The notes under the pieces were generated by a model. That model was not told the origin of the DNA, searched no databases, and saw only the letters and a program-made list of their open reading frames with translations. This document shows positions 1 through 64,000 of a stretch of 64,000 nt of DNA, piece by piece. Positions within the stretch are counted from its first letter, which is position 1; every line of letters begins with the position of its first letter. The DNA is taken from contig NC_086097.1 in NCBI RefSeq assembly GCF_963921235.1, positions 110,548,001-110,612,000 on the forward strand, read 5' to 3'. The DNA comes from Mobula hypostoma (Eukaryota). The position numbers and the translations under genes were made by a program.

Positions 1-724
1 CGGGACTTGGGAGTCCTCGTACAGGATACCCTTAAGGTTAACCTCCAGGTTGAGTCGGTGGTGAAGACGGCGAATGCCATGTTTGGCATTCATTTCTAGA
101 GGAATAGAGTATAGGAGCAGGGATGTGATGTTAAGGCTCTATAAGGCACTGGTAAGACCTCACTTGGAGTACTGTGTGCAGTTTTGTGCTCCTTATTTAA
201 GAAAGGATGTGCTGACATTGGAGAGGGTTCAGAGAAGATTCACGAGAATGATTCCGGGAATGAGAGGGTTAACATATGAGGAACGTTTGACCACTCTTGG
301 ACTGCACTCCTTGGAGTTTAGAAGAATGAGGGGGGACCTCATAGAAGCATTTCAAACGTTGAAAGGCATGGACAGAGTGGATGTGGCACAGTTGTTTCCC
401 ATGGTGGGGGAGTCTAGTATGAGAGGGCATGACTTAAGGATTGAAGGGCGCCCATTCAGAACAGAGATGCCAAGAAATTTTTTCAGCCAGAGGGTGATGA
501 ATCTGTGGAATTTGTTGCCACAGGCGGCAGTGGAAGTCAAGTCATTGGGTGTATTTAAGGCAGAGATTGATAGGTATCTGAATAGCCAGGGCATCAAAGG
601 TTATGATGAGAAGGAGGGGGAGTGGGACTAAATGGGAGAATGGATCGGCTCATGATAGAATGGCGGAGCAGACTCGATGGGCCGAATGGCCGACTTCTGC
701 TCCTTTGTCTTATGGTTCTTATGG
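1..724 (+). mobile_element. CR1 LINE 3' end (RT C-terminus + 3'UTR)
   Basis: ORF 74-631 LYKALVRPHLEYCVQF...LERVQRRFTRMIPG...RGDLIE...NFFSQRVMNLWNLLP, followed by a tatggttcttatgg tail. Confidence 0.92.
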
Positions 725-1150
725 GATGGTAAAGACACGACAGGGATTGGAACTGGGGTCATTGAGGTGGGGGATAGAGAGTTGGAGGGGTCAGAGGAGA
801 GGTGAGGGCTGGGATGTTCATGGAAGATGGGGGCTCAGAGGAATGATGAGGGGATGAGGGGAAGAGGGGATGAAGGGTAGAAGGGAGCCTGAAAAACCCA
901 GGTTAATGGGAAATAACGCTAGAAGAAGAGAAGTAGCACCCAGTGGCAGCGAGGAGGGTCTTGGTCCGGAGATGGAGGCATCAGGGGTTAGAGCAGGGAG
1001 TGGATGGGGCCATAGTCTTGTGATGCCTGGAGCCAAAGTCGGAAACGGAGCTGGAGGCAGCGGAATCCATGGTCTCAAGGTTGACGGAGCTGAGGTCCAA
1101 GCTGGAGGCAGCAGGGTCACAGCCTGCAAAAGCTGAGGCTGAGGCTGGAG
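725..1150 (-). mobile_element. Penelope-like element, Pro/Ser-rich N-terminal fragment
   Basis: Minus strand is Pro/Ser-rich and ends in RVFTIP, similar to RAFTIPSDLSLSEAERSVLSKG in the Penelope copy at ~60650. Confidence 0.5.
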
Positions 1151-3768
1151 GGCTATGGTTTTGGATAAGTTAAATAGGCTAGGCTTGTTTTCCTTGGATT
1201 GAAAGAGGCTGAGCATTGACCATATACAAGTGCGTAGGATTATGAGAGGCATAGAGAGGGTAGTCAAAATCTTTCTTCCCATGATAGAGGTATAAAAACC
1301 AAGGGGATTAAAGGTGAAGGCAGGAGTTTTAAAGGGAATCTGAGTGACAAGGGTTTTTTCCATGCACACAGATTTGTTGCTATCTGGGACACGCTGCCAG
1401 AGGAGATGGCAGAATCTGATTCATTCATATGTTTAGACACGTAAATATGAAAGGCCCTGAAGGTTACAGTCTGAATAGAGGGAAATGGTGTTAGTGTACA
1501 GTAAACTGGCAAAAAGGTTACGTGGATGTGGTGGCCTATTTCTGTGCTCTACAGCTCTCTTTAGCTTAGAATTTATTCCATTTAAACCTGTCCTTATTAG
1601 TATAATATATGATCAAAAAGATCATATTCCTAATACAACTAGAATGTGGCATTTCATCAAAGTCCATGTACACAATATCAATGTCAAATGAAATGAACAG
1701 AATAAATATACCAAGTGTTTGAGCTGTATGGTTATCAGGACCAATGTGGCATGAATACAAGCTAATTAACTCCGTCTTTCAGATTATCTTGCAATGGCAT
1801 GGATTTCTTAATCTATATTTCAGGTGTAAAAGGAAAATCTGAACTTCCCAAATATTAAGTCTGGTTTCCTTAGTGTAAAGGGCTCAGTGAGGACAGAGTT
1901 TTAGAAGTACATCCTGCAGAGCTTTCAAAGACCTTCAAGGGAAACCGCAATACTGGACTTCACTTTGGGGAACCTAGCTAATCAATTGGAGGGATCTGGG
2001 GGAACTTAGATGATCAACTGGTCAGTGAGTGAACATATATCTCAGGTTGCAATTGAATAAAAAGTCAGAGATGGGCCAGGAATAAAGGGCCAATTTCCTG
2101 GCAAAGATAAATGGGAATAGCTACTTGCAGATAAAACCTCATCTGCACAGCAGGAAGCATTCAAAGGAGAAATACAAGAGCTCAGGGCCAATATGTACCT
2201 GTAAGGATTAAAACCAATGACACCAAACAGAGGGAACCCTTAACGTTGAAAATAAATAGGGAAAAGAAAGCATATTGGATGTACAGAGAACTAAAGATTA
2301 TAGAGGCCAGTCAAGAGTATACGAAGTCAGGGGAGGTGCTGAAAAAGAAGTTGGGAAGGCAAAGAGGTGTCATGAAATATGACTGGTGGACAGGATTAAG
2401 TTAAATCTGAAAGCTTTTGATATTAAGGATAAAAAATAACCAGTAAAAGGACAGCGCCCATGAGGGACAACACAGAAAATCTGTGCTTGGAGCCAGCAGG
2501 TATGAGTGAGCACTTTTCATTAGTATCCACAAAGGGAAAAAGACTTCATCATTGGAGAACTCAGTGAAAGGTTAGGTGAAATTCTAATGAAAGTCTCTAA
2601 AAGAGGAGACACTCAGTGTCTTAGCAGATCTAACTTTGGATAAATACCCAGCACTAGAAGAGATTTATCCCAGCTTGCTGTGGAATGCAAGGAAAGTGAT
2701 TGCTGTGGCTATGACTGAGGCTTTGCTGGTCACAAGTGAGGTAGCCAATCAACAAATGATGGCAGACGTGGTCCCTCTTTTCAAGAAGGCAGTAAGAAAC
2801 AATTTGGTAAATGTAGATCAGTTAGCTTAATATCAACAGTCAGGATGTTGTTGGACAAGATTTTGAGGAAAAGTATTAAGAGCCATCATGGCTTTGTCAA
2901 GAACATATTCTGTCCAATCTGACTGAACTTTTGAAAGAGGTAGAAGAGGGCATTAATGAAGGCAGTGCAGCAGATATGGTTTAGATAAACTTCAGTAAGG
3001 CCTTTGACAAGCTCTCACATAGGAATTTAGTCCAAAAGATTAGGACACATGGGATCCAGAGTAAATTGGTAATATGGATCCAAAATTAACATAGTGATAG
3101 GAGACAGGGCGATGACAGAGGGTTCTTTCTGTGTCTAGGTGCCTGTGACCACAAGCACCAGTGATAGAACCCTTACTGTTTCTAATAAATGTGAACTATC
3201 TGGATGTGGATGTAGGAGGCATCAAAAGTTTGCAGATGACAGGATGTTTGGTAGAGTTGTTCGCAGGGTGGAAGGTAATCCCAAGCTGATATCTATGTTT
3301 TAATACACTGAAAAATGACAGATGGAGTTTAATCCAGATACATGGGAGGTGATGTGTTTTCAAAGTACAGTACTAATATGGCGAGAGCAGACATTGATGA
3401 TTGATGATATGACTATTGATGATAGGATTGGTGAAAGTACTGAGGAACAAGAGATACACAGGCATACAAGTCCAAAGAATGCTTGACGGTGGCAATACAG
3501 GCAGCTAATGTGGTTAAGAGACCTATGGGATAGTTGCCATTATTAGTCAGTGTATTGAACACAAGAGTAGGAAGGTTATGCTCCAGCTTCATAAAACATT
3601 GGCTAAATTGTTGAAGTACTAAGTGCAGTTCTGGTCACTATACTCTAGTGATAGTGCTGGGGAGGGGCTTACAGGAGATCAACCAGGATGTCTTCTTAAC
3701 TGGAGCACTTCAATTATGAGGAGGGACTAGAAAGGCTAGATCTGTTTTGCCTGAAATGGTGGCCATTA

Positions 3769-4105
3769 AGACCATTAGATATAGGAGCAGAATTAGGCCA
3801 CTTGGCCCATTGAGTCTGCTCCGCCATTTCATCATGGCTGATCCATTTCCCTCTCAGCCCCAATCTCTTGCCTTCTCCTTGTATTCTTCATGCCCTGACT
3901 AATCCAAAAATCTATCAACCTCTGCCTTGAATATACCCAAAGACATGGCCTCCACAGCCGCCTGTGGCAACAACTTACACAGATTCACCACTGTCTGGCA
4001 AAATAAATTCCTCCTTATCTGCGTTCTAAATGGACACCCCTCTATTTTAAGGATGTGTCCTCTGGTCTTAGACTCCCACACCATAGGAAACATCCTCTCC
4101 ATATC
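3769..4105 (-). mobile_element. CR1 3' end inserted antisense into the older CR1
   Basis: ORF 3899-4102 MFPMVWESKTRGHILKIEG...LLPQAAVEA, same family as 1-724. Confidence 0.85.
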
Positions 4106-4354
4106 TCAAATCACAGAGAGAACGTGATAAAGATATATAAAATTATGCAGGGTACAGATAGGGTAAACTGCAGGAAACTTTTCTCCATCTCAGAGATAAA
4201 TATAATGAGAAAACATTGATTTAGGTTAAGACTTGAGATTTAGAAAGGATCTGAGAAGGGACCTCTTCCACCCAACCGAGAGGCGAGTACCCAGAATGCA
4301 CTGCATGAGATAGCAATGGAAGCAGAATTACTGACAGCATTTAATTAATGACTG

Positions 4355-5185
4355 ACCACGCCCCCCCCACCACTTTCCACAGAGATCTCTCCCTCCACAA
4401 TTCCCTTGTCTATTCATCCCTCCTTACTAATCTCCCTCCCAGCACTTACCCCTGCAGGTGGCCCGAGTGTTACACCTGCTCATTCACCTCCAAGCAGTCC
4501 TTGCAGCTGAGGCAACTCTATACCTGAGAATCTGCTGGGGTCATCTATTGTGCCCGGTGCTCCTGATGCAGCCTCCTCTACACTGGTGAGACCCGTCGTA
4601 AATCGGGGGACCACTTTGTTAAGTACCTCCTCTCCATCTGCCAAAAGCAGAATTTCCTGGTGGCCAAACATGCTAATTCCAATTCCCATTCCCATTCCAA
4701 AATGTCGGTCCATGGCCTCCTCTTGTGCCACACTGAGGCCACGCTCAGGGTGGAGGAGCAACACCTTATATTCCATCTAGGTAGCCTTCAACCTGTTGGC
4801 ATGAATATCAATTTTTTCCTTCCGATAAAAAGCTTTTTCCCTCCCTCCTCTTTTTCTATTCCCCACTCTAGCCTTTTACCTGTCCTCACCGGCCTATGAC
4901 TTCTGCCTGGATCCCCTCCTCCTTCCCTTTCTCCTATGATCCACTTTCCTCTCCTATCAGATTTCTTCTTCTCCAGTCCTTGACCTTTCCCACCTGCCTG
5001 GGTTTTCCCATCACATTCCAGTTAGACTCCTTCTCTACACCCCCCCCCCAACAACCTTTTTATTCTGGTGTCTTCCCTTTCCAAATGAGTCCTAAAGAAG
5101 GGTCTTGGCCCAAAACCGCAACTATTTATCCATCTCCATAGATGCTGCCAGACCTGCAGAGTTCCTCCAGCATTTTGAGTGTGTA
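4355..5185 (+). mobile_element. Penelope-like element 3' part (GIY-YIG region + terminal repeat)
   Basis: GVIYCARCS*CSLLYTGET GIY-YIG motif at ~4538-4595, EEQHLIFHLGSLQPVGMNI C-terminus, terminal unit with a decayed hammerhead at ~5090. Confidence 0.85.
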
Positions 5186-6019
5186 GCATTTAAGGAGTGT
5201 CTAGATGAGCCGCTGAATCACAAGTCGTAGGTGGCTTTGGGCCACGTGCTGGAATTAATACAGATGGGTGCCCACTGTTCAGCATGGATGTGGATTTCTG
5301 GAGCAAATGAGTTTCTGATTTAATGCCAAGGAAAAAGACTGCAATATGAGTAGCAAATTATTTTGTAAAATATGCAGAAATGATTTTGCCAAGAAATGTA
5401 TTTATAGCTGGGATGTACTGCTGGTCAGCGCTTTGGCTCTCTCCGTGGCAGTCCAGGGGAAATAACGTTTTATGGCCCAGGGAGGAGGCAGCAGAGGGAA
5501 GGGCGTGAGTTCAGATTTCCGAGACAGGGACACTGAAAAATGAGTTGATAAAATAATTTAAAAGACGTATGTGCCATTCAACAGAGGAGCCAAAAAGATG
5601 GAGGAAATCACTTGACTCAGGGGTAGGATCCATGGAAAGTGGAGCAATGCCAAAAATGTACCATGCCTAGATTGAGTTAGAGAACACAAACACAGCTCTG
5701 CACATTCATGTTCACCATATTACACTCATCTATACCAACACCCTGTACCAGCACTTGGACCTTTGCCTTCTACAGTATATTTTTCCAATTAAATGTTTTG
5801 GTGTCAGGCCCTCCAAATACAAAACTCAAACTTTCCCAACATGAGCATTGGGAGAGTACAGACTAACTCAAAAGCAAGATCCCTCCCTAATCCTCATGGT
5901 CCAATAGAGAGACCAGGAATCACATGGTCCAATACAGAGAGATCAGGATCCAGTGGTTCTCAATAATAGATTTGTCAAAAAATTAGTAACAGCATTCATT
6001 AGAAGTCCAAAACTTTCAA

Positions 6020-6905
6020 GACAGAGTCACAGAATCACAGATCAATACAGCCCAGATTCACGCCCTTTGGCCAAATGAGTCTATGTTAACCACACTGTCC
6101 ACCCAGCCAGCTCCAATTTCCTGCACTCGGCCCATATGCCCCAGGCTGCTCCTCTCCATGCACCTATCCAAGTGCTTCTTGAATGATACAATTGCACCTG
6201 CCTCAATCACTCTTCAGGCAGCTCGCTCCGTATACTCACCACTCTCTATGTGAAAAAGTTGCCCTCAAGTCCCTTTTAAATCTTTTCCCTCTCATCCTAA
6301 ATCTAAGACCCAAGTTTTGAACTTCCTGCCTTGGGGACAAGACTGCTGCAATCTCCTTTATCTATGTCTCTTGTAATTTCAATAAGGTTGCTTCTCATTT
6401 TCCTACTTTCCAAGGAATAAAGGCCCAGCCTGGCCAATGTCTCTGTATAATTCAGCCCCTTTAGTCCCGGCAACATCCTCATAAATCTTTTCAGCACTCT
6501 TTCCCATTTAACTATGTCTTTCCTCCAACAGAATAACCAAACCCATTACACAGTACTTCAGCTAACCCTATCTACCTGTACCCATGATGCCTCTTTCTAT
6601 GAACTATGCACTTGTAATCCTAGGTTCCTCTGTTCCATTGCACACCCCAGTGCCTTATCATTCATAGTACAAGTCCTACTCTGGTCTAGCATTCCAAAAT
6701 GGATGACATCACACTAATCCGTATTGAAATCCATTTGCCGTTCCTTGCCCGTGTCTCTAACTAATCTGATCCACTGTGTAATCTACGATAGTGTTCTTCC
6801 CTATCAACAACACCTACAAATTTCGTTTCCTCTGCAAACTCACAGACCAGGCCAAGCCTTGTGCATCCACATCTAAATTATTCCTAATATTGAAAAGCAA
6901 GGGCC
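6020..6905 (-). mobile_element. CR1 LINE 3' fragment
   Basis: ORF 6303-6497 KRFMRMLPGLKGLNYTETLARLGLYSLE. Confidence 0.75.
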
Positions 6906-6909
6906 CCAA

Positions 6910-9050
6910 CACCATTGTTCTGTTGTTTAAGAAAGGCTCTAAGAATGGGATGGGAAATAGTAGGCTGGTGGGCCTGATGCCAGTAGTGGGTAAACTATTG
7001 GAAGGTATTCTAAGGGACCAAATAGGGTCTCGGCCAGAAATGTTGACTGTACTCTTTTCCACAGATTCTGCCTGGCCTGCATTCTTCCAGCATTTTGTGT
7101 CTGTTGCATGCATTTATATGTGATAGGTCATATTTAAACCAATCTTACTGAGTGAGGAGGTTACCCGGAATGTTGATGAGAGAAAGGCAGTGGAAGTTAC
7201 CTACATGGACTTTCACAATGACCCACATGCGAGGTTGGTCAAGGAGTTTAGTCACTTGACATTAAGGATGAGATAGTAATTTGGATTATAAATGGGCTTA
7301 ATTGAAGAAGCCACAGAGTGGTAGTAGGTTTTTGCCTTTCTGACTGGAGACATGTAACTAGTGGTGTGCCACAGGGATCGGTGTTGGGTCTGTTGATGTT
7401 TGTCATCTATAGCAATGATTTGTATGATAATGTAGTAAACCAGATTAGCAAATTTGTGGATGGTACCAAGACTGAGTAAACTGGATAGCAAGGAAGGCTA
7501 TCAAAGCTTGCAGCAGAATCTGGATCAGCTAGAAAAATGGGCTGAAAAATGGTAGATGGAATTTAGACAAGCGTGCACTTTGGAAGGACAAAGCAGGGTA
7601 GGGTAGGACTTACAGAGTGAATACTACGACATTGAAGAGTGCAGTAGGACAGAGGGATCTGAGAATACAGATCTATAATTTATTGAAAGTGATGTTACAG
7701 GTAGATACTGTCATAAAGAGTTTTGGTGCATTAGCCTTTATAAATCAAAGTATTGAGTATAGGAGTGGGGATGTTATGTTGAAGCTGTATAAGATGTTTG
7801 AAAGATCTAATTTGGAGTATTGTGTGCAGTTCTGATCACTCACATACAGGAAAGATATCAATAAGATTGAAAGAGTACAGAGAAAATATATGAACGTTGC
7901 CGGGACGTATGAATATATGAGAACGCTGCTGGGATGTCTGAATCTGAGTTACAGAGGAATGTTGAATCGGTTCGGACTTCATTCTCTGGCGCATAGGAAC
8001 ATGTGGGTGGAGCTTAAGAGGACGATGGCGCCTAACGCCGACTCCTCTGCTTGCATCTTTGGAAACAGCTCTATTTCTAACTTTAATATCTCTATTTTCA
8101 CCATTCAGGATTCCTTTGAAGACCCTGACCTGGAGTTATATGCTGACTTCAGTTCTTTGTGGGAATGGGATCCACTCTCAGGGTTTCACGACTGGCCGCT
8201 ATTCGATATGCCAAGGACGTGGCCTAGAAGACTACCGTGCCTTCAGGTTTCCGGGATTTCATGGCTCTGGAGGTGGGCAGACTCAAGGTTGGTGCCTCTG
8301 CAGGGAATTGATGTCTCATGGGAGACAGACGATCCAAAGCAGCAAGCTAGCTGCTGGCTGTGTGCCCAGAGACCCGAGTTCTTTGGGCACAGAGCTCGGA
8401 AAAAGCGATGCAACAGACTCTTAACATCATAAATCAGGGAGTTGTTTGTTATGCCTCCCCTCTCACTGTGAAATGGGAACACCTCTTTTTTCCCTTATTA
8501 GGGGGAGAGCGAGCCTGTGGTATGTCAAATTACCAGGTGAACTAGTAGTCTTTGGGGTACTGCAAGTCTGTGTCTTTATTGATGCTTTGCTGCACGCATG
8601 ATTGCTCGGTGGCGGACACCAAAACTTTTTTTGCTGGTAGGGGAGGGGGATCGCAGCTTTGTTGCTACTTACACATGGGAGGGGGAATTGGTGGGGGGCT
8701 TTGGGGTTCTAACATTTAACTGTCATTCATTCTCTGGGGTATTCCTCTGTTTTCGCAGATGGTTGCGAAGAAAAAGAATTTCAGGATGTATATTGTATAC
8801 ATTTCTCTGACATTAAATAAACCTTTGAATGAGGGAGATTTGACAGAGGTGAACAAAATTATGACAGGTATGGATAGGATAAGTGCATGCAGGCTTTTTC
8901 CACTGAGGCTTGGTGAGATTAGAACTAGAATTCATGGGTTAAAGGCGAAAGATCAAATGTTTAAGGGTAACTTCTTCACTCAGAGGATGGTGAAAGTGTG
9001 TAATACTGCCAGTGGAAGTGGAGGATGTGGGTTTGATTTCAACATTTAAC
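6910..9050 (+). mobile_element. CR1 LINE fragment interrupted by a Penelope end (~7020-7110) and a short non-LTR element (8000-8828)
   Basis: VLLFKKGSK..SRLVGLMPVVGKLLE, GVPQGSVLG, LEYCVQF, resuming at GDLTEVNKIM...NFFTQRMV after 8828. Confidence 0.8.
8000..8828 (+). mobile_element. Non-autonomous non-LTR (SINE-like / internally deleted LINE) element
   Basis: Begins with a gatggcg head, has no RT, ends aagaatttcaggatgtatattgtatac...aataaacctttgaa (LINE-type tail), and splits CR1 coding sequence. Confidence 0.6.
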
Positions 9051-10014
9051 AACCTCTCCATTCAATAGGGGAGGAGATTGGAGTGGAAGGGAAAAGAACA
9101 ATTACTGGAACGATGACGGATGCCCCGAACACCACCAAGACCAAAAATTGGTTTTGATGGCCGAGGGCAGATAGAGGTGAAGGAACTTCATTGCTGCCCT
9201 GAACAACAGCAGCCTAATAGGCAGTAAGCATAATAGAAACAAAGACCACTTATGTGCTTACGTTGCTGATTGTTATGTGATTTTTAGATGGATTGAATGA
9301 GTGAAGCATTCTCTATCTATTCACATTGAGCAGCAAATTATGGTGAACAATGACACTATACAGTAAGTGTCTGCAGAAAGAGGTTACATAACATTTACAA
9401 GTGAGCAATTTCCATATGCTTTATGATCATGAAGCATTCACTCTGTCCTTTGCTTGGATTTAGGATATGTAGGCTGCATTTTTGCAAATTACACTGTCAA
9501 TATTTTTTGGATGAAACGTTATTGAGACAACTCTGTACAATCTCCTACTCGAGATATTTGATTGTGCAAGACCAAAGTATTCCTCAGTGCATTACTAGTA
9601 CAATGTCTCAATGAAGCCCTTGCCAGAGAGTCCAAAAGTAGCAAGTGAAGCAACGTGAACATTATTCCTTGCAATAGCTCAGAATAATTCTTCGATTTTT
9701 AATGTGGAATAATTCCAGAGGAAGTCAGTTTCTACTCCATTTGATTGACAAGAGGGATGCAGCAATTGATAGGACTAGGAATGAGCAATAATCACTGTGT
9801 ATCCATTATGCTGTGACAAGGGAAGAAAAATCCTTAAGACCTAACAACTACCCTTATGATGAGAAAGCAGTGATTTTAAATCTAATATACAGAATCAGGT
9901 ATCACAAACATATTTTTAATGCAGATTGAACAGAACTTACAAACTAGGATCTGTAGTGGATCACCCAGCTGCTCAAACCTGCTCTGACAGCCATTAAGTG
10001 AGATAATGGTGGAT

Positions 10015-10490
10015 TTGACTGTTGCTGCATCACTGTCTGGTATGGGGGGTGGGGTGGTGGTGGCTACTGTACAGGATCGAAATAAGCTACAGAGAGTTGT
10101 AAACTTTGTTCACTTCATCATGGGCACTAGCCTCTGTAGTATCCAGGACATCTCCAAGAACCAAAACCTCTAAAAGGTGGCATCAATCATTAAGGACCCC
10201 CACCACCCAGGTCATATTCTTTTCTCATTGCAACCATCAGGAAGGAGGTACAGAAGCCTGAAGACACACACTCAACAATTCAGGCACAGCTTCTTCCCCT
10301 CTGCCGTCGATTTCTGAATGGACATTGAACCCATGAACACTACCTCACTTTTTTTATATATACACACACACACACACACATATACACTAATTCACAGCCT
10401 TTTTCCCCTATGATTATGTATTGCAATGTACTGCTGCCACAAAGTCAATAAATTATGCTGCTGATATTAAACCTGATTCTGGTTCTGCTT
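10015..10490 (+). mobile_element. Rex-Babar-type LINE 3' end
   Basis: Homologous to 15650-16175; ends attaaacctgattctggttct. Confidence 0.75.
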
Positions 10491-11084
10491 CAACCCTACA
10501 TTCCTGTCTAAACATGTTACTTTATCACATTTTTATCTACCTCTGACTTAATAATATTGAAAATTCTGTTTCCACCACCTTTGTGGAAGATTGCTCCAAG
10601 AATACACTAAGGGAAAAAATAGCCTCAGCTCTGTCTGAAATGCAGACTACATAATTTTAAACGGTGAGTAGGAACCCCTCACTGCAGCACCAAGTCCTTT
10701 TCACAGAAGGAATGCACATATTTAAACATCACTTAGACACAGCTGTGTGATTCAACTATTGTGTCCTTCATGGATCTAATTGGGTAACCCATTCAACCCA
10801 GTCATTTAAGAAAAAGTCTCCTTGGTACCATAGATCTGGCTGGAGCTGACATATAGTACATATCATGAAAAATCTTTGCAAACGAGCCATTTATTCCTCA
10901 AAGTAGCATTTTGGTAACAGTAACCTACATCATTTTGTTCCTTTCTGACCTCAAAGAAAACAGTCCATTTGTCTCATTGTAAATATATCAGGTCCTATTA
11001 GAGCAATCCCATCTATCTCATTCCCTGCTTGTTCTCCGGTCTTCCAAATTGTTCTCAAGGGCCTTCTGAACATACTAACTGGCA

Positions 11085-11915
11085 AATAACCTCTTCCTCA
11101 ATATCAGCAAGACAAAGGAGATGGTTATTGTCTTCAGGAGAACTCGTACCACTCACACCCCGCTTTACATTGGAGGCACAGCAGTAAGCAGTTTGAAACT
11201 CTTGAGAGGGCACACCTGGTGCAATCTCTCATGGTCTCAGGACACATTCTATGCAATCACGAAAGCTCACCAACACCTCTACTTTGAGCTGGTTGAAGAG
11301 AGCCACCTGACTATGCACATCAACCCAGGACCATTTACAGATACACAGCAGAGAGCATCCTAACATGCTGCATCATTGCATGGTTCAGAAACTGCACTCC
11401 GGTGGACAGACCGGATCTACAACAGGTAGTTACAATTGCCTAATGCATCACTGGAGCCAGCCTACCTGCCATCAAGGACATACAGTATATACACAATGGT
11501 GCCGGAAAAGGCCAGCAATACCACGAAGGTTCTCACCCACTCTGCCCACAGGCTGCTTGTCCCACTCCCATCAGGGAGGAGGCCATGTAGCATCCACACC
11601 AGGAACCCAAGCTCAAAAACAGTTACTTTTCACAAGCTAGTCAACACCTCCACCCACAACCCACCCCCCACCACCACTACTTTATCATTTCCTGTCGCTC
11701 ACCTTGTGTACAGACACTCCTGTGCCTAGCATCACTTTATGAACATACAATCAATCTGTGTGTGCAAGCTATCTTATGTATTTATATTTATTGTATCTTT
11801 ATACTATTGTGTTCTTTTGTGTTTTTTTGCATTGGATCTGGAACAACAATTACTTCAATCTCCTTTATACACTTATTGAAAATGGCATTAAAAAATCTTG
11901 AATTTCTGATTCTAT
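11085..11915 (+). mobile_element. Rex-Babar-type LINE 3' fragment (second subfamily)
   Basis: KTKEMVIVFRR, LLVPLPSGRR motifs; 3'UTR shared with 26150-26640 and 43780-44100. Confidence 0.75.
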
Positions 11916-11932
11916 TCACCTTAATTCAACAT

Positions 11933-12229
11933 AAGCAACACACACAAAATCCTGGAGGAATTCAGCAGGTCTGGCAGTATCTATGGAAAAGAATAAACAG
12001 TCGATATTTCAGGCCGTGACCTTGACAGTTTACTCTTCTTCAGAGATGCTGCCTGACCTGCTGAGTTCCTCCAATGTTTTGATAGATAGATAGATAGGCA
12101 GATATACTTTATTGATCCCGAAGGAAATTGGGTTTTGTTACAGCCGCACCAACCAAGAATAGAGCATAAATATAGTGTGTGTGTTGTTTGGATTTCCAGC
12201 ATCTGCAGACTTTCTTGTGTTTGTGATTA
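11933..12229. mobile_element. Inverted pair of Penelope termini with a nested (GATA)n-tailed LINE end (~12081-12175)
   Basis: ctggaggaattcagcagg...gcagtatct and gatgctgcctgacctgctgagttcctcca are inverted; flanked by aattcaacat at 11923-11932 and 12230-12239. Confidence 0.7.
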
Positions 12230-13381
12230 AATTCAACATTCTAACTACATTCAAAAACTATCTTCCTCACTGCTGTAGGGGAAAGAATAGTGAAGGCTAA
12301 TAGCTTGTCAGTTGGGGTGTAGATTGTGCTAATGTGGTATCAGGAAACTGCAGACGAAAGTAGAGACATGAAATACAGTAGTGACAACACCCAGGCTACA
12401 GGAACATCACTAATTATGCTGTAATAGGAAATTGGACTTACAGTTAGCATAATTTTTATTCTGTAATCAGGACCCAGTCTGCATCTGAATTAAGTCTCCC
12501 TGTCGCTGCCTTTCTGTTATCAAAATTTGGTTTTACTGGTAACCTTGTCGACAGAGAATGTAAAGGCTGTACCAAATTCATGTTCAGATAGATCAGCTTT
12601 GACTGGTCACCTGGTGCACACCAATCCTTTAATAAATCACACATTATTTTGAACACCAATTCAGTTTGCTCCTATACTCACACTCTGCTTTACCCAAAAT
12701 GTATTTAAATCAATACCGGTCTAAGTGAAACCACCCAATTACACATTATGACATGACACAGAAAGAGCCTGTTTGGCAATTGTCCATGCACACAGATTAA
12801 ACCTGCAGATGTCCAACTCTATCCTAATTCTAGTGACTGATGAATCAAAGTAATTCCTTTGTGCGATCCGATGAAAGGTCTCAGACTTAAAGCATTATCT
12901 ATTTATCTTTCCACAAATGCCAACTGAACTGCTGAATGTTTCCAACATTTTCTGGTTTGGTAACTATTTTGAGGTGGTCTACAAGCTGTTTAATAAATGG
13001 TATAGTTAAAATTGAACACATACAGTAATTTTTCATAGATATTTTGGCTGGGAACCTACCACATTTAATCAGTCCTATTCCCTATATGACACGATAGGAT
13101 ATCTTCTCCAGGTACAACCAAATTATCTTAGTGTAGCAGCTAGTGCATCGCTTCACAGTAGCAACAGAAGTTCAATTCCCACTGCTGCCTGTAAAGAGTT
13201 TGTACTTTCTCCTCATGACGGTGTGGGTTTCCTCCCACACTCCAGAGTTGTGGGCATGCAATGCTGGCACCAAAAACATGGTGACACTTGAAGTTCAAGT
13301 TTATTGCCATTCAATTGTACACGTGTATACCCCAACCAAGACACCATTCCTCCAGACCAGGGTGTACAACACAGTTAAGTA

Positions 13382-14210
13382 CAGTGGTATGCGAAAGTTT
13401 GGGCACCCCTGGTCAAAATTTCTGTTACTGTGAATAGCTAAGTGAGTAAAAGATGAACTAATTTCCAAAAGGCATAAAGTTAAAGATGACACATTTCTTT
13501 AATATCTTAAGCAAGAAAACCTTTTATTTCCATCTCTTACAGTTTCAAAAATTTAAAAAAAGGAAAAGCGCCCAAAACAAAAGTTTAGGCACCCTGCATG
13601 GTCAGTACTTAGTAACACCCCCTTTGGCAAGTATCACAGCTTGTAAACGCTTTTTGTAGCCAGCTAAGAGTCTTTCAATTCTTGTTTGGGGGATTTTCGC
13701 CCATTTTTCCTTGCAAAAGGCTTCTAGTTCTGTGAGATTCTTGGGCTGTCTTGCATGCACTGCTCTTTTGAGGTCTATCCACAGATTTTCGATGATGTTT
13801 CGGTCAGGGGACTGTGAGGGCCATGGTAAAACCTTCAGCTTGCACCTCTTGAGGTAGTCCATTGTGGATTTTGGGGTGTGTTTAGCATCATTATCCTGTT
13901 GTAGAAACCATCCTCTTTTCATCTTCAGCTTTTTTACAGACAGTGTGATGTTTGCTTCCAGAATTTGCTGGTATTTGATTGAATTCATTCTTCCCTCTAC
14001 CAGTAAATGTTCCCCATGCCACTGGCTGCAACACAAGCCCAAAGCATGATCGATCCACCCCCGTGCTTGGAGAGAGGTTCTTTTCATGAAATTCTGCACC
14101 CTTTTTTCTCCAAAAACACCTTTGCTCATTGCAGCCAAAAAGTTCTATTTTAACTTCATCAGTTCACAGGACTTGTTTCCAAAATGCATCAGGCTGTTTA
14201 GATGTTCCTT
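13382..14210 (-). mobile_element. Tc1 DNA transposon, 3' half (DD34E transposase C-terminus + one IR/DR terminus)
   Basis: TA|cagtggtatgcgaaagtttgggcaccc terminus, with the inner repeat aaagtttaggcaccc at ~13581. ORF 13602-14138 has FLQQDNDAKH...WPSQSPDRNIIENLW...AVILAKGGVTKY. Confidence 0.92.
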
Positions 14211-14250
14211 TGAACCTTTTGAATAGAACTTTTGCTGACCTGAGATCTGA

Positions 14251-16181
14251 AAAGCCGTGGATGAACCAGGAGGTACGTCGTCTACTGAAGGCTAGATCTG
14301 TGGCATTCAAGTCTGGTAACCCAGGTCTGTACCAGGGCTATTTCAAGGGCGAAGAGACAATTTCAAATGAGGTTGGAGGTGACATCAGATGCACGGCAAT
14401 TCTGGCAAGGTCTGCAAGACATTACTTCCTACAAAGCGAAACCCAATAGCATGAATGGCGGCGATGCTTCACTACCAGATGAACTCAACGCCTTCTATGC
14501 ACGCTTTGAAAGGGAGAATACAACTACAGCTGTGAAGATCCCTGCTGCACCTGATGACCCTGTGATTTCCATCTCGGAGAGCAATGTTCGGCTGTCTTTA
14601 AAGAGAGTGAACCCTCACAAGGTGGAATATCCCCATGGAGTACCTGGTAAGGCTCTGAAAACCTGTGCTAACCAACTAGCGGGAGTATTCAAGGACATTT
14701 TCAACCTGCTATGAGCAGAAGTTCCTACTTGCTTCAAAAAGGCAACAATTATACCAGTGCCTAAGAAGAATAATGTGGGCTGCCTTAATGACTATCGCCC
14801 AGTAGCACTCACATCGAAAGTGATGAAATGCTTGAGATGCTGGTCATGACTAGACTGAACTCCCACCTCAGCAAGGACCTGGACCCACTGCAATTTGCCT
14901 ATCGCCACAATAAGTAAAATGGCAGACGCAATCTCAATAGCTCTCCACATAGCTTTAGACCACCTGGACAAGACAAACACCTATGTCAGGATGCTGTTCA
15001 TCGACTATAGCTCAGAATTTAGTACCATCATTCCCACAATCCTGATTGAGAGGTTGCAGAACCTGGGCCTCTGTACCTCACTCTGCAATTGGATCCTTGT
15101 CTTCCTAACCGGAAGACCAGAATCTGCACAGATTGGTAATAACGTATCCTCCTCGTTGATGATCAACACTGGTGCACCTCAGTGGTGTGTACTTAGCCCA
15201 TTGCTCTACTCTCTATATACACATGACTGTGTGGCTAGGCATAGCTCAAATACCAACTATAAATTTGCTGATGATATAACCATTGTTGGTAGAATCTCAG
15301 GTGGTGACGAGAGGGTGTACAGGAGTGAGATATGCCAACTAGTGGAATGGTGCCACAGCAACAACCTAGCACTCAATGTCAGTAAGACGAAAGAGCTGAT
15401 TATGGATTTCAGGAAGGGTAAGACGAAGCAACTCATGCCAATCCTCAGAGGGATCAGAAGTTGAGAGAATGAGCAGTTTCAAGTTCCTGGATGTCAAGAT
15501 CTCTGGGGATCTAACCTGGTCCCAACATATCAATGTATTTATAAAGAAGGCAAGACAGCGTCTATACTTTATTAGGAGTTTGAAGAGATTTGGCATGTCA
15601 ACAAATTCTCTCAAAAACTTCTATAGTTGTACTGTGGAGGGCATTCTGACAGGCTGCACCACTGTCTGGTATGGAGCGGGTGGCGGGGTGGCTACTGCAC
15701 CGGACCGAAAGAACCTGCAGAGGGTTGTAAATCTAGTCAGCTCTATCTTGGGTACTAGCCCACAAAGTACCCAGGACATCTTCAGGGAACGGCGTCTCAG
15801 AAAGGCAGCGTCCATTATTAAGGACCTCCAGCACCCAGGGCAAACCCCTTTTCTCACCGTTACCATCAGGTAGAACGTACAGAAGCCTGAAGGCACACAC
15901 TCAGTGATTCAAGAACAGCTTCTTCCCCTCTGCCATCCAATTCCTAAATAGACACTGAATCTTTGGACCTACCTCACTTTTTAAAGATATACAATATTTC
16001 TGTTTTTGTACTTTATAAAAAGTCTATTCAATATACGTAATTGATTTACTTGTTCATTTATTATTTTTTATTTATTATTATTTTTTCTCTGCTGGATTAT
16101 GTATTGCATTGAACTGCTGCTGCTAAGTGAACAACCTTCACATCACATGCCAGTGATAATAAACCTGATTCTGACTCTGAA
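14251..16181 (+). mobile_element. Rex-Babar-type LINE, 5'-truncated, RT fragmented by frameshifts
   Basis: [53 protein letters not shown], ataataaacctgattctga tail; possible TCTGAA TSD. Confidence 0.9.
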
Positions 16182-18600
16182 GGCAGCATTCCTATCTCTC
16201 AGCCATGCCAGGACCTCAGCTGTCAGCCATGACTTCTGATCTGCCCTCATGTAGATGTGTTTAGTAACAGTGACATCCTCAGTGCACTTCTCTATGTAGC
16301 CTGTCACAGATCTCACATATTCATCAATATCAATGTGATAGTCGTAGGTAGTCACCTCTCTGAACATACTCCAGTCCGTGTTTCTAAATCAGTCCTGAAT
16401 GCAGAGGCTGCTGATTCTAGCCAGATCTTTATCTCCCTTTGAACTGGTCTGACATGTTTAATCAGTGATTGATAGGCAGGAGTTATCACAACAGATAAGT
16501 GGTCAGTGAATCTGATGTGGTGGTAGGGATGAGGATGAGGAGCAGCTTTGTATGAAACAGAGATGTTGGAATAAACTAGGCCTAATGTGCTCTCACCTCC
16601 GGTAACAAAGTCAACAGACTGACAGAACGTAAGCAGGACTGGGTCCCAGCTATGCCTGCCTGTCTGTCGGGTATGTGGAACAGTCAATGTTCCAAGTCTA
16701 CACCGGTGACCGTTCCACACTTTTCCTACGCTACATCGATGACTGCCTTTGGTGCTGCTTCCTGCACCCATGCTGAACTCGTCAACTTCTTCAACTTTGC
16801 CTCCAACTTTCACCCTGCCTTCAAGTTTACCTGATCCATTTCCGACACCTCACTCCCCTTTCTCGATCTCACCGTCCTGATCTCCTGAGACAGCTTATCC
16901 ACTGGAGTCTATTACAGACCCACAGACTCTCAGAGCTACCTGGACTGCACCACATCCCACTCTGCTACTTGTAAAAACACCATCCCCTTCTCTCAATTCC
17001 TTTGTCTCCGCTGCATCTACACTCAGGATGAGGCTTTTCATTCTAGAACGAAGATGTCCTCCTTTTTCAAAGAAAGGGGCTCCCTTCTTCCACCATCATC
17101 ACTGCCCTCAACCACATTTCTTTCATTTCACGCATGGCTGCTCTTACCCCATCCTCCTGCCATCCCACCAGGGATAGGGTTCCCCTTGTCCTCGCCTACC
17201 AGCCTCCACGTCCAGCACATAATTCTCCAAAACTTCTGCCACCTCCAACTGGATCCCACCACCAAACACATCTTTTCCTCCCCCCTTACTTTCTGCTTTC
17301 CACAGGGATCACTCCCTACACGACTCCCTTGTCCACTCGTCCCTCCCCACTGATCTCTCTCCTAGCACTTATCCTTGCAAGCGGAACAGGTACTTCACCT
17401 GCCCCTACACCTCCTCCCTCACTACCTACACAGTCCTTCCAGGTGAGGCGACACTTCACCTCGAGTCTGTTGGGGTCATATACTATTGTCTGGTGCTCCT
17501 GGTGTGGCCTCCTGTATATCGGTGAGACCTGACATAGATTGGGAGACTGCTTTGCTGAGCACCTATGCTTCATCCACCAGAAAAAGCAGGATCTCCCAGT
17601 GGCCACTCATTTTAATTCCACTTCCCATTCCTATTCCAATATATCCATCCATAGCCTCCAACCTAATGGCATCAACATCGACTTCTCAAACTTCCAGTAA
17701 GGCCCCCACCCACCCTCCTTCACCAATTCCCATCCCCTTTTCCCTCTCTCACCTTATCTCCTTGCCCACCTATTGCCTCCTTCTGGTGCTTCCATCCATG
17801 GCCTTCCTTCCATGGCCTTCTGTCTCTTTCACTAATCACCTTCCCAGCTCTTTACTTCATCCTTCCCCCTCCAGGTTTCACCTATCACCTTGTGTTTCTC
17901 TCTTCGCTTCCCCCACCTTTCAAATCTATTGCTCAGCTTTTTTTTCTCAGTCCTGCCAAAGGGTTTTGGCCTGAAACATCGACTGTACTCCTTTCCGAGA
18001 TGCTGCCTGGCCTGTTGAGTTCCTCCAGCATTTTGTGTGTGTTGCTCGGATTTCCAGCGTCTGAAGATTTTCTCTCGTTTGCTTTTCAGCTAGCGTGTCC
18101 AAAGTCGCCAGCAACAATAAAAGAACTATCTACATTTTCAAGTCACTGATGGGGTCGTAGAGCTCACGCAGTGTCTGCCCAGTATTAGCGGGTGGGTGAT
18201 GTATACAGCCACAATCACAATAGCAGTGAACTCCCTCAGTAAACCAGCACTCTACTATAGGCATACAGTGGGTCGTCACCACCAGTAGATAAACATGCAC
18301 CGCGCATCTTGCCAGAAATCATGGGAATTCTGTCAACATGAAAAGAATCGAAACCCTCTGGCTTGATGGCTGCTTCAAGGGTGGTATCCTGAAGCCACGC
18401 TTCCATCAGGAAGAGGACACAGCAGTCCTTCATCTCACGCTGATTCAGTCTCAGATGCAGGTAATCTAACAGCTTTCTAGTGATCGAAATCCTGAAAGCA
18501 GAATCTATGAAAGAACAGGCCTGAAGGGTTTCACCTATAGTTTTACACGACCACCAGTGTGCTTTCCTCTCCTTTGCTTCCTTGCGCACTGCCTCCAATG
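16182..18600 (-). mobile_element. Older Rex-Babar-type LINE (endonuclease region), split by Penelope 16630-18095
   Basis: CCVLFLMEAWL (18236-18604 ORF), YKAAPHPH...DHLSVVITPAY, SVTGYIEKCTEDV. Confidence 0.7.
16630..18095 (+). mobile_element. Penelope-like element (RT C-terminal half + GIY-YIG + terminus)
   Basis: GPSYACLSVGYVEQ, FLRYIDD, IPFSQFLCLRCI, WCSWCGLLYIGET; terminus has a decayed hammerhead (cagtcCTGCCAA...GAAAcatcgactg). Confidence 0.88.
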
Positions 18601-18924
18601 ACATCTTCCCTGGGTGGCTGCAGCAGACAACAACATGGTGGGCAATAAACCCATACTGTGAAGCTCATCTGCTTTCCAACAACTCGCTAGTGAGGTAGAC
18701 TCACAGTACTTGGTATCCAGCAGTTTCTTATGATCGTAACAAGGCTGTAAAGGACGAACAATTGCACCTTTAGTTGGAGCTGGAGTGACCGCTGCATCTG
18801 GACGTGCCACCATCCTTGAGGTTGGGCGGAAAGCTTGTGGGCTACCCAGCACGATCCTCACTGATTTGCCGCAAACAACATATTTCATTGTATGTCTCAA
18901 TGCTTTGATGTTGATTGGTCGGCT

Positions 18925-19400
18925 CCCAAAGTTCATCATCACAAGCCTGGGCGGAAGGGAAGGAGATCCTGACACCCAGTCATCAAGATCTCCCTCTCAG
19001 CCTCACCAGTGTATTCCAAAGGAAGCAATATGTTTGGCACCAGCTTGGCTGCAGGAGCTGCCGGAAGGATGCTGAATGATGTCCAGCTGCCTTAGGGCTC
19101 CACTCCGGATTTGCTGTCTGGTTTACTCCCATAACCTTTGTCTTTCCCGAGGCTGCCAACATGGCAGTGGGGCTATTTACCCATAGCTGGGGATCTGGTT
19201 CACAAGCACTAGGGCATGTCCGCACACAGGTAGACCTGCGTGCTACGTGTGCAGGGGCCAGACTCCACCCCGTCTTCTGAAGTTCAGCCCATCTAAAAGG
19301 AGTTTAGTTTCCATGTGTCACTCACAAGGAGCCACTACATGAGGCTTGCTGTTGGAGAGGCTATCTATTGGCAGGGAGAGACTTACGTATTCAGCTCTCC
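18925..19400 (-). mobile_element. Probable RTE-clade LINE 5' region fragment
   Basis: Minus strand gggagtaaaccagacagcaaatccggagtggagccc resembles RTE 5' regions as I recall them; no catalytic motif seen. Confidence 0.35.
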
Positions 19401-19919
19401 TTTTCGCAAGACCGCTAGCCAGCGGTGGAAGCTGAAAGTGACAGCGAAAAGCACTACCCACTACACTATCTCACTAGACACGTCACTACAACCATTTTGA
19501 GGTACTTGAGACAAATAAAGCTAAACTCTTTAATCTCTATATTGATGACTGGTAAGGCTAACACCATCTTTACAGAATATCAATGGATGGAATTGATGTC
19601 ATCCTTAATCTTTCACAAAACTCATATCACTTTCCCTCGATGCCCCAGTTCACTTATTTGAGAATACCACAATTCTCTGTGTATTTCAAAACATTGTGGT
19701 CATCTTTCAACTTGTCTTTTTTAATCTGACTTTTGTCCATTTAAAAAAAACAGCTTCAAAATCCAAGCCCTTCATCAAAGCCCCAGGAACACCACTTCTA
19801 CCACTGATCTCTTCCTCATCCATTTTGTTTTATCATTACATTCTTCCTAGTGGCTGCAGAAGAATACATTCCCTCTGTGAAAAATCCTTCCTGATATCAC
19901 AGCTGTGCTTCAACAGCTG

Positions 19920-20720
19920 AGCAGCGTGGAAAGATAGTGCCAGTGGCTTTTGCAGAGCTAAGCGACTTCATCCAGTTCATCCACAAAACAGCTTCTCTTA
20001 GGTCTATTCTTTCTTTTCAAAGTTGTCGGGGTTCTATCAAAGTCCGTGATCTACAGTTCAGCCTGTGGTTCTTTGCATGTGGTGGGTTTTCAGACCCGCT
20101 GTGCAGCCCAGCGCTTCGCTATCTCCAGGAATGGCCTGGAAGGGGTGCACCCTCGGGCAGTAGCCCCGTAAATGACATGGTTCCTCACTGATTGTGTAGA
20201 CTGAAGTGTCTTGGGAGACTGCAACATTGAGACAACAGGTGGCGTGCTTGCTGGTCGCCAGCTCCTGGCGGAAGAAGGTCCTTGTACGTGATCAATCCTT
20301 CTCTCTCTCTTTTGATGGAGAGTGAGAGCCTGCCGGTCCTTGAGATGGGAGCTTGGAGAAGCGATGCAGAAGATTGTAATATTGGAATAGCGAGTTGCTG
20401 GTCTCCACTCTCACTGTTGCAGGAGTGACCTCTCCCTCCATCGCTAGTGAGAGTGAGCCTGTCTGGGATTCTGGAGTGCTAAACTATGGACTGTTTTGAT
20501 GGGCTCTGGATCAAGGTCTCTTTGGAGGCCTTTGCTGTTGCTTGCGTAGTGGGGGGCAGTTGGAGCTTCTGCTGGCACGAGTGGGGGGGGTTCGATGCTT
20601 TTGCTGCTGCTAGTGCAGAGGGTGTGGGAGGGGATTGGGGGCTTCAATGTTCTATCATTCATTCTATGGGATCTCTTGTTTTGTGGGTGTTGGTGAAGAG
20701 TATGAACTTCAGGTTGTATT
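19920..20720 (+). mobile_element. Non-autonomous non-LTR element related to 8000-8828
   Basis: Shares the 3' G/T-rich segment (gtctctttgg..tttgct..ggggg..tcattcattct.tggg..gaagag.atgaacttcaggttgta). Confidence 0.5.
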
Positions 20721-21320
20721 AAATGTTTAGTTTATCTGCCTCACCCAGTGACAACCACTGATCATTTCTGTACATGGCTGCCCAGTACAAATCCAATTTG
20801 TAAAAATTAAATGAGCTGGGCCACTGCCTTTATGACATTATAATAATTGTTAATTCTAGTTAAGCATTCAAGCACTGGAAGTATTGAAACTATTCTAAGT
20901 ATGGAATGTTCTTTCTGACAAACATTGTTCAAGAAATTTTAAAAAGAATTTCAGCTCACATTTCTGTCGACTTTTCTCCATTCTTCCAACTGCTCATTTC
21001 TTTATTTCATTTGGCAATGAACCTATCTCTTCCACATAACATTTTGTCTTGCAGGTTTCTTTTCCTTATTTCTCAACTTTTCAGTCTGATTGGTTATGCA
21101 GAGAAACTGTTGCTTCTCCTGAAATTTCTACAAAAAGTAGTGGCTTTGGTTAAGCCCTCCCAACCACTGAGCATATCTACAAAGCCATTGTTGTAGGAAA
21201 GCAGCATCCACCATCAGAGATCCTTCCTACCCAGACCATGCTCCCTTCTTGCTGCTGCCATCAAGTAGAAGGTACAAGAGCCTCAGGACTTGCACCACCC
21301 GGTTCAAGAACAGTTACTAT

Positions 21321-21945
21321 GATTATGATTATGATTATGAGGACACACAGTCCTCTTTTATTGTCATTTAGTAATGCTTGCATTAAGAAATGATACAACA
21401 TTCCTCCAGTGTGATATCACAGAAACACAGGACAGACCAAGACTGAAAAACTAATAAAAACCACATAATTATAACATATAGTTACAACAGTGCAACAATA
21501 CCATAACTTGATGAAGAACAGGCCATGGCACAGTAAAAAAGTTCAAAGTCTCTCGAAAGACCCACATCTCACGCAGATGGGAGAAGGAAGAAAACTCTCC
21601 CTGCCATGCCCGACCACAGTCCGACTCTGAGTCGTCCAAAAACTTCGAGCTCTGATCAGCCCTCCAACACTGAGTACCGAGCACCACCTCTGCCGAACGC
21701 TTCGACCTCAGCCTCGGTTGCCAGCAGCAGGCAAAGCCGGGGATTTTAGAGCCTTCTCTCTGGAGATTCTCGATCGCACAGTAGTGGCAGCGAACCGGGC
21801 ATTTCAGAAATTTCTCCAGATGTTCCTCTGCTTCTCATGTCTGTCTTCATCAAATCAGAATTGTCCACAGCATCCTACTTACAAATACGATATCATTTCA
21901 CCGGCGAGCTGCGCGCGCTGCGTCGCGCCGTCAACTTCTCCTCCC
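21321..21945 (-). mobile_element. ~630-bp non-autonomous non-LTR element (copy 1)
   Basis: Closely similar reverse-complement copy of 48696-49326; tail aataaaagaggactgtgtgtcctc(ataatc)n. Confidence 0.85.
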
Positions 21946-21965
21946 GCCACCACTATCCATAACTA

Positions 21966-23392
21966 CAGGTGTCCCCCGCTTTTCGAACGTTCATTTTACA
22001 AAACCTCACTGTTATGAAAGACCTACATTAGTTACCTGTTTTCGCTAACAGAAGGTGTTTTCACTGTTACGAAAAAAGCAGCACGCGATAAAAGGCAGCA
22101 TGCAAAAAAAAATCAGCACACGCCCCGAGCAGCCGCTCTCTCCTAGATTTGGAACGGCATACTAGCCGGCATTGCTTTAACATACGCCTGTGAGCAGCCG
22201 TTAGCAAGATGAGTTCTAAGGTATTGGAAAAGCCTGAGAGAGCTCGTAAGGGTGTTACACTTAGTGTAAAACTAGACATGTTTTGATCATGGTGGACAAA
22301 GTAAGGACAAAGTGAGTTTGGCTTGTGGAAGATGACGAAGATGATGTTGAAGAGGTTTTGGCATCCTATGACCAAGAACTGATAGATGAAGAGCTGATGC
22401 AATTGGAAGAGGAAAGGATAACAATCGAAACCGAATGAGTAATAATAAAGTACGACTTTAATTTTGAAAGCGTACGTTGGTTTAGGGCATATTTGCAAGA
22501 TGGTTTGAGTCCTTACAAAGGACTGTATGATAGAAAAATGTGCGAGGCTAAGCAGTCAAGCATACTGTCGTTTTTCAAGACTTCCACATCAGCCACAGCA
22601 GACGACGAACCTCGACCTTCGACATCGAGGCAGGCAGATATCGAAGAAGAGGATCTGCTTGCCCTGATGGAAACAGTTGACACCCCAGGGTCCCACCACT
22701 CCAACCCCCAGGCCATGGACAGATACCGATTCGCGGAGAATGCAGCAGTAGCGGGGAGGCACACAGCACACCTTTAAGAAAAAAGCCGAAATAAACAAGC
22801 TAATTAATTACACGCCGAGCGGCAACTAATTAATTAGTACGTTTATTTCGGCTTTTTTCTTAAAGATGTGCTGGGTGCCTCCCGGCTACTGCTGTACCCC
22901 TGCATGCTTCGCGTATCAGTATCGGTTCGCTGCCTGGAGGGTGGGGGCCACTACACTGCCCCAACTTGCGACGACTCAGTCTAACACACCATTATCAGTG
23001 TGCTCGATGTCTTCCCAATTCCTGTAAGTGATACTACACAGTACATACATTATTTCTACTTTATATAGGCTATGTATTTTTACGTGTTATTTGGTATGAT
23101 TTTGCGTGAGATTTTCGCTACAGAGAACAGTTCAGGCAATGACTGTGGAAAAGTATTTCTACTTTATATAGGCTGTGTATTTATCATATCATTCCTGCTT
23201 TTACTATATGTTACTGTTATTTTAGGTTTTATGTGTTATTTGGCATGATTTTGTAGGTTATTTTTTGGGTCTGCGAACTCCCACAAAATTTTCCCATATA
23301 AATAAATGGTAATTGCTTCTTCGCTTTACGACATTCCGGCTTACGAACTGTTTCATAGGAATGCTCTACCTTTGGATGGCGGGGGAAACCTG
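21966..23392 (+). mobile_element. Tigger/pogo DNA transposon, internally deleted
   Basis: TA|caggtgtcccccgc...gcgggggaaacctg|TA. Remnants MSSKV..RKGVTLSVKLD, DVEEVLASYDQELIDEELMQLEEE, YKGLYDRKMCEAKQSSILSFFK. Confidence 0.85.
22743..22894. repeat. 68-bp-arm inverted repeat within Tigger (probable MITE core)
   Basis: Arms 22743-22810 and 22827-22894 (…ctttaagaaaaaagccgaaataaac…taattaatta / taattaatta…gtttatttcggcttttttcttaaag…). Confidence 0.85.
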
Positions 23393-23635
23393 TATCACAT
23401 TCTTGAACAAAGGGGATTATTACACTCACTTGCCCATCCATTGAGATGTTCCTACAACCAATAATCTCACATTAAGGACTCTTTATCCCCCATACTCATT
23501 ATTTATTGCTGCTTATTTACATTTGCACAGTTTGTCTTCTGCAGTCTGGTTGATCTTTCACTGATCCTGTTACAGTTACTATTCAATAGATTTGCTGAGT
23601 ATGCCCACAGGAAAATGAATCACAGGGTTGTATAT

Positions 23636-24640
23636 AGTGGCGGGGTCCTGAATTACCCCTATGAACTGTGCTCGATTACCCCTATGAACTGTGCTTTTGA
23701 AAGGAGAGAGAGAGTGTTATCTAACACCAACATGTTGCTTTGAAAAGTGAGAGAGAAAGGAAGAGAGAGAGAGACGAAGACTCTTTTGAGATGGTGTTGT
23801 GAACCCCTAAGGTTCATATTTCCTGTGGACTGTCACTTTAAGGCACGAGGAACTTTTGGATTTCTGCTGAGTTGGAGAGGGAAGGCACCGTAGCAGCTCG
23901 TAAGTCGCTATGGTGACCGAGGGCGGCGTTATTTGATGGACAATCAATGTTATGATTTTTCAGCGGCATGTTTACACTTCCCAAGGACATGGCATGCTAG
24001 TGCATTCTTACACAGACAGAGATGGGAGGAGTTATTTGAATGAGAGTTGGTACTCAGTACGGTGAGATAAATAGAAGGTTAGATGATAGACTTCCAGCAC
24101 GTGTTTTTGGATACTGAATGAGCTTTGTTGTGCCCACAGAAAAAGTAGGTTTTTGGAGGATCGATCAGTGGCTCTTGCAGTGAGAAAAGGGAGTGACCAG
24201 TGGGGAGTTGTCCATGTGTTCATCTTTGCCTGGGTCGATGATTCCACCACAGAAAAATGGTCCCCTTTGTTGAAGTCACAGTCGGTAACTTTTCAAGGAT
24301 TTCGGAGGACAACGGGAAGATAGATTGCGTCAGCTCACCTGAAGACTCAAATCTCTCCCTCCCTCTCTCTCCATCACTACTCAACTCAACACCACGAACT
24401 GAAATGAACTTTACTCATTGTCGTAAGACTATCTACTTACCCCTAGACTTGAAGAAGCTTGGTTTTCATATATATTCCACACTTACTTATATATAATCAT
24501 TGCTAACCTGTTTGATTTATCTACATTTATATTACTGTATTGCGTAGTTACTAATAAATATTATTAGTTAATAGCAATACTGGATTCCAAAGTGTTTTCC
24601 ATCTCTGTTGGTTCTGTAACCCGTAACAGGGTACGTGACT
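23636..24640 (+). mobile_element. Solo LTR (Gypsy, related to the 37973-43775 element)
   Basis: ATAT|AGT...ACT|ATAT. The 3' ~90 nt (aataaa...tccat.tctg.tggtt...aacc..gt.ac.ggggtacgt.ac) resembles the U5 end of the Gmr1-like LTR. Confidence 0.75.
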
Positions 24641-25113
24641 ATATATACACACACACACTCTTTGATAATAACATTTACTTTGAACTTAGACTACTTCAGC
24701 CTTAGAAAATCCATTTTAGCCTGTGTTTGGAGTAACTTGCCACCAAGGTTTTGTGTGTTCATGTGTTCAGTTTCATGCTTGTGTTAATGCAACACAGAAT
24801 GAATATTTGAAAAGAGTGAATGATTTTATAGACCATCAAGTAGTCAGCTACAAAACTGCACCAAATGCATCCTGTAAAATTCATCCTTCAATCATTTACA
24901 AACACTTATTTGTCAGACCATATTAGTCAAAACCTGAAGCTTTGATGCAAAGTCACAATGCATTGTTATTATTGATGTAACAGCATTAGTTTCACATCAA
25001 AAAATATTTCAAATATGTACCGTCAATATACATAATTTTAAACTTACCATCTTAAATATCATTAATAGTTAAAGAATAAACCCAGATCACCCTAGACAGT
25101 ACGTGAGCTTTAC

Positions 25114-25193
25114 CTCTGTGTTGTGACTATGAACTCCAAGTTCTCCTGCTCTCCATAAAGATGACTTGTATCAAAAATCAAGCTGAATTCGTA
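25114..25193 (-). CDS. ITGA9: Integrin alpha-9-like coding exon (80 bp); not in the ORF track
   Basis: cctgcAG|TAC GAA TTC AGC TTG ATT TTT GAT ACA AGT CAT CTT TAT GGA GAG CAG GAG AAC TTG GAG TTC ATA GTC ACA ACA CAG AG|GTaaag = YEFSLIFDTSHLYGEQENLEFIVTTQ (ITGA9 as recalled: YEFSVIFDTSHLSGEEEVLSFIVTAQS). Confidence 0.93.
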
Positions 25194-25495
25194 CTGCAGG
25201 TAAAAAGAAAGATTTGAGGATAAGTGCATGAACTCAGCAGAAAGGAGCATATACAACAGCATTGACCTTCCAGAGTATAAAGTTGACTAGAGATAAGGAA
25301 TAGCACATTTCGTCACCTCTACCTATGTACTTCAAGGAAAGACCAGCAGTAAGATACTGTCATGATCCAGTTAGCACTGAGAACATAAATGAGCCGCTAG
25401 TGCCCACCCCATCTGCAGAAAAGCCTGTAGATCTCACACTGGTCCCATCAGTAACCTCGGAATCCACGAAACCAACAAGTTTTTCTGAATACTAA

Positions 25496-25911
25496 AGCCT
25501 GATGTATACTTCTGCATCAAATGTACGCCGTACCTACGCCGCACCCTACACCGTAGGGTGATGTGCACCTTCCCAAAAAAGTAACTCACACAAAGCGGCG
25601 ACACAGACTGCAACAACTGTGATTGGTCCGCTTGGTAGCATCGCATTTCTGGTTGCTTTTCTCCGCCATGTCTGTACACTGATGTGAAATAAATGGTTGG
25701 AGACGATGAACCAAATCATCAAATCTACCTGCCGACATCCGAAAATATTTGAACTGCATTTCCTTGTCCATGTCTCTCACGAAGAAACTCAACACAATGG
25801 CATAGAAACCCCACCGCCAACTAGCATTTTGGTGGTGAATTGCAGAGTGACGCAGACACAACAACGCATGCTCGCTACAGCGTAGAGCTACGCAGAAGTA
25901 TAAATCAGGCT
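25496..25911 (-). mobile_element. PIF/Harbinger non-autonomous element (416 bp)
   Basis: TAA TSD (25493-95, 25912-14); 20-bp TIRs agcctgatgtatacttctgc / gcagaagtataaatcaggct; transposase remnant QFKYFRMSAGRFDDLVHRLQPFISHQCT. Confidence 0.88.
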
Positions 25912-26149
25912 TAAGGAACTACCTACGAAACTGTGCGTGGAAACCAGTGCTTCAGCCCTGAGCAATGAATGAATGAATGTAGAAGCAAAGATAAATATTG
26001 TAGTGTGTGGAACAATCAGGGAAATATTTTTCAAAGCTTTCCCTTGGAAGACTGATTCATTTTCCAGCTTAACAGACTACAACCAAGCTTTTGAATGTTT
26101 TAATTGATGTGCCATGTCATGATTCATACAAGCCACGCAGGAACGAAAG

Positions 26150-26640
26150 CCTTCAAGATCGTTTAATGTCCTTTTCAGTACACAAGTACAAAGGAAAAAA
26201 AAATAATTGTTACTCTGGATCCAATGCAGCACAGAAAACACGCAAAGATAAAGAACACACAAGATAACTATATACATAGATTGATTGTATGTCCATAACG
26301 TGATGCTAGGCACAAGTGTGTCTGTACTTAGGCGACTCTGACTGGAAATGATAAAGTAGTGGTGGTTAGGGGTGGGTTAGTGGGTGGAGTTTTGATCAGC
26401 CTTACGGTTTGGGAAAGTGACTGTTTTTTGAGTTAAGTGTTCCTGCCATGGATGCTATGTAGCCTCCTCCCTGAAGGGACAGGGACAAACAGCCCACGAG
26501 CAGGGTAAGTGGGATCCTTCATGATGCTACTGACCCTTTTCCAGCACCTTTCTGTATACACGTCCTTGATGGCAGGTAGGCTGGTGTCAGTAATGCGCTG
26601 GGCAGTTTTGTCTACAGCTTTCCTGTCCACCGCAGTGAAA
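26150..26640 (-). mobile_element. Rex-Babar-type LINE 3' end
   Basis: ORF 26433-26663 AQRITDTSLPAIKDVY..SIMKDPTYPARGLFVPVPSGRR. Confidence 0.8.
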
Positions 26641-26947
26641 AATCTAGTGGATCTCTCTTTCACAACTAAGATAGCCAGCCTCTCTGTTAGGAGTTCTTGC
26701 TATGATGTCCAAATGTTTGGACTGGACAGACAGAATTGGAATAAAGTTTAAAGTGATCAAAAAGAACACAGAAAAGAAGTCCAACACAGAGTTAATCTTT
26801 TGAAAATGGAACTGCTGAGAGCAACATAGAACTAAAGGAAATCCCCACACAAGGACAATGACTAACAGACCAATCCTATCGACATTTATCAAAACATACT
26901 ATCACTGCAGCATCTGGTGTAAGCATAACACAAGTCAGCACTCTTAC

Positions 26948-27034
26948 CTTAGAATGCCGTCTCATGAAAGGAAATCCCACGCTGCATTGCAGGAAATCTG
27001 ACTCCACCAGCTCACAGTTAGTGCCTTTTTCTTC
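26948..27034 (-). CDS. ITGA9: Integrin alpha-9-like coding exon (87 bp)
   Basis: cttcAG|GAA GAA AAA...TCT AAG|GTaaga. Encodes EEKGTNCELVESDFLQCSVGFPFMRRHSK (ITGA9 as recalled: EEMGISCELLESDFLKCSVGFPFMRSKSK). Phase 0/0, joins in frame with both neighbouring exons. Confidence 0.95.
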
Positions 27035-27679
27035 CTGAAGTGATAATGGAAAGGGTAACAATTTGTTAATCATGGTTCCAAACAATAGTCAATAAAGGGA
27101 GTAGGATATCAGCTCTCTCTTCACCTGCTCATTATAGTGCCACACCATGTAGACCCTATGGTGATTAAAAGACTAGAGGAAACAGCAGATTTCAGAGCAT
27201 TTTAACTTTAAAAACAAGTCAATCACTTTTTAATTAAAGCTTGTGAAAATATTCTGGAGAACAACTCAGTACAGTTCACCAAACATTTGTTAATGCTGCA
27301 GCCTCAGCTTTAAATTCTCAGTTACGAGGAACTGATGTTTCAAAACACAATAGTTTTTCCACTTTTATCACTTGTGTCATATAGTCGTAGACAGTTCTGC
27401 TTGCCTCAGTTTTGGATTGGGGCAGCATGGAAGCATAACGGTTAGTGCAATCACATTATAACACCAGTGATCGCCGATCCAAAATACATACTTCCCATCA
27501 GTATTCAACAGAGTGGAAGCTGAAGAGTTAAGACAGGGATATGCTGATATTCTTGAACACTCGTGTGTCAAGAAGGAAGAAGTGCTAAAAATACTGGAGT
27601 GCATTACAGTAGATAAATTCCCAGTGATGGACAGGATTTTGAGAGATCCCAGGTGGACACCACCCCCTAGCTTTACACT

Positions 27680-28740
27680 GATCTCTGGAACATCTCAACA
27701 GTAAAGACACCTCTGTCAGATTACTGTTTATTGAGTACAGTTCTGCCTTCAATTCCAAGCAAACTCTGGACCCAGGGAGTCAATGTGCTTGCTCTGCAAC
27801 TGGAGCCTTAACTTCCAGACCAATAATCAGTAAAGATAGCAACACTTCCACCACTATTATGCTGAACAATGGTGCTCTACAAGGTCACGTCCACCAGCCA
27901 CCTAGGTACCCCCTGTACACTGATGTACGTGTGGCCAGATTCTGCTCTAACTCCGCACAGTACATACGTTTTCAGATGATACCACCGTAATGGCCATATC
28001 TCAACGACGAATGGGGGTTACAGAGAGGAGATTAGGAGTTGAGTAACATGGTGACATGACAGCAGCCTTTACCTCATCAGAGTTAGCAGAACAAAAGAGC
28101 TGGTATCGTTTTAGTAAGGGGGGTGGTGCACATGCTAATGTAAACATCAGTGGTATAGAGGGTGAAAGGGTTATGAGCTTCAAGTTCCGAGGAGTGAACA
28201 CCACCAATACCCAGTACTGGTCTAACTACACAGACAGCTCAGCCAGGAAAGTTCACCTGGTGAATGCCTCTACTTCCTCAGAAGGCTAAAGAAATTTGGC
28301 CCTTGCCAATTTTTATCAATGCGCAATAGGAAGCATCCTTTCTGGATGCATAACAGCTTAGTGTGGCAACCATACTCAGTGAAGCAGACAGCGAAATGAC
28401 CCCACCCACCCTGGGTGTTCTCTCTTCTCCATTTTCCCATCAGGCAGAAGATACAAAAACCTGAAAGCACGTATCACCGGGGTCAAGTACAGCTTCTACC
28501 CTGCTGTTATAAAACTATTATATGGTTCCCCAGAGGGATAACGTGGACTCCTGATCTTACAACCTTATTGTTTAGCTCCACTGCACTTCCTCTGTAGCTG
28601 TTACAGCTCATTCTGCATCCTGTTCTTGTACTACCTCAATGCACTGTGTAATGATCTGATCTGGATGAACAGTGTGCAAGCTAAGCTTTTCACTATAACT
28701 CAGTACATGTGACAATAATCTATCAAATCCAATTCTGAGG
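27680..28740 (+). mobile_element. Degenerate Rex-Babar-type LINE
   Basis: LLFIEYSSAFN, GALQG, FSDD, SFKFRGV motifs. Confidence 0.65.
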
Positions 28741-28909
28741 TAAGGGGTTGCTAGGGATGTGATAAACATGTTTCCTTCTTCTTTAGCCACAGGTGGGGTA
28801 CAAAGAGATTGGAGGGTAGCTTATGTTGTCTTATTCAAGAAAGAGCAGTTAGGGTTAAGCCCTGAGACTACAAGCCGCTGAGCTTTAATTCAGTGGTAGG
28901 AACACCGAT

Positions 28910-30940
28910 CTACTACCAATCTCTGGCTTCTCCCACAAAGCCAATGTCTAATCCAATTTACTATCTCACCCTGAATACCAAGCAACTGAACATTCTTGAC
29001 CAGCCTCCCATGTGGGACCTTGTAAAATGCCTTACTAAAGTCCACGTAGACAACATCCACCAGCTCACCTTCATCAACTTTCCTGGTAACTTACTCGAAA
29101 AGTTCTATAAAGTTGGTTAGACATGACATATCACACACAAAGCCAAGCTGACTATCCCTAATCAGTCCATGTCAATCCAAATACTCATATATATCCTGTC
29201 CCTCAGAATACTTTCCAATAATTTTCCCAGTACTGATGTCAGGCTCACCGGCCTATAATTTCCTGGTTTCAGTTTAGAGCCTTTTTTAAACAGCGGAATA
29301 ACACTGGCCATCCTCCAATCCTCTGCTACTTCTCCTGTCATGAAGGATGTTTTAAATATCTCTGCTGGGGCCCCAGCAAGTTCTGCACTTGCCTCCCATG
29401 GGTTTAAGGGAATACCTTGTCAGGCCCTGGAGATTTATCCACCCTGATTTGCCTCAGGGTAGCAAACACCTCCTCCTCTGTAATCTGTACAGGGTCCATG
29501 AAGTTGATACCATTTTACCTCACTTCTGTATTTGTCTCCTGGGTAAATACAATGCAAAGAATTCATTTAAGATCTCCCCCATCTGTTTTGGCTGCACACA
29601 TGGATTACCACTCACGTCTTCTGAAGGACCAATTTTGTCCCTTTTGCTCTTAACATATCTGTAGAATCCCTTAGGATTCTCATTCTCCTTGTCTGCCAGA
29701 GCAACTCCATGCCTTCTTCTAGCCCTCCTGATGTCTTTCTTAAGTGTTCTTTTGCATTTCTTGTATTCCATAACCACTTCATTTGTTCTTACTGGCCTAT
29801 ACCTGTTATGCACTGCCTTTTTTCTCAACCAGGGCCTCAATATCTCTTGAAAACTAATGTTTCCTACACTTGTTATCTTTACCTTTTATCCTGCCAGGCA
29901 CATACAAGCTTTCTTCTCTCAAAATTTCATATTTTAAGGCATCTCACTTTCCAAGTACACCTTTGCCAGAAAACAGCCTCTCCCAATCCATACTTGACAG
30001 ATAATTTCTGATACCATCAAAATCAGCCTTTCTCCAATTTAGAATCTCAACCCACAGATCAGACCTATCACTTTGTGTATTTAATTTGAAACTAACGACA
30101 TGGTGGACACTGGATGCAAAGTGTACCTTTACACAAATTTCTGTCACCTGCCCTGTCTCATTCCCTAATAGCAGATCCAGTATCACATGTTTTCTCACTG
30201 GGACTTCCACATACTGATGAAGGGAATTTTCCTGACCACATTTGACAAACTCTATCCTATCTAGTCCTTTCACAGAATAAGATTCCCAATCAATATGTGG
30301 AAAGTTAAAATCACTTACAATAACAACCTTATGTTTCTTGCAACAGTCTGCATTCTCTCTATAAATTTGTTTATCTAGATCCTTAGGACTGTTGGGTGGT
30401 GTGTAATATAGCCCTATTAACGTGGTCATACGTTTCTTATTTCTCAATTCCACCCATTGTGCCTCACTAGTCAAGTTCTCCAGTCTGTCCTGACTGAGCA
30501 CTGCTGTGACATTTTCACTGACTAGTAATGCCACCCCACCTCCTTTAATCCCTCTCTCTTTGTCACGTCTAAAACAATGGAACCCCAGAACAGTGAGCTG
30601 CCAATCCCGCCCCTCCTGGAACCAAGTCTCACTAATGGCTACAACTTCATAATTCCTGGCATTGATCCGTGCCAAGCTCATCCGCCTTTCCTATGATACT
30701 TCTTGCATTGAAATATAGGCAGCTCAGAACACTAGTCACACCATGTTCAACCTTTTGATTCCTGACTTTGTCTGAGGTCTTACCAACATCTGCCTCCACA
30801 ACCTCTCCACCAACTGTTCTGGCACTCTGGTTCCTATCCCCCTGCAATTCTAGTTTAAACCCCACTGTGCTGCATTAACAACCCTTCCTAGGATATTTGT
30901 CCCCCTCCAGTTCAGGTGCAAACTGTCCCTTCTGTGCAGG
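28910..30940 (-). mobile_element. CR1 LINE with APE endonuclease and start of RT
   Basis: CLYFNARSIIGKADEL, VAISETW, GGGVALLV, GLYYTPP, SDFNFP, LDLLLGN (ORFs 29944-30865). Confidence 0.9.
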
Positions 30941-32664
30941 CTTAACTGGTCAAGTATAACTTGCAAATAAATAGTCAGCAGCAACTAGCCGCTGTTGCTG
31001 ATGTGACCGTGCTCCACCATGAGAAACTTTTAAAAGTTCTGATGGCTAAGTCTAATACCATGAGCTCCAATTCCCAAAGGAAGCCATTTTTATAATAAAA
31101 GATAATGAGAATTTCCTCAATTTGTTCTAATAATTGTTGACTCAGTAAATGTAATCTGGCAACTGATTTCTGCCACAGCTTTTTTCTCAGGCCGGTAGCA
31201 TGCTGATATGCAACTAGACTCCAGCAATCACTTAATACTTATTTTAAGTTTGGAAATGACCAGTTATGTAGTGGCTGCTGTTTTATACCTCACCTAAGTT
31301 CATGTCTACTACAGTGCGTTAAATAATCAGTTCATCTAGCATTTTGTGAGCTGCTCCAGATTCCAGTCTCTTGTGTCTCCAAATAATCAGATAGTCAATC
31401 AACTCTTGCCCGCAGTCTCACTCAGTTTGTCCCATCTGTTTCTCTCTGGTTGCTCTCAAAATGTGAAGTATCAAAACCTCTCAAAAGAGGTGGAGGGTCT
31501 TGAAGGTGGTCAGGCTTTGGGGTGAGGTGTAAAGATGTGTGTAGAGAAGGCATGAGAGTCTTCTCATGGGCTCAGAAGGCACAGTTGTTTCTCCTGACCC
31601 AAGAGGAACCTTGTCTGCCTGTTAATCTCTAACCACCATTGTCTTCAAAGTTCACTTGTTCTTCATGGCATTGGCTTTTTTGGTTTCTATTTCCTTTCCT
31701 GATCGGGAGACAATGAAAATCAATCTCTTATTCTGTGGCATGGAGCAAACCTAACATGAAGAAAAGTTAAAATAGTTATGAAAGTCACAGGCTCTCGATC
31801 AACCTTCCCGAGCAGGAAGCTGCACTCAGACCTTCGACTGCAATTCTAGATTGGATCCCAACATCAACACTGCATATTTAAAGGAGCCTGACTTTCCACT
31901 ATTGGTGTCTCACATAGCTGCTTCAGCAAGTTTCAAAACTTACTTCACATCAGCTACCCCCTTACACAGAGAGTGAGCGATGAGGTAGCTTTTCACCTGT
32001 GCTGAGCATATACCTTGCCTGCATTTCCTTGGTCCCAAGATTCTAAAGGTCAACCTAAGAGTAGAGCTGGAGTCAAATGTAGGCCAGAGCCAACTGTGAT
32101 GGCCGGTTTCATTGCCTGAAGAACCTCCTTCAACAAATCCTTCAACACACAAATTAATTCAGTACTAGCTCTTAAGCTGAACTCCCAACCGCAGGTGTGC
32201 AAATCCAGCATCATTACTACTACACAACCATTTTCATCAACCTGAGAGATTTGAGCACCGGAGAAGGTGGAAGTACCTTAAGTAAAACAAACCTTCCCCC
32301 AATTCGCCTATATGTTAAACCAAGGAATCAATTTTCAAAGGGCTACAGATGAGGAAAAAGAGAGTGAAAATAAGAATAGAAATGATCTTTAATGTAACAT
32401 CTACATGCTAGATGGTATCAGTAAGACAAAGGAAAGGAAAGGATTCAAGCATGGTTTCAAAGAATCCTTGAAAAGATTCCCACTGACTCCTTGATCCAGC
32501 ACCACTAAAAGTGTAGGATGGTGTTGGGAACCTTCAGGCCATGTACAGGCAGCACACAGAAGTCCCTGATAAGTGGTAGAAGTGTTCTTCCACACAAACG
32601 ATAATCTTACCATCCTGTCAAGCCTGCACAAAACCAAATGGGAAGCAGAGCGTGCTCAATCCCA

Positions 32665-33170
32665 CGAACAACACACACACACACAATGCTGGAGGAACTC
32701 AGCAGGTCAGGCAGCATCTATGGAAATGAATAAACAGTCAACATTTCAGGCTGAGACCCCTCTTCAAGACTGGAAGGAAGGGGGAGGACACCAGAATAAA
32801 GATGTGGGGGGAGGGGAAGGAGGACTAACTAGAAGGTGACTGGTCAAGCCAGGTGAGTGGGAAAGGTAAAGGACTGGAGAAGAAGGGATCTAATAGGAGA
32901 GGAGAGTGGACCATCACAGAAAGGGAAGGAGGTGGGTCACCAGGATAAAGGTGAAAGGCAGGCGAGAAGTGTGGGGAATAGAAGAGGGAAAGAGAAGGGG
33001 AAAAATCAGAAGGAGAAATTAATGTTCATACCATCAGGTTGGAGGTTACCCAGACATAATATAAGGTGTTGCTCCTCCACTCTGAGAGTGGCCTTATCGT
33101 GGCAAAAGGGGAGGTCATGGATCAACATGTTGGAACTGGAACAGGGAGAGGAAGTAAAATGGTGGCCAAG
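32665..33170 (-). mobile_element. Penelope 3' end + terminus
   Basis: KATLRVEEQHLILCLGNLQPDGMNINFS; near-intact hammerhead with C3>U (cagtc-tTGAAGA...GAAAtgtt-gactg). Confidence 0.8.
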
Positions 33171-33654
33171 AGATCCCAAGAAACTGCCTAAAAATAATTC
33201 CATCTGCTTTCTGTAGTAGCGAAACCTGGACACCCACAAAGGCAGTGAGAAAGTGAGGTGAGACATTTGAAATGCCTCAAAGGCTGTTTCCTCTGCACTT
33301 GTCACAAGTTCATCTGTGAATAATTAAATCAGACAGAAGTCAGGAAATATGAACCTTTAACCATTGGGGGAAAAAAGCATGAAACACATAACCATGAAAC
33401 TCTTACAGGCACTATGCCACAGAACGTAACAGGGGAAGACCTGGAATAAACTGGGTCGGATTAAAACTCACTGATTGCACAAGAATGGCAAAACATGGAA
33501 TGAATTGAGAGACAGGTGCCCCAAAAGCAGATGCAGACTCAGGATCAACTCCATTTGACCAAATAAAAATGCTGCACCACCTCTTGAAAATGATGTCTGA
33601 TCTAATCTTGTGCCCAATGCGGTCACCATCTTCCTGAAAAGAACCAACAACTAT

Positions 33655-33905
33655 TCAGCAAGAATCAGATTTGTTATCACTGACATACAGTGTGAAGTTT
33701 TTGGTTTTGCGGCAGCAGTACAAAGCAAGACAAGAACATAAAAATCTACAAAATACAATAAATAATGCAAAGAAAGGAATTTCATCAATCTGATGGCAGT
33801 GGATGACTGAGTATAGATCTTCAGGCTCCTATACCTCCTCCTTGATGGTAGTAACACGAGGAGGGTATGTCCTTGATAATGAGAGCTTTTAATGATGGAT
33901 GCCAT
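33655..33905 (-). mobile_element. Rex-Babar-type LINE 3' end
   Basis: MASIIKSSHYQGHTLLVLLPSRRRYRSLK. Confidence 0.7.
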
Positions 33906-34049
33906 CTGACAGTTTCATTCAACACATAAAATGTTAGACAATAAAATTTACCTTCAAGGCTGTAACTGGGCAAGCTGTTCGAAGCTAACCACCGTAATCA
34001 TTCATAAATGTCTTAGAAGCAATCAGGAATAGATATACAATAAAAAAAT

Positions 34050-34365
34050 CTCCCTTCCCCTCTTCCTCTTTCCCCCACTCTGGCCTTTTGCCTCTTCTCA
34101 TCTGCCTATCACTTCCCCCGGGTCCCATTCTCCTATGGTCCACTCTCCTCTCCTATTAGATTCCTTCTTCTCCAGCTTTTTTATCTTTCCTGCCCACCTT
34201 GCTTCACCTATCACCTTCCAGTTAACCTTCTTCCCCTCCCCCTGCTTTTTTTCGGGCGTCTTCCCCCTTCCTTTCCAGTCCTGAAGAAGGGTGTCGTTGA
34301 CAATTTATTCATTCCCATAGATGCTATCTGACCTGTTAAGTTCCTTCAGCACTTTGTGTAGGCTG
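34050..34365 (+). mobile_element. Penelope terminal fragment
   Basis: Pyrimidine-rich segment, ccagtcCTGAAGAagggt (truncated hammerhead) and terminal unit. Confidence 0.65.
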
Positions 34366-35819
34366 CATAGAAATAGAAATTTGTTGATTTTTTCATTTGA
34401 GTTCATGAATCTAAGATCAAATATAGTCCCTCCCATCCTTTACCCTGTTAAAACCACTGAGGATTGAACATCTTTGGTCCACAGGCTTTCATAGGTCATG
34501 GCTCATTTATTTATTAAAATAACTGGGAAGATAATCCCTTTTAGGAGTATCAAAAACAACAGTGCCTAGGTTAAGATGAGAGAAAGGAGTTTTAAGAAGA
34601 TTTGAGAGGATTTTTTAAAACATAGACAACGATTGATATCTAGAATTTGTTGCCGGAGAGGGTGGAATCAGATATAATTAGTACATTTAAGAAGCTCTTT
34701 AACAGGGACTTAGGGGCAATTTAAAGAAGGGTATAGGCCAAATGTGGGCAAATAGGATTAATCTTGAGGGGTAAAGAGATCGCCATGGACAATATGGCCT
34801 GTTTCTGTGCTGTGCAAATCTATGATTCAGATTCCACAGCAGAAAAATATGAACAGACTCAGAGAAACTTTGAATATTTCTGTAATGTCTGATACTATCT
34901 CATCAGCAGGGAAAATTGAGAGCAGGAGAATGGTGTGGAAAGATAATATATCAGCCATGATTAAGTTGCAGAGCACACTGGATGGGCTGAATGGCCTAAC
35001 TTTGCACATACGTCTTATGGAAAGTATACCACAATGAGTAAAAGAAGCTTAAAATGATAAGTATTAAAAGATTGTTAGCAAGTATTAATTGCAAAACACA
35101 GTAAAAAAAACAAATTCAAAAGGAAAACTTAGCACAATTCTTCTTTTCCCATGCTCATCTTATGTCAACACAATCTCATTTCATTTGCCTTATGAAAATT
35201 TTTAGCATGTCTGCATTTGGCACTGCTGGTACATGTTCTTGTAAATTCCATGATCTCAGTAGCAAGTCTTCTCTCACTCCCCTCCCTTCTCAGTTGTTAA
35301 CTTCCAATTACAAACTAGTAGAAGAATATGAATGGCCAGTGCTAGCAAAACTATTTTCAGTGAATATTGTGAAAAGATTAAACTCAGAACAGCTGGGATG
35401 TTTTTCCATTTAAATACATGTATGAGTGGCTGGTGCTGTACAGGAAATATAAGTGCTCCAGTTCAGAGTCTGTCTTTACATTAAACAAAGCCTTTGGGTG
35501 TTCTTGAAAGAAATACAATTTCTTGTGCATGGAATGTTAGCCATAAAGCTGAAGTTAAAAAAATATGAACTGTACATTCATAAGGAATTTGGAATGTTTT
35601 GTAAAATTAGAGTAATTAAAGGACATCTCTCCTGGGTTCTATTCAAATATTCTTTTAACATTTGGGTCGCTATTACTAGACAATTTTCCAAGTGGGCCTT
35701 ATCAAATAATTTAAAAATGAAAAACATTGCTGCTTTCAAATATTATGAAGACGGTGTGATTTGCAGGACAAAAAAATACTTGCCTTCAATACCTCACACA
35801 GTATATTAACTAACATTTT

Positions 35820-37940
35820 GGCCCAACTAGTTCACGCTGAACAAAATTCTTATTTAAACTAGTCTCCTATTTGGTCCATGTTCCTCAAAAACATTCCTAT
35901 TCATGCATTTGTCTAAATGTCTCTACCGCTCCCTCTCATTCCATATACTGACCACACTCTGCGTGAAAATGTTGCCCCTCATTTTCCTATTAAATCTCTT
36001 CTCTCCTACCTTAAACCTTTGCTCTTTAGTTCTCAGTTCCTTAACACCAGGAAAAGACTCTGCTTAATAGCTCTAACAATGCTTTTCGTTATCTTATACA
36101 CCTCTATAAATTCACATTTCATTTTCTTACGCACCAACGAAAATGTCCTAAACTGCTCAACTTCCCTACATAATCCAGTCCCTCAAGACCTGGCAACATG
36201 TCAATCTCCTTACAGCACAAGATCTAAAGCAGAATTAGGGTATTCGGCTCATCAAATCTGTTCTGACTCTATCATGGCTAATTTAACCCCATTTAACTCT
36301 CAACCCCATTTTCCTGTCTTCACCCCGTAACCTTTGACACGATTAATCAAGAACCTACCAACCTCTGCCTTAAATATGCCTAATGACTTGGCCTCACAGC
36401 TGCCTGTGGCAATGAATGCTACAGATTCACCACCCTCTGGCTAAAGAAACTTTTCCTCATCACTGTTCAAAATGGACATCCCTTAATTCTGAGGCTGTAC
36501 CCTCCGGTTCAAGACTCCACCACTATAGAAAAACATCCTCTCCACATCCACTTTATCCAGATTTTTCAATATTTGATGGATTTGCATGAGATCACACACC
36601 CCTCCCCCCATTCTTCTAAACTCCAGCCAGTATAGGGCCAGAGCTATCAAACGCTCTTCATACGTCAACCCTTTCAGTCCTGGGATCATTCTTGGTGAAC
36701 CTCCTCTGGACTCTCTCCAATGTCAGCACATTCTTTCTAAGATAAGAGGCCCAAATCTGCTCACAATATTCTAAGTGCAGTCTGACCAATGCCTTCTAAA
36801 CCCTCAGCATTATATCTTTGCTTTTGTTTCCGAGTCCTCTTGAAATGAATGCTAACATTGCATTTGCCTTCCTCACCACTGACTCAACCTGCAAGTTAAC
36901 CTTTAGGGAACCCTGCACAAGGACTCCAAAGTCCCTCTGCACCTCTTATTTTTTAATTTTCTCCCCATTTACAAAATAGTCCACATGTTTATTGCTTCTG
37001 CCAAAGCGCATGACAATACACTTCTCTACATTATATTCCATTAGCCACTTTTTTGCCCATCCCCAATCTGTCTAAGTCCTTCTGCAGACATCTTGCTTCC
37101 TCAACACTACCTGCCCTTCCACCTATCTTCGTATCGTCCACAAACTTGGCCACAAAGCCATCAATCCCTTCATCCAAATCATTGACATACAAAGTGAAAA
37201 GAAGCAGTACCAACACTGACCCCTAAGGCACACCACTACTGACTGGCAGCCAACCCTATATTCTCATTCTTTGCTGCCTGCTTGTCCTGTATATCATAAG
37301 CTTTTTCTTTGTTAAGCAGCCTCATATGCAGTACCTTGTAAGAGGTCTTCTGAAAATCCAAATAAACAGCATCTACTGATCCTCCTTTGTCTATCTTGCC
37401 TGTTATTTCCTCAATGAATTCCAACAGGTTTGTCAGGCAAGATTTCCTTCCCCTTGAGGAAACCATGTTGACCTTGATCTTTTTTATTATGTGCCTCCAA
37501 GTAACCCAAAAGCTCATCCTTAAGAATGGACTCCCAACATCTTTCAAGCTAACTTGTCCTTTCTTCTGCCTCCCTTCTTCCTTAAAGGGGGAGCGATATT
37601 TGCAATTTTCTAGTCCTCAGGAACCATTCCAGAATCTAATGATTATTGAATGATCATTACTAATGCCTCCACAATCTCTTCAGCTACAGTACTTCTTTCA
37701 GAACCCTGGAGTATAGACCATCTGGTCCAGGTGACCTTTCAGCTTCCCAAGCACCTTCTCCTTAGTAATAGTAACTGCATTCACTCCTGCCCCAACACTC
37801 TCACATTCCTGGCATACTGCTAGCGTCTTCTGCACTGAAGACTGACACAAAATATCTATTATGTTCATATGCCATTTCTTTGTCCCCCATTACTACCTCT
37901 CCAGCAGTCCGATATCCACTCTCATCTCTCTTTTACTCCT
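35820..37940 (-). mobile_element. Two adjacent CR1 LINE fragments (3' ends at ~35820 and ~36210)
   Basis: SCLTNLLEF..VYLDFQK, FVAKFVDDTKIGG, MIPGLKGLTYEERL. Confidence 0.85.
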
Positions 37941-37972
37941 TATACAGACAATAGATACAGGAGTGTCTGTAC

Positions 37973-38806
37973 TGTTACGTACCCCGTAACTGGGTTGCCA
38001 AACCAGCAGAAATGGACCACTTAGTTGGAGTCTGGATTACTGGAACTAAGAAAGTTTTATTAAAGAAATAAGTAACACAGTACTCTAATCGTAAGGATAT
38101 AAATGCAACGGGTTAGCAATGATAAAACACACATGTACACAGAACTAGGATAAATGGGAATCAATCAAGCTCTATCGCAGTCTAGGGGTAAAATGATCAG
38201 TCTCAAGTGACGCAGAGTTCAGTTCAGCTGAGTACAGTTCACAGCAATCGCTGTTGTGCTGTTGGGGAGAGAGAGAGAGCGAATATGCAAATTGGATTCA
38301 GACAGACCTCTGATACTCCTCACAGTTAGCTTTCGGGCGAGCCCTTTTAATGTCTTCTAAGGTCACCGACTGTGACCCCCCCATTCCGGATACGATCGTT
38401 CTTCCGCGGTGAACCCGGCAACCAGGCAAGGGTGGACACACACACCAGGTTCCCGCCGATCGTGCCTTTTCACCCTGTGCATCTATGGTCGGTCCCGCGA
38501 CCAGACCTCTAAACTTCCACCAACTTGTGGGGGCACACCGCACTTCCAGGGTCTCGTTATCTCGTGATCTCATGGTGTCTCTTGCCTTAGCGAACCTGTT
38601 CCTTTTATCCTCCTGCTGGGGTATCGCCTGTCCATCAAACTTCAAACAGTTCAGGTTCAAAGCAACCGGTCTGTCAATACTCAGATCTGTGTCTCTTTTC
38701 GTTAATCTCTCTTCTCCTCTCTCATTAACATTTGGAATGTTTCTCCATTGTCTCACTTATCTCTCTCATTTGCATCAATCTCCTGATAACTTGGTTTTTC
38801 GTCACA
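37973..38806 (-). repeat. 3' LTR (834 bp)
   Basis: Preceded on the minus strand by the polypurine tract gaaggatagggg (38807-38818); has an 8-bp duplication relative to the 5' LTR. Confidence 0.93.
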
Positions 38807-38881
38807 CCCCTATCCTTCAAAGGATTTTTACCGGGGTAAAAATTATAGGCATGAATACATTATTAGATACACACGAATATA

Positions 38882-39745
38882 TAAACATAGAAACATAGAA
38901 AATAGGTGCAGGAGTAGGCCATTCGGCCTTTTGAGCCTGCACCGCCATTTATTATGATCATGGTTGATCATCCAACTCAGAACCCTGCACCAGCCTTCCC
39001 TCCATACCCCCTGATCCCCGTAGCCACAAGGGCCATATCTAACTCCCTCTTAAATATAGCCAATGAACTGGCTTCAACTGTTTCCTGTGGCAGAGAATTC
39101 CACAGATTCACCACTCTCTGTGTGAAGAAGTTTTTCCTAATCTCGGTCCTAAAAGGTTTCCCCTTTATCCTCAAACTATGACCCCTCGTTCTGGACTTCC
39201 TCAACATCGGGAACAATCTTCCTGCATCTAGCCTGTCCAATCCCTTTAGGATTTTATACGTTTCAATCAGATCCCCCCCTCAATCTTCTAAATTCCAACG
39301 TGTACAAGCCCAGTTCATCCAGTCTTTCTTCATATGAAAGTCCTGCCATCCCAGGAATCAATCTGGTGAACTTCTTTGTACTCCCTCTATGGCAAGGATG
39401 TCTTTCCTCAGATTAGGGGACCAAAACTGCACACAATACTCCAGGTGTGGTCTCACCAAGGCCTTGTACAACTGCAGTAGTACCTCCCTGCTCCTGTACT
39501 CGAATCCTCTCGCTATAAATGCCAGCATACCATTTGCCTTTTTCACCGCCTGCTTTACCTGCATGCCCACTTTCAATGACTGGTGTATAATGACACCCAG
39601 GTCTCGTTGCACCTCCCCTTTTCCTAATCGGCCACCATTCAGATAATAATCTGTTTTCCTATTTTTGCCACCAAAGTGGATAACTTCACATTTATCCACA
39701 TTAAATTGCATCTGCCATGAATTTGCCCACTCACCCAACCTATCC
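38882..39745 (-). mobile_element. Young 5'-truncated CR1 inserted inside the Gypsy element
   Basis: ORFs 39358-39747 and 38977-39240 are well-preserved CR1 C-terminus; (TTTCTATG)n tail; AATATA at 38876-81 and 39746-51 is a possible TSD. Confidence 0.9.
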
Positions 39746-39799
39746 AATATACAGGGTCATCAGCTATTTGGCTAATACAGAGAACTTTAAGTTGTCAAC

Positions 39800-41358
39800 A
39801 CCTTGACAGACAGTCAGCAATCACCTTTCCGTTCCTTTTATATGTGTTATTTTAACAATCCTCTAAGACCAGGTTCCAATTTAGCAAACTTCATAGTGGC
39901 CAAAAACACTAATGAGTTGTGATCAGTGTACTTCTCAGTGGTTTTCATCCCGGACAAAGATAACAAGGGTCATCCCACACCAACTTAGCATTCTTTGGCA
40001 TGAGCTTAGTAAGAGGGAGGGTAATATCCGCAAAGTTTTTGCAAAACTTCCGATAGTACCCCACCATCATCAAAAACCTTCTCAGGGCTCTCTTGTCTGT
40101 CGGGGTGGTGGGGACTTCAGAGATAGCCCGCACCTTAGCCTGCATCGGTGCCAGCTGCCCCTGTCTTACCACAAATCCCAGATAAGTGATCTTTCCGTGG
40201 CTGAATTCACTTTTTGTGAGGTTCACTGTCAGGCTGGCTTCAAACAGCTTTTTAAACAGCTCCTCCCACGTGTCACTCCAGACCACTACATCGCCAATAT
40301 ACGCTTCTGCGTTCTTTAGCCCTTTTGTCACTGAATTAATCATCCTATAGGGGTGTCGCTCACTAGGCTGACCTGATGTGACAACAACACCACGTCCCGG
40401 CTCTTTGCATCGCCTCGGGACATCCGGACATACGTGTGTGTGCCGGTTAATTAGCTTTATCAATGGCTCGCCCTGTTCGGGGATTAAGTGAGAGAACTCA
40501 TCAGCAAAGTTGGCCAAAACAATAGAGTTCTCCCATCTGGTCAGCACCATACTTATCTTTTCAAAATGGGTTTTCCTCTTATCAGGTGGCACCCTAGCCT
40601 CATTAATTTTCGTGATAACACCGACTAGGTTTGTTCGCCTATCGTGGCAAGCTGTTAGCATAACAAAAGCCTGTAACTGTGTTAGCTCACGTCTACAATG
40701 GTCAATAGCATCCTTCCTCCTGTGCAGCCAGTAAAACTCTTTCATGATCCTACCGACTGTTTTCCTCCCCTGCAAAATGTCCACCGAGAGGTATCTTGTG
40801 GGCCAGGTTAAGAATCTCATCCCCATAAATTTTCAGCACCACCCCCCATTCCTCATCTGCGGGCACGGTACTTGGCCTCCATTTCCTCCTTAGTACTCCC
40901 TCCTCCACACAATAGCCCAGTGGCTCCCTTTTTAATTCTGCTTCGGAGAGAGCTGTCTCCGTCAAAACCATCGGCTCCTCATCTCGCTCCTGTGCCTGTA
41001 TAAATTCCTTCCTTGCTAATGATAAGTCTACCTTAACTTCCGTTTCACTACGCTGCTTCTCACTTTCTAACCTCTTCTGATACAAGGCTGGTAAAAACAT
41101 CTCAGCCAAATCTATATTCACTTCGGCAGCCTTTCTGGACCAGCGCCGAGTCACTGCGCAAACGGGGTAAGCCTGTGAGTCCATGGGCGGGGCCTCAATG
41201 CTGGCAGGCTGGCCTGTCACTCTTACTGCTGGGTACACCTCTCCGCCAGCGAGGTCATTACTGAGGAAGACCTCCACATCTTCCATCGGTAGTTCGGGCC
41301 TCACCCCGATCGTGACCGGTCCGGAGACCAAGTCGCTTTTTAGGTGTATCTGGTGCAA
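39800..41358 (-). pseudogene. Deleted pol: protease C-terminus, integrase Zn-finger and C-terminal remnants, partial RT, RNase H remnant
   Basis: VFLSNDLAGG, LAHKIPLGGH..KTVGRIMKEFYW, HPYRM, AYIGDVVVWSDTWEE, YLGFVV, RRFLMMVGYYRKFCKNFA, YTDHNSL. Confidence 0.85.
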
Positions 41359-41368
41359 AGGTACTGCT

Positions 41369-42850
41369 TCAGTCCCTTTCCCAATGCCTTTTTATCACCC
41401 TGACCTCCCCAGTCTGGGTCTCTGAACTAAGGTCTAACACGCTCTTTAATATCAATGACTGACAAGCTCCAGTGTCTCTCCAGATCCGTACTGGAACCGG
41501 GTTTAACCCCTTTTTCACTGACAGCAATCCGGCCGAGATAAACCTCTCGCGCCCTTCCTGAACTTTATCAGACCTCATCTTCCCTAGCGGTTTGTTTACC
41601 AGCTCAATACAGCCAGTTGGAACCGTCGTTTTCCCTTTCCCCGTCTCCTTCTTTGGGGCAAAGCACCTGGACGCAAGGTGTCCGGCTTTCCCACAATTAT
41701 AGCATACGACCCCAGGAGACTTCCTACCAAACTGCTCCCTGTCTACCTTATCCTTCTCACTAGTCCCTGGCTTACTTTCTGGCTTTTCTGGCGGATTTTC
41801 CCCGCCCTCTTGACTATCCTTCTGGTAGCCTTTACTCGGGGTAAACTTCGCTTTGTGCATTAACGCGTATTCATCCGCTAACTTAGCAGTTGCGGCTAAA
41901 GTGGCTGCCTCTTTATCGACTAGGTAGGGTCTCATACCTTCAGGGACACAACCTTTAAACTGCTCAATCAGGATTAGCTGTAGCAGTCTGTCATAATCCC
42001 CATTGACCCCTTTTGAGGCGCACCAATGCTCACAATACATCTGCATCTCACGGGCAAACTCTAAATACGTGCGGCCCCACTGCTTCCTCGCATTCCGGAA
42101 CCTCTGCCAGTATGCCTCCGGGACCAACTCATAAATCCTGAGTATGGCCTCTTTCACCACATCATACCTCTGGGCATCTTCTGCGGACAAGGCCGAGTAA
42201 GCTTGTTGGGCTTTTCCTTTAAATACACTCTGAAGCAAAACAGCCCACTTATCCCTCGGCCAGTCCTGACTTGCAGCAACTTTTTCAAAATGGAGAAAGC
42301 ACCGATCAACATCGGCCTCCTCAAATGGGGGAACCAGCCTAACCTCCTGGGTCGCCCTGAACCCTCTACCTTGGTTCGGCATGGGCCCCTGCGCTAGCGT
42401 CATCCTTAACTTCTCCAGCTCAAATTCCCTTTCCCTCTGTTTCTCCCTCTCTTCTCGCTCTAACTGCCTGTCCCTCTCTTCTCGCTCCAATTGCCTGTCC
42501 CTCTCCTCTCACTCCAGCTGTTTTATTCTCTCTTCGCATTGTAACTGCCTGTCTCTCTCTTCTCGCTCCAGCTGTTTTACCTGGAACTCGTGCTCGAGTC
42601 TCAATTTTTCCATCTGCAGCTGTACTGCTTCTCCACCAGGTTTGCCCATAGATACCACCTCCAGCTCCCCTTGGGGAGACACACCTTTAGATACATAATG
42701 CTCAATGATAGCTCTGTGCATCTCTGCTCTCCTCACTGTCGACTTCCCCTTAAAAAGATTCAACCGTTTGGCCACAGTTGCCAATTCTGATTTCCTGGCA
42801 TCCTCTAATGCTTCCAAGGTTGGCGCCTTTAGAAATTCCTCAATCTCCAT
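41369..42850 (-). pseudogene. Gypsy gag-protease: coiled coil, SCAN-like capsid domain, CCHC knuckle, aspartic protease start
   Basis: ORFs 42509-42850 and 41369-42490 are in the same frame, separated by one TGA. Motifs: YWQRFRNARK..LILIEQFKGCVP (SCAN-like), CYNCGKAGHLASRC, RDTGACQSLIL. Confidence 0.88.
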
Positions 42851-42926
42851 TTCTGCTGTTTGCCCTTTCTTTCTTTCGGGAATTATAACCCAATCAATTT
42901 ACCCAGTCCCAAATTTGGCGTTCAAA

Positions 42927-42945
42927 ATCGCGGACGAGATCCCCA
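42927..42945 (-). promoter_or_regulatory. Primer binding site, tRNA-Pro-like
   Basis: TGGGGATCTCGTCCGCGAT versus the canonical tRNA-Pro PBS TGGGGGCTCGTCCGGGAT, 4 nt from the LTR end. Confidence 0.75.
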
Positions 42946-42949
42946 CTTA

Positions 42950-43775
42950 TGTTACGTACCCCGTACCTTGGTTGCCAAAGCAGCAGAAATGGACCACTTA
43001 GTTGGAGTCTGGATTACTGGAACTAAGGAAGTTTTATTAAAGAAATAAGTAACACAGTACTCTAATCGTAAGGATATAAATGCAACAGGTTAGCAATGAT
43101 AAAACCCACATGTACACAGAACTAGGATAAATGGGAATCAATCAAGCTCTATCGCAGTCTAGGGGTAAAATGATCAGTCTCAAGTGACGCAGAGTTCAGT
43201 TCAGCTGAGTACAGTTCGCAGCAATCGCTGTTGTGCCGTTGGAGAGAGAGAGAGAGCAAATATGCAAATTGGATTCAGACAGACCTCTGATGCTCCTCGC
43301 AGTTAGCTTTCGGGCGAGCCCTTTTAATGTCTTCTGAGGTCACCAATTGTGACCCCTCCGTTCCGGATACGATCGTTCTTCCGCGGTGAACCCGGCACCC
43401 AGGCAAGGGCGGACACACACACCAGGTTCCCGCCGATCGTACCTTTTCACCCTGTGCGTCTATGGTCGGTCCCGCGACCAGACCTCCAAACTTCCACCAA
43501 CTTGTGAGGACACACCGCACTTCCAGGGTCTCGTGATCTCGTGGTGTCTCTTGCCTTAGCGAACCTGTTCCTTTTATCCCCCTGTTGGGGTATCGCCTGT
43601 CCATCAAACTTCAAACAGTTCAGGGTCAAAGCAACCGGTCTGACAATACTCGGAACTGTGTCTCTTTTCGTTAATCTCTCTTCTCCTCTCTCATTAACAT
43701 TTGGAATGTTTCTCCATTGTCTCACTTATCTCCCTCATTTGCATCAATCTTCTGATAACTTGGTTTTTCGTCACA
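42950..43775 (-). repeat. 5' LTR (826 bp)
   Basis: Direct repeat of 37973-38806, immediately followed on the minus strand by the PBS. Confidence 0.93.
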
Positions 43776-43779
43776 GTAC

Positions 43780-45820
43780 ATAAAATAAATCAGAGAGGAA
43801 ATAATAAAGTAGTAATGGGTTGGGGGTATGGCAGGGTGGGTTAGTGAGCTGTGGTGTTGTGCAGTTTGGAGAAAGTAACTAATTTTGAATCTGGTGGTCT
43901 GGCATGGATGCTATGTAGCCTCCTCCCAGAAGGAGGTGAATCAAACACTCCATGAGCAGGGTGGGTGGGATCCTTCATGATGTTACTGGCCTTTTTACAA
44001 GCACCTTTCTGTGCATATGTCCTTGATGGTGGTTAGGCTGGTGCCGGTGGTGCACTGGCAGTTTTGACGTCCTGTAGAACCTTCCTATCTGCTGCAGTGT
44101 AGCTTCCATACCAAGGATGCTCTCTGCTGTTCATCTGTAGAATGACTTGAGTATAGATGTGCATAGTCCAGTTCTCCTCAGCCTCTTCAGAAAGTGGAGG
44201 GGTTGGTCAGCCATCCTGGTTGTCTAGGATGCGTTCTGGGAGCATGAGAAATTGTGTGAAATGTGTGCTCCCAGGAGTTTGAAACTGTTTGCAGTTTCCA
44301 CTGCTGTGCACTGATGTAACAAGGGTGTGAGTGGTGCGAGTTTTCCTGAAGTCAATAACCATCTCCTTTGTCTTGCTGACATTGAGGAAGAGGTTATTTG
44401 TCTGTCACCAGGCCTCGAGCTCTTCCATCTCCTCTCTGTACGTTATCTCATCATTGTTGGTGATGAGCCCCACCACTGTCGTGTTATCAGTGAACTTGTC
44501 AATGTGACTACTCGGGTGTTCAGTTGTGCAGTCATGTGTGAGCAGAGTGTACAGCAAAGGGCTCAGCACACAGCCCTGGGGGGGCACCCATGTTGAGGAT
44601 GATGGGGAGGGAGAAGCGGTTGTACATCCTGACTATCTGAGGTCTGCTCATTAGGAAGTCTGAGGAGGAGGTGCCATTGCCAGCCATTCAAAGTGCTTCC
44701 TGGTGACATCAGTGTCACCAGGAAGCAGTTGTTCAGTTCTAAAAGTCTAGAGTTCTTTGGTACAGGGATTAGAAACATGTGAACAGCAGCCTGGATGAGT
44801 GAAGATGGCCGTGAAGACATCAGTGAGCTGGTGTGCACACTCCTTGAGTACTTGGCTGAGGATGTTGTCTGGTCTGGTCGCCTTAAGAGAGTTGAGTCTC
44901 TGCAGAGTCCTTCTCACGTCAGCTGCTGTTACAGACAGTGACTGCTCACCTGGGAGAGGATAACTTTCATGACTGGCGTTGTGTTGCCTTGAAGTGTGCA
45001 TAACATTTTTGGAGTTTCCAGAGAGGGAAGCACCACTTGTACAGTTGACATTGTATTTCCTTGTATATGCCCTTGATGCCCTGCCACACGTCGGGGATCA
45101 CTATCTGACAGGAGATCCTGAAATTTTTGTGTGTAGGCAGTCTTTGCCCTCTTGATGCCTAAGATGAGCTTTCTTTCAGCTTATCTGAGAGCTGTCTGTC
45201 TCCAAACTTGAAGGGAGGTCCCAGGCTTTAGTAGGGAGTACACCTCTGTGTTCAGCCAGGGGCTTCTGGCTATGCCGTGAGATGGCTGTTCTTGAGGTAC
45301 CAACGTCGTCTACACACTCACAGATGTAGCCAATGACAAATAAGGCATATTCCTCGAGGTCTGTGGTGGCCTCCTTCAACATCTGTCAGATAGTGTGTTC
45401 AAAACAGTCCCAAAATATTGATGTTGCCTTATTAGGCCATACAGGGATGGTCCTCTTGACTGGTTTCTCCATTTTCAGCACTGGGATTAACATTAAGGAG
45501 ATGTGGTCACAGAGACCAAGATGAGGACGTGGGATGGCTTTATAAGTACCGCGTCTTGTTTGTTCCCCTAGTGGCCATGGTGACATGTTGGGTAAAACGT
45601 CCTGCAGGTTAACATGATTAAAATCTCCTGCAATTATGAAGAGGCCATTCAGATGCTTGTTTTGTAGAGAACAGATGATACTGTACAGCTCTCCCAGTGT
45701 GTCCTTCGTGGTCGCGCTTGGGAGGATGTAGACAGCAGTGGTGAACACAACAATAAATCCCCTGAGCAGTACTGTGGCCAGCACTTAACTGTAAGATGTT
45801 CAATTGCCCCAGAACAATTT
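43780..45820 (-). mobile_element. Degenerate Rex-Babar-type LINE (host of the Gypsy insertion)
   Basis: [50 protein letters not shown]; 3'UTR continues at 37945-37972. Confidence 0.85.
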
Positions 45821-45829
45821 AGCGGCAGC

Positions 45830-47310
45830 GGAAGGCAGGTGGAGCACCACCAAGTTCCTTCTCCTTGCGTGTGGGTTTTTCTTATTTTTTTAAACCATAA
45901 AAGATAGGTAGGGTCTAGCGGAGCAGCAATTATTGGAGCGGGGGCTAGAGTAAGAGTAGGAACTCAGAGGCTTTGACAAGAAGAGGCTGAGGCCAAAGAA
46001 GCGGGCAAGAAGGGTAGGTTTTTCCTTTTGTTATTGCTGGTTTGGCCTTGGTTGCCCATTGTACAGTGCAGTCAGGATGGCAGATATGGCAGTGGAATGT
46101 TCCCCCTGTACGATGTGGGAATTCATGCATCCTGATAGTCTCCCTGATGACTACATCTGTGGGAAGTGCAGTCAACTCCTTTTCCTGAAAGACCGCACGA
46201 AGGAGCTGGAGCTGGAGTTGGATAAACTTAGGATCATCTGGGATGCAGAGTAATTGATATTTGAGCAGGTGGTTACTCCCAGAGTGCAGAATTCAGGAAG
46301 TAGATGGGTGAACATCGAGAGAGGTAAAGAGAGAAAGAGGTCAGTGCAGCAACAGGTATACCCCTTTGGATACTGCTGAGTGGAATGACCTATCTGAGCA
46401 AGGCAATAGCAGCCTGACCAATAGCACTGTGGTTGGCTCTGAGCCTCAGAAGGGTAGGGTGAAGTCAGGTGGAGCAATAGTTATAGTGGTCTCAATAGTT
46501 AAGGGGACAGAGGAGATTCTGCGGCAGCAAAAGGAACGCCAGGGTAGTGTGTTGCCTCCGGGTAGTGTGTTGCCTCCTGGGTGTTAAGGTCTAAGATGTC
46601 TCTGAGTGGTTGCAGAATATTCTGGAAGGGGAGGGTGAGCAGCCAGAGGTTGTGGTACATGTTGGTACCAGTGACATGGCAGGAGAGGGGTGGAGGTCCT
46701 GCGCAGTAAGTTTAGGGAGTGAGGAAGGAGGCTGAAGACCTGGATCTCCAAGGTGATAATCTCCAGATTACTCCGGGTGCCACGAGCTAGGGAAGGTCAG
46801 AACAGGAAGATAGCTCAGACAAGTGAGTGGCTGAGGAGTTGGTGCAGGGGGCAGGGTTTCAAGTTCTTGGATCATTGGAACTTTTCCTGGGGAAGGGGTG
46901 ACCTGTACAAGTGGGACGGGTTGCACTGGAGCTGGTGGGGAACCAATATCCTGGGAGGGAGGTTTGCTAATGATGTTGGGGAGGGTTTAAACTAGATTTG
47001 CAAGGGGGTAGGAACCAAACTGAAGAGGCAGAGGATGGGATGGTTGGCGCACAAGTTGAGACATCTTGTAGGGAATTTATGAGGAAGGATAGGCAGATAG
47101 GTTTGTTAGGTGTGTTCGGGAAGATTTCCTGACATAATATGTAGATAAGCCAATTAGAGGAGAGGGTGTACTTGATCTGGTACTGGAAAATGAATCTGAT
47201 CAGGTGTCAGATCTCTCAGTGGGACAGCATTTTGGAGATGGTGATCACAACTCTATGTCCTTTACCATAGCGCTGGAGAGGGATAGGAGCAGACAATTTG
47301 GGAAAGCAAT
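45830..47310 (+). mobile_element. CR1 5' region: ORF1 (Zn finger + SGNH esterase) joined to an endonuclease remnant
   Basis: VECSPCTMWEF..DDYICGKCSQL, AIVIVVSIVKG, VVVHVGTSD, LYKWDGLHWS, then LDLVLENE..HFGDGDHNS. Confidence 0.82.
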
Positions 47311-47620
47311 CCAAGAGATTTGTCAGGCAAGATTTCCTCTCATGGAAGCTATGCTGACTTTGGCTTTTCTTTTGGGTGCCTCCAAGAATCCCAAATCCTC
47401 ATCCTAAATAATACACTCTAACATCTTGCCAACCTCTAAAGTCAGGATGATTAGCCCATAACTTCCTTTCTTTTGCCTCCCTCCCTTCTTGAAGTGTGGC
47501 CTAACAGTAGTGATTTTCCAGTTCTGTGGAACCATTCCAGTATCCAGTGATTCTTTATCGATCATTACTATTGCCTCCACAATCTCTTCATCTACCTCTT
47601 TCAGAACCTGCATAGCTACA
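47310..47620 (-). mobile_element. CR1 RT fragment
   Basis: VLKEVDEEIVEA..VPQNWKITTVRPHFKKG. Confidence 0.75.
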
Positions 47621-48060
47621 TTTGACACATTTATATCTGCTACTGAATGTTAACAATGCCATCAACAACAGTTTGGATCATTCAGTGTAAAACCAAATCC
47701 AATGGGATTTGATTTTCTTTTAAAATAAAAAAAACAGAATGATTTTAATAGAAGGCCATTTAACCAAAACTACAATTGCAGGAACTGCATACTCAGCTGA
47801 TTTACTGTGAAGCAAAGTTCGGAATTCAAAGCTGAGAAATTCAAAAGAAACATGAGAAACTTGGACACAGCTGCCCGACTGAACTGGAATTCAAGTCACT
47901 AAACCAAATACTAATTTCATTGAAATATTTTTCTTTATCAGTGCATTCCAATCAAAAATTCAGTCCTTATTAGATAAGGTTTAAAGTGCAAGCACAAACT
48001 TTGCTTTCCTGTAATCCGTACATTTTCCCTTAACTGGAGACAACTTGTGCTTTAGGCTAC

Positions 48061-50715
48061 TGTTATGTATTTAATATTACAGTAATATTTGAGCAAAATT
48101 GTAAATATATTGTTTGATTAAGCATCCTTTATTGGTTATATAATTCATTACGGGTTATATGTAAAAATATGTGAGTTGCATCTGTCATGACACTACCACG
48201 TGATATGCATGTTCTTTGCTTGAAGTAAAAACTAAGTCAAGTCCTCCTGGGCTCCCATACTTCTCCTTTGAATTAACTTTATGTTTTAGAGTTACAAAAC
48301 TTAACAGTGGCGACGAGGAAGTTTTAATCAAACCTGGGACGACTACCTACCCACTGAAGCACAGTGAGACATACAAGTTATAAAAAATGTAGCAAGAAAT
48401 GGTCAATTAAAAAAAAAGCACAGTTGCTATCTCTTCAGAAGAGAGAGAGAGAGAGAGAGAGAGAAACAGTCGAGTTTAAAAAAATAAAGTTTGTCGTGGC
48501 AACAGTGGCATTTGGCTTCATATGTGTTTCAGCAGTCTGTCAGTCAATCCATAAGAATTACGACCAAGAGAGCGAACGGCCAATTAATTAAAATGGAATA
48601 GGACACTGGTTTGGATGTTTCAGTCATTCCACAAAGTGAGTTTGAATGGCAATTCAAAGATATTGAATTGTAGCCTGCAGATCCTGTAGCCTGGAGGGAG
48701 GAGAAGATGGCAGCGCGATGCAGCGCGCGTAGCCTTTCCGGTGAAATGATATCGTATTTGTTAAATAGGGGCCGTGCACAATTTTGATTTGCTGGAGACA
48801 GCCATGAGAGCACGGAGGAACATCTGGAGTAACTTCTGAAATGCCCGGTTCACTGCCACTGCTACTGTGCGATCGAGAATCTCCGGAGGGAAAGCCCCAA
48901 AATCCTCGGCTTTTCCTGCTGCTGGTGACCGGGTCTGGGGTCGAAGCGGTCAGCAGAGATGGTACTCGGTGTCGGAGGGCTGGTCGGAGCTCGAAGTTTT
49001 CGGACGACTCAGAGTCAGACTGTGGCCGGGTATGACAGGGAGAGTTTTCTTCCTTCTCCCGTCTGCGTGAGATGTGGGACTTTCGAGAGACTTTGAACTT
49101 TTTTACCGTGCTCACGGCCTGTTCTTCATCAAGTTACGGTATTGCTTGCACTGTTGTAACTATATGTTATAATTATGTGGTTTTTGTCAGTTTTTCAGTC
49201 TTGGTCTGTCCTGTGTTTCTGTGATATCACACCGGAGGAATATTGTATCATTTCTTAATGCATACATTACTAAATGACAATAAAAGAGGACTGCGTGTCC
49301 TCATAATTTAATAATCTAATAATAATATCCAACTAAGAATTTATACTAACAAAAAGATAACTCCTGTGGGAATGACATTTGTAACAGTGAAATACAACAA
49401 ATAACAAGTCACATTGGGCTTGTATGTGGTAAAAACAGGAGGGCCAGAATTGTGGAGATGTGACTGGCTGAGACAACTACAACTTAATTGGAGATCCATC
49501 CACAACTTGCATATCATAGTTGCTGTAATAGAGTCAACTGAAAGTGAATTAAGAAAGGTACTGGATGATGCCACAACTGTCTCCATGCTGTACACCACGA
49601 ACCATTACCCCACAGAGGGGAAACAGGTGTTGATGCCAACTCTATGCCTCTGGTTCAAAAGCATATCGGAACAAGGAAGGACCATGCTGCTTAGAGGAAT
49701 CGTTAAAATGACAAAAGCAGTGGTCCGACTGCAACAGGTTTTGTCGGCAATCGATCTGAGAAAGCTTCTCAGGCAGTTACTTTTGAAACATGGCTTGGTT
49801 GTAAGTTGGAAGAGAGTTCAAGGAGCTTCAGGAAAGTTGCAAGCATTCAGCTTTTGTGAGTTAAAGAACCAGAATCTACTCTGCCTGCATTAAGGTTATT
49901 GCATGAAATTCAAGTGAGAGACAAAAAGCTGCTTGTAAAAGTAGATGCAAAGACCAAAGCCCAGCTGGATGAATGGAAGGCCAAAAAAAAGAGTCAATGG
50001 AGATACAGAAACAGTGGATTCGTCCAGATTATGTTGTGGATGAGGAAACCAAGAGGAGAGATCAGATCATAACGTGAGCAACAGAAGGATTAATACGAGA
50101 ATATTCCAATGAACTAAATGCATCTTCCCAAGATCAAGACGCACAAACTAGAAGAAAAAGGAAGGAGAGAAAGGTGTCCAGAGCTGTCAGAACCACTTCC
50201 TGCGGTCCCCGATTCAACTCCTACAACCACCATGGAGGAGGCCCCAGAACCCGAGATTGTTTCCACACCTACAAGTCTCACCTGCCAAGCAGAGTGTGAC
50301 CTCCTTGTCAGGAGAGATGTTATCCCAACAAGAGTAAGAAATCCTTCACAGAGGTTAAATTTTAAGCTTGAATCAGGCAATTTAAAATTTGCTATGCTGT
50401 GGATGTCTGTATGGCGGTATACTGTGTACATAGTTGAGACGCATTCTATATTGAGTTGAAGTTTATAGCTAAGCAGGGATGAGTATTGTTTATTTGATAT
50501 TACAGTAATATTCAAGTAATATTATAAGTATTTTTTGTTGTTTACATAATTAATTACGGGTAAAATCATGGGAATTGCATACAGGTATGTCATGATGCTA
50601 CCACATGATATGTGTGCAGCTCACTTAAAATAAAAATTAAACTGAGTCAAGTTCTCCTGGGTTCCCGTCTTTTTCCTTTCATTTAGCTTTATGTTTTGGA
50701 GTTACAAACGTAACA
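48061..50715 (+). mobile_element. Small internally deleted Gypsy element with short LTRs (TRIM-like)
   Basis: LTRs at 48061-48306 and 50484-50715 end in taaca. PBS TGGCGACGAGG at 48308, PPT aagcagggatgag, protease remnant DTGLDVSVIPQ; degenerate TSD gctac/gttat. Confidence 0.82.
48683..49326 (+). mobile_element. ~640-bp non-autonomous non-LTR element (copy 2), inserted in the Gypsy protease remnant
   Basis: Head ggagaagatggcagcgcg, tail aataaaagaggactgcgtgtcctcataat..; matches 21321-21945. Confidence 0.85.
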
Positions 50716-51204
50716 GTTATAACCAAAGAAATGGTTATAATCTCACAGCAACTTACTCTGCATGTAACAATGAACAATTCATCAGGACTTGATGAACAAT
50801 TCAGAAACATGGAAAAACACCCTTATTTTTAATCATTCTCAACTCAGGCACAGGCCTTTCAAAGTCCAACCCTACGTCCCCATCGTGAGAGGTGGAAACA
50901 GCCAACGGGGCTCTGGTGAAGCTGTATAAGCCAATCCCCCATACAGTAGATAACAGAAACATTGATGAACTCCAACCAGACCATCAACTTTGGACAATGG
51001 AGACGAGAGGTCATCACTGGCCTGTGCTCCACTGGGAGCTCAGAGTCCAAAATAAGAGAACTGAGGCACAGGCTCTGCATCAATTGCAAAAAGACCAAAA
51101 GTTTTAAACTTTGTGATCTCAAAATGCATCTATGGATTACTAACAACACACATCAAAGTTGCTGGTGAATGCAGCAGGCCAGGCAGCATCTCTAGGAAGA
51201 GGTA

Positions 51205-51242
51205 CAGTCGACGTTTCAGGCCGAGACCCTTCATCAGAACTA
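51205..51242 (-). ncRNA. Minimal type I hammerhead ribozyme motif (Penelope-type), copy A
   Basis: Minus strand tagtt-CTGATGA-agg gtctcgg cct-GAAA-cg-TC^gactg. Intact core, one G-U pair in stem I, 112 nt from copy B. Confidence 0.77.
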
Positions 51243-51316
51243 ACTGAAGGAAGAGTTAGTAGCATCAAAGTTGCTGGTGAACTCAGCAGGCCAGGCAGCA
51301 TCTCTAAGAAGAGGTA

Positions 51317-51354
51317 CAGTCGACGTTTCAGGCTGAGACCCTTCATCAGGACTA
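51317..51354 (-). ncRNA. Minimal type I hammerhead ribozyme motif (Penelope-type), copy B
   Basis: Minus strand tagtc-CTGATGA-agg gtctcag cct-GAAA-cg-TC^gactg. Intact core, 3-bp stem II, palindromic ACGU minimal stem III, GUC cleavage triplet, stem I agtc/gact. Confidence 0.8.
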
Positions 51355-51495
51355 ACTGAAGGGTCTCAGCCTGAAACGTCGACTGTACCTCTTCCTAGAG
51401 ATGCTGCCTGGCCTGCTGCGTTCACCAGCAACTTTGATGTGTGTTGCTTGATTTTCCAGCAACTGCAGAATTTCTGTTGTTTATGGATTACTAAC

Positions 51496-51646
51496 CTTCT
51501 GCCACATCTTGATGAAGAAGAGCTCTTGAGAGAAGTTAAAATAAACATTGGTGTCATATGCATCATCCCCAGCATTTAAAATGGTCACATTCACAGAGAT
51601 GTTCTTCACTGCCCCCAGTGCCAGGAAAGTCTTGTGTCTATCAAAG
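51496..51646 (-). CDS. ITGA9: Integrin alpha-9-like coding exon (151 bp; extracellular leg region)
   Basis: Minus strand: tttattttcAG|C TTT GAT AGA...TGG CAG AAG|GTtagt. Encodes FDRHKTFLALGAVKNISVNVTILNAGDDAYDTNVYFNFSQELFFIKMWQK, which matches my recollection of human ITGA9 YLALGAVKNISLNISISNLGDDAYDANVSFNVSRELFFINMWQK. Length is 1 nt + 50 codons, ending in phase 0. Confidence 0.93.
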
Positions 51647-52059
51647 CTGAAAATAAAATTAGAAACACAAATGATAATGTTGAATTGTTCAAACTTCAAA
51701 GACTAGTTGTTGTTGGGATAAGTTGCTTGTTGTGACCTTTAATAACAAGTTTCTAAAGCTAAATTTGAATGCTTGGTGACGGCAATAACCATTAAACTGA
51801 CCCTATTCATGAGTGGCATGGTCATACAACAGTGCTGTAATCTCACTGCTCCAGAAACATGGTCCCAACTTTGGATTGTCCTCAATGAAGAGTTTAAATG
51901 TCCTTCCTAATTAATGTGTGTGCTTCTGGTGGGCTAAACTGCCCCTTTCCGTAAGTAAGCAGGTTTCATTAAATGCAATGGCTCTAATTCTGAAAATTGT
52001 AACTTGGAGCTAGCTTTAGAAACTTGTTTTTAAAATGCACAGGAAAAAAAATGGCTCTG

Positions 52060-53110
52060 TACCCCCCTCTGCAACTGGATCCTCGACTTCCTAACTGGGA
52101 GACCACAATCTGTGCAGATCGGAAACTGTAGCTCTACTTCGATGACAATCAACAACGGCGCACCTCAGGGATGTGTGCTTAGCTCACTGCTCTACTCTCT
52201 CTACACCCATGACTGTGTGATGAGGCACAGCTCAAATGCCACCTATACATTTGTTGACACCACAACTATTGTTGGCAGAATTTCAGATGGTGACGAGACT
52301 GCGTACAGGAGTGAGATATCAGTTAGTTGACTGGTGTCACAGCACCAACCTTGTACTCAAAGTCAGCAAGTCTAAAGAACTGATTGTGGAATTCAGAAAG
52401 GGTAAGATGAGGAAACACACAACAGCCCTCATGGAGGGATCAGAAATGGAAAGAGTGAGCAATTTCAAGTTCCTGGGTGTCAATATCCCTGAGGATCTAT
52501 CCTGGACCCAACATATTGATGCATCTACAAAGGCGGCACACCAGCGGCTATACTTCATTCAGGGTTTGAGGAGATTTGTTATATCACCAAACATACTCAC
52601 AAGTTTCTACAGATGCACCAAGAAGAGCAGTCTAACTGGCTGCATCTCTGTCTGGTATGGGGGAGATGGGGTAGCAACTGCACAGGATCGAAATAAGATG
52701 CAGAGAGTTGTAAAATTAGTCAGTTCCATCATGTGCACTAGCCTTCAAAATATCCAGGACATCTTAAAGAAGCCATGTCTCAAAAAAATGCAGAATCTGT
52801 CACTAAGGACCCCTGCGAGCCAGGACATGCCTTTTTTCAGTGCTACCATCAGAAGCCTGAAGGCACACACCCAAAGCTTCTTCCCCTCTGGCATCAATTT
52901 CAAATATGAACATTAAACCCATGAACACTACCTCACTACTTTTTAAAATTTTATCTTTGCACTACTTACTTAATTTAATTATTTTATATATATACTTACT
53001 GTGATTCATGCTTTTTCTCTCTATTATTATTGCATTGTACTGCTGCTGCAAAGACAACAGATTTCACGACACATGCCGGTGATATTAAACCCAATTTGGA
53101 TTCTGATTCA
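52060..53110 (+). mobile_element. Rex-Babar-type LINE, 5'-truncated
   Basis: [51 protein letters not shown]; gatattaaacc..attctgattc tail. Confidence 0.88.
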
Positions 53111-53784
53111 GAGAAGGCTTTGCAATCTCATTGAATAATTTCGAGAGGAAGTCAAAGTGAAGGGACGCAAGAGTTTATTTATCACTGAGAGGGACAGAAG
53201 GGGATGGAATTATTTTTGTCTGATAAATGTAAAGCAAGTTAGTGGTAGCAATAAATCTCCATAAGTTACAATACAAACTCCAATTTACTCAAATGAGCAG
53301 GTTAAACAGAAGACAAAGTTTTCTTCCCAAAAATGATGTTTACAACACTCTGCCTATTTAACACCGAGGTTTGATGTTCAGCATAAACTTCACGTATGTA
53401 CTTTACATAAAATATCCCAATCCATTCAATTTCAGGTAGCATGGAATTCACTGCATATTACTTTTGAATATACATATAGGTAAAAATTATTATCCCTAAT
53501 GTAGTCTTTGTTTAAAAAGTCCTTCTATTTCTCAAGGTTTTTCCCCACCCTTCCCTTCTATCTCACTTTCTTCATCTCACATACAAGCACACAATTCTTC
53601 CTCTCCCATTTCCTAAGAGTCCCCAGTTTAAGAGGCATGTGAAATAGTGAGATATTAATGGGGTGAACAAAAAAAAAGCAAAGAGAGATACTACTGATGA
53701 GGGTGTATATATTTGATAAATTATTGGTATATGTATTCATAGTATATGAATGAATATAGATCAGTTATCTCAGACTCTAAGAAC

Positions 53785-54395
53785 TCTGCTAAACTCATTA
53801 TTCCCACACTCCGCACCGCTCGGTTTTACCTCCTCCCCAAGATCCACAAGCCTGACTGTCCCGGTAGACCCACAGTTTCTGCCTGCTCCTGTCCCACTGA
53901 ACTTGTATCTGCCTACCTGGACTCCATTTTGTCACTCATAGTTCAGTCCCTCCCCACCTACATCTGGGATACATCCCATGCCCTCCACCTCTTTAATAAC
54001 TTCCAGTTCCCCGGTCCCGACCACTTCATTTTCACTATGGATGTCCAATCCTTATACACCTCCAGTCCCCATTAAGAAGGCCTCAAAGCCCTCCGCTACT
54101 TTCTGGATAATAGACCTCATCAGTTCCCCACCAGCACTACCCTCCTCCGGTTGGCGGAACTGGTTCTCACACTTAATAACTTCTTTTTTGGCTCTTCCCA
54201 CTTTCTTCAGACTAAGGGTGTAGCTATGGGAACTCGCATGGGCCCTAGCTATGCCTGCCTCTTCATAGGTTATGTGGAACAGTCTGTGCTCCAAACCTAT
54301 TCTGGTACTGCTCCCCAACTTTTCCTTCAGTACATTGACAACTACATTGGTGCTGTTTCCTGCACCCATGCTGAGCTCGTCAATTTCATCCTCCT
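53785..54395 (+). mobile_element. Penelope RT core fragment
   Basis: ARFYLLPKIHKPDCPGRP, FTMDVQSLYT, KGVAMGTRMGPSYACLF, QYIDN. Confidence 0.9.
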
Positions 54396-54594
54396 CATTA
54401 CTTGTCCAATCCAAGTTCTTGTAACTTTTGCTGTCTGAGACATTGAATATTATAAAGACTGACTTTTCAACTGAGAGGAAATTACTGATAGTAGAAATCT
54501 GAAATATTCAGAAATGAAATGTTCTGATCAAAAACCATAGACCTGAAACATTAACAGTTGCTCTCTCCATAAATTCTGACTGACCTACTAAATA

Positions 54595-55230
54595 TTTAGA
54601 ACATAGAACAGTACAATACAGGACACAAAATACTCTGCAGATGCTGGGTTCAAAACAACACTCACAACATGCTGGAGGAACTCAGCAGGTCGGGCAGCAT
54701 CCGTGGAAACGTTGACTGATCATTTCCACGGATGTTGCCCAACCAGCTGAGTTCCTCCAGCGTGTTGTGAGTACAATACAGGAACAGGCCCTTTGGCCCA
54801 CAATGTTGTACCAACTAATTAAAATAGTAATCAAATGGCTAACTAAACTAATCTCTTCTACCTACACAATGTCCATATCCTTCCATTTTCCTCACATTCA
54901 CATTTCTATCTAAATGCCTCTTAAAAGTCCCTAATGTATCTGCCTCTACCATTACCTCAGGCAGTGTTTTCCAGGTACCCGCCACTCTCTGAGTAAAAAA
55001 AATTTGCCCCTCACACCTCATTTGAAATTACTCCCTTTCACCTTAAATGCACACTCTCTGGCATTAGACATTTCAAGCCCTGGAAAAAGATATTGCCTGT
55101 CTACTCTATCTATGCCTCTGATAATCTTATAAACATGTATCAGTACTCCCCTCAGCCCCTGCTGCTCCAGAGAAGAAAACCCAAGTTCATCCAACCTCCT
55201 GTTGTAGCACATGTCCTTTAAAACAGGCTA
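54595..55230 (-). mobile_element. CR1 3' end (host of 54624-54769)
   Basis: RLDELGFSSLEQQGLRGVLIHVYKIIRGIDRVD; agaacatagaaca tail. Confidence 0.8.
54624..54769. mobile_element. Inverted pair of Penelope termini with 14-bp TSD
   Basis: AGTACAATACAGGA at 54610-54623 and 54770-54783; ~50-bp inverted arms. Confidence 0.85.
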
Positions 55231-57149
55231 ATTCCAGCATTTCTGTTTTTTTTTTCAGGTTTCTAGTGTTTGTTTTTCAATATATATTATTAGATTGCTA
55301 CATATACTCATGCAATGTACTGAGATATGCCAAGAAGCTCAAAATGGAAAAGTTGAGCTAATATGTTTTATCTGTAGCTTTACAGTGTAACAAGTGTTCA
55401 AAGTGTCAAATGAAACAGTAAGTGAAAGTTTTTTTAAAAAATCACTAAAAAGAGCCAAGCTCTTTTTTCTTATTTTTTTACTCTCCACTATGACCGGAAT
55501 TGTAATAAAAGTCTGAATAAATCTTCGTGATTGTAAGTAACAATGTGTATAATACATCTAAGTACAAGATGGGAAAATTGATTGGGCTGCTTTCCCAGCA
55601 AAACTAGAGTGAAATACAGTCAAAAGACAAACAGTCGCTGTTAAGGCAAACTCTGAGACCGAGTGTTTTCATTGAAGAGAACTGGCAGAACGACTGACTG
55701 GAAAATCTGAACATTGAAAGAATCAGTGGTTTTAGAGCTGGGTGGGGAGGGGGGGCAGAGTGTTATAAACTGTTTCTCCAAATTTTATGACACATGATGT
55801 GATTCAACCACAGAACATTAAACAGGTTTCCTCCCAACGTTTAAAGAGCCAAGTACTGGGTGAATGGAATACTTAGAACAGAGTTGCAATATCATAACTC
55901 CACAGTCCCTTAAACAGTCTACTTGCAGTTTTCAGTTATATGAAGTTGCAATTGAAGTTATTGATATTGCCTCAAAATTCAATTGGATAATTCTGTTTAC
56001 CAGCAATATGATGTCCACGCCCAAATGAAAACTTTTCCTGGAGGAAAACACACTTGCAATATTTTCAAGTATATTTCGCATCACTCCTTACATTGTTGAC
56101 AAAATGTGATTGGTTCTCACAACACAGGCATTTAATATGCATCCTAACCACCCCTCAAATGAGGAGGCAGCAGTGAATCTGGAATCCTATCCAGGGCCAA
56201 CCGGAGCACATTAGTAAACAAGAGGAGTTCCCACAACAGTTCCAGCAGTTTTGTGCTTATTGAGGTTGCCATGGTTCTTCTCAAATTCCACATTCATTTA
56301 GTTATTCCCCAGATGCATGTTCGGATTTAAATGGATGTTTCTGATTCACTGGCCCAGAACAATGCCTCAAAGTCCACTAACTTAACTACCGTGCTCCCAT
56401 GCTCACTTGAGATGAACCACACTTGTCTGCCATGTATAGCTCTTTCAATCCTGGCATGTGTTCCACATCAGGAATGGAAATTATTACTTTTGTTCTCATG
56501 CAACATGACTTTCTGAACTGTGGGGGGATATCCTAGAACGGGCACCAGTGTCTGCTGCAGTCAGTGAAGTGAATTCGTCCTTCACAGGAAATTAGTGAGA
56601 GCTCAACTGTCAAGACACCTGAGTATAACTCAGGGTTTAGCTTGTATCAAGGAGGGAAAAAAGGTCAGAAAGGGAATCCCAGTGTCAGTTGTTACATTTA
56701 GATTGTTCCAATACACAGACTCAGACTAAGTGATTGCAGACTGAGGACTGGTGAATTACTTACCTTTATCCTTTGGCTACCGAACTATACCTCCCCTCCC
56801 ACGAGCACACCCCCTCCTGATCCAACACACATATCACACCATCAAACCCTGTTCTAACCCTTAAGCCAATGGTCTGCAACACTGGATCTGGTTATTTTCC
56901 CAAAATGTCAAAAATGCCCATGCTGATCTTCTCCTACCTATCCCTGACTCTCTGCCCCCACCCTCACCTCCAATTCTTGGTCTCCCCATTCCATCACTGT
57001 GATCAACTCTTGGATCCACCCCACTCCCCCATGAAAGTGACAGAATTCCACTATTTCTTCCTGTTGATTTCCCAATCCTACCACCACGTGTATGAAAGAG
57101 TTTGACGTCAACACTAACTGAACCGATGCCTATTGAATTCCTGAGTCAA

Positions 57150-57555
57150 AGTAAGTTTCTTATCAAAGTACATATATACCACCAGAAAATACCTTGAGAT
57201 TCATATTCTTGCAGGCATTTACAGGAAATAAAGAAATACAATAGAATTAATGAAAAAGAATGTAAATAAAGACTGACAACCAATGTGCAAAAGAAGACAA
57301 ATTATGCAAATTTTTAAAAGGTGAACATTACTGAGAATATGAATTGTAGGGTCCTTGAAAGTAAGCCTCTAAGTTGTGGAATCAGTTTAGAGTTGCAGTG
57401 AGCAAAGTTATCTATGCTGGTTCAACAGCCTGATGTGTGTAGGGTAAATAATGTTCCTGAACCTGGTGGTGTGGGAGCTAAGACTCCTGCATTTCCTTCC
57501 TGATGGCAGCAGCAAGAAGAAAGCATGGCCTGGATAGTGGGAGTCTGTCATCAAC
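57150..57555 (-). mobile_element. Rex-type LINE 3' end
   Basis: HYPGHAFFLLLPSGRKCRSLSSHTTRFRN. Confidence 0.75.
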
Positions 57556-57559
57556 AGGC

Positions 57560-59020
57560 AGCACCAGATGGCATGGACCCCAGCAATGCCTGCCTTTTCG
57601 TTGGCTATGAGGAACAGTCCGTGTTCCAAACCTCCTCTGGTAATGCTCCCTAACTCTTTTTGCACTACTCTGACAATTGCATTGATGCTGCATCATACAT
57701 CCATGCTGAGCTCGTCAATTTCATCAATTTTGCCTCTAATTTCCACTCAGCCCTTAAATTCACTTGGTCCACTTCTAACATTTCTCTCCCCTTTTTCAAT
57801 CTCTCTGTCTCCATCTCTGGAGGCAAAATGTCTACCAATAGCTTTTTATAAATATACGGAATACCACAGATATCTTGACCATACCTGTTCCTACCCTGTC
57901 TCCTGTAAAAATGCAATTCTCTTTTCTCCATTCCCTTGTCTCCACCGCATCTGTTCCCAAGTGAGGCTTTCTTTTCCAGGACATCAGAGATATCCTTCTT
58001 CAAAGGACAGGGTATCTCTTCCTTCATCATCAAAGCTGCCCTCACTCACATCTCCTCCGTTTCCCAGACTCCTATGCTCACCCCATCTCCCCATCGCCTC
58101 AACAGGGTAGAATTCCTCTTGTTGTTACCTCCACATTCAACACTTTATTCTCCGCAACTTCTGCTACCTTCAGTAGGATCCAAACACATCTTTACTTCCC
58201 CTCCCAACTCTGCTTTCTGCAGAGATCACTCCTTTCATGATGCCCTTTTCTATTCATCCCTCCCCACTAATTTCTGTCCTAACACATATCTCTGCAAGTG
58301 ACAGAAATGCTACTCTTTCCCATTTACCTCCTCCCTTACCTATATTCAGGACTCAAACAGTCCTTCCAGGTGAGGCAACTCTTCACCTGTGAATTTGTTG
58401 AGATAGTCTATTGCACCTGGTGCTCCTAATGGAGCCTTCTCTAAACTGATGAGACCTGATGCAAGTTGGGGGACCGCTTTGTCAAACAACTCTGCTCCAT
58501 CTGCCAAAAGCATAATTTCCCAGTGGTCAACTATTTTAACTCCTATCCCCATTCCTGTTCCGACATGTTGGTATATTCCCTCCTCTTCTGCCACAATAAG
58601 GCCATTCTCAAGGTGAAGAAACATCACTTCATATTCCATCTAGGTGGCCTTCAACTTCGATTTCTCCTTCTGGTATTTTTTTTTCTTTTCCCCTTCCCTC
58701 TTATATTTCCACTCTGGCCTCTTTCTTCTTCTCCTCACTTGCCTATCACCTTCCCCTGATACCCCTCCTTTTTCCCTTTCTTCCATGGTCCCCTTTCCTC
58801 TTCTACCAGATTCCTTCTCCACCCCATTCCCACTCACCTGGTTTCATCCATCAGCTTCTAGTTTGTTCTCCTTCCCCTTCACCCACCTTTTTATTCTGGC
58901 ATCTTCCCCCTTTCTTTTTAGTTTGATGAAGCGCCTCGGCCCAAAACATTGCCAATTTATTTATTTTCATTGATGCTGCCCGACCTGATGAGTTTCTCCA
59001 GCTTTTTATGTGTGTTGCAT
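57560..59020 (+). mobile_element. Penelope-like element (RT C-terminal half + GIY-YIG + terminus), degenerate
   Basis: Colinear with 16630-18095: HAELVNFINFASNFHSALKFTWS, KHHFIFHLGGLQ. Confidence 0.85.
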
Positions 59021-59999
59021 CAGACAGCACATTAGCATTTCAGAAAATATGTATCTTTCAAATAACACCTCAAGCTTTTTGGAGCAAATTGAGGCCCAAT
59101 GACTTGGCAATCTACCACTGTACTCTTCTAGCTCAAGCACAAGGAGCAATGTGCAGGCAGGTAAGACTGCCAAAGGCAATACTCAAATATGGGATATGTG
59201 TCAATGTGGCAGGAAGAGTGTGAACTGCACTACCATTTACAGGCTGGATAGTTGTACATGTGCTATACAACTAGGTTCTCAATCCAGCAATTCACTAAAG
59301 AGCTTTAATTGGAACTCAAAACAGGCCAATATGAGAAATTTGAGCAGCTATGTGACAGAAAGCCTCATCAGGTAATCGATTTAAAAATCAGATTAATATG
59401 GTACGTCTGTGTGAAGCTTAACCTGAGCTCAATTGCTCCTTAAGTGTTACATTAGGTCATGTGGTCTCAACCCAAGAGAAATTCCCTTCATTTACTCAAC
59501 CCCTTCCTCCACCTTTACTGGTATCTAAACCAAACTTGTTTCTCTCTTTCCCAGTTCCGATGAAGTGCCCTGAAACATTAATTGTTTCTCTACGCACATC
59601 TGTTGTCTGATTTGCTGTGTGCATCAATCATTTTCTGCTTTTATTTCTGGTTTCCAACATCTGCAATCTTTTTGATTCCTAGACTTGGAAACCCACCAGC
59701 AACAATGACAAATACAACAAGTTCATGGAAAGACCATCACCTCCAAGTCAATTGCATCCTGACTTTGAAACAAATTGTTGATCTTTCATTACTACAATGA
59801 CAACCCAAAGGCTTTAATTCTCCATCTCATTTCCATTCTGACCTATCTATGGCCTCTTGCAGTGTTAGCTAAGACCTAATGTAACCCCATAGAACAGCAA
59901 CTCTCTTCCACCTGGATATGTTGCAGCCTTTTGCACTTAATAATTAATTCTACAACTTCAGGTAACTCTCTTTATCAGTTGGTCGCTACTGACTGCATC

Positions 60000-61030
60000 T
60001 GCTGCAAGTCATGTAGCATAGCCAGAAATTGGCAGGTATGACACTAAGTCATGGACCTTTCCGATATTTCATCCTCCACCTGATGCACATCTTCAAAGGC
60101 CAGTCCTTCACTTTCCTCACTTCCAGTAAGGATCAGAGTAATTCCCGACTCCAGACAGCGGATCCTGTTGTCTCCTACTCCAGTTCCAACACCCGGGACA
60201 CCCTCAGACCACGGTCCTTGTTGCCTCCCGCTCGGACCTCTATTGGATTGGATCTCGCTGACTCCAGTCCCGGCTCTGACTGCCCACGACACACCCGGAC
60301 CAGTGACACGATTGTCGGTACCACGAGCAGATCCAGACCTCTGACTGCACCACTATCAACTCCAGTTCGTATGAACCCCATCGCCTTCAGTCTGCAAATT
60401 GCACAGCCCCTAGTTCCGGTGCCAGCCTGGACTTCAGCCACCAGCATCTCCTGGCTGAGACTTTCCCCACTGCCACTGGACCCCTCTTCACCCACTACCG
60501 TTCTCCAGCCACCAGTCTCTCAGGCTCCACCTTCACCTCTTGGGTCTTCTGAGCCTCCATCTTCTTCCCACCCCACCTTCCCTGAACACCCCAACCCTCT
60601 CCCTTCCTTTGATTCCTCCAACTCTCTTCACTCCTCTGATCCAAGTTCTAATTCTTGCCGTGCCTTCACCATTCCCTCTGACCTTTCCCTCTCTGAGGCA
60701 GAACGTTCTGTCCTCAGCAAGGGCTTTACCACTGGCCCGTCCACCCGCACCTCAGCGAGTTCAGTGCACGCTATGACACCGAGCCCTTGGACACCCCTCT
60801 CTGGTTCTCTGCCTGCTCTGGATCTTTTCATCTCGAATTGCTGATGAGACATTGACCAGCTCAACTTCAGCACTCCTCTTTCCTCCTCAAGCCTTACCCC
60901 CTCTGATTCTGTCAGCTTCACCCTTCCTTTCCAGCCCCGAAGAAAGGTCTCGGCCTGAAACGTTCAACTACTTATTAATTTCCATTGATGCTACCTGACA
61001 TGCTGAGCTCCTCCAGAATTGTATGTGTAT
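60000..61030 (+). mobile_element. Penelope N-terminal (Pro/Ser-rich) region fused to a terminus
   Basis: FTIPSDLSLSEAERSVLSKGF...WTPLSGSLPALDLFISNC, then terminal unit with a decayed hammerhead at ~60935. Confidence 0.75.
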
Positions 61031-61329
61031 TACTTTTCGGTGTCTGGAATCTCTGTTCCCAGAAGCTTTTAGACTATCTGTGTGATTTATATTGTCCCAT
61101 CAAAGGTGTTTGAACATTCAGAGGCATCTCACACTGGAGTTATGCATTTCAAAGGAAGCATTGTTGACACAAGATATTGGAAGTACATCATATCATTGTA
61201 ACTATTGAAATTGTATTGAATCACCTGCTATTACTTTTGATCCTGAGGAGAATCCCAAGGCATTCTATACATATAGCAGCAGGATAACGAGTGAGATGGT
61301 AGAACCACTCAAGGATAAAGGGAGTGAAA

Positions 61330-62240
61330 AAAAAATGAGGTAGTGTTCATGGGTTCATTGTCATTCAAATTTCTGATGGCAGAGGGGAAGAAGCTGTTCC
61401 AGAATCACTGAGTGTGTGTCTTCAGGTTCCTGTACCTCCTCCTTGATGGTAGAAATGAGACGTGGGCATGTCCTGAGTGATGGGGTCCTTAACGATGGAT
61501 GCTGTGATGGTCTTCTTGAAACATCGCCTTTTGAATTGTCATCGATGCTGGGGAGGCTAGTGCCTATGATGGAGCTGGCTAATTTTCTGACTTTATACAG
61601 CTTTTTTCGATCCTGTGCAGTGACCCCTCCATATCAGAAGGCGATGCCACCGGTTAGAACGCTCTCCATGGTACATCTGTAAAACTTTGCGGTAGCCTTT
61701 GGTGACATACAAAGTCTAAAACTCCTAATGAAATATAGCTACTGTCATGACTTCTTTGTAATTCCATCAATATGTTGGACTCAGGACAGATTTTTAGAAA
61801 TGTTAACTCCTCGGGACTTGAAACTGCTCACTCTTTCACTGCTGATCTCTTGATGACAATTTGGTGTGTGTTCCCCTGACTTCCCCTTCCTGAAGCCCAC
61901 AATCAATTCCTTGGTCTTACTGACGTTAAGTGCAAGGTTGTTGTTGTAACACCACTCAATCAGCTGATCTATCTCGCTCCTTGTATGCCTCCTCGTCACC
62001 AGTACAGTGCAATACGCAATTACAAAAAACTATCATTTACAATAAGAAATAAATAGGTAGTGCAAAAAGACAGCAAAAAAAGTGAGGCAGTGTACATGGA
62101 TTCATTGTCCATTTAGAAATCTGATGGGATGAAGCTGTTTCTAAAAGCTTGAGTTTGTGCCTTCAGGGTTCTGTACATCCTCCTTGATGGTAACAATGAG
62201 AAGAGGGCATGTCCTGAGTGATTGTTCCTTAATGATAGAT
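61330..62240 (-). mobile_element. Rex-Babar-type LINE fragments (two 3' ends)
   Basis: [30 protein letters not shown]. Confidence 0.8.
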
Positions 62241-62269
62241 ACCCAATTCACCAGTGTGAGCAGGGCATG

Positions 62270-62950
62270 ACGAGGGGATACTCAGCAAAGCGCATGGCAC
62301 AACGCACAAGAACGGGGATATATGAAATTAATGTTTAGGCCATATCTGTGGTTTTGCATCCAATTCTGGTCACCTGATTTTAGGAAGGAGGTGACTATCA
62401 GGAACAATATGAGAAATGATTTAATAGAGGTGAAAGATTTTTAGTGTAGTACTGGAGTTATTCTCTCTGTAGCAAAGAGGAGGATATCTGAGGGAAATGT
62501 TCAAGACCGGTTAATGCATGATAAATAGAGGGATGATGAACCCAACAGTAGATGGACCATTGATCAGAAAATACAGACTTATTGCAAAAGAGGAAGAAAT
62601 GTGAGGAGAAAATGGATTTGTGTAGAGAATATCATGATCTACAAGGATATTCAGAAGGATGTTGCCAGGACTTAAAAAAACTCATATTATAAGGAAAGAT
62701 TGAGTACGTTAGGACTTTATTCCTTGAAGCATAAGGGAATCAGGGGACATTTGATATAGGTATACAAAATTATGAGAAATGCAGATAGGGTAGGCTTTTT
62801 CCACTGAAGTTGGGTGGTACTAGAGCTAGAGGTCATAGGTTAACAGTGGAGGGCTATGGTCCAAGTGCAGATCGATGGGACTAGGCAGAATAACATTTTA
62901 GAATGGACTAGATGGGCTGAAGGGCCTGTTTCTGTGCTGTAGTGTACTAT
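62270..62950 (+). mobile_element. Degenerate CR1 3' fragments
   Basis: CIQFWSP, RMLPGL..RLSTLGLYSL, gggctgaagggcctgtttctgtgctgt 3' end. Confidence 0.65.
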
Positions 62951-63812
62951 GACACAGTTTGAATCACGACCCCTGGAAACAAAGTAATTCAGGGTTCTCA
63001 GCAGAGAGGTGGTGAAGCAAGAAGAAAAATAATTTTCTGGGCAATGAGGAAAACTAGAGGAATAGTCCAACAGTTTGCTCCATTAGGAATTATCACAGAG
63101 TGGAAGGGCCGAGTGTTTTCCTTCTGTGCTACACTCCTACTGACTTCATGATCACAATGGTGACTGCCTGATTACATATATTACTTGCACTTTATGTTAA
63201 GTGTTAATCTTCTTCACACAAAGTGTGATTAATGTATATAACAATAGTCCTCCAGCAAAAAAATGTAAAAAATGTAGAGTGGTATACCGCTTAAACTACT
63301 AGAATTACCATCCATTAGCCTAATTGTTCATCTAGACTCATGATCCTCTCATGCTATTTGAGGAAGTTCAAGCAAGTATATTTTTAAATATCATTGGAAA
63401 TAAAAGTTTCACTTTTTTACTATAAAGAAAATACAATTGTTGGTAATTGTGATCATGAAATGGACTGTCATAGAAAAGATCTGGCTACAGATCTGCCAAC
63501 TTTACCTCATTTGGTTTAAGTGATTGAACACTGCTCGTGTCCCACCAAATGCCTAGCTACCCACTCACTTCAAAAAGAAAACATTTTGCAGGCCTCGCCA
63601 GTGACATTAATAAATAAGAGAAGTGCTGAAATGGATCACATTTTTAAGAAATAATTGTTTGCTGAAGTGATCACATTGTGGAATATCTGTTGATGGGTGA
63701 ATAAAATGTAAATAAATGGCTTTCCTATTCCTCAATTACTTTGTCCACATCAGCCTTAATTAAGTTATTTATGCTTCATTTTTTAATATAATAACTTTGT
63801 GCATTAATTAAA

Positions 63813-64000
63813 TGTAACACCCTGGGAAAGGTTTCACTGCTGATGTAATAGTCTTTCTGTAGCAGCAATGATTGTGTTATGGTTAGAGACAATGGGTGCT
63901 TTGGAAGGTGAGCTGTTCAACGAGGGGAGTGATTTTTTGTGTTGTGTGCCGGACACCGAGGGGATCTGGGTCTTTTGATCAGCGGAAGATGCCAGAAAGG
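63813..64000. mobile_element. Possible start of another LTR, truncated by the window edge
   Basis: Abrupt switch from AT-rich DNA to tgtaacaccctggg (TGTAAC-type LTR terminus); no partner visible. Confidence 0.3.

Follow-up and report, generated by a model that had tools for sequence, protein, structure and literature searches.

The window analysed here, a 64,000-nucleotide stretch of ray DNA, carries two tandem hammerhead ribozyme motifs. These motifs very probably arrived in a young 337-bp insertion of abundant Penelope-like terminal-repeat fragments at a splice donor of the integrin alpha-9 gene (ITGA9), in which they are predicted to be locked by an inverted copy of the same repeat and are likely inert. 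The limits of the insertion, its target-site duplication, the empty site, the parent element, the copy number and the private junction are established directly, and the reading of inactivity rests on nearest-neighbour folding together with papers on other species.

Position and sequence features of the hammerhead motifs

A sequence scan located two minus-strand motifs of the form CUGAUGA - 13 nt - GAAACGUC^GACU, with C3 at 51349 in copy 1 and at 51237 in copy 2. The two motifs lie 112 nt apart in tandem with predicted cuts at 51322/51321 and 51210/51209, exactly as the original prediction had placed them, and Tandem Repeats Finder reports a period of 112 with 1.9 copies and 95% matches. A regex scan of both strands confirmed that these are the only full minimal cores in the 64-kb window; other regex matches at 34906 and 12043 were rejected as they are not family-type cores. 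The bare CTGATGA-N-GAAA pattern is weak by itself, occurring 5 times within the window against 1.95 expected and at least 5 times in 6 of 100 shuffles. Across the genome, the relaxed core pattern has 89,440 matches against 111 for its reversed control; therefore, the core pattern is not a chance occurrence. An Rfam search, which had been suggested as a check on the prediction, returned no match in the 64 kb at gathering score and no hammerhead among the 12 matches at E<=10.

Both copies contain the CUGANGA and GAAA boxes and an NUH cut site. Neither has an intramolecular stem III, and each carries instead a palindromic ACGU without a loop, giving four cross pairs between the copies. Stem I consists of 5 bp (with a U-G closing pair in copy 2), and stem II consists of 4 bp with an extra A unpaired at its 5' side. 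The 10.1-11.1 pair is G-U in both copies rather than G-C, a feature outside the descriptor of PMC4209133; among the first 100 family matches this pair is G-U in 82 and G-C in 18. Copy 2 additionally has AGTT in stem I in place of AGTC, with U for C adjoining the core. The genomic counts of the two variants are 630 for AGTT versus 60,689 for AGTC, and the copy 2 variant is predicted to weaken the helix needed for cut 1. The earlier description of both ribozymes as intact consequently holds for their catalytic boxes and fails for stem I of copy 2. The proposed fitness of the tandem geometry for a dimer was borne out, as the dimer can be folded with 22 pairs, each of them a standard or a G-U pair.

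Two minor features of the cores were also observed. Both copies have a T at core position 7 (window 51345 and 51233), a base that, counted by eye, 6 among the first 100 exact matches to the family also have. Template jumping does not account for this shared minority base, which is a point against the explanation favoured here, and candidate origins are CpG decay occurring twice, one source molecule, or conversion. In addition, an ATG within the core box of each copy opens a short frame on the minus strand (window 51147-51347). The ORF of the anole element is reported to start at its hammerhead (PMC11167929); in the ray, most family copies have ACG at this place, so the core-box ATG is probably not a start codon.

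Host gene and intron

Directly upstream of the insertion in the transcript lies an ITGA9 coding exon of 151 nt (51496-51646, minus strand). It has AG/GT boundaries and an open frame and encodes Ig-like domain 2 of the integrin leg (Pfam Integrin_A_Ig_2, PF20805, E 5.7e-9). Over 50 aa, its translation is 100% identical to the integrin alpha-9 proteins from two myliobatiform rays, and myliobatiform rays rank above skates, sharks and bony vertebrates among the 120 matches listed. The next ITGA9 exon was placed by tblastn at 26948-27034 (minus strand), which sets the intron length at 24,461 nt, and tblastn placed a further exon near 25200-25116, also on the minus strand. Because these next exons are on the same strand, the motifs are in the sense of the ITGA9 transcript. 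The domain match, the ray identity and the exon order together uphold the original assignment to an ITGA9 intron in transcript sense. Two RNA-like runs gave no coverage of the upstream exon. Counted from its 5' end, the intron would be cut after nucleotides 174 and 286 of 24,461, in agreement with the first estimates of about 175 and 285 nt into an intron of about 24.5 kb.

Anatomy and age of the insertion

Both motifs are held by one 337-bp insertion (51145-51481) of Penelope-like (Neptune-type) terminal-repeat fragments, which is bracketed by exact 14-nt repeats representing the target-site duplication. The exon-side copy of the duplication (51482-51495, minus strand) begins with the real GT donor, and the intron-side copy (51131-51144, minus strand) supplies another GT donor, a weak one, at 351 nt from the start of the intron. 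The duplicated target opens with the intron's first base; hence the splice donor was copied and the exon was left untouched. The second donor agrees with 5 of 9 consensus positions versus 8 of 9 for the real donor and, if used, would be followed by an in-frame stop after 4 codons.

In transcript order, the insertion begins with a 35-nt terminal-repeat tail (51447-51481, plus strand), found at this insertion end only, and a 90-nt arm (51357-51446, plus strand), both in antisense. The arm is an inverted 5'-truncated copy of the terminal repeat whose own core is cut off at the junction. Two fragments follow in sense. Fragment 1 (51263-51362, minus strand) contains hammerhead 1, with the 5' strand of stem I at 51354-51350 and the core at 51349-51322, while fragment 2 (51145-51262, minus strand) contains hammerhead 2, with its core at 51237-51210, and ends at the repeat's short end. 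Nucleotides 51357-51362 are common to fragment 1 and the arm, leaving a 6-nt overlap at the inversion junction. The interval to which attention was originally drawn takes in both motifs and omits the inverted arm and the target-site duplication, the two features that decide the interpretation.

The empty site was recovered in one contig of organism C (depth 6.4), which joins 51482 directly to 51130 with a single copy of the 14-mer and extends 228 and 223 letters to each side. These flanks differ from the window at 14 of 451 letters; therefore, the insertion is young, as had been supposed for the undamaged cores. For organism B, three runs of one sample each yielded one contig that reaches 24 nt into the element from the exon side, with 6-7 differences over 443 letters. 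Bridging was defined by a rule of 31 letters, below which these contigs fall, and they offer no more than a hint that organism B has the same insertion. Among the matches listed, the two central junctions of the insertion were not seen in independent contigs, which is a point against the explanation favoured here; one run that may share its source with the window does not count as independent. An empty allele was not found in the ray's own genome, where the exon-side flank is single copy. Two other sources of the tandem were disfavoured: local duplication of copy 1, since about 11 nt of the family's upstream sequence are present in copy 2 and missing from copy 1, and an assembly artefact, since 5 of 100 positions differ between the copies.

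Element family and parent element

The 32-nt core has 54,196 exact genomic copies versus none for its reversed control, equivalent to 1.0 expected per 64 kb, and the relaxed core count given above corresponds to 1.6 expected per 64 kb. In a DNA search of the ray's own genome, the 40 places scored out of 632 candidates showed 97-100% identity to copy 2. Thirty loci chosen by likeness to copy 2 carried AGTT in all but a few cases, and family statistics were taken from 30 position-ordered loci instead of this likeness-chosen set. These position-sampled cores fall into end classes of 15 at the short end, 12 at the tail and 3 elsewhere. An inverted upstream partner accompanies 8 of the 30 (6 of 28 distinct insertions), and a direct partner accompanies 2 of the 30, at 794 and 1,136 nt. 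No tight tandem of two young intact cores occurs among the first 100 cores listed; two same-strand pairs less than 500 nt apart were rejected as tight tandems, having separate ends with other DNA between them. With so tight a tandem being uncommon, the ITGA9 locus is more dimer-ready than most, a point in favour of the original reading. A search of 3.48 Gb that tolerated one mismatch found the 112-nt junction of this locus (51249-51276) a single time, and the 112-nt unit is thus private and not a circulating monomer.

Longer copies of the terminal repeat reach more than 1.4 kb upstream, into reverse transcriptase (RT) and GIY-YIG frames. Three frames were scanned: the parent RT matched PF00078 with a best E of 4.9e-6, below the curated cut-off, and the GIY-YIG endonuclease matched PF01541 with an E of 2.8e-5, above the cut-off in 1 of the 3 frames. 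A CX4CxxC linker between the RT and the endonuclease was read from the translations of two loci, L034 and L032. PMC8557442 describes a CX2-5CxxC linker for Neptune and also a sharing of this motif with Nematis; the element is putatively assigned to the Neptune clade on the linker motif. The parent element and the core features agree with the original identification of the motifs as Penelope-type minimal type I hammerheads. A search of literature listings found no dedicated paper on this ray family or on hammerheads in cartilaginous fish; one chondrichthyan genome is included in bioRxiv 10.64898/2026.07.22.740005.

Parent-element frames running from RT to GIY-YIG were observed at L034:864-2120 (minus) and L033:3213-4529 (plus), with 419 and 439 codons, respectively. 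Copies of the parent element are 93-95% alike, several with long internal inversions, and this degree of likeness suggests a recent burst. Two family insertions were observed in copies of one LINE-like repeat (L034:3169-5593 and L035:320-2705, 92% alike over 2.4 kb). Their common host possibly reflects a target preference, or plain abundance.

Antisense arm and predicted folding

The arm is 98% complementary to each hammerhead copy, pairing with 51263-51345 in copy 1 (83 nt, with an 11-nt loop) or with 51144-51233 in copy 2 (90 nt), with two non-Watson-Crick positions in either duplex. Within each hammerhead, the duplex takes in both stems, the GAAA box and the cut site, together with part of the first box. 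The arm starts 49 nt past the donor and is transcribed ahead of both hammerheads, and the folding z for the region is -21. In equilibrium folding of the growing transcript, copy 1 was arm-paired with a probability of 1.00 in every snapshot, with the 3' end moving from 51325 to 51160. At full length, the arm is predicted to pair with copy 2. A gap of 7 kcal/mol separates the two arm-paired states, and the distal end of the arm offers a 7-nt toehold. In both states the core-facing part of the arm is occupied.

Forcing the dimer costs 26-27 kcal/mol without the arm versus 70 kcal/mol with the arm. For comparison, a natural same-strand pair without such an arm (L069) gave a dimer cost of 24.5-26.3 kcal/mol, and another natural pair with an internal inverted piece gave 65-67 kcal/mol. 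Because the baseline of 25-27 kcal/mol lacks calibration on an active ribozyme, the increment of about 44 kcal/mol is the one meaningful figure. One result is a point against inertness: in the full-length fold copy 1 becomes free, and forming its stem II with an open core takes only 6 kcal/mol. The dimer is nonetheless predicted to be blocked in cis, because it needs both copies free and the arm always buries one core. Monomer release is also unlikely, since both cuts are required and cut 1 would rely on the weakened stem I of copy 2. The original suggestion of a co-transcriptional cut in the intron is not supported as likely by these folds, which would have the arm capture copy 1 on its emergence and copy 2 at full length. 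The suggested release of a 112-nt circle, which would proceed through the same dimer, fares no better.

Published activity and relationship to known systems

According to PMC4209133, a minimal hammerhead without its own stem III must pair its ACGU with a second copy, and Schistosoma minimal hammerheads have no monomer activity and low dimer activity. Of the Xenopus dimers in bioRxiv 10.64898/2026.07.22.740005, 1 of 9 cut; this was a REP4 dimer, and its cleavage was very efficient. The hammerhead of the anole element is reported to cut only with the element protein and to leave no ends in RNA-seq (PMC11167929). Loop contacts tied to efficient ligation are described in PMC7229834 as missing from minimal hammerheads. 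Slow intronic ribozymes spare splicing while fast ones impair it (Dye 2006, Fong 2009, as described in PMC2995048, PMC10919898). By analogy with the slow ones, the effect on ITGA9 splicing that had been put forward is not supported, and even unlocked hammerheads would probably have a small effect. Among Xenopus retrozyme-like copies, the intronic share is given as 42-44%, yet these copies are under-represented for intron size (bioRxiv 10.64898/2026.07.22.740005); copies in introns are therefore common, and there is a hint that selection acts against them.

Apart from G10.1-C11.1, every feature tested identifies the ITGA9-intron motifs as Penelope minimal hammerheads in a Neptune-type insertion. 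They share with the hammerheads of Cervera and de la Pena 2014 (PMC4209133) the core boxes, the lack of an own stem III, a palindromic 15.2-16.2, a short helix I, one extra nucleotide past A9 and a site in the terminal repeat of an RT/GIY-YIG element. Also alike are the predominance of dispersed truncated copies and the opposite-strand pairs. In contrast, stem II has 4 bp in the ray versus 7-8 bp in the Schistosoma families, and 10.1-11.1 is G-U in the ray versus a highly conserved G-C in the same report. The copy number of 54,000-89,000 in the ray is about ten times the values of about 4,000 for coelacanth and about 9,000 for Xenopus given there.

The insertion resembles Neptune-clade EN+ elements (PMC8557442, PMC3846280) in having two direct repeat copies in partial tandem and one inverted 5'-truncated copy, a tail at one end, a short target-site duplication and an overlap at the inverted junction, and the parent resembles them in its RT, CX2-5CxxC linker and C-terminal GIY-YIG. 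It differs in that repeat ends alone, with no coding sequence, were inserted in the ITGA9 intron. The anole Poseidon element PAc (PMC11167929) likewise has two 3' end classes set a 30-40-nt tail apart and a hammerhead about 90-125 nt before the ends, and the end classes of the ray family correspond to the two sites at which reverse transcription was shown to start in the anole element. PAc, however, belongs to another clade and has been assayed.

Metazoan non-LTR retrozymes (PMC7229834; bioRxiv 10.64898/2026.07.22.740005) are similar in their tandem type I hammerhead units derived from Penelope terminal repeats. The ray unit, in contrast, is private to one locus, is accompanied by an antisense arm, and has the minimal form in place of the canonical type I hammerhead of the 2020 retrozyme definition (PMC7229834). 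Host-regulatory intronic ribozymes, such as the HDV-like ribozyme of CPEB3 (PMC10919898) and the amniote hammerheads cited in PMC7229834, similarly lie in the sense of a long coding-gene intron. Those are described as conserved monomer folds, whereas the ray motifs are missing from a close relative, have tens of thousands of counterparts and each depend on a partner copy; conservation at the orthologous site was not found, the organism C site being empty. Judged by its sequence, the ITGA9-intron pair is neither a retrozyme family nor a conserved host ribozyme.

Evaluation of alternative explanations

In the reading originally proposed, a cis dimer in the nascent ITGA9 transcript would cleave the intron close to its 5' end, reduce splicing and perhaps release a circularising 112-nt monomer. 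We regard this as very improbable, even though the motifs are on the right strand with both catalytic boxes, a palindromic ACGU and every dimer pair possible. The arm would capture copy 1 before copy 2 exists and add the increment calculated above, and the two cuts needed for a monomer would depend on the impaired stem I of copy 2. Published dimers speak on both sides: some activity is recorded for minimal-hammerhead dimers (PMC4209133) and one Xenopus dimer is very active (bioRxiv 10.64898/2026.07.22.740005), but the minimal form is without the ligation-linked loop contacts (PMC7229834). An intron of 24.5 kb would leave minutes before the next exon (inferred from a quoted 3.5-4.1 knt/min), and an intronic ribozyme does modulate Cpeb3 (PMC10919898); splicing, however, is not blocked by slow ribozymes (PMC2995048, PMC10919898), and the insertion is absent from the close relative, organism C. 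On the folding predictions, a functional inference of intron cutting is unlikely. A comparably improbable variant treats the arm as a strand-displacement switch, which would capture hammerhead 1 and, through the toehold, be handed to hammerhead 2 (7 kcal/mol better). Thus freed, hammerhead 1 would find a trans partner in abundant Penelope RNA and, helped by the element protein, would cleave the ITGA9 pre-mRNA in cells with an active transposon and in no others. If this were true, arm locks would explain ray tolerance of about 90,000 ribozyme cores, and sense-strand intronic tandems would be predicted to survive only when locked.

Somewhat less improbable, and still unlikely, is that the hairpin rather than the ribozyme acts on ITGA9, with the 83-90-bp duplex and the duplicated donor altering splicing, or with the duplex undergoing ADAR editing or Drosha/Dicer cutting. 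Long intronic inverted repeats are ADAR substrates, and the length of the duplex, its position 49 nt after the donor and the 22-26 adenosines in the arm would suit such a role. A>G differences, however, are equally frequent in DNA and in the one RNA-like run and stem from other family copies, so no editing signal is readable. The duplicated GT donor would favour altered splicing, but it has the poor consensus and early stop noted above, and annotated ray proteins include a full-length integrin alpha-9 in which these exons are joined. The region scores on several miRNA-hairpin Rfam models below their gathering scores; as miRNA precursors these were rejected as generic long-hairpin matches, and such hairpins are common in this genome. 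The least credible reading makes the 112-nt unit a non-LTR retrozyme monomer spreading via RNA circles. A tandem repeat of two units with canonical or minimal hammerheads probably fits the operational definition of bioRxiv 10.64898/2026.07.22.740005, but the single genomic occurrence of the defining junction largely refutes this reading. Furthermore, the sequence is collinear with the end of the autonomous element, and the retrozymes described in PMC7229834 have canonical hammerheads and monomers of about 300 nt.

The young insertion with locked hammerheads, which we prefer to these readings, would have begun with two nicks by the element endonuclease, one where the exon meets the intron and the other 14 nt inside the intron. 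Template jumps during reverse transcription, initiated in the two start zones known for the repeat, would then have yielded the tail, the inverted copy and the partial tandem. In the pre-mRNA, the 83-90-bp hairpin would form co-transcriptionally, leave one monomer without its own stem III and be removed by splicing together with the intron, perhaps after some A-to-I editing. Based on the predicted folds, the likely product is a long intronic hairpin and not a cut or a circle.

As a single locus, this standard footprint of a Penelope-type insertion matters little. The ITGA9 insertion is nonetheless useful as a test case, offering a dated empty site, a private junction for read assignment and a natural comparison with and without the arm, and it could help to decide if host pre-mRNAs are ever cut by metazoan minimal hammerheads. 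Should cleavage take place despite the arm, tens of thousands of intronic ray copies would become potential splicing regulators. The orientation bias of genome-wide cores in introns could reveal activity in vivo.

Other repeats in the ITGA9 introns

About ten older terminal-repeat fragments, 70-83% identical, were observed in the ITGA9 introns on both strands. Related fragments were mapped at 5088-5187, 7024-7115, 11933-12229, 17949-18080, 32664-32780, 34265-34343, 54634-54754, 58918-59018 and 60920-61010, and the fragment at 11933-12229 resembles a head-to-head pair. The intron holding the insertion also contains a 27-nt minisatellite of 4.9 copies at window 42444-42574.
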